Assembly (NCBI GenBank): GCA_963751345.1
Contig: CAVVUS010000001.1
Location: forward strand, 1 to 64,000
DNA: 64,000 bases
Direction of reading: 5' to 3'
Origin: an uncultured Chloroflexia bacterium
GTDB taxonomy: Bacteria > Chloroflexota > Anaerolineae > B4-G1 > SLSP01
Made by a program: the position numbers and the translations under genes. Positions 1 through 64,000 of the stretch are shown one piece after another. Numbering within the stretch: position 1 is the first letter of the stretch; each line of letters begins with the position of its first letter. The notes below the pieces were generated by a model. That model saw only the letters and a list, made by a program, of their open reading frames with translations, was not told where the DNA came from and made no database searches.

Positions 1-82
1 AGTTGATCGGCACGCGGTCCGGCTCCTGTCGCGCAAACGCGGTCAGCACGCGCTCCCTCGATGTCATCGTCTGCCTTGTCAT
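1..82 (-). CDS. 5' end of a uroporphyrinogen decarboxylase / methylcobamide methyltransferase-family protein (runs off the window)
   Basis: The minus strand from ATG at 82 reads MTRQTMTSRERVLTAFARQEPDRVPIN, the typical URO-D family N-terminus (MTSRERV...EPDRVP). A GGAGG RBS lies just upstream. Confidence 0.7.
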   Translation of the reverse strand, partial: MTRQTMTSRERVLTAFARQEPDRVPIN

Positions 83-360
83 AGGTCGACCTCCATGCCT
101 CATTGTAGAACAGCGTAGTGGTATCACGGTTTGTCGGGATTGCCAACACCCGCCGAGCCGCCAAGGCCGTGCGGACACCAACACCGTGGGGGCACACGCA
201 TACCCGCAGCGGGATCGGCGAGAGCGGTGACAGTCCGGACGGCGGCGGCCATCGTGACAACGCGCCGTCTTGGGATTGCGTCGTCTCGGAATTGTGCGTG
301 GGAGAAGGGACGCTATACTCATCATTAGCGTCGACCCTCCACAATGAACGAGGTGACACG

Positions 361-1892
361 ATGCATAACCAGTACCGAAGGATAACGGTGCAGGTGCCGA
401 CCGCCCGGCTGATCGGCCTCGGGTTGCTGGTCTTGGTGAGTCTCCTCTTCTCCTGCCGATCAGGGGAACCACCGGACGAAGGGGCCGGCCTGATGGCGCC
501 CGTCGCCACACCTCCCCCTATGGCCACAGCTGCCGACATCGTAGCTACGGACTGCACCTACCACGTCGCCCCGGACGGCAGTGATGATGATCCCGGCTCA
601 GCCGCAGCGCCCTGGGCCACCTTCGAGCACGCCGCCGAGGTCGCGGAAGCCGGCGACACGGTCTGCTTCGCGGGCGGCGACTATACCGGAGACGAGACCC
701 ACCTGACCCGGTCTGGCACACCGGACGCCCCCATCCGCTTCGTCGCCTACCCCGGTGAGTCGCCGGTATTGAGGAGATACGCTCTGATCTTCGACCGCGG
801 CATCTCCGACGTGCGGGTCAGCGGCTTCGCGCTGCGGGACTTCTCGGTGTGGGGCATCACCCTCTCGGGCGACAACCGGAACATTCTCTGGACCACCTGG
901 ACATCGGTGGCGGCGAGGCGGCGATTCACCTGACGTACGGCGAGGGCTCCGAGTCGCTACCGGCGGAAGGCCCGGTCGATCACGTCACGCTGGAGGACGC
1001 GCTCCTCCACGACAGCGAGTACACGGCACTGGACTGCACACCCGGTCCCTGCAACGAGGTGACCATCCGCCGGGTGGAGGTCTTCGGCAGCGGGCTTCGG
1101 GGCGACGACTCGTATGGCGCCGATGGCATCGCCATCACGCGCGGGTACCCGATCCTCGTCGAGGACTGCTTCGTCCACGACAACGGCGGCGATGGCATCG
1201 ACCTAAACTCTCGCGACCGGGAGGGGAACGCGACGGACGTCGTCGTTCGCCGCAACCGCGTGGTCCGGAACCATCAGAACGGGATCAAGCTCTGGGCCGG
1301 GGGACGGATCGAGAACAACCTGATCTGGGGCCAGGGCAACACCGCGGTGTGGTCTGGCTCTTTCCCGAGCACGCTGGAGATCGTCAACAACACGATCGCC
1401 TACAATATGTGGGAAACCTCTTACGGTGAGCGCAACTACGCGATGGCCATAGGTTACCCCGAGGAGATGGAATCCCCTCCCGTGGCGCTAACGCTGGTGA
1501 ACAACATCGTCGCCTTCAATGCCGATCCCTCCGATGGCGGACCGACCGGCGTCTATCTCGGCCCCGGCGTGACCCTGATCCGTGAGAGCAGCAACCTCTT
1601 CCACAGCCAGGCCGACGCCGAAATCGCAGCCGAGTTCGTCACAGGGCGCGACACGGACATCTCACGGGATGAGATCGCCGACGGCACATGGGCCGGCGCC
1701 ACCGGTCAGGGGCAGGGCGACCTCGTCGCGGATCCACGCTTCATTGCGGGCTGGCCACAGGCTGACCTGCATCTGCTGCCGGACAGTCCCGCCCTCGGAG
1801 CTGCACCCCCTGACGTCGCCCCGCCCGACGACCTCGACGGTCGCCCGCGCAGCGGCCCGGTCGACCTCGGGGCGTACGAAAGCGGGAACTAG
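361..1892 (+). CDS. Secreted lipoprotein with DUF1565/right-handed parallel beta-helix repeats (polysaccharide lyase-like fold); frameshift near 886
   Basis: Lipobox-like LLFSC after a hydrophobic stretch; YHVAPDGSDDDPGSAAAPWATF motif; beta-helix repeats (VHDNGGDGIDL, RNHQNGIKLW, NNTIAYN); C-terminal DLDGRPR..DLGAYE. ORFs 118..933 and 849..1892 join across one indel. Confidence 0.75.
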
Positions 1893-1895
1893 ACC

Positions 1896-2750
1896 CTACG
1901 CCGAGACCGGCGGCGCCAGCAGCCGCTGCACGTTGCCGCCCAGGATCAGCGTCTTCTCCTCGTCGGGCACAAAGTCGCAGTGCTCGCGGAAAGCGTCTAG
2001 CGCCTGCAGGTAGGTCATGTGCAGCCTGGCGACAGGGTAGTCCGATCCCCAACACAGGCGCTGCGCGCCGTAGCGGTCGTAGAGCGCACGGACGAGCCAG
2101 TGCGCCGCGGCGAAGGGGTACTCGTCGCTCCCCCCAGTCGCGTAGTAGAAGCCGGACAGCTTGAGATATACGTTCGGGCAGCGCGCCGACACCAGGATCT
2201 CGCTTAAGTCCTCGTAGGGGGGGGCTTCGTCAGCCGTGGGATGCCCGAGATGGTGGCATAGCACGGGCACAGTCGGGAACCGCTCTGCGACCGCCCGGAT
2301 CGCCTTCTGCTGGTGCGGGTAGCAACTCAGGCTCGCAAACAAGCCTAGATCCGCAGCCGCCGTAAAGAGCGCAACCCCATCCTCCGACCCGAGCCAGGCA
2401 CCATCGTCATCGTGTGCCAGGTAGTGCGTGAAGCCCTTGATCGGCCAGCGCTCGGCCATCTCCCGCAGCCGCGCGCCGGCGCCAGGTGTATGGTAGGTCG
2501 TCGACCACGCACTATCGAGATCCGCAACCTGGTGGAGACGTTCGGGATAGGCGGCGACGCGATCGGCGACGTAGGCATTGTTGTCAGGATTATGGTCGAT
2601 CTGCGCACAGACGACCACCGCCTGATCGATGCCGTGTGCGTCCATCTCGTGGAGCAACTGCTCAACTCGGCCGCGATGCTCCGGATCGGGCACGTCCGGC
2701 GCGTACGGCCAGTAGGACCACGCGTGGCAGTGACTATCGATAATCGGCAT
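1896..2750 (-). CDS. Amidohydrolase_2 family metallohydrolase (sugar-lactonase-like)
   Basis: IIDSHCH (HxH), LCHHLGHP, VYLKLSG and WGSDYP motifs. Confidence 0.85.
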   Translation of the reverse strand: MPIIDSHCHAWSYWPYAPDVPDPEHRGRVEQLLHEMDAHGIDQAVVVCAQIDHNPDNNAYVADRVAAYPERLHQVADLDSAWSTTYHTPGAGARLREMAERWPIKGFTHYLAHDDDGAWLGSEDGVALFTAAADLGLFASLSCYPHQQKAIRAVAERFPTVPVLCHHLGHPTADEAPPYEDLSEILVSARCPNVYLKLSGFYYATGGSDEYPFAAAHWLVRALYDRYGAQRLCWGSDYPVARLHMTYLQALDAFREHCDFVPDEEKTLILGGNVQRLLAPPVSA

Positions 2751-2770
2751 AATGAGGCTCCTTCGGAAGC

Positions 2771-2895
2771 AGACAGCTATCAGCTTTCAGCGGGAGTAAG
2801 GAGTAGGAAGTAGGCTGCGAAATTTACTCCTTACTCCGTACTCCCTACTTCCGCCTCTCGCTGACCGCTGAAAGCTAACAGCTGACCGCTCAGCT
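2771..2895. repeat. Nested inverted arrays of degenerate heptamer repeats (CAGCTNT / GGAGTAR and their complements)
   Basis: cagctat-cagcttt-cagc...ggagtaa-ggagtag-gaagtag, followed by ttactcc-ttactcc-gtactcc-ctacttc...gctgacc-gctgaaa-gctaaca-gctgacc. Confidence 0.7.
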
Positions 2896-4047
2896 GTACG
2901 GCTCGATCCACTCCTCGCGGATCTCCAGCCCGAAGCCGGGTGCGTCATTGGGCACGAGCCAGCCGTCTTTGGCGATGGCCTGCCCGGGCAGGCGCGCGGC
3001 CTCCTCCAGCGGCACGCCGGGCGGCGAGGCGACGAAATACTCACCCCACGGCGAGGAAGGCGTGGCAAAGGTGAAGTGCTGGCCGAAGGGCGTGACGGCC
3101 CCGCCGTGCAGGATCACGTGGATGCCGCCCGCGTCGGCCGCCGCCGCGATCCGGCGGACGGTCGTCATGCCGCCGCACCAGTTGATGTCGGGCTGCAGGA
3201 TGTCGACGACGTGGTGGTTGATCGCCCACTGGAAGGGAACGTGGCTGTACCAGTGCTCGCCGGTCGCCAGGGTCTGCCAGGGCAGGCGCTCTCGCAGCGC
3301 GACGTGGGCGTCGAAGTCCTCCGGGATCAGGCACTCCTCCATCCACTTGAGCCGGTAGGGGCGCAAGACCTCGGCAAGGCGGACGGTGTACTCGACGTCG
3401 AAGGCCATCCAGCAGTCGAGCATCAGCTCGGCCTCGTCGCCGATGATCTCGCGCGCCTTCGCCACGAAGGCCTCGTTGCGCCGAATGCCGTCCCACCCGT
3501 CCGCGGGCCCATACGGGCACGCCAGCTTGAATCCCCTGAACCCCAACTCCTTGTACCAGTCCACGTCGTTGCCCGTCGCGTAGCAGAAGATGCGATCCTT
3601 CTGCGGGCCGCCGAGCAGGCCGTACACGGGCTGCTCCAGCAGCTTGCCCTTGAGATCCCACAAGGCCAGATCGATGCCGCTGATCGCGTACGAAGCCAGG
3701 CCCGTCGTTCCATAGGGCTTGGTCATCCGGAACATCAGGTCCGCGTGGAAGTCGGTCGCCAGGCAGTCCTCGCCCACCATCTGCGACGCGAGGTGCTCGA
3801 CGACGGGCGTTAACGCCCTGGCATAGGAGAGCGTGCCGAGACCCCAAGTGCCATCCTCGGCCGTCACTTTGACCCAGGCCCCCTCCCAACGAGGTAGCCA
3901 CAGACTGCGGTGCGCCTTCACCTTCGCATACCGCGACATCGGGTTGGCCACCTCGGCCTCCGTGTTCCACGAAGGGCGCCGGGGCGGCGTCTTGGCCTCG
4001 TGGCGAGGGAGATTGACGCGTACGACGCTGATATCGGTGATCTTCAT
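2890..4047 (-). CDS. rhmD: L-rhamnonate dehydratase-like enolase-superfamily protein
   Basis: VANPMSRY motif, AISGIDLALWDLKGK, GFKLACPYGP, LMLDCWM, KWMEE, ATGEH, LQPDINWCGG, all characteristic of the RhmD subgroup. ATG at 4047 with AGGAGG RBS. Confidence 0.75.
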   Translation of the reverse strand: MKITDISVVRVNLPRHEAKTPPRRPSWNTEAEVANPMSRYAKVKAHRSLWLPRWEGAWVKVTAEDGTWGLGTLSYARALTPVVEHLASQMVGEDCLATDFHADLMFRMTKPYGTTGLASYAISGIDLALWDLKGKLLEQPVYGLLGGPQKDRIFCYATGNDVDWYKELGFRGFKLACPYGPADGWDGIRRNEAFVAKAREIIGDEAELMLDCWMAFDVEYTVRLAEVLRPYRLKWMEECLIPEDFDAHVALRERLPWQTLATGEHWYSHVPFQWAINHHVVDILQPDINWCGGMTTVRRIAAAADAGGIHVILHGGAVTPFGQHFTFATPSSPWGEYFVASPPGVPLEEAARLPGQAIAKDGWLVPNDAPGFGLEIREEWIEPYS

Positions 4048-4293
4048 GACGCATCCTCCTTGTAGGTGGATCACCATTCTCGTCCAGAAATGGGAACTTG
4101 CGCAACTCCACACTTCCTGGAACCCAGGCGGATCGACGGCTCGTTGCCGCGCCTGGAAAGATCGCGTCAATAGAGGTGCATCGCGTAGCACTTGCCAGGC
4201 TCGCATTGCCTCGAAGCTCAAGTCCGCGATTCCAGATGAGCGGGTATACTAAACGTATCGCAATCCGTCGCAACGGGCGAAGAGGAGACACAT

Positions 4294-4950
4294 ATGGACG
4301 AGAGGATTCGCGTCGTCCTGGCCGATGACCACGTCCTCGTACGCGAGGGCATCCGGCAGTTCCTTGAGGAAACAGATGACATCCAGGTCATCGGCGAGGC
4401 GGGCAACGGTGCAGAGGTGCTACAGCTGGTTGAGGAAACCAGCCCGGACGTGGCCGTGCTGGACATCCAGATGCCCGAGGTCACCGGGATCGAGGCGACC
4501 CGCCGCATCAAGCAGCACTTTCCCGACGTCCAGGTGTTGATCTTGACGGCCCACGACGATGATCCCTACATCCGTGCGCTTCTGCGTGCCGGGGCAGACG
4601 GCTACGTCCTCAAGACAGCCACGTCCGAGGAGTTGGTCAAAGCCGTGCGAGACGTCCACCATGGCCTCACCGCTCTGAGCCCGGCGGTGGCCACGGCGGT
4701 GGTGCGGCAGATGAGTCACGAGGCCCCACCGGGCGCCGCAGACCAGGTGGAGACGCTAACCGAGCGTGAGATCGACGTGCTGCGGCTGGCGGCCCAGGGC
4801 ATGACCAACCGTGAAATCGGCCAGGAGCTGGGAATTAGCCACCGCACGGTCCAGGGCCATCTGGCGAATGTCTACGAGAAGCTGAACGTCAGCAGCCGTA
4901 CCGAGGCCGTTACCGAGGCGCTCAAGCGCGGCTGGATTACCATCGAGTAG
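4294..4950 (+). CDS. NarL/LuxR-family DNA-binding response regulator
   Basis: LADDH...LDIQMP...YVLK receiver domain; LTEREIDVLRLAAQGMTNREIG..TVQGH HTH. Confidence 0.93.
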   Translation: MDERIRVVLADDHVLVREGIRQFLEETDDIQVIGEAGNGAEVLQLVEETSPDVAVLDIQMPEVTGIEATRRIKQHFPDVQVLILTAHDDDPYIRALLRAGADGYVLKTATSEELVKAVRDVHHGLTALSPAVATAVVRQMSHEAPPGAADQVETLTEREIDVLRLAAQGMTNREIGQELGISHRTVQGHLANVYEKLNVSSRTEAVTEALKRGWITIE

Positions 4951-6363
4951 TGCTCGCGATGACGAAGCTCTCACGCTGGGTGCGCTCACTGCAGGCGCAG
5001 TTGATCCTTTGGGCGATACTGCCGGTCACGCTCGTGATCATTGGCCTGGCCTTTACGGGTGTCTACTCACACCAGAAGGTGATGCAAGACTTCGTCATCG
5101 AGCGCGACATGCTGACGGCAAGGCTGATCGCCCTGCGCCTGGAGGATGCCCTCTCACGCGGCGACCTTTCTCCAGGAGGCGAGGACCTTGCAGCGTGGCT
5201 ACCGATCACCGCTGATGAGCTGCCGGGGGCCGTATGGATCGTGGATCGCGATGGCCGCCTCATCGCGAACAGCGATGGGCCGTATCGGCAGCTCGGTGGT
5301 GGGCACACCCGGCGTGGCGGAGGCCCTCCGGCAGCCGGAGGGTGCTGTCATCGTTCCCAACTCGCCGTCAGGCCCCCTCGTCGTCACGTACGCCGCCGTT
5401 CGGGGCGCCGAGTGGCACGTCATCATCCGGGAGCCCGCACAAGACCTTATCGGACCTATCCTCCGATTCTCCAGCCTTGGACCTATCGCAGCCGCTATCG
5501 CAGCAGGCCTCTCTGTCCTCATCCTCACCTTCGGCTGGCGGACCATTGTCAGGCCCCTGCAGCGCCTTTCCAAGGCCGCCAGCCAGGTATCGTGGGGAAA
5601 CCACGCACTCATCGGCGAGGATCCCGGGGGCGTGGCCGAGATCGGGGAACTCCACCGCACGCTGTCGGAGATGGTCCGGCGCCTGGAAGGCTATCAGGCC
5701 GGTGTGCTCGACTATCTGGATGCGGTCACGAAGGGGCAGGAAGAGGAACGGGCGCGACTGGCCCGCGACCTCCACGACGGGCCGGTCCAGAGCTTGATCG
5801 CGCTCAACCAGCGTATCGAGATGGCGCGCCACCGGATCGAGCGAAACGACGTCATCGGTGCGGAATCGCTACTGGGTACGCTGCGGGAGGCCGAGGTCGG
5901 CGTGATTGACGACCTGCGGCGCACCATCAGCGCACTCCGCCCGGCTTACCTAGAGGATCTCGGCTTCGTGCCGGCCCTGGAAATGCTGGTGGAGGCCGCA
6001 GATGCACGCAGCGATAGCCAGGTGAGGCTTGAGGTGGGGCCCGAACCTCGCCGACTCCCACCCGAGACAGAGCTCGCGGCCTACAGGATCACCCAGGAAG
6101 CCCTAAGCAATGCGCTTCAGCACGCTTCCGCGAGCAGCATTACGGTCAGGGTCACGTGGTCTGAGCAAGGGCTGTCGCTGGTGATCGATGATGACGGCGT
6201 TGGCTTTCAGCCCGCCGCACGCCTCGATGCGTACACCCGTGGGGGACACTTCGGTCTTGTCGGGCTGCAAGAACGCGTCAGGCAGCTCGGCGGCACACTC
6301 GAGATCCGGTCCGCCCCCGGCGTAGGCACCACCCTCTCGGTACAACTGCCCGACGTCCACTGA
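4950..6363 (+). CDS. Membrane sensor histidine kinase (HAMP + HisKA_3 + HATPase); frameshift near 5278
   Basis: Two TM segments, HAMP, EERARLARDLHDGPVQSL, QEALSNALQHA, DDGVGF, GHFGLVGLQERV. ORFs 4950..5909 and 5146..6363 join across an indel. Confidence 0.88.
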
Positions 6364-6531
6364 ACTTTCGCAAGGTTTCGGAAATCTCGCGAACGCTCAA
6401 GTGTCATGTCACCCCGCCGAATGGCGGTGCCTTCCCCAGACCGTTCAGCCCTGACCCGGCACCCATACCCCGGATATAGTTGGGACAAAGATCAAATCCC
6501 GTTGGCCTGAGGAAACGTTGGGGAGCGTGCT

Positions 6532-7308
6532 ATGAAGTCAGCTATTTGGTTTGGTGTGGGGGTACTGGTGACGATAGCCCTCGTGGGCGCCGTCCTGGTG
6601 GGCGGATGGGCGCTGTGGCGCGGACGCGGTTGGGCGATGCCGGTGCTCGGCAGCCAAGGCATGATGGGCACCGCAGGAATCCAGGACACGTGCGGCGGCG
6701 GTCCGGCCGGCATGGAACCTGGGGGAACGTGGGGCGAGACACCGGGGACCGCGGCAACAGTGTGCCCCACCGATGGCACCGACGGGGCACCGTCGACGCA
6801 CAACTTCACCCTCGCGCAGGCCCAGACCGCGTTCGACGACTATCTGGTGGGCATTGGGTACGGCAGCCTCCGCATCGTGGAGGTAATGGAGTTCGATCAG
6901 AACTTCTACGCGATCGCCCAAGAGCCGGATACCCATATTGGCGCCATGGAGTTGCTCCTCGATAAATCGAGCGGTGTCGTGAGCCCGGAAATCGGGCCGG
7001 ACATGATGTGGAACGCCAAGTACGGGATGCACGGTCCCGGCGGCATGATGGGCGTCGCACAACAGGGCGAGAACACGATCTCGGCGGCCGATGCATTGAC
7101 CATCGCCCAGCAGTGGCTAGACGCGCACCACCCAGGTGAGACCGTCGAGGACGCCGATCCGTTCTACGGCTACTACACGATCCACACCGAGAGCGGCGGC
7201 GAGATCGCCGGGATGCTGAGCGTCCATGGCACCACGGGCCAGGTCTGGTACCACACCTGGCACGGCGCCTTCATCCAAATGACGGAAGAGCCGGCGTCGG
7301 CGAACTGA
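6532..7308 (+). CDS. Membrane-anchored, Met/Gly/His-rich conserved protein with two PepSY-like domains
   Basis: N-terminal TM helix; GMMG repeats; EVMEFDQNFY..GAMELL..GPDMMWNAKYG and FYGYYTIH..GMLSVHGTTGQVWYHTWHG motifs. Confidence 0.65.
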   Translation: MKSAIWFGVGVLVTIALVGAVLVGGWALWRGRGWAMPVLGSQGMMGTAGIQDTCGGGPAGMEPGGTWGETPGTAATVCPTDGTDGAPSTHNFTLAQAQTAFDDYLVGIGYGSLRIVEVMEFDQNFYAIAQEPDTHIGAMELLLDKSSGVVSPEIGPDMMWNAKYGMHGPGGMMGVAQQGENTISAADALTIAQQWLDAHHPGETVEDADPFYGYYTIHTESGGEIAGMLSVHGTTGQVWYHTWHGAFIQMTEEPASAN

Positions 7309-7380
7309 GCAGAATCGATGGTGACCGGGGATCCTGTCGTGCAGATGCCTCTACAGGGAAACCCCGGCTCTTCAGACGCA

Positions 7381-8274
7381 TCAGGCCGAACAGACGGGTC
7401 CAAGGGTCAGGATGCTCTCCACGAGCTCCTGACGATTGCGCTCGACACACGGCATCCACCGGGTCAGCAGAAGACCTGAACCCCCAGCCCGTTTCACAGC
7501 CTCGCGCATCTCTGCGACCAGGGCTGCATCGCGTCCCGGCGCGCCCCAGACCTCGAAGCCTGCCATACGAATCCGTCTGAGGGTCTCCGCCGGTGCTCCG
7601 CCGTAGTCCCAGACGACGTGCACAATGTCCTTCGGGACGATGGCTTCAGCCACAAGCGACTTGTCCCGATGAATTGCCCCTCTTGGGTACAGGGACGCAG
7701 AATCGTTCCAGATCACGGTGCGCAGGCCGCGCGTCGCCAACCCGGCGTGAAGCCTGTTGATCGCGGATACGTACTGGCCGTTGCTGCGCCAGTGATCCTC
7801 ATCCATCCCAACGTGGAAGAACCTCGCCGGATGCATGACCCCGATCAACTCGTCGATGACCTCGAACGCCAGCTCCCAGTAGCGGTCGCTGTCGAAAAGA
7901 TCGTTGTGCGGGCGGAACCAGTCGTTGTGGTGATGCAGCCCACTCTGGGCAAAGTTGAGCTTAGGGACCACCTCCAGCCCGTGGCTGTCGGCCCGGGTTA
8001 CGAGCTCGACCAGCGCCTCCATCGGCACGCTGTAGGGACGGGCGAGCTCGGGATGCGAAGCATAGCGCACGCCATCAGCGCAGTCAACCACCAGCAGGTT
8101 CATCCCGGTCTGCGCCATCGCATCAACCAGATCCAGTCCCAGAGCCAGATCAAACGGTTGTTCGTGCTCCTTCGCCTTCCACCAGCGTGGATCGTAATGC
8201 GTGATGTGCAGCAGATAGCCTCGGACCGGCAACACACCGCCAGAGGAACTCTCACGATTCGTCATCTCGTACAC
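7381..8274 (-). CDS. GH20-like (beta-N-acetylhexosaminidase) catalytic-barrel protein
   Basis: GVRYASHPEL, GLEVVPKLN, FFHVGMDED (adjacent Asp-Glu catalytic pair), TVIWND, VVWDY. Confidence 0.6.
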   Translation of the reverse strand: MYEMTNRESSSGGVLPVRGYLLHITHYDPRWWKAKEHEQPFDLALGLDLVDAMAQTGMNLLVVDCADGVRYASHPELARPYSVPMEALVELVTRADSHGLEVVPKLNFAQSGLHHHNDWFRPHNDLFDSDRYWELAFEVIDELIGVMHPARFFHVGMDEDHWRSNGQYVSAINRLHAGLATRGLRTVIWNDSASLYPRGAIHRDKSLVAEAIVPKDIVHVVWDYGGAPAETLRRIRMAGFEVWGAPGRDAALVAEMREAVKRAGGSGLLLTRWMPCVERNRQELVESILTLGPVCSA

Positions 8275-8487
8275 CTCCTTATGCCCTTACTCAGTTCTGC
8301 ACGATCCTCCAGTTATAGGGCGACTTGCCGATTATGTGAAACACACCTTGAGCAGGGACAAGCCCTGCACCTACGCCCGCGCACCGCTGACACTGTAGGA
8401 GTAGCTTCCGAGTTGACGGATGGCGGGAACGGTCCTATGGTGAGGTCATCGTTTCCTGAAGCGAGCACATTACCTGGAGGCAATCTC

Positions 8488-9678
8488 ATGAAGATCACCG
8501 ATCTGAAGTGTGCCATCATCGGCCAAAACCCCGTCGTGCGCATCGTGACCGATGACGGCATCGATGGCTACGGCGAGGCCGAGAACTCCAAGCCCTACCT
8601 GAAGCCACACGTGCTGTTCTACAAGCAGTATCTGCTGGATGAGGACCCCACCGACGTCGCGCACGCGGTACAGAAGATTCGGCGGATGGGTAGCTACAAG
8701 CCTTGGGGAAGCGCGGTCAGTGCCATCGAGATGGCACTCTGGGATATCGCCGGCAAGGCCGCGGGGCTCCCCGTCTACAAGCTCTTGGGCGGCAAGGTGC
8801 GCGACAAGGTCCGCTGCTACAACGGCGGGATCCGGTTCAGAATGGACGGCTACTCGCCCGACGACTACGCCGACAACATGCAGAAGATGAAGGATGCCAA
8901 GGAGCACTTCGGCTATATCAAGCAGGGCGTCGGTTTTCACAGCCGAATGCCCTATGAGGTCCCAGACTTCTTCTACGGCACGCTGGAGCACGGCGCGCCG
9001 CATGCGAACCGCGGGCTGCTAACCGAGAAGGGGCTCAACCACGTCATCGCCTGCGTCGAGGCGATGAAGGACGTCCTCGGTGACGAGGTCGGTCTGGCGC
9101 TGGACTGCGGCCCTGGCTGGACGCTGCCCGACGCGATCCGGCTGGCAAAGGCCCTCGAATCCATGCACATCATGTGGCTGGAAGACACCATCGCCGGCGA
9201 CTATACACCCTACACGATGGCGGATACGTACCGTGAGCTGACCATGAGCACGTCGACACCGATTCACACGGGCGAGCAGATCTACCTCCGCGAGAACTTC
9301 CGCGAGCTGATCGAGACGCACGCCGTCAACGTCATCGGGCCCGATCCCGCTGACATCGGTGGCATCGCGGAGCTCAAGTGGGTCGCGGAGTACGCCGATC
9401 TTCACGGAATCCTGATGGCCCCGCACGGCGTCTTCGACGGTCTGATCGGGCTCGCGGCCCACGTGCAGGTCGCAGCGACACTCCCACCCAACTTCGTGGG
9501 ATTCGAGTACCCCGTGGGCCGACCGGACTGGTGGTACGACATCATCGAGGGACTGCCCGATCCTATCGTCAAGGACAGCTTGATCGACGTGTGGGATACC
9601 CCCGGCCTGGGGGTCACCTTCAACGTAGACAAGGCGCTCCAGTACCTGAACGAGGAAGACAAGGGCTTCTTCGACTAA
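8488..9678 (+). CDS. Mandelate racemase/muconate lactonizing enzyme family protein
   Basis: MKITDLK start after GGAGG; SAIEMALWDIAGKAAGLPVYKLLGG; ALDCG, WLED, HTGEQ metal ligands. Confidence 0.9.
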   Translation: MKITDLKCAIIGQNPVVRIVTDDGIDGYGEAENSKPYLKPHVLFYKQYLLDEDPTDVAHAVQKIRRMGSYKPWGSAVSAIEMALWDIAGKAAGLPVYKLLGGKVRDKVRCYNGGIRFRMDGYSPDDYADNMQKMKDAKEHFGYIKQGVGFHSRMPYEVPDFFYGTLEHGAPHANRGLLTEKGLNHVIACVEAMKDVLGDEVGLALDCGPGWTLPDAIRLAKALESMHIMWLEDTIAGDYTPYTMADTYRELTMSTSTPIHTGEQIYLRENFRELIETHAVNVIGPDPADIGGIAELKWVAEYADLHGILMAPHGVFDGLIGLAAHVQVAATLPPNFVGFEYPVGRPDWWYDIIEGLPDPIVKDSLIDVWDTPGLGVTFNVDKALQYLNEEDKGFFD

Positions 9679-9690
9679 GGGGGGAACCAG

Positions 9691-10835
9691 ATGAAGGTCA
9701 TACGCGTCGACGTCATCCAACGCAAAGAGCCGGTACCGCTGCCCTCGCCGTGGCGTGCCGCGTGGCGTGAGCCATCCGGATCACCTGCCACAAGCTTCAA
9801 GTTCGCCATCTACCGGGTGACTACCGACGAAGGCATCGTCGGCATCGCGCCCTACACCGGGGCAAGCCCCACGCTCGCTCTGGGTGTCGATCCCTTCATG
9901 GTCGGTGACTTCTGGGCGCGCCACATGAGCGGGGTTCGCTCCGACACCTCGGGCAAGGGTGCCTCGGGGCTGGAGATCGCCCTATGGGATATCGTCGGCA
10001 AGGCCACGGACCAGCCGGTGGCCAGCTACTGGGCGCCCGCACCGACCGGCTGCTGGTCTACGCTGCCACGAGCAGGATCCTCGAGATCGACGAGCACGTG
10101 CGCCAGGTCAAGGAGCTTCAGGCTGCAGGCTTCAAAGCTGTCAAGCTGCGCCTTCACCGGCCCGACCCGTGGGAGGATCTTGCCGCGGTGGAGGCAGTAC
10201 GTGAGGCAGTGGGCGAAGACCTCCTGCTCTTGGTCGACGCCAATCAGAACAACGCGTCGGAGGGCTACCACTACTGGTCGCGCCGGACCGCGCTCCAGAT
10301 CGCGCGGGAGCTGGATGCCCTCGACGTCTACTACCTGGAGGAGCCCCTCCCCCGCCCCGACATCGAGGGCCTCGCCGAGATCGCAGCGACCGTCGATATG
10401 TTCGTCGCAGGCGGCGAGCACACACCCACGGTCTACGACTGGCGCGAGCACCTCGTGAAGGGCGCCTACGACATCATCCAGCCCGACCTGGTGATGGGAG
10501 GCAACTGCGGGATCACCGGCGCGCGCAAGGCGGCGGAGTTCGCCGACTTCTTCGGGCGGCTGGTCATCCCCCACGTGCTACTCTCGGGAGCCAACTTCCC
10601 GCTCTGTCTGGCGCCGACACTCCACGCGATGGCAACGGTCGACAACTGCCCGATGGTCGAGTTCCCCTACGACCCGCCGATCCTGACTGAGGCAACGACG
10701 CAGAGCCTGATCACGTCGCCCTTCCGAATCGACGCAGACGGCTGCATCGCTGTCCCGACCACGCCGGGGCTGGGCGTCGAGCTTGACGAGGCCGCCCTCG
10801 GCGAGGTAGAGGTCATCGCGTCGGCGGAGGCGTAG
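9691..10835 (+). CDS. Mandelate racemase/MLE family protein; frameshift near 10027
   Basis: SGLEIALWDIVGKA, then FKAVKLR (KxK), LVDAN, YLEEP, AGGEH, IIQPD in the second frame. Confidence 0.85.
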
Positions 10836-10847
10836 AGGCCCACAAAT

Positions 10848-10982
10848 AGTGCCGGGGAGCCTTGGCGCCGTCCGCGGCGCGAGGTCCCCGGCACTTGATG
10901 ACGAGGCATGTGCTCTGACGGGTTCCTGACCCCGCATAGAGCACGACCAGGCAGACTCACGGCAGGGACTTCATCCCCGTGC
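10848..10982. terminator. Cluster of GC-rich hairpins between convergent genes
   Basis: agtgccgggga...tccccggcact; gtgctct...agagcac; cacgg...ccgtg. Confidence 0.5.
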
Positions 10983-11009
10983 GGGCCTCTCACGTGACCT
11001 GCTGACGTC

Positions 11010-12767
11010 TCACGCAAGTCGCGTCACGTAGACGTAGTACGCGCCGACTCTCGTCCCGTCCTCCTCATAGAAGGCGGTCTGTAGCCGCGTCTCCCCCGCG
11101 TTCAGATCGAGATCAAAGACGATCCCGACTTCGGCAGGGCCGATTTCTCTTTCCATGGTCTGCCCGCCCACCTGGACGCTGGCCCGCGTCAGAGGTAGTG
11201 CGCGGCCACCGCCCCAACCCGTCTTGATCTCCGCCGTGAACGGCTTCAGCGGCCCCGGGATTCCCGCCACGACGGCGCGGTCCTCCTCGTGCGGCCACCT
11301 CCGCAGCTCGAACCGGTACTGCCCCGTTTGCACCACATCGATCTCCCAGTAGCCATTGCACCGCAGGCCCTCACGGATCATCGACTGGTTCCAGGCACAC
11401 ACCACGGGATCATTGCGCCAATCGTGGGACGTCAACCGCGCCGAAACACCGGCTTCAAGTCCCACGGGGATGGGGATCGTGCCATCGAACTGCTCCGAGA
11501 CGACTTCCCACCACGCATCGTACTCCGATCGTAGCTGCTTTACGACCTCGGGGTGCGCAGCGGCGACATCACGGCACTGGCCCGGATCAGTGCCTATATC
11601 GTAAAGCTCGACCCCGTTAACCAGACGCCAGCGCTTCGTCATCACGGCGCTCTTCCGCCACTTGACGGGCGTGGTCAGACGCTGTGAATCGGTCACCAGG
11701 GCGCGGTCGGGCCAGCCCGACGCCTCTCCCTTCAGCAGCGGCACCAGGCTCCGCCCGTGGAACGTGTGCACGCCGGGATCGATCTCGCAGAGCTCCAGCA
11801 GCGTGGGCACGATATCGACATTGGCGGTCAACTGGGTCACGTCGCGCCCACCCGTGAAGCCTCCTGCCGGCCAACGGATAAAGAATGGCACGCGATGACC
11901 GCCGTCATACTCCGATCCCTTGATGCCCCGCATCCCGGCGTTGTATCCCCCGACGACAAACTGCTCCGCGTCCAGCGTCGCCCCGCACGAGCTGCCGTTG
12001 TCGGTCATGAAGATGAGGATCGTGTTCTCTGCCAGGCCCCACTCGTCCAGCTTCCTGCGGAGCAGTCCCAGGTTCTCGTCGATCGCCGTGATCATGCCGT
12101 AGAAGTTGGCCCGGTCCTGGTGCTCGACCTGACCCACGTAGGGATCGCTGTAGGCGTCATCCACAATGTAGGGAACATGCGGGGCGTTGGTGCTGACGTA
12201 GCAGAAGAAAGGTTGGTCGCGGTGGTCGTGGATGAAAGTCAGCGCTTCGTTGAACCACACGTCGGTGCAGTAACCCTCAAACGGTGTCCAGACCCCGTTG
12301 ACGGCGTAGGTATCACCGTTGTAGTTATTGCCCCAATAGTCGGGCGTCTGGCCAACCCCACCACCTCCGTGAGCCACGACGTGCTGGAACCCGCGATCCT
12401 GCGGCCGGTACGGCTCATTATCGCCCAGGTGCCACTTGCCGAAGAGGCCGGTGACATAGCCGCCCTCGGACAGAGCTGTGGCGAGGCTCCACTCATCCCG
12501 CCGCAGCAGCGACCGCCCGCCGATGGTGTGCCACACACCGGTGCTGTTGTGGTAGTGGCCCGTCATCAGACCGGCCCGCGTCGGCGCACAGGTTGGGCCG
12601 ACGTGGTAATCCGCAAGTCGCACGCTGTCGCGGTAGAGCGCGTCCATCTGCGGGGTCTGGATCACGGGGTTGCCGTAGCATCCGAGATCACCGTAGCCCT
12701 GGTCGTCCGTCAAAACGAAGACGATGTTGGGTTTCCGTCCCCCACCCGCCGCTGCTTGTGCTGCCAT
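11010..12767 (-). CDS. Arylsulfatase (Cys-type formylglycine sulfatase)
   Basis: KPNIVFVLTDDQG, CAPTRAGLMTG, GKWHLG, TDNG, KGSEYDGGHRVP. Confidence 0.93.
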   Translation of the reverse strand: MAAQAAAGGGRKPNIVFVLTDDQGYGDLGCYGNPVIQTPQMDALYRDSVRLADYHVGPTCAPTRAGLMTGHYHNSTGVWHTIGGRSLLRRDEWSLATALSEGGYVTGLFGKWHLGDNEPYRPQDRGFQHVVAHGGGGVGQTPDYWGNNYNGDTYAVNGVWTPFEGYCTDVWFNEALTFIHDHRDQPFFCYVSTNAPHVPYIVDDAYSDPYVGQVEHQDRANFYGMITAIDENLGLLRRKLDEWGLAENTILIFMTDNGSSCGATLDAEQFVVGGYNAGMRGIKGSEYDGGHRVPFFIRWPAGGFTGGRDVTQLTANVDIVPTLLELCEIDPGVHTFHGRSLVPLLKGEASGWPDRALVTDSQRLTTPVKWRKSAVMTKRWRLVNGVELYDIGTDPGQCRDVAAAHPEVVKQLRSEYDAWWEVVSEQFDGTIPIPVGLEAGVSARLTSHDWRNDPVVCAWNQSMIREGLRCNGYWEIDVVQTGQYRFELRRWPHEEDRAVVAGIPGPLKPFTAEIKTGWGGGRALPLTRASVQVGGQTMEREIGPAEVGIVFDLDLNAGETRLQTAFYEEDGTRVGAYYVYVTRLA

Positions 12768-14036
12768 CTACGTGTTCTTGATCTTGCTGAGGTCGCCGTC
12801 CCACGCGGCCGCCAAGACCGCGCCCATGTACTCGTCGACCATGTCAGGAGTCAGCGGCACCGGCATATTCTCGAGCTTCATCCTGAGCTGCGGGTTCTTG
12901 GCCGCGGTCAGGGCCCGCTCGATGTGCGCCTCGGTGATCGTCTCCACCTGGCTCATCGTCGTGGGCAGCCCGATCTTGGCATCGAAAGCGATCATGGCCT
13001 GAGCCACGGCCTCGCCCAGCGCACGCCCGGTCAGCGTGTCGACGTCGCCGTCGAGATAGCCGGCATCCTGGAAGATGCGCCCGACGACGTCGAGCGGACG
13101 CTGAATTGCGGGCGCGAAGAAGACCGTATAGTAGGGGTTCATCAGGGCGCAAGCCCTGCCGTGAGGCATCGCGTCGACGAGCGAGAAACTCGTCAAGTGC
13201 CCGCCGTTCGTGCCGCCGAGCATGATCGAGTACCCACCCAGGTCTGTCGCCAATCCCAGCGCCTCCCGCCCCTCGGCATCAGCCGGCCGGGCCATCACAC
13301 GAGGCAGATATTCCACCACCAGACCGATAGCCTCGCGGGCCACCGCCTCGATGTGATCGTATTCGGGTTTGCCGACCGCCCCGTAGAGCACCTCCAACGC
13401 GTGCGAGATGCCATCCAGCGCGCCATCGGCTGTGAGCGAAGGCGGCGCTCCAAAGGTGACCGTATAGTCGAAGATCGACCGTGCCGGTACGATCGCATCG
13501 TCCACGATCAACTTCTTCTGACCCGTGGCGACGTTGGTGATGTTGGAGTACTTCGTCAGGTGCGCGGACGAGCTGGACGCGGTCTGGATCGCCACGTGGG
13601 GCGTCAGCCGCTTGCCTTGGTTCGCCACCGCTGCAGAGACAAGCCCTGTCCCGAAGTAGTCCTCGATATCTCCGCCCAATACGTGGAGCACGATCGCGGC
13701 CTTTGCCACATCGATTGTGCTGCCGCCACCGAAGCTCACCACCACCTCAGGATTGAGCGTGTCGAGCTCCGCCGTGACCCGTAGCAGATCCTCGATAGGT
13801 GCGTTGGGGGCCGGGCCATCGACTTCTGCCAGGATCTCCACACCCGCCTGTGCCAGAGCCTGCCGAACCGTCCGCATGTAGCCGTCGGAGCCAGGGAACG
13901 TCGTCCGGACCACGACGGCCCGGCGTCCGAGCTCCGCCGTCAGCTCGCCTACCCGCCACAACACCCCAAGCCCGTGGGTATACCGATCACCCTTGAACTC
14001 CCGGAGCAAATCCCTTGCCTTCTCAAAGCCTGCCAC
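12768..14036 (-). CDS. Iron-containing alcohol dehydrogenase family protein
   Basis: GGGSTIDVAK, DGALDGISHALE, GGH and PHGRAC metal-ligand motifs; abuts the sulfatase start (TAG-ATG). Confidence 0.88.
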   Translation of the reverse strand: MAGFEKARDLLREFKGDRYTHGLGVLWRVGELTAELGRRAVVVRTTFPGSDGYMRTVRQALAQAGVEILAEVDGPAPNAPIEDLLRVTAELDTLNPEVVVSFGGGSTIDVAKAAIVLHVLGGDIEDYFGTGLVSAAVANQGKRLTPHVAIQTASSSSAHLTKYSNITNVATGQKKLIVDDAIVPARSIFDYTVTFGAPPSLTADGALDGISHALEVLYGAVGKPEYDHIEAVAREAIGLVVEYLPRVMARPADAEGREALGLATDLGGYSIMLGGTNGGHLTSFSLVDAMPHGRACALMNPYYTVFFAPAIQRPLDVVGRIFQDAGYLDGDVDTLTGRALGEAVAQAMIAFDAKIGLPTTMSQVETITEAHIERALTAAKNPQLRMKLENMPVPLTPDMVDEYMGAVLAAAWDGDLSKIKNT

Positions 14037-14172
14037 TGTTCACCTCCTTACCTTATCGAGGCCAAGTATAATAGGACAAGGGTTTCCCTCCAAATCCATT
14101 ATGGCCGCGACCCGCCGGAAGCGGTAGCCCGTCCGCACGATGCCTTCGTCGCGGGCACACCTGGAGAGACAC

Positions 14173-16470
14173 CTACTGCGGCCAGGGCAAAACGATCGCA
14201 TCGTCAGGCAAGCAAGCACCGTCGCCGCCATAGGCGGCCAGCCGGGCGCCCGTGGCCGGATCATACATCCCGACGACGAACGTCCCCTCTCCTAAATCGG
14301 CGTCCAGTGCCAGCGCGTGCCGGTCCGGGACGACGTCGCCGGGCAACCACCACGAGGTTGGATAGGCGCCCCCGGCGGGAGGGCCATCGTGCTGGGCGAT
14401 CAGCTCGCCGGCTGCATCGAGCCAGTGGACGAAGACGGTGTAGTCGGCGTCCGGCACATCCTCCGCACGCCAGTACAGATCCACATAGAGCAGCTCACCT
14501 TCTCGGTGCACCTCATACGCCGCCAACCGAATGGCGGCGTCGAGCGTCGCCCCGACCCGTGCCGCCGTTGCGGGGACATCAACGTCACCGCGGATCCGCC
14601 ACGGCCCCAGCGACAGAGCGTCACCAAGAGTCTGATCGAAAGTCAGGAGCGCGCCCGTTTCATCCAGGACGCGAACATCAAGCCAGACCAGTGCAGGGGC
14701 AGATGCCCAGACGGGGCACTGCAAGGTCGACCGCGTGCATCACAACGTCCCCGGGACGCCACACAGAGCTGGGATAGAGCGTGCCACCCAGCCAGCGCGT
14801 GTCATCGGCGATGCGTTCTGTTGCGTCCAGCCCGCGAAGCTGAGCCGAGACCGTCAGCAGCTCATCAGGCGCTGTGTCAGCGTGCCAGTAATAGGTCCAC
14901 CGGCACCCGGTCGCCCGGCGAGATGATACTCTCACCCATGCTGTAGCCGGTCAAGCTCACGCTCCCTACTTGCCCATCAACTACGACGGTGGCGGCTGCG
15001 GGCATGCCCTTCGGCCGGTAAGGAGACCGGAACGCAGGACGCAGAAGAAACCAGGGCAGCAGCACCGCCGCAATACAGCCCACGCCAACTGCGCCAGCCA
15101 GGGTCCGTCGATACCAGACCGATCGCCACTGTGACAGCCCCCACGCCAACAGCACGCCCACAGGTGCGGCAGTTGGGAAGAGCAGCCGCCCATACGAGGA
15201 GCCGGTCTTCTGTGCCCAAAAGGTGAACGCGACGAAGTTCATCCCAATCGCAATCACCAGAATCGCCAGTGCGCGCCTGGCAAACAGGGATTCCGCCCAG
15301 AAGGAGCCGGAACCCTGGCCTAGCGGCACAAAGGCCCTGAGCATGCCGGCAATCGCGGTGCACACCACAGACTGCCACGGCGGCGTAGAGCCACCAGGGC
15401 GCCGTTATCAGCGCCCAGCCGAAAGCGACCCAATAGGACTGGAGTCCGGCCAACAACGCCTGCCAGCCGAACCGGTCGAGCGGAACCTGGATCGCCCAGT
15501 GCGGGAGTGTGCCCAGCGGATCGCCATAGCGAATCGCGTTGGCGAGGTACCATCCGCCGCCGAGAAGCACAGCCGTCACGCCAAAGGCCATCGCGCGCCC
15601 GATGCCCTTGAGCGCTACGCCGGCCTCGAAGCGAACCGGGCGCTGAACCCAGGCCGATACCAGCGCGCCGAGCGCCCCGAGCGGCAGCAGCATCAGAGCA
15701 CTCTGCTTCGTCAGCAGCCCTGCCCCGACCGGAATGCCCAGAGCCGCCCAATGCGGCCAGGCCGCCCCCGTGCGCAGCATCCGCAGCAGCCCAAGGAACG
15801 TCACGGAAAACAGCGCATTCGTCAAGGGATCGTTGCTCACGCCGCTGTGGCTGGCCGCAAACTGAGGGTTCAACGCTACCCACGCCGCAGCGCCCAGCGC
15901 GAGCCAAGCACGCTCGGGCCAGATTTCCCGCGCAATTGCATAGGTGCAGAGCACGGTAACGGCGCCCAAAAGGATGGAGAGCCCGCGCAGCAACGCGACG
16001 GCTCGGACCGTCCGACTCGCCAGTAACGTCTCGTCGGGAAGATGGACGAAGACATTCTTGTTCCAGGCGTCCGATCCGCGGTGGGGAGAGAAGCCCTGCG
16101 CCCAACTGGGGCTGGGGATCAAGCGGTCCACCAAGTCGTCCATCGAGTCCCACGCCGTGACGAGCGCCGCCAGGACGTGATAGAGCGGCGGTGCATAGTA
16201 GAGCGGCGGATCATGGTAGCCGATCAGCCAGGCCATGTTCGGCCCGGTATCCGCCCTCCTGTCTGGGATCTGGTAGGGGGGCAGTTGCCGCTCTTTGGCG
16301 ATATACCGGATAACCTGGAGATGCGAGGATTCGTCCGGCGACTCAAAGAGTGGCGTATTGACGGCATACATACAGCCCAGTGCAATGTAGAGTCCGGTGA
16401 TACAAATCAGGGCCAATCGGGTGCCGTTGATCCGCCCAATCTTGCGGAGCAACCGTGGCCACAACATCAC
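14173..16470 (-). CDS. ArnT/GT39-like multi-pass membrane glycosyltransferase with C-terminal soluble domains; frameshifts near 15365, 14915 and 14725
   Basis: TPLFESPDESSH, PPLYH, SGVSND, GLLTKQS, many TM helices, GRLLFP; C-terminal LYWRA..PDADYTVFVH..AQHDGPP..YPTSWW.PGDVVPD domain. Confidence 0.75.
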
Positions 16471-16634
16471 ATATTGAGCCTCTCAAGTCATAGACTGGAA
16501 TGGCACATTCGCGCTTCCACACACCACGCCGGCCAAAGGGGTGCGGACCCTGTCCCGACACTGAACCGTCAGTTCAGAGGATGGTGCAAGGGCCAGCTCC
16601 TCGCACCATCCTCCGGACGAGTACATGGCCGGCT

Positions 16635-19445
16635 CTACACCTCCGCCAGAATGCGGCGGATCGCTGCTGCGGGGTCCTGACCCAGATGGAACCGGACGAC
16701 ACGACGACCGGCATCGGCGAGTGCCTGATAGTCACCCAGGGCCTGAGCACGCACGAGGACGCCAAAACTCATCGAAGCCTCGGAGTCCCCCGCCCGGTCG
16801 GGAATCTCCGCGTCCCGGACGGGATCAGCCGTGAACTGGATGAAGAGGCCGTTGCCGCCATCACCTTTATGGAGCTGGCCGGTGGAGTGAAGGTAACGAG
16901 GGCCATAGCCCGACGTCGTCGCAACCTGATAGCGGTCGCGAATCCAGCGGCGCAGGGACTGCAGCGCCTCCGTCGTGGCCTCGGTAGGTTGAACGTAAGC
17001 CTGCAAGGCCACGTAGTCGCCCGCGCGGACCTGAGCCAGGAAGCTCACAAGTGCCTGGCCCCCGACCTCGGTCGACGCGCCTTCGGGGAGCGCACCACTC
17101 TCGCGATAGGTTGCGATCATCTGACGTGCCAACACTTTGGCCGCCTCTACGTTAGGTTGATTGAAGGGCTGGATGCCCAGGCTATGTCCCGCCACCGCCA
17201 CAGCCATCTCCCAGAGAAAGATCTGCTCGCCAATGTCATACAGGTCACGCAGGTGAAGCGTGACCACAGGGTGCCCGGTTTCAGCCAGTGCGCCCAACGC
17301 CGCGTCGGCAGTGGTATCGCCGTCGAGTCGGAGGTGCACAAAAAGCCGGTCGTTACCGTAGACCTCCGGCGCCCCCAATGGCTCCCCAACCACAGGGAGG
17401 ATGCCCGTGCCGGCTTTGCCGGTGCTCTCGGCAACGAGTTGCTCCACCCAATCGCCGAAATTGCCGCACGGAGGAGAGACGACCAGCGTCAGTTTGTCCC
17501 GTCCGGCCTTGGCCAGTTCGCCCAGGATGACGCCCAGTTCCGCAGCAACCGTGTCGCCGGCGGTCTGCGAAGCCTCCCCTTCCCATCCCCCGCCCGTCGA
17601 GGAAGGGGCTGGGTCTTGGCCATCATCCCTTATATCCATAGGGGTAAAGGGGAAGCCCAGGGCGCGCTCGAGCAGAAGCCCGACGTCGACACCCAGCAGC
17701 GCTGCAGGGACGAGGCCGAAGTGGGATAGCGCTGAGTACCGCCCGCCAATGGTAGGGATGTTCTCGAAGACGGCACGGAATCCAAGCTCCCTGCCCAGTG
17801 CTGCCAGCGATGTGCCGGGATCGGTGATGGCGGCAAAGTGCGCTCCCGCGTCCGCGCGGCCCACCGCATCGCTCGTCGCGTTGTAGAAATACTTGAGGAA
17901 TGACAGGGTCTCGGCCGTCGTGCCCGACTTGCTGGAGGCGATGAACAAGGTCCTCGCAAGGTCGAGCGCGTCGGCATAGGCCAGCACGGCACCGGGATCG
18001 GTGCTGTCGAGGACGTCCAGTCGCGGATAGCCCTCGCGACCGCCGAAGACGGTGCTGAAGACGTCGGGGGCCAGGCTGGAGCCCCCCATACCCAGCAACA
18101 CCACGCGCGTGTAGCCGGCATCCCTGACAGCGTCGACGAAGTCCGCTATGGGTTCCAGGTGTCTCAGCATCACCGCGGGTGAGGTGAGCCATCCAAGGCG
18201 ATTGGAAATCTCCGTCGGCTCCGGCTGCCACACGAAGTAGTCAAGTTCCCAGATACGGTCGACGATCTCTTCCTCGACCAACCGATCGAGGGCAGTATCT
18301 ACCGCTGCCTGTTCCTCGCCAAGGCGGGCCTCGAAACGCGGCAGCCCGAGCCTGCGGCACTTCGTGCGCACGCTTTGCAGAAGTACTTCGAAGGGCTTCG
18401 CGAACTTGTCAACGCCCTCGTCCAGGAGCGCGTCGGTCACGCGATCCAAATCGATGCCCAGATCAGCCAGGCGTCTGAGTTGGGCCTGTGCGGTCTCCAG
18501 ATCGGCCTCAAGGGTGTCAGCCACCGTGCCATGATCGAGCACGGCCTTCAGCGTCTCGGGGGGCAGCGTGTTGACGGTATGGGGGCCGATCAGGGCGTCG
18601 GGATAGAGCGTGTCGGGATACGCCGGGTTCTTGGTGCTGGTGCTGGCCCACAGGGGACGCTGAAGGCTGGCCCCCTTGGCGGCAAGATGCTCCCAGCGCT
18701 CACCACTGAACGCCTGCTTGAAGCGCTGATAGGCCATCTTGGCGTTGGCGATGCCGATCGTGCCCTTGAGTTCGGCGGCCTCCGGTGTCCCAAATCATCC
18801 AACATGCCGTCGACCATCACGTCGACGCGGCTGACAAAGAAGGATGCCACGGATGCTATGCCCGTCAGATCCCCATCCTGTCGCGGCTCGACGCTCCAGA
18901 CCCGCCATATAGGCCTCCGCGACCGCGTCGTACTGCTCCAGTGAGAACATCAGCGTCACGTTGACGTTGATTCCCTCGCCGATGAGCGTCTCGATGGCAG
19001 GAATGCCCTCCGGTGTCGCGGGCACCTTGATCAGAACGTTGGGTCGACCGACAGCTCCCCAAAGATGCCGAGCTTGCGCGATCGTGCCGGCGGTGTCATA
19101 GGCCAAATCGGGGCTCACCTCGAGGCTGACGAAACCGTCCTTACCCTCCGTAGCCTCGTACACGATCCGCAGCGTATCGGCTGCCATTTGGATGTCGCGC
19201 AGGGCTAGCGCCTCATACGTATCGGCCGCAACCACGCCCAGATCACACGTCTCGGCGAGCTGCTGATCGTAGTCGTCGCTGCCGGCGATCGCCTTCTCGA
19301 AGATTGCGGGGTTCGACGTAACACCCCGCACGCCCTGGTTAACCGCGGCAGCCAGGCCACCGCCGAGAATGTATGAGCGCCGGATGTAGTCGAGCCAAAT
19401 CGACTGGCCGGAATCCGCCAACTGGCCAAGTATTGTACTTTCCAC
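16635..19445 (-). CDS. tal: Bifunctional transaldolase / phosphoglucose isomerase fusion; frameshifts near 18870 and 18780
   Basis: [58 protein letters not shown]; then the PGI part [47 protein letters not shown]. Confidence 0.9.
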
Positions 19446-19507
19446 TTTCCCTCCTATAGAAGCGCTAGTACGTCAGAACGTCTCTACGTTCCAACGCGCA
19501 GAACGTG

Positions 19508-20662
19508 TCAACGTTCCTCTGACACGACAAGATTGTCCTTGATGTAGTCGAAGTTGATGTCCCACCCCAAGCCGGGAAGCTGCGAGACGTGCACATAGCC
19601 CTCGCTATCCATCGGATCCTCAAGCCGGTTGAGCCACGGGCTCGGGGACTCATAGTCGACAAAGGGATGCAGCAGCCCGCGCTCGTAGAACCGCCCCGGG
19701 ATGCCCATCGCGCACAGCACGTGCAGGTTCGCAGCGCCGCCGCCGTGCACCTCCATCCGCATCCCGAAGGCCTCCGCCAGATGCGCGATCTTCACCAGCG
19801 GCGTGATCCCGCCCACGTCACCCACTCCACCTCGGACAATATCAGCCGCGCCGTACTTGATCCATTCGGCCCGTGCGAACATCTTTCCCTCGGCGGTCTC
19901 CGGCCCGCAGATCGGAAGATCGAGCTGCTCTGCCAGCCACACGTAGGACGACATGCTGTGCTCGTCCATCGGCTCCTCCATCCAGAGGAAGCCCAGCTTC
20001 TCCAGCTCGCGCCCCAGGATAAGAGATTCCTCACGCCCATAGTAGTGATAGGGATCCAGCATCAGCGGCACGTCGGGGCCCACCGCCTCGCGGACGGCAG
20101 CGCAGGCTGCCACGTCGCGCCTGACGTCCGGTGCACCGGGCATAGGTGGCTGCCAGGTATGCAGCTTGAAGGCCGGGTAGCCGCGCGCCATACACTGCGC
20201 TGCAAACCGCGCGTAGGCCTCAGGCGAGTCCAGACCTCCCGCAAGATCGTCCCCACACATTGTGCTTGCATAGGCAGGGACCTTGTCACGATAGGCTCCC
20301 AGCAGCTTGTATACAGGCTGGTTCAACGCGCGTCCTGCCAGATCCCACAGCGCGCAGTCGATGATGGTCAAGACCCTGTCCACTAGGGTGCTCAGATTCA
20401 GGCGCTGCCGCTCTTTGAGCGCCTGCCATATCTGCTCGCGGTAGAAGGGGTCCTTGCCGATCACCAATGGCTTGATCAGGCTCTCCAGGACGCCCTTTGA
20501 GATGCCGCCAAACATGTAGCCTTCCGTGCCGTCGTCGGCTACGACGGTCACGAGGCTCTGATGTGCTTCGTGCTGGGGACCCGGATGACCGTGCCCCTCA
20601 GAATCGCGTATGACACCGGACGTGCTGCGAAATGTCCTTACGTGAATGTCAGAGATCCGCAT
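19508..20662 (-). CDS. Mandelate racemase/MLE family protein
   Basis: IDCALWDLAGR, AFKLH, LMLDP, WMEEP, CGPE, EVHG, YERGL. Confidence 0.88.
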   Translation of the reverse strand: MRISDIHVRTFRSTSGVIRDSEGHGHPGPQHEAHQSLVTVVADDGTEGYMFGGISKGVLESLIKPLVIGKDPFYREQIWQALKERQRLNLSTLVDRVLTIIDCALWDLAGRALNQPVYKLLGAYRDKVPAYASTMCGDDLAGGLDSPEAYARFAAQCMARGYPAFKLHTWQPPMPGAPDVRRDVAACAAVREAVGPDVPLMLDPYHYYGREESLILGRELEKLGFLWMEEPMDEHSMSSYVWLAEQLDLPICGPETAEGKMFARAEWIKYGAADIVRGGVGDVGGITPLVKIAHLAEAFGMRMEVHGGGAANLHVLCAMGIPGRFYERGLLHPFVDYESPSPWLNRLEDPMDSEGYVHVSQLPGLGWDINFDYIKDNLVVSEER

Positions 20663-20788
20663 TAGTGCCCTCCCATCTAGCCCAGAGAACCTTGCGAAGT
20701 TGTGACGTGCCGGCAAGTGTGAGTGTCCGTGAATCCAGAGGTGCCTCGCTGTGGCAGTCCGTTCGTGACCTTCGCAAGGTTAAGATGC

Positions 20789-21877
20789 TTATTTCAGCCA
20801 GCGCTCCAGATTGGAGTTCACGAAAGCGTCGTCGCTGAACTCGGGATACGAAGCGCACACTCGATCAATCTCATCCATCTGACCCTGCGACAGCGTCTCA
20901 TCAGGATCCAGGCACTCGATACCATTGACCAGGCCCTGACGCCTGAGGACCTCCTGGATGCCCGGGATGCAGCCGGCAAAGCTGTGGGCAGCGTCAAAGA
21001 TAGCCGAATTGGCGTCCGTGAGCCTGGCACCGCGCGTGAGCAGCTCGGGTGGGATGGAAGTCCCGCTGTGCAGCAGCCTGTGAATCTCATCTAGGAGCCC
21101 CACAGCTTGGCGGGTCCAGACCGCCCACTGCCCGAGCAACCCTCCAACCATCCGCGTCGAGCGCGGCCCAAATGGCGTCTCGATGACGTACTCGGTCAGC
21201 AGATCACCGACGATGTGGTCGTCATTCCCCGTGTAGAGGGTCACCGTCTTCTCGCGCCCCGCGTCACAGATGGCACGGACAACATCCAGCGTCTGGTACC
21301 GGTTGAAGGGCGCAATCTTGACCCCGATCAGTCTCTCGACTCCGGCGAGCTCTCGCCAGAAACTGTATGGGAGCCTCCGCCCGCCAACAGCCGGCTGCAG
21401 ATAGAACCCGATGATGGGCAAAACCTCCGCGACCGACGTGCAATGCTCGACCATCGACTGGAGGGTGTCGGAATCGGTGAAAGCGCCCAGGCTAACCAGG
21501 CCCGCATGGTACCCGCAGTCGCGGGCAAACGACGCCTCGTGCAGCGCCTGTGGCGTGCGCCCGCATATGCCGGCGATCTTGAACATCGTACGACCGGTTT
21601 TCGCGTGCCAATCATCAATCACGCCCGATACGAACCGCAGCACCGGTTCGTACAGCCCGACATCCGGATCGCGAATGGCAAACTGGGTCGTGTGCACGCC
21701 AACGGCGAGCCCGCCCGCGCCCGCATCGACGTAGTAGCGCGTCAGTGCGGCCTGGTGCCGTTCGTCAAAGCGCCGCTGCGCATCCAGCGCCAACGGCATC
21801 GCCGGGATGACGCATCCTTCCCTGAAGCGGCCCAGGAGCGCAACAGGGATGCCATCCCCACTATCAGAACTGCCCAT
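20789..21877 (-). CDS. DapA/NanA-like class I aldolase family protein
   Basis: IPAMPLAL, GLAVGVHTTQF, FYLQPAVGG, GVKIAPFNRY (Schiff-base Lys), YTGNDD. Confidence 0.85.
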   Translation of the reverse strand: MGSSDSGDGIPVALLGRFREGCVIPAMPLALDAQRRFDERHQAALTRYYVDAGAGGLAVGVHTTQFAIRDPDVGLYEPVLRFVSGVIDDWHAKTGRTMFKIAGICGRTPQALHEASFARDCGYHAGLVSLGAFTDSDTLQSMVEHCTSVAEVLPIIGFYLQPAVGGRRLPYSFWRELAGVERLIGVKIAPFNRYQTLDVVRAICDAGREKTVTLYTGNDDHIVGDLLTEYVIETPFGPRSTRMVGGLLGQWAVWTRQAVGLLDEIHRLLHSGTSIPPELLTRGARLTDANSAIFDAAHSFAGCIPGIQEVLRRQGLVNGIECLDPDETLSQGQMDEIDRVCASYPEFSDDAFVNSNLERWLK

Positions 21878-22904
21878 CGGTCACCCCATAGTGGGTCGGC
21901 TTCTCCAGGACCGGCCCTCCGCGTCGAATCCAATCGGCCTGCCAGCGGATCATCGTGTCGAGGGGAACTGAAGGATAGCCGAACCGCGCGGCGGCTTCTC
22001 CGGCGTTGCTCAGGTACATACCCCTTTCACTTGCCTCACCGACGAAACGGGCCTCGGTGTCGAAAAGCTCTGCGAAGCGTTCGGCAATAGACCGGACCGG
22101 CGCCGTCTCCGGACCGGTGACGTTCAGGATGGCAGGAGGTGTGTCGCACAATTCGAGGGCCAACAGCGCCTGGCGGTTCGCGTCGCCCTGCCAGATGAGG
22201 TTGACGTGGCTCACCGTCAAATCGACGGGGTCACCTGCGTAGACACGACAGCCTATGTCGTACAACACACCGTAGCGGAGGCCGACGGCGTAATTCAGAC
22301 GCAGGAAACACATCTGACACCCCGTGGCACGACTCCAGTATTCGAAGATCCGCTCGCGCCCGAGACACGACTGCGCATACTCCCCCACCGGATCGGGCGG
22401 CGTAGCCTCGGTACAGCCACCCGTCGCCGGCTTGACCAGGGGATAGACGCACCCTGTGGAAAAGACGACCAGGCGACTGTCCCGGAAATGACTCGCCACG
22501 TTGCTCGGCACCAGGACGTTCGTCGCCCACGTGAGGTACTCGCTGCCCCCGGTGCCGAACTTGCGACCGACCATATAAATGACGTTCTCAACCTGCGGGA
22601 GCTGCGCGACACCGCTCTGATCGAGCAGATCGCACGGGATGGTCCTTACGCCGTGATCCTCGAGGTAAGCCCTGGCCTCGGGTGCGGAAAACCTCGACAC
22701 GCCGAACACCCGCTTTGCGCAGCCCGCTTGGCATATGGCACGTGCGGCGGCCACCCCTAGTGTGGTGCCCATCTTTCCGCCAATGCCGAGAACGATGATG
22801 TCCCCACGTAGACGCGTCATCAGGGCGGTCAGAGCCTCCGACGGCTCCGCAAGGAGAGCGTCAAGGGCGTCCTCACTTTCAATCATCTGCGGCAGCTCTC
22901 GCAT
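21864..22904 (-). CDS. NAD-dependent epimerase/dehydratase family protein
   Basis: LGIGGKMG Rossmann motif, GRKFGT, FSTGCVY, GEYAQSCLGRER, RLNYA; overlaps the aldolase start. Confidence 0.85.
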   Translation of the reverse strand: MRELPQMIESEDALDALLAEPSEALTALMTRLRGDIIVLGIGGKMGTTLGVAAARAICQAGCAKRVFGVSRFSAPEARAYLEDHGVRTIPCDLLDQSGVAQLPQVENVIYMVGRKFGTGGSEYLTWATNVLVPSNVASHFRDSRLVVFSTGCVYPLVKPATGGCTEATPPDPVGEYAQSCLGRERIFEYWSRATGCQMCFLRLNYAVGLRYGVLYDIGCRVYAGDPVDLTVSHVNLIWQGDANRQALLALELCDTPPAILNVTGPETAPVRSIAERFAELFDTEARFVGEASERGMYLSNAGEAAARFGYPSVPLDTMIRWQADWIRRGGPVLEKPTHYGVTDGQF

Positions 22905-23053
22905 AGATACCGACCCCCGCTCAACGTCCTCTCGACCTAATAGCACTTCGGGAAGGATACACCCAACCAGCGTGATAACCAACTCAGCCCCAACGGAGCC
23001 AACGCATGCCGCCGGAAGCCCAAACGGCACAATTGGCGCGCTCTGTTATCCTG

Positions 23054-23062
23054 TGATACGAT
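23054..23062 (+). promoter_or_regulatory. Putative extended -10 promoter (TGaTACGAT) for the response regulator cluster
   Basis: TGn plus a near-consensus -10 box about 110 nt upstream of the ATG at 23170. Confidence 0.35.
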
Positions 23063-23169
23063 AGTCAGATGGGTGCACGGGAAGCGGTCACACCCACCGG
23101 CCTCAAGTTACACGAAGCAAGCTAGGTGGCCGGCAGGCTACTTGTGGCGGAAGAGGAAGACGCGAAAGT

Positions 23170-23568
23170 ATGGATCACTGCAAACGTATCCTGGTTGTAG
23201 ATGACGACGATCGCGTCAGATTTGTCCTGACCGATGTATTGCGGAAACTCGGGAGTGACTACGAGATCGTAGCCGCAGGCAGTTGTCGTGAAGCTCTCTC
23301 CCTGGCCCAGGAATCGAGATTCGATCTGATGATTACGGATTTGCGGCTGCCGAGATCGGACGGTCTGGCCCTCACCTCAGCTCTTGCGAAGCTGAGCCCG
23401 GACACCAAGGTCATCTGGATCACGGCGCACGGCTGCTATCACTATCGGGCGTCAGCCAAACGGCTCGAAGTCGAGCGGTGTTTGGACAAGCCGCTGGAGA
23501 TCCAGAGCATTCGTCAGGCTGCGCTGGACGCCCTACGTAACGGCCATAATCGATACATGAAGACTTGA
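23170..23568 (+). CDS. Single-domain (CheY-like) response regulator
   Basis: ILVVDDD, DLMITDLRLP (phospho-Asp), ITAHG, LDKP. Confidence 0.88.
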   Translation: MDHCKRILVVDDDDRVRFVLTDVLRKLGSDYEIVAAGSCREALSLAQESRFDLMITDLRLPRSDGLALTSALAKLSPDTKVIWITAHGCYHYRASAKRLEVERCLDKPLEIQSIRQAALDALRNGHNRYMKT

Positions 23569-23668
23569 CGGCATCTCTCTCGCCTCATACATCTAGCCAA
23601 TGCACCGAACTTCGGGGGTGAGGGGAATATCCTCACCCCCGAGGGGTTTCTGCAGAGCGGTGACGGAC

Positions 23669-24181
23669 ATGAAAGACTCCGAGATCGTCGATCGAGAATT
23701 CAGGCATAACAAGACAAGATACGTAGTCCAGTGCTTGTTAGCCACCCTGTGTATTCTTGCCATTCTACTGACGTTGGACATCATTAAGCACACCGTCTCA
23801 ATAGCTTCACTGGGCGCCAGCTCCTTCATCGCCTTCGCTATGCCTCACCGGAGAGCGTCACAGCCGAGGCTGCTCGTTGGCGGTTACCTGATCGGTACTC
23901 TATTCGGTTGTCTCTGCTTTGCCGGAGCGACGGGCCTGGCCGGCGTGTGGCCATCCATAAGCCACGTTGCCGTTGAGACATTCTTCGCAGCCCTGGCTGC
24001 CGGCCTGACCATCTTCGGAATGGTTGTAACCCAGAGCGAGCATCCACCGGCAGCAGGGCTTGCTTTGGGATTCGTGATCAACGGCTGCGATCTTCGCACA
24101 ATCGTCGTCGTCATGCTGGGGATCACAAGCCTTACCGCCATCAAGACGCTGGCCAAACCGCTGCTCATTGACCTAACGTAA
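23669..24181 (+). CDS. HPP family membrane protein
   Basis: ASLGASSFIAF..P...SQPR, SEHPPAAG motif, several TM helices. Confidence 0.85.
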   Translation: MKDSEIVDREFRHNKTRYVVQCLLATLCILAILLTLDIIKHTVSIASLGASSFIAFAMPHRRASQPRLLVGGYLIGTLFGCLCFAGATGLAGVWPSISHVAVETFFAALAAGLTIFGMVVTQSEHPPAAGLALGFVINGCDLRTIVVVMLGITSLTAIKTLAKPLLIDLT

Positions 24182-24211
24182 TGACTCGACGTAAATGCGG
24201 AGGCAGAAAGC

Positions 24212-24526
24212 ATGGAAAACCAGAAGGAACGCCTGACGCAGGAACTGCAAGCGCTGGATGAGCAAATTGCCACACTGAAGCAGGCCCTTACCGTGAAACC
24301 GGAATACGGCATGGGCAAGGGCGATCCGGCGATCACGCAATGGGAGCTTGATCAGGCCATGCTTGAGCGTCTGGAGCGACACTCAGACACACTGAGGCAG
24401 GCCCTCGATCGTCTCAAGGCAGGCACCTACGGCATCTGCGAGCGCTGCGGGAAGCCTATCAACCCGGAACGCCTTGCCGTACTGCCTGACACAACCCTAT
24501 GTATGGCCTGTGCTCAAAAGGGGTAA
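24212..24526 (+). CDS. TraR/DksA family C4 zinc-finger transcription factor
   Basis: Coiled coil followed by GTYGICERCGKPINPERLAVLPDTTLCMAC. Confidence 0.88.
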   Translation: MENQKERLTQELQALDEQIATLKQALTVKPEYGMGKGDPAITQWELDQAMLERLERHSDTLRQALDRLKAGTYGICERCGKPINPERLAVLPDTTLCMACAQKG

Positions 24527-24658
24527 AGAGGAACCAGCGCCGCTCCGAAGACGTCGACATCCACCACAACACCACCCAGCCATCTTCGGCGTCGCTCGAT
24601 AGGTAAGATACCACCGTCGAGCAGCGTCTATACGCCAGAAGTTCCTATAGCTCTGAAT

Positions 24659-24688
24659 TTGCGAATGCCGTCGAATGACTGGTATAAT
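24659..24688 (+). promoter_or_regulatory. Sigma70-type promoter upstream of the sigma factor gene
   Basis: TTGCGA-18 nt-TATAAT, with TG extension (tggTATAAT). Confidence 0.6.
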
Positions 24689-24726
24689 AGGTGTTTTGGT
24701 AAAGGAGACGTCAGATAGACGAAGCT

Positions 24727-25884
24727 ATGGAAGCGATAGACTTACGCGAAGACCTAGACGGCTTCGATGATACAACTGAAGCATACGATGAGGAAATCGA
24801 GGAGGAGGAGGAAGAGCAAGAGAATGACCTCCTTTCTTTGGATGAGATCTTTGGAGTAGACTCCGATGAGGAGGGACTCGAAGGAGATGCACTGGACGAC
24901 TTTCACCTCTTTTTCCAGGATGAGGAAGCCGAAGAGGAAGATCTCGATGAAGACGAACCCATCGTGGACATCAGTAACATCGCAGCCAATGACTCACTGA
25001 GTCTCTATCTCCAGGAAATGGGGCGGGTGCCGTTATTGTCCCGTGATGAGGAGATTGAGTTAGCCATATATATGGAGCAAGGTCGAGAGGCCCAGCAGAA
25101 GCTGGCCACTGACCGACACGATCCTGCAAATATCGATGAGTTGGAGGATGAGATTCGGCTCGGGCAGGAAGCCCGACGGCACTTGATCGAGGCCAACACG
25201 CGCCTGGTTGTCAGCGTCGCCAAGAGGTATCGTGGCTACGGTCTGCAGTTCCTGGATCTGATCCAGGCCGGCAACGTGGGGCTCATTAAAGCCGTGGACA
25301 AGTTCGACTATCATCGCGGCAACCGTTTCAGCACCTATGCGACGTGGTGGATCCGCCAGGCTGTGACGCGGTCGCTGACCCAGCACGGACGCGGTATCCG
25401 TATCCCCATCCACATGAGCGATTACCTGCGAAAGCTCGACAAGATCTCGCAGAACATGGAGCAGAAGCTGGGTAGGCGTCCGACGACCGAGGAACTGGCC
25501 GAGGAAGTCAACGAGGACCCTATCAAGCTCCGCAAGATGCTGCGCCAGTCACAGACGCCGGTCTCGCTGAACAAGGAAGTGGGCGATGAGGACACGTCAG
25601 AACTGGAGCAGTTTATCGAGGACGAGTCGACCCCCACACCGGATGAATCGGCCGAGGAACGGATGTTGCACGAGCAACTGGAGCAGTTGCTGACGACGCT
25701 AGAGCCGCGCGAGGCGTGGATCCTGCGGATGCGGTTCGGCCTGCACGGAAGTAGGACACACACCCTGAAGGAACTCGGGCAGAAGCTGGGAATTTCGAAG
25801 GAACGTGTTCGCCAGATTCAGGGACAGGCATTGAGGAAACTTCGACACCCCTACCATCGACGGCAGCTTCAGGACTTCCGCTAG
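24727..25884 (+). CDS. RpoD-like (group 1/2) sigma70 factor with an acidic N-terminus
   Basis: Region 1.2 DSLSLYLQEMGRVPLLS; region 2 LIEANTRLVVSVAKRY..DLIQAGNVGL..FSTYATWWIRQA; region 4 TLKELG..SKERVRQI. Confidence 0.9.
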   Translation: MEAIDLREDLDGFDDTTEAYDEEIEEEEEEQENDLLSLDEIFGVDSDEEGLEGDALDDFHLFFQDEEAEEEDLDEDEPIVDISNIAANDSLSLYLQEMGRVPLLSRDEEIELAIYMEQGREAQQKLATDRHDPANIDELEDEIRLGQEARRHLIEANTRLVVSVAKRYRGYGLQFLDLIQAGNVGLIKAVDKFDYHRGNRFSTYATWWIRQAVTRSLTQHGRGIRIPIHMSDYLRKLDKISQNMEQKLGRRPTTEELAEEVNEDPIKLRKMLRQSQTPVSLNKEVGDEDTSELEQFIEDESTPTPDESAEERMLHEQLEQLLTTLEPREAWILRMRFGLHGSRTHTLKELGQKLGISKERVRQIQGQALRKLRHPYHRRQLQDFR

Positions 25885-25940
25885 ACTTACCCATGCCGGG
25901 CAGGTTCGCGGGCGAAGAGCAGTGTGTGATCACAGAGCGA

Positions 25941-25963
25941 GGGCACTCAACGTCTGAGTGCCC
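25941..25963. terminator. Hairpin between the convergent sigma and encapsulin genes
   Basis: gggcactca-acgtc-tgagtgccc, a perfect 9-bp stem. Confidence 0.5.
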
Positions 25964-25999
25964 CCGTTCATCACGTAATGTGGCTGTGGGCAGCCGGAG

Positions 26000-26753
26000 C
26001 TACCCCTCCAACTTGCAGATCGCGCCCGCGCGCTTGACCCGCAGTGCGACCGTCTCCAGGACGCGGAAGCAGTGGTCAAGTCCGTCGTTGCCTGTCATAG
26101 GCTGTCACGAGATCCTGCCCCACCACGAGGTCGAAATTATAGGGTGCCAGTGAGAGGACCATGCCCTGTCCATCGCCCAACAGTTGAGAGCGATAGATGC
26201 CGCCCTCGGCAACATCCTTGATAAGGTCTCCGACCAGCCGCCCCATCCCCTGTGAGACACGCTGGGTACTCACGTAGAGATCGGGGCTCAGGATGACCGC
26301 ATAGGGACCATAGAAATCATCAGAGAAGAGTGCCTCGGTCGCCGCCACGACGCTCGCCAGGGGCCCTTCCGCCTCCCCCCAGTTTCCAAGGGACACGCTC
26401 TTGTCGGCTATATCCCACAGACCGCCAAGAACCATCTTGTCCTCAGCCTTGGCGCAGGCCATCGCTGCCTGTGCAGCGGGGCCGAGCTCCAGCGGCAGAC
26501 CCAACCTGCGGCTCGCCTCGATGTCGCGCCACTTGAGTACGAATTCCTCACTGATTACTTCGATCGAGATCTGATCTCGATTCTCTCCGGACCCGACAGG
26601 AATGACCTCCATCCCCGCCCCGAATGGGCCGACAAGGTCGAGCAGCCGCCGCCCGACCAAGAACTGGCGTGCGGCACTCACAACGACCTGGTCGATCGCC
26701 TCCCACTCCGAATCCGACAATGGAACAGCACTCCGCATGAGATAGTCAGCCAT
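26000..26753 (-). CDS. Family 1 encapsulin shell protein (Linocin_M18 / EncA-like), about 250 aa; one-base frameshift near 26096
   Basis: YLMRSAVPLSDSEWEAID..ARQFLVGRRLLDLVGPFGAG, WRDIEA, AEDKMV, GPYAVILSP, DLVVGQD. The shifted frame continues GNDGLDHCFRVLETVALRVKRAGAICKLEG-stop (TAG at 26000-26002), the canonical encapsulin C-terminus. Confidence 0.9.
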
Positions 26754-26769
26754 TGGTATCCTCCTGATT

Positions 26770-27690
26770 CTACTTCAAACTACCTACGGTTAGTTCATCC
26801 TTGGATGACGCGGCCTCGGGTTCCGCCTCTTCAGCCGTCTCCATCAATTCCTTCAGCACCGTGGTCAGCAGCCCGTCCCGCGTGACGATGTTGTCGATCT
26901 CTACCTTGAGAGATTCGTGCTTCGCGATCTCCGGGTCCTGGCTGAAGGCAATCAAGCGCTCCTGTGCCTCCTCGGTCAAGGCGAGGTCCGAGGTCAGCGC
27001 TGACATGGGCGAACTGCTGAGATCCACACCCGGGTAGTCAAAGGGGAGCTCCTCGCCCGCATCGGCGACCTCCTCGGCGAAATGCGACATATTCTTCATA
27101 TGCCGCATAGCCGTCAGCTCGAGCTCACTGCCTACAGGACAGACCGGCTCACCCAGCACAAACGCCTGGCGCAGGTGCTGAAGCACGAGTTTGTAGTGAG
27201 CATCTACCTCCGTGTGGAACCGGACGATCATGTCGGGTGAGAAACTGGGCTCATCGAAGAGCAACGGCTCCTCGCCTTGGGGCCCCAGCTTCTCCAACCA
27301 CATCTCGAACCTGCGCTGATGGGTGACGGACTCCCAACCGAGCTGGTTGAGCACACGCTTGAGCTCACGCTCCTCAACCTGATCCGCCTGCTCGGCGTAC
27401 ATCTTCACCAGACCCGCCTCCCACTCGATGTAGGATCGCAGAAGAGAGGCATTTGAGGCCCCGTCATAGGGATAGATGCCCTTCTCCATAAGCGGCTCTT
27501 CGCCCTGTTCCCCGATCTCGTCCCCAAGCCAATCCATGTGCCACATCTCTTCGCGGGCCGTAGAGAGCAGCATCTCACCGAACGGCGTGGTCTCGCCCAC
27601 CTGATAGGCGTGAATCAGGTAGCGAAGAATCGAGGCGTGCTCATCCGCCAGATCCTTGTTAAGCATCTCGATAAACGCTTGTCGATCCAT
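26770..27690 (-). CDS. Tandem two-domain bacterioferritin-like encapsulin cargo with a C-terminal targeting peptide
   Basis: Domain 1 LNKDLADEH..Y..EEMWH..WE..ESVTH; an internal repeat forms domain 2; an acidic linker leads to ELTVGSLK-stop, directly upstream of the encapsulin. Confidence 0.88.
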   Translation of the reverse strand: MDRQAFIEMLNKDLADEHASILRYLIHAYQVGETTPFGEMLLSTAREEMWHMDWLGDEIGEQGEEPLMEKGIYPYDGASNASLLRSYIEWEAGLVKMYAEQADQVEERELKRVLNQLGWESVTHQRRFEMWLEKLGPQGEEPLLFDEPSFSPDMIVRFHTEVDAHYKLVLQHLRQAFVLGEPVCPVGSELELTAMRHMKNMSHFAEEVADAGEELPFDYPGVDLSSSPMSALTSDLALTEEAQERLIAFSQDPEIAKHESLKVEIDNIVTRDGLLTTVLKELMETAEEAEPEAASSKDELTVGSLK

Positions 27691-27755
27691 ACAATACCCT
27701 CCTCAGATTACGTTAGAGCGACCAAGTATGTGTTTCCGCCACGGAATCCGCAGCT

Positions 27756-27761
27756 ATTATA
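27756..27761 (-). promoter_or_regulatory. Putative -10 box (TATAAT) for the cargo-encapsulin operon
   Basis: Perfect TATAAT on the minus strand about 65 nt upstream of the cargo ATG; GAGGAGG RBS present. Confidence 0.45.
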
Positions 27762-27918
27762 TACCCAGCAACCGCCCCGCAAAGCAAGCGCGTCGGGCTG
27801 TACATATGGCGGGCCGGATGTACCATTGGGTCCTGAGAACTATGCACACCCGCGTCTTTCCCTTCGACGCCGGCCGTGCTGCTCACGACCAACTGCCCGC
27901 AGAAAGGATTCGCCAACA

Positions 27919-29355
27919 ATGATGGAGCAACTCTACCGAGAGCGCCTGACCCGCTATCTGACCGCGATGCGCAACGAAAAACCGGATATGGTCCCCATCC
28001 GGCCGTTCGTCGCCGAGTTCACCGCCAAGTACGCCGGCTTTACGTGTCAGGATGTCACCCACGACTACAACAAAGCGTTTATCGCCGCACGCAAGTGCGC
28101 CGCCGACTTCGACTGGGATGCGGTCGTCTCGAATATGGTCTACGTGTGGACCGGGCTGACGCAGGCCATCGGTCTGACCTACTATGGCGTCCCCGGCCTT
28201 GACGTCCCGCCCGACACCGGATTCCAGTACAGGGAGCCGAGTGAAGAGAATGCCTTCATGAAGGCGGACGAGTATGATGAGTTGATCGACGACCCTACCG
28301 CCTTCCTCTACAACACGTGGCTCCCGCGGGTCTCGCAGGACATCCGCCCGATGGGCGCCCCGACATCGTATCGCAACAACCTGGCCCTCGTGAAAGGTGC
28401 TACGGCGATGGCGAATTACTTCGCCGCGTACGGCCCGCACGTCGACCTGCTGCGGACCGAGAGCGGCACCGTCTCCGCCATCGCGGGCATCTTCAAGGCG
28501 CCCTTTGACATCCTGGCCGACAAGCTCCGCGGCTACATCGGGCTGACGATGGACATGGTCGAGCAGCCGGACAAGGTCCTCAAGGCCTGCGAGGCGTTGA
28601 TGCCCCACCTCTACAACACGGCCTTGACGTCGTCCGATCCCAACCACCAGGTGCCCATCGGGTACTGGATGCACCGCGGCGGCATCCCGTTCGTCTCGAG
28701 AGGACAGTTCGAGTCACACTATTGGCCTACGGTGAGGCCCATCATCGAGGAGCTGTGGCGAAACGGGCACCAAACGCTCTTCTACGCTGAGGGAGACTGG
28801 GGTCACCACCTCAACAGCTTCACCGAACTTCCCGACCACAGCATTGTCTATCACGTGGACCGGGGCGATATCTTCAAGACGCAGGAAGTACTGGGGCACA
28901 AGTTCTGCCTGAGCGGCGGCATTCCCAACTTTGAGCTCGCCTACGGCACGCCCAAGCAGGTGCGCGACATTGTCAAGAAGGTCATCGACGGCGTAGCACA
29001 GGATGGCGGCTACATCATGGATGCCAGCGCGATCATGCAGAACGACACGTCCATCGAGAACCTCAAGGCGATGACGGATGCCACGCGGGAGTACGGCGTC
29101 TACTCCGGGGTCGCCTCCCGGCTTGCCGATCTCGACGAGCAGGTCGCGCCACCACAGGACGCCGTCTTCGGCGAGAGCTATGGCATGCCCGATACCTCGG
29201 ACCTCAAGGTCCCCGCCGGACAGTGCATCCCGTGGGCTGAGAAGCGCAAGGAGATCCCCGAGATCTCCGGGGACGTGGACCTCGCCCAGCGCATCTGGGA
29301 GGAGGTCGATGCCCCGGCCAACAGCTTTATCTGGCAGGTCCTGCTCTCGTTCTGA
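27919..29355 (+). CDS. Uroporphyrinogen decarboxylase / methylcobamide methyltransferase (MtaA/CmuA-like) family protein
   Basis: AMRNEKPDMVP, APFDILADKLRG, FESHYWPT, LFYAEGDW, CLSGGIP, DGGYIMD. Confidence 0.8.
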   Translation: MMEQLYRERLTRYLTAMRNEKPDMVPIRPFVAEFTAKYAGFTCQDVTHDYNKAFIAARKCAADFDWDAVVSNMVYVWTGLTQAIGLTYYGVPGLDVPPDTGFQYREPSEENAFMKADEYDELIDDPTAFLYNTWLPRVSQDIRPMGAPTSYRNNLALVKGATAMANYFAAYGPHVDLLRTESGTVSAIAGIFKAPFDILADKLRGYIGLTMDMVEQPDKVLKACEALMPHLYNTALTSSDPNHQVPIGYWMHRGGIPFVSRGQFESHYWPTVRPIIEELWRNGHQTLFYAEGDWGHHLNSFTELPDHSIVYHVDRGDIFKTQEVLGHKFCLSGGIPNFELAYGTPKQVRDIVKKVIDGVAQDGGYIMDASAIMQNDTSIENLKAMTDATREYGVYSGVASRLADLDEQVAPPQDAVFGESYGMPDTSDLKVPAGQCIPWAEKRKEIPEISGDVDLAQRIWEEVDAPANSFIWQVLLSF

Positions 29356-29383
29356 TGACGGTAGGGGTGCACCTGTCGTTCCC

Positions 29384-29453
29384 GTAGGTTCGTAGTAACG
29401 GCTTCAGCCGTTCCGGAGAGCGGAAACCGATAAATCGGCCACTACGAACCTAC
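29384..29453. repeat. GTAG-type REP-like long hairpin
   Basis: Perfect 13-bp inverted repeat gtaggttcgtagt...actacgaacctac enclosing aacggcttcagccgtt and ccgataaatcgg sub-hairpins. Confidence 0.65.
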
Positions 29454-29479
29454 ACTGCCAGTCATAAGGAGTGTGAGTC

Positions 29480-30883
29480 ATGCCAGGTCAAGATCGACCG
29501 AATATCCTGTTCCTGTTTACCGACGACCAGCGCTTCGACACCATCGGCGCGTTGGGCTACGATGAGGTCATCACGCCGACGATGGACGCGCTGGTGCACA
29601 GGGGCACCGCCTTCACCAACGCTTACATTATGGGCGGGTCGTGTGGCGCCGTCTGCATGCCGAGCCGGGCGATGCTGATGACAGGTCGCACGCTCTACCA
29701 CCTTGAGGCGCAGGGACAGGGCATCCCCGAGGACCACGTGTTGCTCGGCGAGGCGCTCCAGGCCGAGGGTTACCGGACCTTTGGCACGGGTAAGTGGCAC
29801 AACGGCCCACGCGCCTACGCCCGTAGCTTCACCGACGGCGCGGAGATCTTCTTCGGCGGGATGGACGATCACTGGAACGTCCCGGCGTGCGACTTCGACC
29901 CGACCGGCGGCTACGACAACGCGCGGCCCTTCGTTCGCACGCCATTCAGCAACAATGACGCCACACTGCGCCACGTCGATCACATTACGCCGGGCAAACA
30001 CTCCAGTGAGCTATTTAGCGACGCCGCCATCAAGTTCCTCGAAGGCTACAACGACGACGCGCCCTTCTTCGCCTACGTCTCGTTCATGGCGCCGCACGAT
30101 CCGCGGACAATGCCCAAGCAGTATCTCGACATGTACGACCCTGCGGCGGTCACGCTGCCGCCGAGCTTTATGCCGCAGCACCCCTTCGACAACGGCGAGC
30201 TTTGGGTGCGCGACGAATTGCTGGCGGAGTTCCCGCGCACGCCCGAGGAGATCCGGCGGCACAACGCCGAGTACTACGCGATGATCTCGCACTTGGACGC
30301 GCAGATCGGGCGCATCCTGGCGACACTCGACGCTCGTGGGTGGACGGAGAACACGATCGTGGTCCTCGCAGGCGATAACGGGCTCGCGATCGGGCGCCAC
30401 GGGCTGATGGGCAAGCAGAGTATGTACGACCACAGCCTCCACGTCCCGCTGATCGTGGCGGGCCCCGGGGTTCCGGAAGGGGAGACCCGCGACGCGCTGA
30501 CCTATCTGCTCGACATCTACCCCACGCTCTGCGACCTCATCGGGGTCGCGCCTCCCGCGACCGTCGAGGGGCATAGCTTTGCCCCCACCCTCGCCGATGC
30601 AGCAACCCACGCGCGCCCGGTGCTGCACTACGCCTACCGCGGGGTCCAGCGTGCGGTGCGGGATGAGCGATACAAACTGATCGAGTACGTGGTCAATGGC
30701 GAGCGCACAACCCAGTTATTCGACCTACAGGAGGACCCGTGGGAGTTGCGCGATCTGTCGAGGCGGCCCTACTATTACGCCAGACTCGCGGCGCTTCGCG
30801 ACGAACTGCGGCGCTGGCAGACCGAGATGGACGACGATCAGCCGGGCCAGGGCGCCGACTTCTGGTCCGGGTTCGAAGACTGA
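29480..30883 (+). CDS. Sulfatase (choline-sulfatase-like, Cys-type)
   Basis: RPNILFLFTDDQR, CMPSRAMLMTG, GKWH, APHDP, GDNG, GKQSMYD. Confidence 0.92.
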   Translation: MPGQDRPNILFLFTDDQRFDTIGALGYDEVITPTMDALVHRGTAFTNAYIMGGSCGAVCMPSRAMLMTGRTLYHLEAQGQGIPEDHVLLGEALQAEGYRTFGTGKWHNGPRAYARSFTDGAEIFFGGMDDHWNVPACDFDPTGGYDNARPFVRTPFSNNDATLRHVDHITPGKHSSELFSDAAIKFLEGYNDDAPFFAYVSFMAPHDPRTMPKQYLDMYDPAAVTLPPSFMPQHPFDNGELWVRDELLAEFPRTPEEIRRHNAEYYAMISHLDAQIGRILATLDARGWTENTIVVLAGDNGLAIGRHGLMGKQSMYDHSLHVPLIVAGPGVPEGETRDALTYLLDIYPTLCDLIGVAPPATVEGHSFAPTLADAATHARPVLHYAYRGVQRAVRDERYKLIEYVVNGERTTQLFDLQEDPWELRDLSRRPYYYARLAALRDELRRWQTEMDDDQPGQGADFWSGFED

Positions 30884-30902
30884 CCCAAGGGCGAAGCTGG
30901 GG

Positions 30903-31697
30903 ATGCGTCTGACCGCCGAACAGAAGGCACTGTTCGAATCGTACCTGGAAGAAGGGACCCAAGCTGCCTTCGAGGGCTGGGACTTCTCCTACATGCGCCG
31001 CTACGGCGGCGACCTGGGGGAGCCCAACGAGTGGAGCTACGAGGCCGTGGTCCGCCGCCACATCGGCGACGCCGCCGCGGTACTGGACATGGGCACCGGC
31101 GGCGGCGAGTTCTTCGCATCGCTCCAACCGCTTCCCGCCGTGGCCTATGCCACCGAAGCCTATCCGCCCAACATCGGGGTCGCGCGGGGACGGCTGGCAC
31201 CGCTGGGAGTCGAGGTGATCGACGTCGACCGCACCGAGCAGGAGGACTATCCGCTGCCCTTCGCCGCCGCCACCTTCGATCTGGTCCTCAACCGCCACGA
31301 GGCGTTTGAATCCGCCGAGGTGTACCGCGTGCTCAGCGACGGCGGGACCTTCATCACCCAACAGGTCGGCAGCCGCGATCACGAGGACCTCAGGCTGATC
31401 CTGGGCACGCTGGAGGACGACACAGTCTGGACGCTGGACGCCTGCCTCGGCCCGCTTCGCGAGGCAGGTTTCACCATCGTCGAGGCCCGCGAACACGTCG
31501 GCTATAGCCGCTTCTACGACATTCGTGCGCTCGTCTACCTCGTGAAGGCGCTGCCATGGGTCTATCCGGACTTCGATACTCACAAGTACCGCCGCCAACT
31601 GCTCAACCTCCACATCAAGATCCTGACTGATGGCTACTTCGATGCCGTCCAGCACCGTTTCTTCGTGATCGCACGCAAGGAGGTACAATCGCAATGA
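30903..31697 (+). CDS. Class I SAM-dependent methyltransferase
   Basis: FEGWDFSY, VLDMGTGGGE, ATEAYPPN, FDLVLNRHE, FITQQVG. Confidence 0.88.
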   Translation: MRLTAEQKALFESYLEEGTQAAFEGWDFSYMRRYGGDLGEPNEWSYEAVVRRHIGDAAAVLDMGTGGGEFFASLQPLPAVAYATEAYPPNIGVARGRLAPLGVEVIDVDRTEQEDYPLPFAAATFDLVLNRHEAFESAEVYRVLSDGGTFITQQVGSRDHEDLRLILGTLEDDTVWTLDACLGPLREAGFTIVEAREHVGYSRFYDIRALVYLVKALPWVYPDFDTHKYRRQLLNLHIKILTDGYFDAVQHRFFVIARKEVQSQ

Positions 31698-32278
31698 GAC
31701 CCACGATGCGCTTGTACCGTGACGACGAGGACTACTGGCGAGTCCGCGCCTTTCTCCGCGAGATCTACCCTCTCAATAACCGGGAGCAGACGAGCTGGAC
31801 GGTGGCCCGCTGGGACTACTGGCGTTGGCCCGGCGTCGAGAGCTGGGGCGATGGCCCACTGGAGGAGAAGGTCGCCCCCAGAAGCTTGTTCTTGTGGAAG
31901 GCCTTTGATCCGGACGAGCCGGAGGAGGCCTACGAGGCGCTGGGATGGAAGTGGTACCTGGACATCCAGCGGTGCCCGCTCTACCGGTGCGACCTCGACT
32001 TGGTGACCGTTGCGCCGAACGGCGACCTCGCCTCGTTCTGCACCGTCTGGTTCGACGACGTGGGCCGCAGCGCCTACTTCGAGCCGGTGGTCACTTACGC
32101 TCCGTACCAGCGGCGCGGCCTGGCGCGCGCTGTGATGCACGAGGGACTGCGGCGGATGCAGCGCCTTGGCGCCACTGTCGCTTTTGTGGGCGGCTACTCG
32201 CCTCAGGCCAGCGCGCTCTACGACCGTGTCATCGGGCCGGCGTACGCGGTGTCGGAGCGGTGGGCGAAGGAGATGTGA
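31694..32278 (+). CDS. GNAT acetyltransferase, apparently with an in-frame internal deletion
   Basis: N-terminal DYWRVRAFLRE..WDYWRW joins directly to the C-terminal GNAT domain (PLYRCDLDLV..FEPV..QRRGLARAVM). Confidence 0.7.
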   Translation: MRPTMRLYRDDEDYWRVRAFLREIYPLNNREQTSWTVARWDYWRWPGVESWGDGPLEEKVAPRSLFLWKAFDPDEPEEAYEALGWKWYLDIQRCPLYRCDLDLVTVAPNGDLASFCTVWFDDVGRSAYFEPVVTYAPYQRRGLARAVMHEGLRRMQRLGATVAFVGGYSPQASALYDRVIGPAYAVSERWAKEM

Positions 32279-32282
32279 CGGC

Positions 32283-34542
32283 CTACGACTGCAGCTCGTC
32301 CAGCCGTGCTTGCCGCTCGTCAGTCTCAATCACCACGACCTCGTGATCCGTGATAGACGCAACCTCGAAGCGTGCCCAGTCCCCGTCCACTCGGACGGGC
32401 AGCACCTGCTCCGCCACCAGGCAGCGCGCGACGGCGTTCGGCATCGCAGCGGACAGACGCACCGCGACCTCGAACGGCCCGGCGTCCATCAGCTCGTGCA
32501 ATGGCGCGCGCCAGGCGCCGGGGTGCGAGAGGTTGACCAGGTGCAGGATCAGGCGCGAGGCGCCGGCTTCATCCTGGCGATAGAGGTGGCAGTCAAGAAG
32601 CCCGGTGCCGTCGACACGCAGCGGAATGCGATCGTTCGCTGCCCACCGCACCAGGTTCGCCAGGAGCTCGCCCGTGGTCGGGCAGGTTGTGCCTGGCGAA
32701 CGCGTGGTCGAGGCTCGCGGGCAGGTAGGCGATGCGGCCCCGCCCCGGCACCTCGTTCAGCACCAACGCGGGATCGCGGACCTCAGTGTCCGGCGGCATC
32801 CACGCCGTCTCAGGCGGGTAGATCGGGAAGGGCGGAATGAAGGTCAACGGCACTGTGACGTCCGGCACGACCTGCACCTGCTCCAGCCGCCCGCCGAAGG
32901 GCAGCAGATCGGTCTCCTCGAAGCCCAACAGGACCGGGTGGCGCTCCCCACGGATCTCGGGCTCGGCCCCAACCTGGGGACCATCCACCTGCGCGCGCAG
33001 TTCCGGCCTGACTCGCAGGTAGGTGTGCGCCTCCTGGGCGTCCCAACTGGGGTCGGTCGAGCGATAGGCGCCGAGGCTTCTGCCCGTGGCGTGGGCGCCG
33101 AACAGATCGGCTAGGGCGAAGTCGGGGCGCGGGTCGCCGTTCTCGTCGTAGAGGCTGCTCTGTCCGGAGGCGATCAAGCCGCCGCCCGCCTCGACGAACC
33201 GGCGGATGGCGCCGCACTGCGCGTCGGAGAGGGCGCCGACGTTGGGTAGGATAAGGAGCGATAGGGAGGGAGGAAGATGGCGCCCAATATCGTCGGCGTG
33301 AATCGGGAGATAGGGGATGCGGGCGCGGATCAGCGCCTGCGCCATGCCCCAGTAGGGCGCCATCACGCGATCCTCGGGCGCGTCCTTGCCGAAGAAATCG
33401 ACGTTGTCCTGCGACCAGATGAGACCGACGGTGGCGACCGGACGGCGGTTCGCCAGGTAGCGCTCGTTGCGCGCGTGCCACTGCATGAGCGGCGCGGCGG
33501 TGCGGTATTGGCGGCGGTCGTCGTGGTAGGCACCGATGTGGTGCCACCAGGGCTGGATCGTGCCTGCGAAACCCTCCACCATCCACATGCGCGCCTCGGG
33601 TACGGGCCGGCTGGCGACGCGGAAGGTCACCGAGCCGCTCTGATACATCGCCATCGACTCTGGCACCAGTTTGTCCCAGCCCAGGATGCCGTGTATAAGC
33701 TTGCCCATGTCGCCGTTGGCCTGGAAACCGGTGGCGTCCCTTCGGGTCTGGTTGTCCAGGAAGACTAGCTCGGAGCGCTCGCAGATCGCGCGGTAGTCCC
33801 GCAGACTGCGGCTCTGACCGAGGATGTCGCCCGAGTTCATACCGATCCAGAGACAGTCGGGGCCCCCGGCCTCCTTCGTCGTGCGGTTGTTCAGATCCCA
33901 GACCTCCAGCCGCCGCCGGTAGCTCCACCGCACCCATTCCCGATAGGCCGGGTCATCCCAGTCAACTGCTCCCGGCAGCGCCAGCCCCGTCGCCTCGCGG
34001 AAGCTCTGGGCGCAGTTCTCACAGTAGCAGATCTGATCGCGGTGCAGTCCGCTCCAACTGTTGTCGGCAAATCCATCGGGATGGTAGCGGTCGATGATCT
34101 CGCGCAGCACGTCTGGAAGGTAGGTCTCGTAATAAGGGCTGTGAATGCAGGTGACGTAGAGTGCGCCGGCCCGGTATGGTTCGCCGTTGCGCTTCCGGGC
34201 AAACCACTCGGGATGCGCTTCGTAGAATGGTGTATGGGCGCGGTTTGAGTCCATACGCGCGACCACCGCCAGGCCCTCGTCACGTGCAGCAGACAGCACC
34301 TCCCCAAAGAGGTCGCGGTCGCCCAAGTATTCGGCGCGGTGTTGCAGCGGGAACCGGCTAGGGTAGTAGGCGACGATGCCGCCCGCATTGACGATGATGC
34401 CCTGTATGCGGGTCCTGCGCCACTGCTCGCGCCACCAGTCGATATCGTACCGGACGGGATCCAGCTCCGTGATGTTGGTCTGTCCCCAACGGACTGCGCG
34501 GCGATACCAGGGACGGGGGTCGACGTCGGTTGGGTATGGCAT
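32283..34542 (-). CDS. GHL6-like putative glycoside hydrolase with a beta-galactosidase trimerization (GATase-like) domain; frameshift near 32670
   Basis: RWGQTNITE, NAGGIVAYYPS, DGFADNSWSG, CYCENC, PWWHHIGA, LILPNVGALSD. Confidence 0.75.
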
Positions 34543-34661
34543 GAATCCTCCTCAAGGATTACGCCGGGGCCGGCGGAAAGCCCGCGGTCGATTTTCGGCA
34601 TCAGGTTGCCATCTCTGCTACGCTCAGAGCAGTCCACCTACGGCCCCAGCGGGTTACCCGT

Positions 34662-34768
34662 GTAATCTGTGCAATCCGCGGAATCCGTGATTCAGACAAA
34701 AGGAGCGCGCGGCGAAGGAGAGCTAGGGTGGTCCAATCTCAGAAGATTGGACCAATCTCCGCCAATCA
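34662..34768. repeat. Degenerate 9-mer AATC(C/T)G repeats plus a hairpin downstream of purH
   Basis: gtaatctgt-gcaatccgc-ggaatccgt-gattc; stem gtccaatct...agattggac. Confidence 0.45.
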
Positions 34769-36017
34769 GTGTTTGAAGCTTCGCTGCCCGGTGAAGACCA
34801 TAGTCGCGCCGGCCTCGTTCACCGCTTCGATCACCTCAAAATCGCGTATGCGATCCACCCGGCTGAATCACGGCGGTGACGCCGTCACTCAGCCCAACAT
34901 CCACGCCATCACGGAATGGGAAGAAGGCATCGGAGACCATCACGGCGCCCTTGAGCCCGCCGTGCTCTGCCTGCACCTCCACGTCGATCTCGGCTTGCAG
35001 GTCGGGCGCTAGGAAGCGATAGGACGTCTGGTGTTGGGTATAGGCGAGCCGTTCTGCCATGTTGCGGTGCGCCTTCTCGCGGGCGATCTCGGCGACGCCG
35101 ACGCGATCCTGCTCGCCCGCACCGATGCCCACCGTGACCCCGTCTTTGGCATAGAGCACCGAATTGGAGGTCACGCCTGCCTCGACCATCCACCCAAAGA
35201 GCATATCGTCGATCTCCGCGGGTGTCGGCGCCCGGTCCACCTTGTAGGTCTGCCCCCGGTACACCGTCTCGGCCAACTGCAGGTCCTCCGCCGTCCGCGT
35301 CCGGGGCACAAACGAGAGCTGCGCGATGACCGCGCCATCGATGAGGCTCTTGAAGTCGACAAAGCGCTCTGAACGATACGACTGCAGCCGCGCGATGTTA
35401 CCGATGCGCATGATGCGCAGGTTCTTGCGCGCCGAGAGGATGTCGACGGTCCCCTCCTCATACTCGGGCGCCACCACAACCTCAGCGTACCGCTCCGCAA
35501 TCGCCTCGGCCGTAGCCCTGTCGACCGACCGGTTGACCGCCACGCATCCGCCGAAAGCGGCAATGTGGTCGGCCAGGTCGGCCTTGACGTAGGCGTCGTC
35601 GAGCGTCGCACCGAAGGCTACACCGGCAGGGTTGTTGTGCTTCATCACCGCCGCCGTCGGGCGATCGACGGGCAAAAAGCGCAGGATGTTCAGGGCATTG
35701 TCGGCATCCGTCAGGTTGATCTTGCCCGGATGCTTGCCGAATTGCAGCAGTTCCGCGTCTGATACCAGGTATCGACCGGGGGAGATCGTCGTTACCTCAC
35801 CCAGCGTCAGGTTACCGTTGATGAGCTTATAGAGTGCAGCTTCCTGGCCGGGGTTCTCCCCATAGCGGAGCCCCCGACGCTCACCCTCGATCTCCCACGT
35901 CACCTTCTCATATACCAGCGTCGATCGGCCCTCATCGAAGACGAAGCTGATCTCCATCCGCTCCGGAAAGTGGTCACCCAGTATCGTACGATAGGCCTTC
36001 TTCAGATCTTCTGGCAT
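34766..36017 (-). CDS. purH: Stand-alone AICAR transformylase (C-terminal PurH-like) domain; frameshift near 34850
   Basis: LRYGENPGQ, MKHNNPAG, AFGG, SNSV, GIGAGEQDRV, SDAFFPFRDG, IQPGGS, then the shifted frame IRDFEVIEAVNE...FTGQRSFKH-stop. Confidence 0.88.
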
Positions 36018-36073
36018 GAGCTCCTCCTTGGATGTACACAAGCCCTGTGAAAGTTTCGCAAACCTCCGTCAGA

Positions 36074-36758
36074 TTAGTCTTTCAGTGAATACGCGTCCGG
36101 TACTTCAGCCGGGTCCTGCGCGTCCAGATAGGCGGCGATGGCGGTATCATATGCCGCCGTGTGGCCAAACGCCTTTCGTGCATAGCGGAAGCGCGTCGGC
36201 GAGGTCGAGCGTGCCATTCCCCGCTGCCAGCTCGGTAAGCAGCACGGGGTAGTCCGCCGGGTCGACAACGGGCACAACACGAAGGTAGTTCTTCGCTGCA
36301 GCGCGCAGCATGCACGGGCCGCCAATGTCGATATTGGCCCGCGCCTGCTCGACGGTTACACCCTCTCTGGCCACGGTGGCGGCGAAGGGATAGAGATTCA
36401 CGACGACCATATCGATAGGCAGCGCCCGCGTCCTGGCGAGGTCGGCCTGATGTGCCTCGTTGTAGGTCTCGGTCAGCAGCCCCAAGTAGATCTTGAAGTC
36501 CAGCGTCTTCACCAGCCCGCCCTGGGTCTCGGGTTGCCCCGTATAGGCCGAGACAGGCGTCAGATGCGTGGCGGCCCCGTCCGTACCCAGAATCTCGGCC
36601 AGGCTGCGATAGGTGCCGCCTGTCGAGTAAAAGTGCATATGGGGGTTGATCTTGAGCAACCCCGGTATCAGTAAGTCGAGGCCCGACTTGTCGGATACGC
36701 TCACCAGCGCGCGCTCCACCCGGACCTGCGCGTCCACCTTTTCCACAAAGTTCACCAT
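36074..36758 (-). CDS. purH: Stand-alone IMP cyclohydrolase (MGS-like N-terminal PurH) domain; frameshift near 36190
   Basis: RALVSVSDKSGL, STGGT, VKTL, DMVVVNLYPF, NIDIGGPCMLRAAAKN, then ARKAFGHTAAYDTAIAAYL. Confidence 0.85.
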
Positions 36759-36785
36759 CGCGCGCCTCCACCCGTAACACAAAGA

Positions 36786-36822
36786 GGGGGAACGCTCACT
36801 CCAATTGCGCGCGCTCCCCCCT
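36786..36822 (-). terminator. Hairpin with a short U-rich tail between usp and purH
   Basis: Minus strand gggggagcgc...gagcgttccccc followed by tctttgtgtt. Confidence 0.4.
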
Positions 36823-36882
36823 GCCAAGTAACCGTTGAGTCCAGAACAACATCCACACCCGCCGGCCGATATCCGGCGGGCG

Positions 36883-37365
36883 TCACGGCCCCTGGATGAT
36901 CATGACCGAACAGGGCACGTACTCGATGACGTGCTCAGTCGTGCTACCGATGTAGGTACGTCGGGAGCTATGTCGATTGGATCGACCGAGGACGATCAGG
37001 TCTACATCACTATCGCGGACGACGTCGGCAATCTGCCGGTGAGGGACACCCTCGCGGACGATCCGGCTGCACTCGACATTGTGATTCTTGGCAATCCGGG
37101 CGACGTGCTCCAGGTACCGCCAACCCTTTGCTTCCAGCTTCCGTCGGACCCTCTCGGTGGTCTCGCCGGAGACTGCCGCTACCTCCGCTACCGTACGATC
37201 GTCAATCACGTAGATTGCAACGATCGGGAGGGCGTGAAACGCGGCCATCCTTACCGCCATATGTGCGGCGTCGATAGAAGTGTCTGACCCGTCAATCGGC
37301 ACCAGTATTCGATGAAAGGGACTTACCTGGCGATCCCCACTTCCAGATGTGATTGGAACCTCCAC
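36883..37365 (-). CDS. Universal stress protein (UspA family)
   Basis: FHRILVPIDGS, REGVP, VDLIVLG, IGSTTEHVIEYVPCSVMII. Confidence 0.9.
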   Translation of the reverse strand: MEVPITSGSGDRQVSPFHRILVPIDGSDTSIDAAHMAVRMAAFHALPIVAIYVIDDRTVAEVAAVSGETTERVRRKLEAKGWRYLEHVARIAKNHNVECSRIVREGVPHRQIADVVRDSDVDLIVLGRSNRHSSRRTYIGSTTEHVIEYVPCSVMIIQGP

Positions 37366-37399
37366 TTTAGCCTCCCGTGCTGCCGATATGCCGTGCTCG

Positions 37400-38046
37400 C
37401 TATCCGGCCACAGCGTTGTCAGGGCCGTAGTCGGTACCGTGTTTCGATTTGACCCGTTTCAGGCGGAAGAGCTCCTCGCGTTCCCGCTCCTCCAGAACCC
37501 CCTCGATATAGTGAACGGTATTCTCGTACTGGGGAATGAAGACGTGCTCCAGGGCGTTGACACGGCGCTGTGTCTTCTGCAGCTCACGGGCGAGCCGCCA
37601 CGCAGTGGTCAGGGCCTCCACCAAGCCGGGCATCTCACTGAGCACCTTGCGATACCTCTCGGCGGCCTCGTCCAACGCGACCGTGGTGTTGCCCATCGAA
37701 TAAGAGATCTCCGGCGGGCCACCGCTCCCCTCCACGGTAGGCACCGACACGCCCATCACGCTCCGCGGCGTGACGTCGACCTCGATCGTCTTGTTCACCG
37801 ACAGGGCGGCCCACTCCAGGTGCTCGCGCCCCATCTCCAACTGGGCGATGCTGAGGGCGCCGTAGGCGTTGGCCAGAAGGTCCCAGACTGTGGTTTGGAG
37901 CTCTGCGGCCTCGTGCGCGACCTGCAACAACTCGGTGGTCAACACCTCACGCTTTCTGTCCAGAATGTCGTGGCCCTCACTTGCCAGGGCCAGCGTCTTC
38001 CGCGCGCTCAGCAGATTGCTGCGCGTCGGCGCCATGTTCAGTTTCT

Positions 38047-38050
<4 letters not shown>
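37400..38050 (-). CDS. ntpD: V/A-type ATP synthase subunit D
   Basis: APTRSNLL, GHDILDRKREVL, KTQRRVNALEHVFIP, LEEREREELFRLK. Confidence 0.93.
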
Positions 38051-39579
<1,529 letters not shown>

Positions 39580-39583
<4 letters not shown>

Positions 39584-41365
39584 AGATATCTCCGATCCAG
39601 GTCATCCATCTGGTCCCGCAGGTCGGTGGCAATGGCATCGAACTCCTCGATCTGATCGTTCGAGATCGTCTGCTTCATACGCACGATGCGGTTGACCACG
39701 GGAAGATTGCGAATGACCACGACCGGGCATCCCTTCGACACCAAGCGAGACGCACGGCCGTGATACGCAAGGATTAACCCGAGCATCCGCGACTGCTTGG
39801 CGATGCCGGCGTACGTATCGATGTCATCCGTCGCGTCCTGCTGCAGGAACCCCTCACGCAGCAGACGCGCCGTCTCCAGGATCAGCCGCTGATCGTCCGG
39901 CAGCGCATCCGCGCCGATGAGCTGAACGATCTGCTGCAGATGGTCCTCACGCTGGAGGATCTCCAGCGCGTGAGTACGCTGCTCGGACCAGTCCGGGAGC
40001 CCGTGGTCCTCCCACCACCCCTCGACCTCGTCCACGTACTGGCTGTAGCTGTTGAGCCAGTTCACAGAGGGGAAGTGTCGCTCCGAGGCCAGATCCTTGT
40101 CCAGTGCCCAGAAGCAGCGCACAAAGCGCCGCGTGTGCTGGGTCACCGGCTCGGAGAAATCACCACCGGGCGGGCTCACCGCGCCGATGAGGCTGACCGA
40201 TCCCTCCTGACCGGCCAGGTCGTGACCCGGCCGGCGCGCTCATAGAACTCCGCCAGACGCGCCGGAAGATAGGCAGGGAACCCTTCCTCAGCGGGCATCT
40301 CCTCCAACCGGCCCGAGATCTCTCGCAGCGCCTCCGCCCAGCGCGAGGTCGAGTCGGCCATCATCGCCACGTCGTAGCCCATGTCGCGGTAATACTCCGC
40401 CAACGTGACGCCGGTATAGATGCTGGCCTCGCGCGCGGCCACCGGCATGTTCGACGTGTTGGCGATCAGGATCGTGCGCTCCATCAGCGGATGCCCCGAC
40501 TTCGGGTCGTGAAGTTCGGGGAACTGCCGGAGGACATCGGCCATCTCGTTGCCGCGCTCGCCACAGCCGACGTAGATGATGACGTCCGCGTTGCTCCACT
40601 TGGCCACCTGGTGCTGAAGTACCGTCTTGCCCGCGCCGAATCCGCCGGGGATCGCCGCGGTCCCCCCATGGCGAGCGGGAAAAAGGTGTCCAACACCCGC
40701 TGACCGGTGACCAGCACCTGGTTGGGCCGCAGACGCTGCAGGTGAGGCCGGGGGCGTCGCACAGGCCACTGCTGCAACATGGTGATGCTCTGCTCACCCT
40801 TCGCCGTCGTAACGATCCTGGCGATTTCGTCATTGAGCGTATACTCCCCTTCCTCGGCAATCCACGACAGATAACCCGAGATACCCGGTGGCACCATCAC
40901 TTTGTGGGTGACCAACGGCGTTTCGGGGACGGTCCCAAGAATCGCCCCTTCGGAAAGATTTGCGTTTTGCTCCACGGTCGGCGTGAAGTGCCATTCCTGC
41001 TTGCGATAGAGGGGCGTGAGCCGGATGCCGCGCCCGATGAAGGGGCCGCTACGCTGCTCCATCACCGTCAGGGGGCGCTGAATACCGTCAAAGACGCCCG
41101 ACATGAGACCGGGACCGAGCTCAACTGAGAGCGGGGCACCCGTGCCATAGACAGCAGCGCCCGGGCGCAGCCCCGAGGTCTCCTCGTAGACCTGAATGGT
41201 GAGATTTGTGTGTTCAAGCCCGATCACCTCACCCACGAGATGCTCCGGCCCAACCTGCACGACCTCGTACATTCCGGTCTTCTCGGATCCCTTAGCCCGA
41301 ACCACCGGGCCGTTGACCCAAGTGAGATCTCCAATCCGTGGTAGATCTACTTCAGTCCCGATCAT
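39580..41365 (-). CDS. ntpA: V/A-type ATP synthase subunit A (catalytic); frameshifts near 40670 and 40180-40215
   Basis: [28 protein letters not shown] (Walker A), [47 protein letters not shown]. Confidence 0.92.
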
Positions 41366-41430
41366 GTGCTTCTCCCTCCTTCAGCACATCCTGGAACTCA
41401 TCCGCAGTCGCGCCATCCAGTAGATCTACC

Positions 41431-42057
41431 CTAATCCTGAGCATTTGCCTCTCCCATCAAGATGCGATACACAGATGTCCGCAAAGCGGATCGCATCCTA
41501 TTCAGCCGCGTCTGGAAAGTGTTGTCGTATCGCAGACGTCCATCCGGTGACTCAAGGATAATCCCCGTTCCCTCCAATAAGGGCTCACCTACCTCGACCT
41601 GGTAGCCAACGAGCTCACTGAGATGATTGAGGAAGCTCTGGTCTAGCAGGGCCAATGTCTCCTTATCACCGCTGACCTTGACCACATCCAGCCCACCCAG
41701 ATGCTCAGAAGCTTCCGCTACCAGACCTTCGACGATCGTCCTATAGTCCTCAAGGTCGCTCGGATTGGACAGGTGCTCCAGGGTCTCATCGAAGACATGC
41801 TGCAACAAGGACTCGCGGCGGCGCACCTTCAGTGCCCTGGCTTCCAGCCCTGCGGAGCCGACGGCCTCCCTCCGGATGCGCAGGGCTTTTGCCTCAGCCG
41901 TCTCCTGTATGCGATCCCGTTCCGCAGTGGATTCGGCTTCAGCCTGCTCATGAAGTTCCTGGGCCTGCGCCAGTGCGGCCGAAATGATGCGTTGACGATC
42001 CCGCTTGGCTTCTGTCATAATCGTCTCGCGAAGCCTATCGACGTCATGTTGTCTCAT
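41431..42057 (-). CDS. ntpE: V/A-type ATP synthase subunit E
   Basis: N-terminal coiled coil; C-terminal GIILESPDGRLRYDNTFQTRL; position in the operon. Confidence 0.85.
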   Translation of the reverse strand: MRQHDVDRLRETIMTEAKRDRQRIISAALAQAQELHEQAEAESTAERDRIQETAEAKALRIRREAVGSAGLEARALKVRRRESLLQHVFDETLEHLSNPSDLEDYRTIVEGLVAEASEHLGGLDVVKVSGDKETLALLDQSFLNHLSELVGYQVEVGEPLLEGTGIILESPDGRLRYDNTFQTRLNRMRSALRTSVYRILMGEANAQD

Positions 42058-42359
42058 ACCCTCACCCCAATCGTATGGCGCAATATCTCACGTATGGAGG
42101 GACGGTCCGCCGAGGGTCCTTCGGGGCCGGGGATCTCCACAACCAGCGGAATCTCGCTACGTATTGTCAAAGTATCCATACGCTCTCTGGCTAGCGCTGC
42201 AGCATCTTCAGTGACAAGGACAATCCCAACGGAGGCATCCGATAGTGCCTCGTCCAGCGCCTGGTTGAGCGCCTCAGCCGTCTCAACCACGCGTCCCCGG
42301 ACGCCGGTGAGAGCGAACCCCCACACAGCAGGCGCCGCCCCAATCACGAGCAACTTCAT
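42054..42359 (-). CDS. ntpF: V/A-type ATP synthase subunit F
   Basis: VIG...GFALTGV, VGIVLVTE, PLVVEIPG. Confidence 0.9.
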   Translation of the reverse strand: MKLLVIGAAPAVWGFALTGVRGRVVETAEALNQALDEALSDASVGIVLVTEDAAALARERMDTLTIRSEIPLVVEIPGPEGPSADRPSIREILRHTIGVRV

Positions 42360-42365
42360 ACAAGG

Positions 42366-42806
42366 TCACCCAAGGATGATGAAGGCAATGATCAGGCCGT
42401 AGATCGCGACACCTTCGGCCAGCCCGACAAAGAGCAGGACACGGCCAAAAATCTCGGGCTTCTCAGCTACCGTGCCCACAGCGGCCGAACCGACCGCACC
42501 CACCGCATATCCGGCCGCCAGACTTCCAATGGCTACGGACACGGCTGCGCCGATATACTGCATAGGGTCTCGGGTCGTGGCTGCCTGTGAGAGTCCCGCG
42601 GCAGCCACGAAGCCGGGCGCGAAGAGCCAGGCGGCGGCCATGCCCATCACGGCCAGCGCCATGATGAAATCGAGGGCGCCCAAACCGAATACGGTCTCCA
42701 GCGTCATAGATGCGAACCCGCGACGACGTCTGACCAGCAAGAGTGTCGCTGGCACAACAGGAATCAACACGGCAAACAGCGCTATCACCAATCTCATCTC
42801 ATCCAC
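42366..42806 (-). CDS. ntpK: V/A-type ATP synthase proteolipid subunit K/c
   Basis: GSAAVGTVAEKPE..FVGLAEGVAIYGLII with the conserved Glu. Confidence 0.88.
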   Translation of the reverse strand: MDEMRLVIALFAVLIPVVPATLLLVRRRRGFASMTLETVFGLGALDFIMALAVMGMAAAWLFAPGFVAAAGLSQAATTRDPMQYIGAAVSVAIGSLAAGYAVGAVGSAAVGTVAEKPEIFGRVLLFVGLAEGVAIYGLIIAFIILG

Positions 42807-42825
42807 CTCCAGAATAGACCATCCA

Positions 42826-44774
42826 TCAATCTTCTTCGGATAGTAGCAGCGTCAGAGGCTGATAGCGCTCGCCACTAGCCGTAAAGAACTTGCTGAACAA
42901 CTCATAGTACTCCAGACGCAACGTCTGAATCGCCACAATCATTCCCTCGAACCCGATGACCAGCAGGTTTCCAAGGGCCACCACCAACCAATACCCGACA
43001 CTCTGCCCGGGATCGACCATCTTCGCAAGGATGAAAACTACCATGCTGAGCGCACCATGCGCTACGGCGAAAGCACCCATACGCACGTATGACAGCGTAT
43101 TGCTCATGACGGTGAGGATATTCTCAAAGAGCTCGAAGAAACCCTCGACCACAGCCATACCGACGTGCCCCTTCGGAGGCGTGCGCCTCTCTACCAGCGA
43201 TTCCAGGAGGCTCGAAAGAGCGATCACCAGACCGGTGACCACTGCCGACGCTCCAAGCACGGCAGTGCCGACCGGCACGCTGGGAGTCAGGTAGCCCGCG
43301 GCCAGCCCAATCAAGGACCAGTAGAAGAGGATCCCTGCGACACCGTTGCGATTGACGAGCGCCTGAAGCCACGCCCCCTTGAGCGCCGTCCCGATCACAT
43401 TGTAGATCATACCGATTGTGATCACAGCCATACCGAGGGAGATGGTGGCAATCAGTATCGCGCTGGTACTGTCCAGTGGGTGAAGCCATAGCGCGGGCAA
43501 GACCTGCTCAAACCCGAAGATACTACCATACAGAAATCCGAAGATCATCGACACGATGCCACTTACGGCGACGATGCCTCCGAAGGCAGAGAAGCTCTCC
43601 AGAGCCTGCACTCGGCGACTCAGGATCAGGAACCCGAGCAAGGCCAGCATCAGGCCATGACCAACATCGCCGAACATCACGCCGAAAATCAGTGGAAACG
43701 TGATCGCCACGATCGGCGTCGGATCCAGTTCGTCATAGGCAGGATAGCCGTAGATCGTGACCAGGCGCTCAAACATGCGGAGGATCGGCGGATTGTGGAA
43801 CTCGAAGGGGGCGGTCAGGCGCTCGCTGGACGTAGGCGTCCTGGCCTCCACGAGCGTGTTGTCTGAGACCTCTGCAATCGTTTCTCTGAGCTTCGTGAGC
43901 TTCGTCTCAGGGACCCACCCTGTCACGAGATACATATAGTGAAACTGGTTGAACTTCGAGATGGTCTGGACCAGCTTGAGGCTGGCCCGCACGCGCCACA
44001 GCAGGTGGCGCAATCGGGTGACGCGCGTGTCGTGTAGCTCGACGAGACGCTTCTCCAAGTCCATCACGTGATCGCGCGTGTTGGCAATGGTATTTTCGAG
44101 GGATGCCAGAATCTCGTCCGGCGTGCCCTGGTACTCTTCGGGGAGCTCCGTGGGTGTCAGGTACGCGCTCCGCGCGGCCCGCTGCAAGAGCGGTGCATCG
44201 TACTTCCGACCGAAGAGCGCGACCACAGCCATCGCGCCACTCTGCGTCAGGACCAAGAGCACGGACGGGACGTGTTCGAGGCTGCTGTTGAGCCGCTGCA
44301 CGTTGTCGACCGGCATCGACCCAAGCATGGCGAAGAGGTACGTGGTATGGCGGAAGTGCTGCAGGCCGATGTCTAGCCCCGCGAGCAGGCCAAGCTGCTC
44401 GCGAATCTCGCGCAGCCGATCGAGCCTTCCCCGGGCCTCCAAGAGCTCCTGCGCCGGACCCTGGCCTCCGCCTCCGCCAACTCAACGTCCTTTTCGGCCA
44501 CCTCCGAACTGATAAGGTGCAGCGACTCCTTGGGCGGCGGGCCGGCCTCCACGGCCAGTAGCTCCATCACATCAGCTATCCGCTGCACCAGTGATATATA
44601 CGCATTGGCACGCTTATCCCAGTTCGCCGTCTGCAGGGCTCCGCCGTCGCCCACCGCACCCAAGTACTCAGACATATGGAACACGCCAGCAGTTGCCAGA
44701 GCCTCTGTGACGACAACGATGTCGTGCTCAGGCACTACGAGTTCCACCCGGTACATCTGCAGTGATCGAAACAC
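42826..44774 (-). CDS. ntpI: V/A-type ATP synthase subunit I/a; frameshift near 44450
   Basis: TGWVP, YGYPAYDELDPT, FGVMFGDVGHG, SNTLSYVRMGAF, HGAL, IQTLRLEYYELFSKF. Confidence 0.9.
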
Positions 44775-44833
44775 GTCACACCTCCCAGTACACCCTATCC
44801 CACATTACTGTAATACACTGCCAGGCTCTTGCG

Positions 44834-45901
44834 CTATGAGGATGTTGGCATCAGCAGCATCGGGGCAAACACGTCGGACGACACATCCGATGCCTTCGCC
44901 TCGACAATGACCGTCACATCTCGAATCTCATACTCATTCAGCAATACATAAGCCAACGGAAGCCCAATATGGAAAGGGGATCCCAGGAACATACGACGAC
45001 AGCGGGCGATCAGGAGTCGCAGAAGTGACTGCTCCAGACGCGCCAATCCTTCTCCCGACTCGAACGATACGCCCCGCAGGTCATCGCGGAGATTGGGATA
45101 TATGCCTAAGACGATTTGCGCAATGTCGGCACCATGGGCGATGGCGTGAATGTCCTCCTCCTTCACCTGATAGCCTATCGCCAGAGTGTAGTTGATGATC
45201 TCTGCCTCGGACAGATGATGGTACACGCGATAGCGAATCGCCCAGAGTAGATTATCGTTGTCCAGGACGGTGCCCACCGTCTTCAATGCCATCTCGCGGT
45301 CTCGACGGTTGAGATGCAGAATGCTCGCCCATAGATCCCGCCGGTATCCGAGATCGAGGGCAACTTCAAGGGGAAAAAGGCTGTTCTCTTCTTCATAACG
45401 CGTCATTGCGTGATCAAGAATTGTGAAGTAGGGGGTGCCCTTCAGAACGTCAACAGCCCTGTGGATGCTGCCGGTATAGACCATTCGCTCAAGCACATCG
45501 ACGCCGACGGAGACGTACTTATCCATAGGGTAGAGAAGATGCAGAACCTGGTCCCACGAAGCACCGGCCTCCACCCCGCGCAGCGCGACCTTGATGTTAT
45601 CGACCTCGTAGTGGTGCCAGAGCTCGCTGATCACGGGGCGGGCTTCGTCGGGTGCGATACGGACTAACTTCTCGTATACCTCGGCGAGGTGGCGTCGGAT
45701 CTGGTAGATCGTCCGCCGAGGTGTCAGTAGCGGCCTGTCGATCTCCAGATGAGGACCATAGATGGTGTCGCTGAGTACACCCAGCGTGGCGTCATAGTCC
45801 TGGGCTCGGATGAGTGAGTCCCAGGTTGCAGGTGACAGCAGGTTCGCATACAGCGCACGCACCGTGGCCTGCGTGAGAGAATAAGCCATGACCCCGCCCA
45901 T
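44834..45901 (-). CDS. ntpC: V/A-type ATP synthase subunit C/d
   Basis: YEVDNIKVALR, FPLEVALD, NLLWAIRYR, LAYVLLNEYEIRDV; position in the operon. Confidence 0.85.
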   Translation of the reverse strand: MGGVMAYSLTQATVRALYANLLSPATWDSLIRAQDYDATLGVLSDTIYGPHLEIDRPLLTPRRTIYQIRRHLAEVYEKLVRIAPDEARPVISELWHHYEVDNIKVALRGVEAGASWDQVLHLLYPMDKYVSVGVDVLERMVYTGSIHRAVDVLKGTPYFTILDHAMTRYEEENSLFPLEVALDLGYRRDLWASILHLNRRDREMALKTVGTVLDNDNLLWAIRYRVYHHLSEAEIINYTLAIGYQVKEEDIHAIAHGADIAQIVLGIYPNLRDDLRGVSFESGEGLARLEQSLLRLLIARCRRMFLGSPFHIGLPLAYVLLNEYEIRDVTVIVEAKASDVSSDVFAPMLLMPTSS

Positions 45902-45915
45902 CGCGCCGGCCTCGT

Positions 45916-46236
45916 CTAGTGGCTGCGTCCGGTCACACGGTCGATCACATAGGCAATCGCGCCATCGACCCGCGCCTCAGCCTCTTGTTCAAAGCGATCC
46001 GCTTCCTCCTGAGCCTCGGCCATCGCCTGTTCGCGCTCGGATTCGGCCTCCTTCTGCGCCGCCGCTACGATTCGGGCGGCCTGTTGGTTAGCCTCATCCA
46101 GCGCTTGCTCTCGCAGCGTGTTCGCTTCCTTCTGAGCCTCTGCGACCAGTTTGTCGGCCTCCGCCTGGGCCTTGGTCTGCTCCTCTGAGGCCTCGTGCTC
46201 AATCGCTAGAATTGCCTGCACCATCTCTTGCGTCAT
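45916..46236 (-). CDS. ntpG: V/A-type ATP synthase peripheral stalk subunit G/H
   Basis: About 105-aa Ala/Glu-rich coiled coil at the head of the operon. Confidence 0.7.
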   Translation of the reverse strand: MTQEMVQAILAIEHEASEEQTKAQAEADKLVAEAQKEANTLREQALDEANQQAARIVAAAQKEAESEREQAMAEAQEEADRFEQEAEARVDGAIAYVIDRVTGRSH

Positions 46237-46360
46237 GACCCGCATCCCTTTCGATATCGTGAAAGCCGGAGCGCTCCCGGAAATGCTCACGACGTTGTCA
46301 ATGGTGCATTATTATAGATCACTTTTATGAAAAAGCGACTTCCGCCAGGGTTGATTCGCG

Positions 46361-46390
46361 TTGGCGGATCTCAAGGGTGGGATCTATAAT
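46361..46390 (+). promoter_or_regulatory. Sigma70-type promoter for the UxaA-like operon
   Basis: TTGGCG-18 nt-TATAAT. Confidence 0.5.
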
Positions 46391-46424
46391 GGCCTCCATC
46401 AGTGAACGGAGAAGGTTGGTTGCC

Positions 46425-46733
46425 ATGAACAACATCGCGATCTTGCTCAACCCTATTGACAACGTTGCGACCGCTCTACGGGACCTTGAGGCCGGTGAGT
46501 CGGTCAATGTACAGCTCTACGATGTGACCTATTCGGTCACCCTGCGCGAGGAGGTCGCCTTCGGACACAAGTACGCCCTCCGGGATATTCCGCAGGGGGA
46601 GGACGTCCTGAAGTACGGGCTCCCCATCGGCAAAGCTCTCACGGATATCCGGGCCGGCGAGTGGATACACGTTCACAACTGTCGCAGCGAGCACTTCGGA
46701 TTTCGTCACGAGGAGTACGGGATCCACGCCTAA
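46425..46733 (+). CDS. SAF-domain small subunit of a split UxaA/GarD/SuyA-type dehydratase
   Basis: DNVATALRDL, FGHKYAL.DI..GE.VLKYGLPIG, GEWIHVHN. Confidence 0.88.
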   Translation: MNNIAILLNPIDNVATALRDLEAGESVNVQLYDVTYSVTLREEVAFGHKYALRDIPQGEDVLKYGLPIGKALTDIRAGEWIHVHNCRSEHFGFRHEEYGIHA

Positions 46734-46851
46734 GTGGGTCTCTCGCTAGGCCAACCGGTGCCGGGCTGCCGCTGAGGTCGTAGCCTCGCATGCCCATACC
46801 CGGCGCCTCGCCCAAGCGATTTGGTTCCGCAAGCAGACAGGAGTGTCGTCT

Positions 46852-47978
46852 ATGGAGATCCTAGGCTATGAACGTCCCGATGGTCAAATCGGCATCCGAA
46901 ACAAGGTCTCGATCATCTTCAGTACCGACTGCTCGCGCTACGTAGCACAGAAGCTCAAGACGCTTGTTTCCCGAAGGGCACCCAGCTCTTCGGCTATCCG
47001 GGTGGCTGCGCTCTCGTCGACGGCGCGTTCCACAAGCTGGTGGCGCTGGGCACTCACTCCAGTTCTGCAGCCGCCCTTGTTGTCGGTCTCGGCTGCGAGG
47101 GTACCGACGCCTATAGCGTGGCGGACGCCATCGCCGCGACAGGGCGCCCCGTGGAAGCGATCAAGATCAACGAAGAGGGCGGCGACCTTCGCACGGTGGA
47201 AAAGGGATCCAGGGCCCTCGCCGGACTGCTCCAGGCAGCCTCAATGGCCAAACGCGTGCCGATGTCGCCCGGTGACCTGATCGTCGGCACTGAATGCGGC
47301 GGATCCGATGCGACTTCCGGCCTCGCCTCAAACCCCATCACGGGCGTCGCGGGCGACCGGCTGATTGAGGCTGGGGGCACGTATATGATCAGCGAACTCG
47401 ATGAGCTGATAGGCTGCAGTGAGATTCTCGCAGACCGTGCGGTGAACCAACATGTGGCTGATGAAGTGCGCGAGGCCATCAAGAAAGCTGAAGAACGAAG
47501 CTTCGCGAGCGGCAGGTTCGCCTGGGGCTACGGCAACATCATGGGGGGGCTGACGAGCATCGAGGAGAAGTCGTATGGCGCACTCGCGAAGTCAGGCACG
47601 AACCCGCTGCAGGGCATCCTTCGCGAATATGGGCTGCCGCCGTCGAAAGGGTTCTTCCTGCAGGTCGGCGAGCCCGGCTCCGGGTACTTCCACGGGGACC
47701 CGGAGGGCATCAACCAGTTCGCAGCCCACGGTGCCCACCTGGCGCTCTTTACCACCGGCTGCGGGTCGACCACGGGCGGATTGGTGCCCGTGATCAAGGT
47801 GATCGCCAACCCCAACCGTATGCAGCTCATCCGCGACAACGCGGACTTTGACGCCACCCCGATCATCCTGGGCGAACGGACGATTCAGGAGATGGGCGAG
47901 GCACTCTACGACGAGATCGTGGCGGTCGCAGCAGGCAAACTGACGCGATCCGAGATCTTTGGTCACTTCGAGGTCTAA
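46852..47978 (+). CDS. Large subunit of a split UxaA/GarD/SuyB-type dehydratase; frameshift near 46970
   Basis: GYERPDGQIGIRN, VGLGCE, ECGGSDATSG, SIEEKSYGA..KSG, FTTGCG, PVIKV. Confidence 0.85.
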
Positions 47979-49603
47979 TGCACATAGAACTCACGTCGAC
48001 GTTGACGAACGCACACCCCTACGGCGCATCTGGCGATACGTAGGGTACGACGAACCCAACTACACATACACTGCAGAGCGGAAAGGCCCTGCTCGCCAAA
48101 CTCGGCCAGACTGCCCGATGCACCCGTACTACATCCGCTGTCATTTCATCCTCTGCTCCGGCGAACGGCGTGGGCGCGCCTAAATGGGGCTCCAGCAACG
48201 TCTACACCGAGGACGACCGAGGGCGCCCGGTCTACGACTGGACGATCATCGACCGAATCCTGGACACGATCGTCGAGGCGGGCTGTGTGCCATTTGTCGA
48301 GCTGGGTTTCATGCCCGAGGCGCTCAGTTCGGCTCCGGACGACGTGCCCTATACCGGCGCAACTGCAGAGGGCTGGGGTTACCCACCCCGTGACTACTCA
48401 CGCTGGATGGACCTGATCCGCGCCGTGGGCCGGCACTGCCTCGAACGGTATGGGCTCCGTGACGTCAGCCGCTGGTACTGGGAGTTGTGGAACGAACCGG
48501 ATATCTTCTACTGGCGGGGGACGCCCGAGGAGTATTTCCGGCTCTACGACTACACGGTTGCGGGGCTCGTGTCCGCTTTTCCCCAGGCCAAGATCGGCGG
48601 CCCGGGCACGACGAGCCCTGCTAACCCAAAGGCAGGTGCCTTTCTCCATGCGTTCCTGAAGCACTGCACAGAGGGCGAGAATGCGGTCACGGGCGAACGT
48701 GGCACGCGGCTCGACTACGTCAGCTTCCACACCAAGGGCGGCGGCTATGGTCGCGAGCCCAACGCGCCCAAGAAAACACCCACGATCCACGAACTGCTGC
48801 GCCATGTCGATGCGGGGCTGGGGATCATCGCCGGATTCCCTGAGCTACGCCGCCACGAGGTGATCCTCTCGGAATGCGATCCGGACGGCTGGGCTGCCGG
48901 GAGCATCCGCGATAATCCCAACCTCTTCTACCGCAACAGCGAGTATTACGCGAGTTACGTTGCGAGCGCAGCCTGCAAGCTGCTGGCCGCGCGCCATCCC
49001 CAGGGCCCGCGCGTCGACGGGATGCTGACGTGGGCCTTTGAGTTCGAGGACCGAGAGCTCTTCGCTGGGCTGCGGACGCTGAGCACGAACGGCATCGACA
49101 AGCCTGTCCTCAACGTCTTCCGGCTTCTCGGCGAGCTGGGCGGGACACCAGCTCGCCGTAGCTACTCGACGGCCTCCCTGAGGCAGGATGCCGCTCCCCA
49201 GGTCTCTCCGCCCTGGCGTCAATCGACGGCAACGGCACCGTCTCGCTCCTGCGTGGTGAGCCACCACGACGACTGGGACGTCCACACGGCGGTCGGACGG
49301 CCGGGGTGCATCTAGCCGGGCTGGAGGCAGGTCGGAGCCTATACCGTGACGCGAACCACGATCGACAGCAGATCACGCCAACAGCTACACGGCGTGGCGG
49401 GCGATGGGCAGCCCGCGCCCGCCAAGCGCGATCGCAGCGACGTGACCTGGAGGAGGCCGCGCGCCTCGCGCCGGCGCCGCTCGACTCGGTGACGGCGACC
49501 GGCGGCGACGTGTACCTTCTCGCTGACAGTTCCGCCGCACAGCGTCTCGCTGCTGCGGCTGGAGCCTATGGTCGAGGGTGGATCGAATCGAAAAGGAGGA
49601 TAA
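47978..49603 (+). CDS. GH39 beta-xylosidase-like glycoside hydrolase (multiple frameshifts)
   Basis: GYDEPNY, KWGSSNVYTED, PFVELGFMP, YWELWNEPD (acid/base), SFHTKG, LSECDP (nucleophile), TWAFEFE, IDKPVLN. Confidence 0.8.
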
Positions 49604-49606
49604 TCA

Positions 49607-52200
49607 ATGCAACCGACAGTGGATGGCCCTGTATCCCCACACTTCCATCCCCTTCCCTTCTCCGGCAATGCTGCACTTGCGTCTCTCGGCGACACGGGCA
49701 TCTCACGCGCGATGGCCGACGCGCTGCCCTACGCGCCCCAGGGGCAATGCGCATGCTGGGGCATCCCGTTTGACGTTCGAGATCCCGCGCTCATCATTGA
49801 TGAGCCGGTCACGGTTGAGGTGCCGCACGCGGTCAGCCCCTGGCTGGTCTTTATGCACACGTCGGACCTGCGCCCGCTCCAGACCGATCGAGGGGGCCTC
49901 ATCTCCCCCATGCGCGGCCAGGGGCATCTCAACGAGCTCGCAGCAATCTACACGCTGATCTACGAGGATGACACGACGGCCGTGACCGAGATCCGGCGCA
50001 GGCACCATCTCGGTGCCTTCCAGCGAATGTGGGGCGAGAACTGCTTCCAGGCCGTCGCGATGCACAAGCCTTACCCCTCGCGGGCGGCCCACGAGCAGCT
50101 CCGCGGTGGGTGGGGACAGAGCCAGACGCGCGTCGAGCAGCCCGACGGTGGCCGTTGGGTGAACTGGCTCTGGGCGTGGGAAAACCCCCATCCGGGCAAG
50201 GCGATCACGCAGATCCACTTCGAGCCCGTCTCCGGCGCCGTGTTGGTCTTTGGCATCGCGGCTGGTGCCGCCTCAGAGCAGCCGCTGCGCTGGCGTCGCC
50301 GCCGTAAGGCGGTCGTGTCTTTGCCTGAGGGGACAGTCTTTCGCCCCGAGCTCGATGAAGATGGCTTGCTCGCCCACATCCAGATCGACATGGGCCAGAT
50401 CATCTCCGCACAGCCCCGGCTACACTATCCGAACGACGCGTGGGAGACGAGCTACAACAATCAACTGCCCAGGATGTCCCGCCCTGAGGTCCTGATCGAG
50501 TATACCTCCCACCCGGATGCACACTTTCACGTGACGGGGGCCTCCTCCGCAGATGGAGCGCCGCCCCGAGCGCAGATCGTGCCCGTGGCAGCGGTGGAGG
50601 ATGGGCAGGGCGAGTCGGAGGTCGCGTCCGTTCCACCGGCCAGAGCAGCGGGTCAAGCTGCGCGTTGTGGAGCAGGGCACCGAGCGCCCCGTAATCGTTA
50701 AGCTGCACGTCCACGGCCAGTTCGACGAATACCTCGCGCCGGTGGACCGCCATCGGATCATCAACGCGGCCTGGTACGAAGACTACAGCGTCGACTTCGC
50801 CCACCAGGGGCTGCACTCGTGCACCTACATCCCCGGCGAGACGACGATCGACCTGCCTCTTGGCAAGGTCTACGTCGAGGTCTCCAAGGGCTTCGAGATC
50901 CGTCCCGTCCGCAAGGTCATTGAGGTGAGCGCCGAGACGAAGGAGGTCGTCATCGAAGTCGAGCGCGTGCTGCCCTGGCGCGAGCGGGGATGGATCACCG
51001 CCGATACCCACGTGCACTTCCTCTCACCGATGTCAGCGAACCTCGAGGGCGCCGGCGAAGGGCGTGAACGTCGTCAACCTTCTGGCCAGCCAGTGGGGTG
51101 AGTTGATGACGAATGTGGGAGATTTCGATGGCAAGAACACGTGGGGCTCCAGAGAGACAGGGGGCGACGGAGAGTACCTCGTCCGCGTCGGCACCGAGAA
51201 TCGCCAGCACGTGATGGGACATATCTCGCTGCTCGGCTACCGTGGCCCGATCATCGCGCCGATGACGACAGGGGGACCGGATGAATCCGCGCTTGGCGAC
51301 CCCATCGAGATCTTGCTGACCGAGTGGGCGCGGCAGTGTCACAAACAGGGCGGCCTCGTCGTGCTCCCACACTTCCCTAACCCGCGAGCCGAGCACGCCG
51401 CCAGCATCATCAGCGGCGACATCGATGCCCTGGAGATGACATCTTGGGGCGACCTCTACAGTGGGATCAGCCCCTATTCGCTCTCCGACTGGTACCGCTA
51501 CCTTAACTGCGGATATAGGGTAGCCGCCGTGGGAGGCACGGACAAGATGCAGGCATCGACCGCCGTGGGGACCGTGCGTACCTACGCTCACCTTGCTGAT
51601 AACGAGCCCTTCACATACGATGGCTGGATGGACGCTGTACGTCGGGCCGAGACTTTTGTCACGTATGGGCCGCTCCTGGAATTCAGCGTTGACGGTCAGG
51701 CAATGGGCAGCCGTATCGCGATGTCTGCAACGGGAGGGGCGGTGGACGTCATCTGGCAAGCTGCCAGTGTGACAGTGCCGATGTCGCGGGTTGAGTTGGT
51801 CGTCAACGGCGAGATCCGCGAAAGCGTCGCCGTCGATCCGTGGAGTGCCAGTGGGTCGTGGCGAGTCAGGGTCGATCGCAGCTCCTGGCTCGCACTGCTG
51901 GTTCGCGGACACTACGGGGACCGCCCGGAGATCATCGCCGCCCACAGCTCACCCGTGATGGTCGGCGTGGAGGGCTCGGAGATGATGGCCGCAGCCGATG
52001 CCGTGACGATCTTGGAGCAGATTGAGGGCGCCCTTGCCTATCTGGATACGGTCGGCACGCGTGCCGAGGATCGCGCCTACAAGCGCATGCGGCTTGTGCT
52101 GGAATCCGCCCATCGCACCCTGCACAACCGTATGCACCGCCTGGGCTACTTTCACGACCACACGCCGGTAAGTGACCATCCTGAGCATCATATCCGCTAA
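49607..52200 (+). CDS. CehA/McbA-family PHP-like metallohydrolase; frameshifts near 50640 and 51060
   Basis: WAWENPHP, GWITADTHVHFLSP, ENRQHVMGH, WYRYLNCG, GGTDKM, TFVTYGPLL, AHSSP. Confidence 0.7.
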
Positions 52201-52213
52201 CTCCTTCCCCTTT

Positions 52214-53002
52214 ATGGATAACACCAACGACATCAAAGAAATCATCACATCCGCCGGCAAGCTGGCTATGACGCACTTCCTGGAGGTGACGCCGGCGTGG
52301 AAAGACGATAAGACGTACGTGACCCAGGCAGACTTTGCCGTGCAGGAGTATCTGCACGGGGCTATGGAGTCAGCGTTCCCCGACGACGGCATCGTCGCCG
52401 AGGAGAACGATCTGCGCAAACCGCCCAGGGGCAGCAAGCGATACTGGGTCATCGACCCCATCGACGGTACGGCCTCCTTTTCCGCAGGGCTGCCGATATG
52501 GGGGGTCTCGATCGCGCTCGTCGATGATGGCCACCCCCTCGCGGGCTTCTTCTACATCCCGGTGACGCGAGATCTCTTCCACACCGGTGCGGATGGCCGC
52601 GTCTACAGGAATGACCGTCCGATGACGATCCGCGAACCGGGGGCATTCCACCGCGAGACCTCCCTCTTCATCGCGTCTCGGCTCCACCGCTACTACACGG
52701 TCTCGCGCGGCTATCCGGGAAAACTGAGAAATCTCGGCTCCTCCGTAGCACACCTGGCCTACGTTGCGACGGGTAGCGCGGACGCGGCACTCGTGGAGCG
52801 GGTCTACGTCTGGGACATCGCGGCCGGTATGGCGATGCTGCAGCACAACGGCGGCGTGCTGCGCTACGTCGACGGCTCTCCCATCGACCTGACCGTGCTG
52901 CTCGACGGGAGGCGGATGCCGCTTCCGGCTTTGGGTGGGCATCCGCGGACGGTCAACGCCTTCCTCTCGCTCATTTCGTATCGCGGCGAAGGCGACGCAT
53001 GA
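52214..53002 (+). CDS. Inositol monophosphatase family protein
   Basis: VTQAD, VAEE, WVIDPIDGT, WDIAAG. Confidence 0.9.
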   Translation: MDNTNDIKEIITSAGKLAMTHFLEVTPAWKDDKTYVTQADFAVQEYLHGAMESAFPDDGIVAEENDLRKPPRGSKRYWVIDPIDGTASFSAGLPIWGVSIALVDDGHPLAGFFYIPVTRDLFHTGADGRVYRNDRPMTIREPGAFHRETSLFIASRLHRYYTVSRGYPGKLRNLGSSVAHLAYVATGSADAALVERVYVWDIAAGMAMLQHNGGVLRYVDGSPIDLTVLLDGRRMPLPALGGHPRTVNAFLSLISYRGEGDA

Positions 53003-53082
53003 TAGGGGAAAAACGCTGGCACGTTGGCACGTTTGAACGTCCAGCGTGCTGATGACGTTGTAACGCACCGGGAGGATACACG

Positions 53083-53559
53083 ATGCCATCATTGGACGTC
53101 GTCGACCAATTGATCGATCAGTTGGGCAGGACCTGGCAGGAGCTCCGGGACGCGATAGTCAAGACACCGGCGGAGGAGTGGCGCCAGGGCGCGACGGATT
53201 ACTTGATCCCCGCACGGCTTGCCTACCACGTTCTCTTCGTCGCCGACATGTACGCCACGCCCATGGGCTACGAGGAGTACAAGCCCCACCGCCGATACAA
53301 GATCGACTGGGAGGGGCCCGCAGAGGCGCTGCCGAACCGCGAGGACCTTTTCACGATGATCAACGAGACTGAGGTGAACGTCAAGCAGTGGCTGCTCGAC
53401 CTCGGCGACGAAGGGCTCCTGGAGGAGGAGACACAGTACCCATGGACGGGGGAGCGCAAACTGGGCCGCGTGCTCTATTTGCTGCGCCACAACCAGTGGC
53501 ACATCGGCGAACTCAACGCCATTCTGCGCGCGCGAGGGATCGAGCAAGTCGAGTGGTGA
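53083..53559 (+). CDS. DinB family protein
   Basis: LAYH near the N-terminus and RHNQWHIGEL near the C-terminus (His metal triad). Confidence 0.8.
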   Translation: MPSLDVVDQLIDQLGRTWQELRDAIVKTPAEEWRQGATDYLIPARLAYHVLFVADMYATPMGYEEYKPHRRYKIDWEGPAEALPNREDLFTMINETEVNVKQWLLDLGDEGLLEEETQYPWTGERKLGRVLYLLRHNQWHIGELNAILRARGIEQVEW

Positions 53560-53631
53560 GAGAAACGCGTTGCCAGGTTCGAGCGTTCAACCGTGTCAGC
53601 GTTCAGACGTTTCAACGCATAAGGAGAGACT

Positions 53632-55066
53632 ATGACGAACAGATATCAAGACGACCGCGCTGGATTGGATCAACGACAACGCATCGCTGATCGTCGACAT
53701 GCACCAACAGGCGTGGGACCTGGCGGAGGTCGGCCTGCTGGAGACAAAGACAAGCCAGCTTCTCGTCGACATCCTCGAGGCCAACGGATTCACCGTTGAA
53801 CGAGGTGTCGCCGGGATGCCCACGGCCTTCGTGGCGACCTATGGATCGGGTAGTCCCGTGATCGGCCTGATGGCCGAGCTCGATGCTCTGCCGGAGCTCT
53901 CCCAGGAGGCCGTCCCGTATCGCAAACCCCGGAAGGAGGGCGCTGCGGGACACGGCTGCGGTCACTGCGGCTATGCCGCGACGGCAGTGGGCGCCGCGAT
54001 CGCGGTCAAGAAAGCCATTGAGGCGCACGGCCTCGGCGGGACCGTCAAGTGCTTCGGATGCCCGGCGGAGGAGACACTTGTCGGCAAGGTCTTCATGGTG
54101 CGCGATGGCGTCTTCGACGGCCTTGACGCGTGTCTGGGCCACCACCCGAGCGGCACAAATACCGTCTCGATGGGAAGCAGCAACGCGATGAACTCGGTGA
54201 AGTTCGAGTTCTTCGGCAAAGCCAGCCACGCCGCCGGCTCGCCCGACAAGGGCATCAGCGCGCTGGACGCGGTCGAGCTGATGAACGTTGGCGTCAACTA
54301 CATGCGCGAGCACGTCATCCAGGAGACGCGGATGCACTACGTCATTGAGGAGGGCGGCCACGAGCCCAACGTCGTCCCGGCCTACGCCCGGAGCTGGTAC
54401 TACGTCCGCGCCCCGGAGCGCGACCTGGTCGACAAGTACTACGAGTGGGTGCTGCGGATCGCCGACGGCGCCGACCTCATGGCCGGGACGACGCACAAGG
54501 TGCGCTTCCTGACCGGTGCGCACCAGACAATCCCGAATCGCCCGCTGGCGGAGTTGGTCGTCGCTAACATGCGCGAGGTCGGCGCGCCGAGCTATACCGA
54601 GGAGGAACTGGCCTTCGCCGCGGAATTGGGCAAGAGCGTGGACAGCCAGGAGAAGCTCGCCGGGCTGCGGCAGAGCATCCTGCCGGATGCCTTGGAGCTT
54701 CTCGATGTCGACATCAACACCCGCATCTACGACCCCTTCGGCGAGGAGCGCAAGGGGGGCGGGGGGTCGACCGACGTCGCCGAGGTCTCTTGGATCACGC
54801 CGACGGTCGAGTTCGGGACCGCCTGCTTCGTCGTCGGCACGCCGGGACACTCGTGGCAGAACACCGCCGTCTCCGGCACGTCGATCGGCCACAAGTCGAC
54901 ACTCTTCGCAGCCAAGACGATGGCCACGACCACGCTTGATCTTCTGACGCAGCCGGAGACACTTGAAAGCGTCCGTAAGGATTGGGAGCAGCGAATGGAA
55001 GGCCGCACCTATCAGAATCCGCTGCCACCCGACCTCAAGCCGCCGCTGGATCAGTTCGAGTCCTAG
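53632..55066 (+). CDS. M20 amidohydrolase, p-aminobenzoyl-glutamate hydrolase subunit B-like; frameshift near 53638
   Basis: AELDALPELSQ, GHGCGH, GCPAEE, SHAAGSP, SALDAVELM, PNVVP, GGSTDV, PGHSWQ. Confidence 0.85.
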
Positions 55067-55087
55067 CATAGAGGAGTCAGCAGGATA

Positions 55088-55936
55088 ATGCCAGACGACA
55101 AGCCGCAAACGCTGCCACAGATCGCTTTTGGCGAGGTTGAGCTTTCCCGACTCATCCTCGGCGCCAACCCGATCAACGGAGGGTCGCACCTCTCTCGCTT
55201 CGTGAACCACCAGATGCGGCGGTACTTCACGCCGGAGCGCATTCAGGCTACGCTCGCGCAATGCCAGGCCCAGGGCATCAATACGTGGCAGTCCGGGCCC
55301 GGTGGCAATCTGGAGGCGTACAATACGTATCGCCAAGCAGGGGGTGAGATGCACTACATCGCTCTGGCATCCGAATCACCGGAGTACCCGGAGGTGCTCA
55401 GGGATCTCGTGGACGGGGGCACCCTCGGCATCGCCCATCACGGTGAGGTCACCGACGTCTTCTGGCGCCAAGGGGAGATGGCAAGGGTACGCGAGTTCTG
55501 TCTGAAGATCAGGGACTCCGGCGCGATGGTTGGCATCTCGACGCACATACCTGACGTGGTCGATTACGTCGAATCCGAGGGGTGGGATGTTGATTTCTTC
55601 ATGTGTTGCGTCTACGAACGCCACCGTACCCGCGAGCAACTACTGGAACTGCTCGGGCACGTTCCGCTGCCGCTCAAGGAGGTCTACCTGGAGAGTGATC
55701 CGCCCCGGATGTACAAGGCAATGCGCGGCACGGACAAGCCCTGCCTTGCTTTCAAGATCCTCGCTGCCGGACGGCTATGTGATCAGCAGGAACTTGTCGA
55801 GGCTGCTTTTGAGCAGGCCTTCAGAGAGATGAAACCCAACGATGCTGTCATCGTGGGGATGTACCCGGAATACGAGGACCAAGTCGCGATCAACGCGGAA
55901 TACGTGCGACGTTTCAGCGCGCTCAGCGGCGCGTAA
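55088..55936 (+). CDS. Conserved hypothetical aldo/keto-reductase-like TIM-barrel protein
   Basis: SRLILGANPINGGSH, HHGE, GISTH, AFKILAAGR, VIVGMYP. Confidence 0.6.
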   Translation: MPDDKPQTLPQIAFGEVELSRLILGANPINGGSHLSRFVNHQMRRYFTPERIQATLAQCQAQGINTWQSGPGGNLEAYNTYRQAGGEMHYIALASESPEYPEVLRDLVDGGTLGIAHHGEVTDVFWRQGEMARVREFCLKIRDSGAMVGISTHIPDVVDYVESEGWDVDFFMCCVYERHRTREQLLELLGHVPLPLKEVYLESDPPRMYKAMRGTDKPCLAFKILAAGRLCDQQELVEAAFEQAFREMKPNDAVIVGMYPEYEDQVAINAEYVRRFSALSGA

Positions 55937-56006
55937 TATTGACCCTCCGGGTTGCTCACAAGCTGCCCGGAAGGTAGGATCTCTCACTTAGAAAGGAAAC
56001 CACACG

Positions 56007-56969
56007 ATGCATATTCTCATCGGACCTAATAACTTCGGCCTTCAGAATATCGCTGCGACACTTGTAGCGGGCTATCCGGACGTGACCGTCGCCACCTGCG
56101 ACAGTCGTGAGGAGATCAGTGAGGCCATCGCCAACGCTGACGTCTACTTCGGGTGGTTGAGTCGAGAGAACTTCCTGGCAGCGAAGAAACTGCGCTGGAT
56201 CCAGTCGATGAGTACCGGCGTAGATGGCTTTGTGCGCATCCCGGAGCTTCGGGACAGCGACGTCATCCTGACCAATGCCAGGGGCGTACACGCAGCCTGC
56301 CTGGCCGAGCAGACATTCGCCATGATCTTCGGCTTCACGCGAGGGATGAAGGCATTCCTCGAGCACCAGCAGCGTCACCAGTGGGCAGGGAGGGACGTAC
56401 GCAACGGCCTCGTCGAGTTGACGGGCAGCACGATGGGCATCGTCGGCTATGGGACCGTGGGCCATGCCATCGCCGATCGCGCGCGCGCGTTTGGCATGCG
56501 CGTCGCGGCCGTGGATATCTTGCCCGAGGTGAAGCTCGACCACGGGATCCCGGTCGGCGGGCTGAGCGAGCTACCCGATCTGCTGAGCCAGTCTGACTAC
56601 GTGGTCATTACCGTGCCGTACACAGAGGAGACGCGGATGATGATCGGCGCAGAGCAACTTGCCCTGATGAAGCCCTCAGCGATCCTCGTTGTGATCTCGC
56701 GCGGTGGCCTCATCGATGAAGCTGCATTGGCCGACGCTCTCACGACAGGGCGGCTCAAAGCCGCAGCGCTGGACGTCTTCGAAACGGAGCCGTTACCCGA
56801 GGACAGTCCACTGTGGGACATCGACAACCTGATCATCACACCGCACGCGGCAGGGGGCAGCCAGTTCGAGGCATCAGCCATCCGCGCGATCTTCCTGGAG
56901 AACGTGGACCGCTTTGTCCGAGGCGATTTCCCACTGCGCAACGAGGTCGGCAAGCACCGCGGCTACTAG
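56007..56969 (+). CDS. D-2-hydroxyacid dehydrogenase
   Basis: LTNARG, GIVGYGTVG, SRGGLID, ALDVFETEPL, ITPH. Confidence 0.92.
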   Translation: MHILIGPNNFGLQNIAATLVAGYPDVTVATCDSREEISEAIANADVYFGWLSRENFLAAKKLRWIQSMSTGVDGFVRIPELRDSDVILTNARGVHAACLAEQTFAMIFGFTRGMKAFLEHQQRHQWAGRDVRNGLVELTGSTMGIVGYGTVGHAIADRARAFGMRVAAVDILPEVKLDHGIPVGGLSELPDLLSQSDYVVITVPYTEETRMMIGAEQLALMKPSAILVVISRGGLIDEAALADALTTGRLKAAALDVFETEPLPEDSPLWDIDNLIITPHAAGGSQFEASAIRAIFLENVDRFVRGDFPLRNEVGKHRGY

Positions 56970-56984
56970 CGCATCCCCCTCTGT

Positions 56985-57030
56985 AGTGCCTGGCACTTCC
57001 GCCCCATCTGCAGGGCGAGTGCCAGGCACT
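56985..57030. repeat. Palindromic REP-like pair AGTGCC(T/A)GGCACT
   Basis: agtgcctggcact...agtgccaggcact downstream of the dehydrogenase. Confidence 0.5.
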
Positions 57031-57168
57031 CGGGGACGCATCACCGGCGGCCGCAGTTGTTGTGGTTTCAGGTGCCAGCCACCGCCCGGTTGGCGTCTGT
57101 GTCAAACCAACTGATAATGCTACTGAAGGTCCAAAATGTGTGGCAGAGCCCGGAACGAGAGGTGAGCG

Positions 57169-57765
57169 ATGAGCGATGATACGTTCCTATCCCACGCACC
57201 CGAGCGCTTCCGGCAGGTCGTGAAGCCGCCCGACGTGGTCGTACACCGCCTGGAGGCAAACGGTGATATCCCCAACAACCCGCGCCTGCCGCTGATCGTC
57301 CTCAGGCAGGCCCTGTCGTTGCCGCCCGCCGACCCGGCGGCGACGATTGAGGCCCTCTTCGAACGCAACCATTGGCCGCCGGCGTGGCGCGACAGCGTCT
57401 ACACCTTTCACCACTACCACAGCACGAGCCACGAGGCCCTCGGCGTCTACAGCGGGGAGGCGACCGTCCGATTCGGCGGCGATCCGGGCGTCGACGTGAC
57501 CATACATGCCGGTGACGTCGTCATCATCCCGGCGGGCGTCTCGCACAAACGGCTCTCCTCGAGCCCTGACTTCGCCGTGGTCGGCGCCTATCCCCAGGGG
57601 CTGACCTGGGACATGAACTACGGCAAGCCAGAGGAGCATCCGCGGGTCGATGAGAACATCGCCGCCGTTCCGGATCCGGCGCGCGATCCTGTCTACGGTA
57701 CGGGGGGCCCGCTGGTGTCCGCTGGGGGGCTGACGCTTCGTGAACCGATCGATCCTACACACTGA
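57169..57765 (+). CDS. YjlB-like cupin protein
   Basis: IPNNPRLPL, FHHYHSTSHEALG, GDVVIIPAGVSH, VVGAYP, DPVYG. Confidence 0.85.
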   Translation: MSDDTFLSHAPERFRQVVKPPDVVVHRLEANGDIPNNPRLPLIVLRQALSLPPADPAATIEALFERNHWPPAWRDSVYTFHHYHSTSHEALGVYSGEATVRFGGDPGVDVTIHAGDVVIIPAGVSHKRLSSSPDFAVVGAYPQGLTWDMNYGKPEEHPRVDENIAAVPDPARDPVYGTGGPLVSAGGLTLREPIDPTH

Positions 57766-57789
57766 GACCTCTTGCAAGGAGATTTCACT

Positions 57790-58818
57790 ATGCCCTACCC
57801 TGAACTGACCGATGCCTGGCGACTCCAGCGGCTGGTTCCGCCGATGGGACCGCTCGACCTCGTGCTGGATACCGATACCTACAATGAGGTCGACGACCAG
57901 TTCGCCGTCGTCTATGCCCTGCTCTCACCCGAGAAGATCCGGCTCCAAGCACTCTACGCCGCCCCCTTCTTCAACAACCGGTCCACAGGGCCCGCAGACG
58001 GGATGGAGAGAAGCTACAAGGAGATCCTCCGCCTGCTGGACCGTCTCGACGTCCCTGCCGACGGGCTGGTCCATCGCGGTTCGACACGGTACCTTGGCGG
58101 GCCCGACGATCCGCTGGCGCTCTCGGGCCAAGCTGCGAACTGGAGCTTGCGTGGCTCGGCTCAATCGCTCGGCAATCCCGAGCGTGCGTGCGAGAGCGAG
58201 GCTGCGCTTGACCTGATCGAGCGAGCGATGGCCCGGTCGCCAGACGACGCGCCGCTCTACGTCGCCGCGATCGGCGCGATCACCAACGTCGCCTCGGCGA
58301 TCCTGATGGAGCCCGAGATCATCCGGCGCATCGCGGTCGTCTGGCTGGGCGGGCACGCCTATCATTGGCCCGACACCAGGGAGTTCAACCTGTGGCAGGA
58401 CCCCGACGCAGCGCGTGTGATCTTCGACTGCGGCGTTCCGGTCGTCCAGATCCCGGTGATGGGCGTCTGTTCGCACCTTCACACCACCATGCCGGAGATC
58501 GATGCCTATGTCGCCGGACGGGGCGCGATCGGCGACTATCTTGCCGAGACGGTCCGCAGCTACCACGAGGACCACGCGCGTACGGCCGGACCGTACGCGT
58601 CTGCCTGGTCGAAGGTGATATGGGACATCTCCGCGATCGCCTATCTGCTCGACGCGTCGTGGACGCCGAGTGTGCTCGTGCACAGCCCAATCGTCACGGA
58701 CCAGGGCACCTACAGCTTCGACAACCGGCGCCATCTCATCCGAAGTGCCTATCACGTGGAGCGGGACCCTATCTTCAGAGACCTCTTTCAGAAGCTGGAG
58801 AGACGGAGCCAAGGGTAG
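57790..58818 (+). CDS. Nucleoside hydrolase family protein
   Basis: LDTDTYNEVDDQFA, IGAITNVASA, WLGG, EFNL, WSKVIWD. Confidence 0.88.
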   Translation: MPYPELTDAWRLQRLVPPMGPLDLVLDTDTYNEVDDQFAVVYALLSPEKIRLQALYAAPFFNNRSTGPADGMERSYKEILRLLDRLDVPADGLVHRGSTRYLGGPDDPLALSGQAANWSLRGSAQSLGNPERACESEAALDLIERAMARSPDDAPLYVAAIGAITNVASAILMEPEIIRRIAVVWLGGHAYHWPDTREFNLWQDPDAARVIFDCGVPVVQIPVMGVCSHLHTTMPEIDAYVAGRGAIGDYLAETVRSYHEDHARTAGPYASAWSKVIWDISAIAYLLDASWTPSVLVHSPIVTDQGTYSFDNRRHLIRSAYHVERDPIFRDLFQKLERRSQG

Positions 58819-58846
58819 CCCCGGCACCCTGCCCCGGAGGATTTCT

Positions 58847-59653
58847 ATGACACACTACGCACCATCGCAACCGCACGACCACCGTCCAGCGCCCGGCGAA
58901 CAGGAGGCAGCAGGACGTATCGCAGCAGATCTCCAGCGCCTCGGCGTTCGACCGGGGGGTGTTCTACTGGTACACAGCTCGCTGAGCTCGCTCGGATACG
59001 TCCTCGGCGGCCCCGAGACCGTGATCCGGGGGCTCCTCCAGGCGCTCGGCCCGGAGGGCACGCTCTTGATACCCGCTCTGAGCTATGAGCACGTCACGTC
59101 GAAGGCCCCATTCTTCGATGTGCGGCGAACACCGTCGAACGTAGGCGCCATCCCCGAGGCCTTCCGCAAGCGCGCCGGTACGGGGCGCAGCATTCACCCC
59201 ACACACTCCGTGTGCAGCGTCGGGCCTCGCACCGGGGAACTGCTCGGGGACCACGACCTGGACTCCACGCCCTGCGGCGAACACTCTCCCTTCAGGAAGC
59301 TGCGGGATGTCGGGGGCCAGATTCTTATGCTCGGCTGTGGCCTACGCCCCAACACGTCGATGCACGGCATCGAGGAGCTTTCGGCGCCGCCCTACCTCTT
59401 CGGGCCACAGCTGACTTACGTCCTGACCTATGCCGACGGCCACTCTATCGAGAAGGAATACACGACCCATGGCTTCGACGGCTGGGCGCAGCGCTATGAC
59501 CGCGTCGCCGAGGTACTGGAGACGCCGGCGCTGAAGCACGGCCCTGTGCTCAAGGCGCAAGCTCATCTGATCTACGCGCCGGCGCTCTGGGAGGCTGTTC
59601 ACGCGGCGCTGAAGCGCGATCCGCTGAGATTCGTCGAACGGTATGATGATTGA
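58847..59653 (+). CDS. AAC(3)/YokD-family N-acetyltransferase
   Basis: LLVHSSLSSLG.V.GG, GTLLIP, RSIHPTHS, NTSMHGIEE. Confidence 0.85.
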   Translation: MTHYAPSQPHDHRPAPGEQEAAGRIAADLQRLGVRPGGVLLVHSSLSSLGYVLGGPETVIRGLLQALGPEGTLLIPALSYEHVTSKAPFFDVRRTPSNVGAIPEAFRKRAGTGRSIHPTHSVCSVGPRTGELLGDHDLDSTPCGEHSPFRKLRDVGGQILMLGCGLRPNTSMHGIEELSAPPYLFGPQLTYVLTYADGHSIEKEYTTHGFDGWAQRYDRVAEVLETPALKHGPVLKAQAHLIYAPALWEAVHAALKRDPLRFVERYDD

Positions 59654-59683
59654 CAGATTCTGCCCACTCAGGAGGGACTCACG

Positions 59684-60685
59684 ATGAGCGAACGAGTTCA
59701 AATGGCTATCATCGGCTGTGGCGGTATGGGCCGGAACCACCTGCGCGACATCCTGAAGCAGAGGGACACCACCGAGATCGCGGCAATATGCGACATCTCC
59801 CCGGATTCGGTGTCGGAAGCCGAGAAGATCTTCGTCCAGGCCGGCGTACCGATGCCTCCCGTCGAGCCGGACCTGGATGTCCTCCTGGCAACTTACGATC
59901 TGGATGCGGCCTTCGTTGTGACCCCTCACGCCGTGCACTTCGGCCAGGCGAAAGCTTGCCTGGAAGCTGGTCTCGACGTCTTGCTCGAAAAGCCGATGGT
60001 GATGAACGCCGTGGAGGCTCGCAGCCTCATCGACGTTCGAGACCGGACCGGGAAACTCCTGGTGGTCTCCTTCAACGGTAGCCTTTCTCCCGAGATCCGT
60101 GAGTCGGTGCGGCTGCTCCGCTCCGGGGAACTGGGCAAGATCCTGAGCATCAGCGCCACTGTCTGGCAGAGTTGGGGCCCCGGCACCACCGGCCAGTGGC
60201 GACAGGTCCCGGAGATCTCGGGCGGCGGCTTCATGTTTGACACCGGCGCCCACCTTCTGAACACGGTGGCGGACCTCGCGGGGGAAGAGTTCGTCGAGGT
60301 CGCTGCCTGGACTGATAACTACGGTCGGCCCGTGGAGACGCTGGCGGCCGTGATGGCCCGGCTGGCGTCAGGCGCGTTGGTCACCTTCCACGGATGCGGC
60401 GAGACGGTGAGGAGCTGCCGGTCTGATATCCGTGTGTTCTGTACCGACGCAATTCTCAGGACGGGCGCTTGGGGCCGCTGGCTGGAGATTCAGCGGCAGG
60501 GCGAGCCCGACTTCACGCCCGTCGTGCTCCCCCCTTCGCTAGGCGCGTGGGAGCAGTTCGTGGCAGTGCGCAAGGGGAGCTTCCCTAACCCGTGTCCGCC
60601 TGAAGTGGGGCTGCGAACCGTACGTTTGTATGATGCCATCAAAGCATCGGCGGTGCGCCACGGCGCGCCGGTTCTGTGCAACTAA
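59684..60685 (+). CDS. Gfo/Idh/MocA oxidoreductase
   Basis: [31 protein letters not shown]. Confidence 0.9.
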
Positions 60686-60714
60686 CCAAACTCGAATCAC
60701 CCAAGGAGAACGCA

Positions 60715-61372
60715 ATGTCGAATGCAAACAAGAAAGCGCTGATGGTCTGGGGCGGTTGGATGGGGCACGAGCCCGATCTATGTGTCGACGTATTCGCCCC
60801 CTATCTGAGATCCCAGGGCTACGATGTGACGATCTCGGACACACTGGATGCCTACCTCGATACGGACATGCTGATGGCGCTCGACCTGATCGTGCCGGTC
60901 TGGACGATGGGAACGATCACCAACGAGCAGGAGAACGGCCTGCTGCAGGCCGTGAAGAGCGGCGTGGGGATCGCAGGGTGGCACGGCGGGATGGGCGACT
61001 GCGTTCCGCAACAACACTGAATACCAGTTCATGGTCGGCGGGCAATGGGTGGCGCACCCCGGCGGCGTGATCGACTACGAGGTGAATATCACCAAACCCG
61101 ACGATCCTATCGTCGCCGGACTCGGCGACTTCGCGATGCATTCTGAGCAGTACTACATGCACGTGGACCCGTCGAACGAGGTATTGGCGACGACGACCTT
61201 CCACGGCGACTATGCCCCTTGGATCGAGGGCACGGTGATGCCGGTGGCCTGGAAGCGGATGTACGGCAAGGGCCGCGTCTTCTACACCTCACTGGGACAC
61301 GTCGCCAAGGACTTCGAGGCCAAGGAGCCGCTGACGATTATGCAGCGTGGACTGCTCTGGGCCAGCAAGTAG
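60715..61372 (+). CDS. ThuA-like (class I GATase-fold) protein; frameshift near 61000
   Basis: [47 protein letters not shown]. Confidence 0.85.
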
Positions 61373-61383
61373 GGAGGCCACAT

Positions 61384-62490
61384 ATGGAGAAGACCAAAGT
61401 TGGGATCATCGGCTGCGGGAACATCAGCGGCATCTATCTGAAGAACTGCCAGCAGACTTTCGAGATTCTGGAGATCGCGGCGTGTGCGGACCTGATCCCC
61501 GAACGCGCTCAGGCGCAGGCGGAGGCCTATGGCGTTGCTCGTGCTTGCTCGGTGGCGGAACTGCTGGCCGATCCCGAGATCGAGATCGTCATCAACCTCA
61601 CGACACCGCAATCCCACTTTTCCGTAGCGATGCAGGCCGTGCAGGCCGGCAAGTCGGTGCACAACGAGAAACCTCTGGCGTTGACCCGTGACGAGGGCCA
61701 GCGACTGCTCAAAGCCGCAGCCGAGAGGGGCGTCCGCGTGGGCGGTGCCCCGGATACGTTCTTGGGTGGCGGACACCAGACCTGCCGCAAGCTGATCGAC
61801 GACGGCTGGATCGGCGAGCCGATCGGCATGACGGCTTTCATGCTCTGTCACGGGCACGAGAGCTGGCACCCGAGCCCCGCCTTCTATTACCAGATCGGCG
61901 GTGGCCCGATGTTCGATATGGGCCCCTACTACCTCACGGCGCTCGTGAACATGATGGGACCTATCCACCGCGTGTCGGGCGAGGCTGCCGTGACCTTCCC
62001 CCAGCGCACCATCACCAGCAAGCCTCTCTACGGCACCGTCGTCGACGTCGAGACGCCCACACATATCGCCAGCACGCTGCAGTTCGAGAGTGGCGCGGTG
62101 GGCACGATCATCACCAGCTTCGACGTCTGGTCGAGCCAGTTGCCGCCCATCGAGATCTACGGCACCGAGGGCTCACTCGCCGTCCCCGACCCGAACGGCT
62201 TCGGCGGCCCTGTGAGGGTGCGCCGGGCCGGTGACGCGGAATGGCGCGAGGTTCCCCTGAGCCACGGCTACGCGGAGAACAGCCGCGGCATCGGCGTCGC
62301 GGACATGGCCTATGCCCTGCGGTCAGGGCGGCCCCACCGCGCCAGCGGGTCGCTGGCCTATCACGTCCTGGACGTGATGCACGCCACCCTGGATTCGCCG
62401 AGGGAGGGCCGTCATATCGAGGTCGAGAGCACCTGCGAGCGACCGGCTGCGCTCCCGATGGGGCTGCGCCACGGCTTGCTCGACGACTGA
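61384..62490 (+). CDS. Gfo/Idh/MocA oxidoreductase
   Basis: [40 protein letters not shown]. Confidence 0.92.
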
Positions 62491-62618
62491 AGCTCGGGTG
62501 CGCCGCGCCGGTTCCTCCCCAGGTGGGAGGACTCGGACGCGGCAAAGACCCCTTCTTGCTGTTCCCCTCTATGAACGTGGAGGGAAAAGCCACCGGAAGG
62601 GGCGAGGCAGAAACGACA

Positions 62619-62650
62619 CAGAAGCCCTTCCCTGCGGGGAAGGGCTTCTG
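62619..62650. terminator. Perfect 14-bp hairpin between convergent genes
   Basis: cagaagcccttccc-tgcg-gggaagggcttctg. Confidence 0.65.
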
Positions 62651-62687
62651 CTATGTGATGTCTGCATCGAACAGATGATGCTGCGTA

Positions 62688-63930
62688 TCACCCGTGGCGT
62701 ACCGCCGTATATGCTGATTCCAGGTTGTCGATATACGCATCCATCGAGAGCGGCGGCGTGACGCCTGTCTTGAGTCGGGCGCGCAGCTCGGGAGAGGCCA
62801 CAAATCGAGCCATCGCGCTACGCCACGCGGACTACGTCTCCCGGCGACACCAAGAGACCGTCGACCCCATCGGTGACCGCATCGGCCATGACACCGTGAT
62901 CCGATGCCAGCACCGGAACGCCCATGGCAAAGGCCTCGTGCGTGAGCATCGAGAACGTCTCGTACCACAGCGATGGTACAACCACGGCATCGGCTGCCGC
63001 CATCGTCTCCCAGACGGCCGGACGATCCAAGCGTCCGGCGAATCGGATCCCCGGGTGACGGGCTAACGTCCGCAGCTCAGCGACGTAGTCAGGGTACTGC
63101 GATTCGTCCCCGGCGATGATGAGCTCAGCCTCGGCGGGCAGGGCGTTGAAGGCTTCAATCACGACGTGTACACCCTTCTGCCAGGCAAGGCCGCCGAGGT
63201 AGACGAACCGGACGTGTCCGTCATCTGCGCGGCGACCGACAGGCGGAGATTCGGGGCGCGGGATGCCGCGGGGCACGTAGTGCAGCCTGTCGGCAGGGGC
63301 ACCGTGTTGGGAGAACCAACGGCGGACGAACTCCGTGTAGGTCAGGAGCGCGTCCGCACGCGCCATCACGCCGCGCAGGATGCGGTTGCGTGCAGCCATG
63401 AGTGGGGCCAGCACAGGAGCTCCGGCAAGGGCGGACCTCATCCCCGCACGCACGAGCGCGCAGCGGGCGCAATGAAGCGGGGCCCCTGGCGTCGTGCACA
63501 GATTACCGGTGGTATAGTCGATCAACTGAGCGTTAGGACAGACGAACCAGAAATCGCGTAACGAGATCAGAGCCGGGCGCCCCTGCGCCCGCACCCAACC
63601 GACCAGATCGGCGGGAAGTCCGCGAAGATGCTGGAAGTGCACCAGATCGGGCTCGATCTCGGCGAAGATCTGACGAAAGCTACGCGTGATCTGCCGGTGG
63701 CCGAACGTCGCAGCGAACAAGGACATAGGCGTCATCGCCCCGGCCTGGATCCGGTAGACGGGAACACCCTCACGCATCACACGATGAACGCCCGGTGCCC
63801 CCACTGCACGATGAACGATCGTCACCTCGTGTCCGCGGGCGCGCATGCGCGAGCCCACTTCCCAGGTATCGAGCTCGGTGCCGCCGACAAAGTCGGGCAT
63901 GAACTGGTGGACGACATACAGGATCTTCAC
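62688..63930 (-). CDS. GT4 family glycosyltransferase; frameshift near 62830
   Basis: KILYVVHQF.P...GGTE, PDLVHFQH, DFWFVCP, KGVH, VPSLWYETFS...EAF..GVPV. Confidence 0.88.
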
Positions 63931-64000
63931 GCTTGCCGCTCCCCCAGCGCCAGATAGAGGTCGCGGATCGCAGGGTATTTGCGCGCCCAAGTGTGCTGAC

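Follow-up and report, generated by a model that had tools for sequence, protein, structure and literature searches.

A double ferritin-like protein as the probable cargo of a family-1 encapsulin in a Chloroflexota bacterium, with unusual residues at both metal sites

Introduction

In the hetero-oligomeric bacterioferritins (Bfr) the haem and ferroxidase roles are split between subunits. The locus analysed here raises the question of what is done by a single chain that resembles two Bfr subunits and is encoded beside an encapsulin. It lies in a window (i.e. the whole stretch of DNA analysed) of 64,000 nucleotides from an uncultured Chloroflexia bacterium, where an open reading frame on the reverse strand (26770..27690) encodes a protein of 306 amino acids. 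The initial annotation took this to be a pseudo-dimer with one near-canonical and one degenerate di-iron site, using the encapsulin in place of a 24-subunit cage. We conclude with good confidence that the gene product is a double ferritin-like protein (DFLP), i.e. a single chain mimicking the Bfr subunit dimer, and that it serves as core cargo to the family-1 encapsulin whose gene lies downstream.

The DFLP family was described by Anuchina et al. (2025, bioRxiv 10.1101/2025.09.13.676036), whose set comprises 157 proteins, and the structure of the Thermocrinis minervae protein (TmDFLP) is available as PDB 9VIW. That preprint reports ferroxidase activity (for TmDFLP and a second DFLP, CaDFLP), an N-terminal di-iron site that is active, C-terminal sites that vary, and peptides that target the proteins to encapsulins. 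Two-bundle "Bfr" cargos of encapsulins in Chloroflexi had been noted by 2021 (Andreas & Giessen 2021), in agreement with the annotation, which mentioned such cargos from genome mining. A fused Bfr pseudo-dimer with an intra-chain haem site and an encapsulin shell is thus already in print. Because the general idea is published the window adds no new kind of system, and it is the unusual metal-site residues that are specific to it.

Results

The protein comprises two ferritin-like bundles

The 306 amino acid protein consists of two ferritin-like four-helix bundles derived by duplication. When the family alignments of the N-terminal domain (NTD; residues 1-140, 27271..27690, reverse strand) and the C-terminal domain (CTD; residues 150-290, 26821..27243, reverse strand) were compared using hhalign they matched over 127 columns with a probability of 99.9 and E 5.9e-32. 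BLASTP of residues 1-140 against 150-290 gave E 5e-06 over 46 residues, placing M49 opposite M198. The residues listed in the annotation are all present, i.e. E17, Y24, E48, M49, H51, E91, E120-S121 and H124 in the NTD, and H165, H172, H197, M198, N200, T239 and L275 in the CTD. The pairing of the domains that it proposed, with exchange of the ligands, is reproduced by hhalign, which maps E17 to H165, Y24 to H172, E48 to H197, M49 to M198, H51 to N200, E91 to T239 and H124 to L275. S121 is paired with D272, which is absent from the earlier list; this is the equivalent of Bfr E127 in the second domain, and is preceded by R271.

The complete chain was modelled by AlphaFold2 as two four-helix bundles, with a mean pLDDT of 94.5 and a pTM of 0.90. 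The helices span residues 3-31, 36-61, 80-104 and 108-140 in the first bundle, and 152-179, 186-210, 228-250 and 259-289 in the second. Using VIA-align, the NTD matches Dps-like, mini-Bfr and Bfr chains with Z scores of 18-19.8 (8w1d 19.8; 9qq4 18.5; 1nf4 18.1), while residues from about 145 to 295 match ferritins with Z of about 15-16, so that the second domain is indeed a ferritin-like bundle. Note that simple searches miss the CTD. The Pfam PF00210 match (E 1.2e-5) is confined to residues 7-133, and a sequence search with the CTD alone reaches 9viw at E 0.069 only. Foldseek against the PDB returned single-domain ferritin and Bfr rows only, none at E <= 0.001, and the matches from a wide VIA fold search were likewise single-domain.

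The closest characterized relative is a DFLP of the same length

A profile of 143 homologues aligns with chain A of 9viw (named 'Bacterioferritin', 306 amino acids) in one stretch, residues 4-302 against 13-304, with E 2.7e-82; a single-sequence search gave E 9.6e-17. Both proteins have 306 amino acids arranged as two Bfr-like bundles, methionine at positions 48/49 and 198, the Cys184 column and a C-terminal peptide of the form x-T-[VI]-G-x-L. Identity to TmDFLP is low, and the window protein shares 19-40% identity with the distant DFLPs that were aligned. Altogether 206 homologues were found, 203 were aligned and 143 entered the family profile. The rows are sequence clusters; 120 of them form the clade discussed below and 82 are distant, and a tree was built on 109 rows using FastTree.

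The codon for Cys184 (27139..27141, reverse strand) lies in the column that aligns with the KDC sequence of 9viw. The equivalent residue of TmDFLP, also Cys184, forms an inter-protomer disulfide in the crystal, as described in the preprint. Cysteine occupies this column in 103/120 clade rows and 28/82 distant rows. The DFLP of the Firmicute Caldanaerovirga acetigignens (CaDFLP) resembles the window protein in having its gene directly upstream of a family-1 encapsulin and a C-terminal peptide of the FTVGSL type, but according to the same source it lacks this cysteine.

The DFLP gene lies next to that of its probable shell

The Shine-Dalgarno sequence GGAGGG (27697..27702, reverse strand) is followed by the ATG 6 nt further on, and each of the 14 upstream regions inspected from orthologues has GGAGG just 5' of the start codon. 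A TATAAT box 65 nt upstream of the ATG (27756..27761, reverse strand) was seen by eye, and is weak evidence; the exact hexamer occurs within the last 160 nt upstream in eight of the 14 regions. By eye, the 14 have only the ribosome binding site in common, with TATAAT in those eight. A scan of positions 25850-27960 for promoter and terminator consensus sequences called no promoter on the DFLP strand, and no terminator.

The translated reading frame ends in DELTVGSLK, so placing the encapsulin targeting peptide LTVGSL at residues 300-305 (26776..26793, reverse strand). As quoted by Anuchina et al. (2025) this is the peptide of Myxococcus xanthus EncB, EncC and EncD. It conforms to the targeting type [LF]-x-[VI]-G-x-[LI], and all but one of the 120 clade members (119/120) have the motif within their last 25 residues. 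The gene for a family-1 encapsulin shell (26000..26753, reverse strand; PF04454 1.9e-44, NF041155 3.3e-49) begins 16 nt downstream of the DFLP gene on the same strand, in keeping with the proposal that the protein is an encapsulin cargo, and 13/13 Chloroflexota loci (L001-L013) have such a gene immediately downstream in the same orientation. From its sequence, the peptide could tether the DFLP to the inside of the shell. At 67 deltaproteobacterial DFLP-like loci no encapsulin was found nearby using tblastn with one Chloroflexota query at E <= 1e-5, a search that would miss genes that are divergent or more than 5 kb away.

As assembled, the shell gene is interrupted. Its open reading frame (26076-26753, 225 amino acids) is cut by a 1 nt insertion near 26094-26096, and the last 32 codons are in another frame (26000-26098). 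Taken at face value, one extra base and an open reading frame that ends at 225 amino acids, compared to 250 in the orthologues, would mean that the operon is decaying, with a truly frameshifted shell that lacks its last 31 residues and a cargo that is free in the cytoplasm or non-working. However, the extra base is missing, at 26094 or 26096, from all four public contigs that span this position (two from run X1 and one each from X4 and X7; 93-98% alike). Moreover, the 32 codons beyond the insertion are still intact and conserved; the tail reads ...GNDGLDHCFRVLETVALRVKRAGAICKLEG, which is identical to the C-terminus of the intact 250 amino acid orthologues (L001 and L004). The DFLP gene is also intact, and we infer that the great length of the contig would fit an indel-prone assembly. 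We therefore regard the insertion as probably an error of assembly, and decay of the operon as unlikely. In the four runs there is no contig cover over about 26924-27179 of the cargo gene, which has no bearing on its presence, and the run shares (0.05-0.39) are too small for a habitat to be named.

The genome (5.4 Mb, 93% complete) contains one match to PF04454 and one to PF00210. Since the latter is the sole such match, the DFLP is probably the main iron-oxidizing and iron-storage device of the organism.

The DFLP is predicted to form a closed dimer

By homology with TmDFLP and from the model, the DFLP would be a homodimer and not a cage; the dimer is observed for TmDFLP and predicted for the window protein. 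A prediction of the two-copy complex with haem included scored 0.82, compared to 0.04 for the best of three controls. Among proteins of known structure, 20/30 that pair two copies of one chain, and 1/23 that are single chains, reach the mark for a dimer that it passed. Agreement of contacts between the runs is at least 100%, with a partner pLDDT of at least 89. In the predicted interface helix D of the NTD (108-130) faces helix D of the CTD (259-281), together with residues 33-39, giving a closed assembly with two-fold symmetry. The result resembles the dimer in 9VIW; because that is already solved, the pass may reflect mere likeness to it.

For the two-bundle Bfr cargos, Andreas & Giessen (2021) raised the idea of a shell within a shell, i.e. 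a Bfr-like cage inside the encapsulin, and the NTD is Bfr-like. Yet the predicted dimer is closed, and in the DFLP preprint SEC-MALS and SAXS are reported to show TmDFLP and CaDFLP as dimers or monomers, while no cages were obtained with AlphaFold3. We consider such a cage to be very improbable indeed.

The residues of both metal sites mark a Chloroflexota subclade

The canonical EEHEEH ligand set is found in neither domain of the protein. The NTD has E17, E48, H51, E91, S121 and H124, i.e. serine in the fifth place, with Y24 also present. That the position of Bfr E127 is taken by Ser121, with Glu120 one residue earlier, had been pointed out in the annotation, and the serine proves to be invariant in the clade (120/120 rows). 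TmDFLP differs in having EEHEEH in its NTD, where iron density is reported at the di-iron site. The canonical set is given as present in 79.6% of DFLP NTDs (Anuchina et al. 2025), so it is typical of the family without defining it. Ferroxidase activity of an NTD with serine as the fifth ligand is assumed here, since the protein assayed in the preprint has the canonical EEHEEH set in its NTD while the fifth ligand of the clade is serine throughout.

In the CTD the positions corresponding to the di-iron ligands are H165, H197, N200, T239, D272 and L275, with H172 at the position of Bfr Tyr25. TmDFLP has ESHEEH in its CTD; its site is described as non-canonical and free of ligand. H197, T239 and L275 are each found in 120/120 clade rows. 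Histidine occupies position 172 in 107/120 and position 200 in 112/120; asparagine at 200, as in the window protein, occurs in 6/120. Position 165 covaries perfectly with 271 and 272. E165 is accompanied by Q271 and E272 in 55 rows, and in the other 65, which include the window protein, a residue other than glutamate at 165 is accompanied by R271 and a residue other than glutamate at 272. The nearest relatives of the window protein have Q165, H172, H197, N200 and N272.

As judged by the alignment, the ligand pattern marks a Chloroflexota subclade of 120 sequences, with invariant Ser121 (preceded by Glu120), His197, Thr239 and Leu275, and mostly His172 and His200. The main text of the DFLP preprint does not mention this pattern. 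The earlier statement that no characterized example exists is overtaken for the family by TmDFLP, but it holds for the exact combination of S121 in the NTD with H/H/H/N/T/D/L in the CTD.

Is the CTD then an inert partner? A conserved cluster of H172, H197 and H200, joined by E165 and E272 in one subgroup and by H165 and D272 in the window protein, could make up a mononuclear metal site of a new kind, or else a proton or electron relay beside the haem, so that the two domains would differ in their chemistry. The histidines are retained at the frequencies given above despite a mean conservation of CTD columns of 0.70 across the clade. In the 55-row subgroup E165, H197, H200 and E272 provide potential ligands at four positions of the Bfr 'site A' type, and the invariance of T239 and L275 suggests a fixed new architecture instead of drift. 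Against this, in the 65-row subgroup of the window protein other residues stand in place of the two carboxylates (Q/H165, N272), with arginine at 271; its nearest relatives are left with two histidines, and the window protein itself has the rare N200. No metal density is reported for the CTD of TmDFLP, and the proximity of the histidine side chains is judged from the Bfr positions. We think it rather unlikely that the CTD is alive in this sense. As both carboxylates have been lost from the site in this subgroup, its CTD is probably non-catalytic.

A still bolder proposal combines these features. The published DFLP census may have missed the clade, since domain models no longer recognize its CTD as ferritin-like; its CTD pocket might have become a conserved histidine-based site by the haem while the NTD was remodelled through Ser121 and Glu120, giving a fused 'catalytic plus regulatory/electron-relay' unit. 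This is speculative and we would not favour it, but were it true, the chemistry would be undescribed for any ferritin-like protein.

A conserved pair of methionines may hold a tetrapyrrole between the domains

Both of the haem-Met positions are kept, as had been noted from the sequence. Met49 (codon 27544..27546, reverse strand), which is equivalent to Met52 of Bfr and Met48 of TmDFLP, is methionine in 199/203 aligned homologues. Met198 (27097..27099, reverse strand), equivalent to Met198 of TmDFLP, is methionine in 201/203, and in 120/120 rows of the clade. Both are in the columns of the 9viw methionines. For DFLPs Anuchina et al. (2025) describe M48 and M198 as a putative intra-chain haem site that is '100% conserved'. 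By homology a haem-type cofactor would be located between the two domains with Met49 and Met198 as its ligands, and would serve electron transfer as in Bfr.

The nature of the cofactor requires consideration, since TmDFLP and CaDFLP expressed in Escherichia coli are reported to contain only about 8% and 3% haem respectively, none is present in the TmDFLP crystal, and the authors of the preprint propose selectivity for another type of haem. The site might therefore be filled by an iron tetrapyrrole other than haem b, for instance Fe-coproporphyrin III, or be empty in vivo. Mini-bacterioferritins from native sources bind Fe-coproporphyrin III (bioRxiv 10.64898/2026.08.25.747088), and the NTD has the mini-Bfr 9qq4 among its nearest matches in both structure and sequence (E 8.5e-26). 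Moreover, searches of the genome (93% complete) gave no ferrochelatase (PF00762), ChdC (PF06778) or domain of the AhbA/B type (PF17805), although absence from an incomplete metagenome-assembled genome is weak evidence. The near-invariance of the two methionines argues for some axially ligated cofactor. The genome also encodes the haem-dependent COX1 and cytochrome c assembly (maturation) proteins, so that haem is available to the cell. We regard a different tetrapyrrole or an empty site as possible, though clearly the lesser prospect, and retain a haem-type cofactor as the working assignment.

A gene of the URO-D family lies close by (27919-29355, forward strand), and was considered as a link to haem synthesis. 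It is an ordinary paralogue, matching with 52.7 bits at profile positions 126-346 only; the genome has 43 matches to PF01208, of which only that at C10:212259-213242 looks like a full-length HemE. A URO-D-family gene is found beside the DFLP in only 5/13 related loci.

Discussion

The structural elements of the original proposal, i.e. the pseudo-dimeric chain, one near-canonical and one degenerate site, and the encapsulin in place of a 24-subunit cage, hold by homology to TmDFLP. There are two further differences in setting and fold that are worth noting. The gene for TmDFLP is not located beside an encapsulin, making it a secondary cargo, whereas the window protein would be a core cargo. The classical Bfrs (E. 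coli 1BFR and Desulfovibrio desulfuricans 1NF4; profile E 9e-22) share with it the four-helix bundle, an NTD site of the E/ExxH/E/ExxH type and the methionine of helix B, which in Bfr ligates the haem on the two-fold axis. They are however single domains of about 158 amino acids that assemble into a 24-subunit cage with haem between chains, whereas here the domains are fused into 306 amino acids with an HK97-fold shell as the probable storage cavity, and the second bundle has lost its di-iron ligands.

The hetero-oligomeric Bfr (PDB 9H1U; Z 18.0 to the NTD, profile E about 3e-6 to 5e-6) likewise combines a ferroxidase-competent with a ferroxidase-deficient bundle, but these are on separate polypeptides of a 24-mer. 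An LTVGSL peptide is likewise carried by the EncFtn/Flp proteins and M. xanthus EncB and EncC, ferritin-like ferroxidases that are packaged by family-1 encapsulins, and EncC (7s8t) gives a weak local profile match (E 1.7e-11). EncFtn differs in comprising half-bundles of about 100-130 amino acids, assembled as decamers whose di-iron sites lie between subunits. The EncFtn/EncB models of NCBIfam, TIGR04535 and NF058679, match locally at residues 83-143, and score far below cut-off (20.5 compared to 125 bits, and 23.3 compared to 90). Lastly, mini-bacterioferritin (9QQ4) and the Asgard dFTN (bioRxiv 10.64898/2026.08.25.747088) are Bfr-related bundles with a conserved pair of methionines, and dFTN is a fused double domain with pseudo-two-fold symmetry; both form 12-subunit cages and have canonical di-iron sites in every domain, unlike the window protein. 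The word 'encapsulin' does not occur in the dFTN paper.

Taking these comparisons together with conservation, Fe2+ that enters the shell would be oxidized at the N-terminal di-iron site formed by E17, E48, H51, E91 and H124, with Ser121 in place of the second bridging glutamate and Glu120 adjacent. The CTD would no longer carry a di-iron centre, and may mainly supply the second methionine, the partner surface about the pseudo-two-fold axis and the dimer interface. The resulting Fe3+ would then be mineralized in the encapsulin lumen, which would stand in for the 24-subunit cage.

The window points to a large and uniform Chloroflexota branch of the DFLPs whose two metal sites both differ from those of the characterized proteins. 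A member of this branch would inform on whether iron can still be oxidized with serine at the position of a bridging glutamate, whether the histidine-rich second domain is inert, and which tetrapyrrole, if any, is held between the two methionines.

A two-domain ferritin-like protein encoded beside an encapsulin

The cargo gene (26770-27690, minus strand) encodes a protein of 306 aa with the C-terminal end ...DELTVGSLK. The Pfam ferritin-like match (PF00210, E 1.2e-5) is confined to residues 7-133, and neither Pfam nor NCBIfam gives a family match in the second half; the NCBIfam EncFtn and EncB models score far under their cut-offs. The initial annotation proposed an internal duplication, i.e. 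a single-chain pseudo-dimer of bacterioferritin (Bfr), and the duplication proves to be statistically significant. In BLASTP residues 1-140 match 150-290 at E 5e-06, pairing M49 with M198, and profile-profile comparison of the halves of the family alignment gave E 5.9e-32 with a probability of 99.9, over 127 columns. The latter reproduces the residue mapping of the initial annotation, with S121-D272 as an extra pair. All the residues it listed are present, namely E17, Y24, E48-M49-x-H51, E91, E120-S121 and H124 in the N-terminal domain (NTD) and H165, H172, H197-M198-x-N200, T239 and L275 in the C-terminal domain (CTD).

The AlphaFold2 model (143-row alignment) contains two four-helix bundles, with a mean pLDDT of 94.5 and pTM of 0.90. 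Using VIA-align, residues 1-140 resemble the Dps-like protein 8w1d (Z 19.8, rmsd 1.8, 136 residues aligned), the mini-bacterioferritin 9qq4 (Z 18.5), 2qqy (Z 18.4) and the bacterioferritins 1nf4 (Z 18.1) and 9h1u (Z 18.0), while residues ~145-295 resemble the ferritins 3oj5 (Z 16.1) and 4zkh (Z 15.8). Compared with PDB sequences, the CTD alone gave a match no better than E 0.069. Since the duplication is significant, the model has two bundles and the second of these matches ferritins, we conclude that domain 2 is a ferritin-like bundle, as had been proposed.

The encapsulin shell gene

A family-1 encapsulin ORF (26076-26753, minus strand, 225 aa; PF04454 E 1.9e-44, NF041155 E 3.3e-49) starts sixteen nucleotides 3′ of the cargo gene on the same strand. 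It is cut to 225 aa by a 1-nt insertion near 26094-26096 (minus strand). The following 32 conserved encapsulin codons lie in another frame (26000-26100, minus strand), reading ...GNDGLDHCFRVLETVALRVKRAGAICKLEG; they encode the conserved C-terminal end found in intact orthologues of 250 aa at the related loci L001 and L004, and PF04454 spans 2-253 of 253 in the L001 encapsulin. In tblastn each of the 13 related Chloroflexota loci gives an unbroken alignment of residues 1-248 or more, against only 1-219 in the window. Four contigs from public sequencing runs span the site (X1 records 1 and 2, X4 record 9 and X7 record 12). None is identical to the window, each having 3-12 other differences, and in all four a base is missing at 26094 or 26096, so the insertion probably arose in assembly; the alternative is a lesion specific to this strain. 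Metatranscriptome contigs of X7 that are 90-99% alike cover 25963-26684 (most of the encapsulin gene) and 27228-27413 (part of the cargo gene). This is a weak hint that the operon of a close relative is expressed, because DNA carry-over is possible in X7.

Just past the encapsulin stop there is an inverted repeat (25940-25975), GGGCACTCA-n5-TGAGTGCCC, lying between the encapsulin gene and a convergent RpoD-like sigma-70 gene (24727-25884, plus strand; 385 aa, with an acidic N-terminal extension). It lacks a following T-run, and so was not called as a terminator in a terminator scan. The sigma-70 gene is a neighbour in eight of 13 related loci. Upstream of it are genes for a stand-alone response-regulator receiver (23170-23568), an HPP-family membrane protein (23600-24181) and a DksA/TraR-type zinc-finger protein (24212-24526). 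The divergent neighbour on the other side (27919-29355, plus strand, 477/478 aa) is a URO-D-family protein, found beside the cargo gene in 5/13 related loci. Genome-wide there are 43 PF01208 matches, a large paralogue expansion of which one only resembles full-length HemE.

Relationship to the double ferritin-like proteins

Among solved structures the best relative is 9viw_A ('Bacterioferritin', 306 aa), found with E 9.6e-17 from the single sequence and with E 2.7e-82 from the family profile, in a single stretch aligning 4-302 with 13-304. The corresponding paper is a preprint on double ferritin-like proteins (DFLPs; bioRxiv 10.1101/2025.09.13.676036). The DFLPs of Thermocrinis minervae (TmDFLP) and Caldanaerovirga acetigignens (CaDFLP) form no cages but dimers or monomers, with haem contents of ~8 and ~3% respectively, and iron oxidation by TmDFLP is reported (bioRxiv 10.1101/2025.09.13.676036). 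In the TmDFLP crystal the domains pair as in a Bfr dimer, with a putative haem site made by M48 and M198, both described as 100% conserved; no haem was visible. Iron density is partial at the EEHEEH site of the TmDFLP NTD, and the CTD has an ESHEEH site without ligand density. EEHEEH is retained in 79.6% of DFLP NTDs versus 57.3% of CTDs, with ESHEEH (13.3%) plus KKQVEQ (8.9%) as the remaining named patterns, and targeting peptides for encapsulins occur in 56 DFLPs, which are core or secondary cargo (bioRxiv 10.1101/2025.09.13.676036). A preprint of 2026 by the group behind the DFLP paper describes Asgard double ferritins that form cages, and restates that DFLPs are dimers (bioRxiv 10.64898/2026.08.25.747088).

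Dimers, the methionine pair, targeting and iron oxidation are thus all reported, so that the interpretation in the initial annotation, while sound, is in essence the published description of the DFLP family. We regard it as very likely that the window protein is a DFLP and an encapsulin cargo.

Complex prediction with two copies of residues 1-292, accompanied by two unscored haems, supported a homodimer, with a score of 0.82 versus 0.04 for the best of three controls. The dimer mark is reached by 20/30 proteins solved as one-chain pairs and 1/23 solved as single chains. Contact agreement of the runs was at least 100%, with partner pLDDT of at least 89. In the confident interface NTD helix D (108-130) of one chain pairs with helix D of its partner's CTD (259-281), and 33-39 with 33-39; Cys184 lies outside the confident contacts, though it may nonetheless touch. 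A like dimer is already solved in 9VIW, so this predicted pairing may reflect only likeness to that structure.

Distribution in related genomes

Eighty related loci were collected from GTDB genomes. In the 13 from Chloroflexota MAGs (52-92% identity) a same-strand family-1 encapsulin invariably follows the DFLP gene. The other 67 (L014-L080, e.g. L024 5001-5813), mostly from Thermodesulfobacteriota MAGs, represent a sister group of DFLP-like proteins and match residues 1 to ~270 at 36-42% identity; a single encapsulin query found no encapsulin in their fetched flanks. DFLP matches at E <= 1e-10 occur in 25 of 61 genomes (60 relatives plus the window's own), and in 15/21 genomes of the same genus. 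The window's genome (5.40 Mb, 49 contigs, 93.4% complete) has no PF00210 match other than the DFLP and no PF04454 match other than the encapsulin beside it.

Of 2342 candidates in the homologue search, 206 proteins reached E <= 1e-3, and the best 120 of these have 49-75% identity and come mainly from Anaerolineae MAGs; a representative search returned 169. The window protein was aligned with 202 of 269 fetched proteins, i.e. those 250-400 aa long, leaving out shorter fragments and one of 1277 aa. The rows fall into two sharp groups, 120 (including the window and omitting the near-duplicate P0001) at >= 54% identity to the window and 82 at <= 40%. This division is supported by a FastTree analysis of 109 rows, comprising 39 clade rows, the window among them (every third of 117 of >= 280 aa), and all 70 others. 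A branch with SH-like support of 96 sets the near group apart from the other rows, and this group is nested within a larger one with support of 100. A targeting peptide is present in 119/120 clade proteins. The first outgroup, P0123, is of the KKQVEQ type; this representative of the sister group has that pattern in its CTD and lacks a targeting peptide. The next outgroups, P0122 and P0128, have a canonical CTD, yet already E120-S121 in the NTD.

Clade-specific residues at the metal sites

Within the clade the NTD has S121 (120/120), E120 (117/120) and H124 (120/120), whereas distant DFLPs have D120-E121 (E121 in 72/82). Non-haem ferritins function with one bridging carboxylate, so ferroxidase activity is plausible despite Ser121.

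In the CTD H197, M198, T239 and L275 are invariant (each 120/120), and C184 is found in 103/120. H172 is close to invariant (107/120, with Glu in 12), as is residue 200, which is His in 112/120 and Asn in six, including the window. Positions 165, 271 and 272 covary with zero exceptions. They are E/Q/E in 55 clade rows, while the other 65, among them the window (H165/R271/D272), have non-E/R/non-E, for the most part Q or H, R and N. A functional His-based site in the CTD would accord with the invariance of H197, T239 and L275. However, by the Bfr mapping the 'site B' ligands are all gone (E94 to T, H130 to L), as in the window's subgroup are both 'site A' carboxylates, so that we read the CTD of this protein from its sequence as non-catalytic. 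A functional His-based site seems improbable.

Both proposed haem ligands are close to invariant, M49 being Met in 199/203 rows (three gaps, one Ile) and M198 in 201/203. This conservation, together with homology, suggests that a haem or other iron tetrapyrrole may bind between them. The genome carries genes for a haem-dependent COX1 and for two proteins of cytochrome c assembly. Ferrochelatase (PF00762), ChdC/HemQ (PF06778) and an AhbA/B-type domain (PF17805) were not found in this MAG, whose 93.4% completeness precludes proof of absence.

In its main text the DFLP preprint makes no mention of Chloroflexota, of Ser at the NTD site or of a His-rich CTD, and 'Chloroflex', 'Anaerolinea' and 'EEHESH' do not occur there (bioRxiv 10.1101/2025.09.13.676036). 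Its data set required two detected ferritin domains; Pfam finds one here, so the clade may lie outside its 157 DFLPs.

Overall, the protein is likely to be a single chain that mimics a Bfr dimer, in which the NTD would oxidise iron for storage in the encapsulin, with a haem-type cofactor at Met49 and Met198 and a degenerate CTD. The system belongs to a family for which a crystal structure and biochemistry already exist, and its sole new element is the clade-specific ligand pattern.
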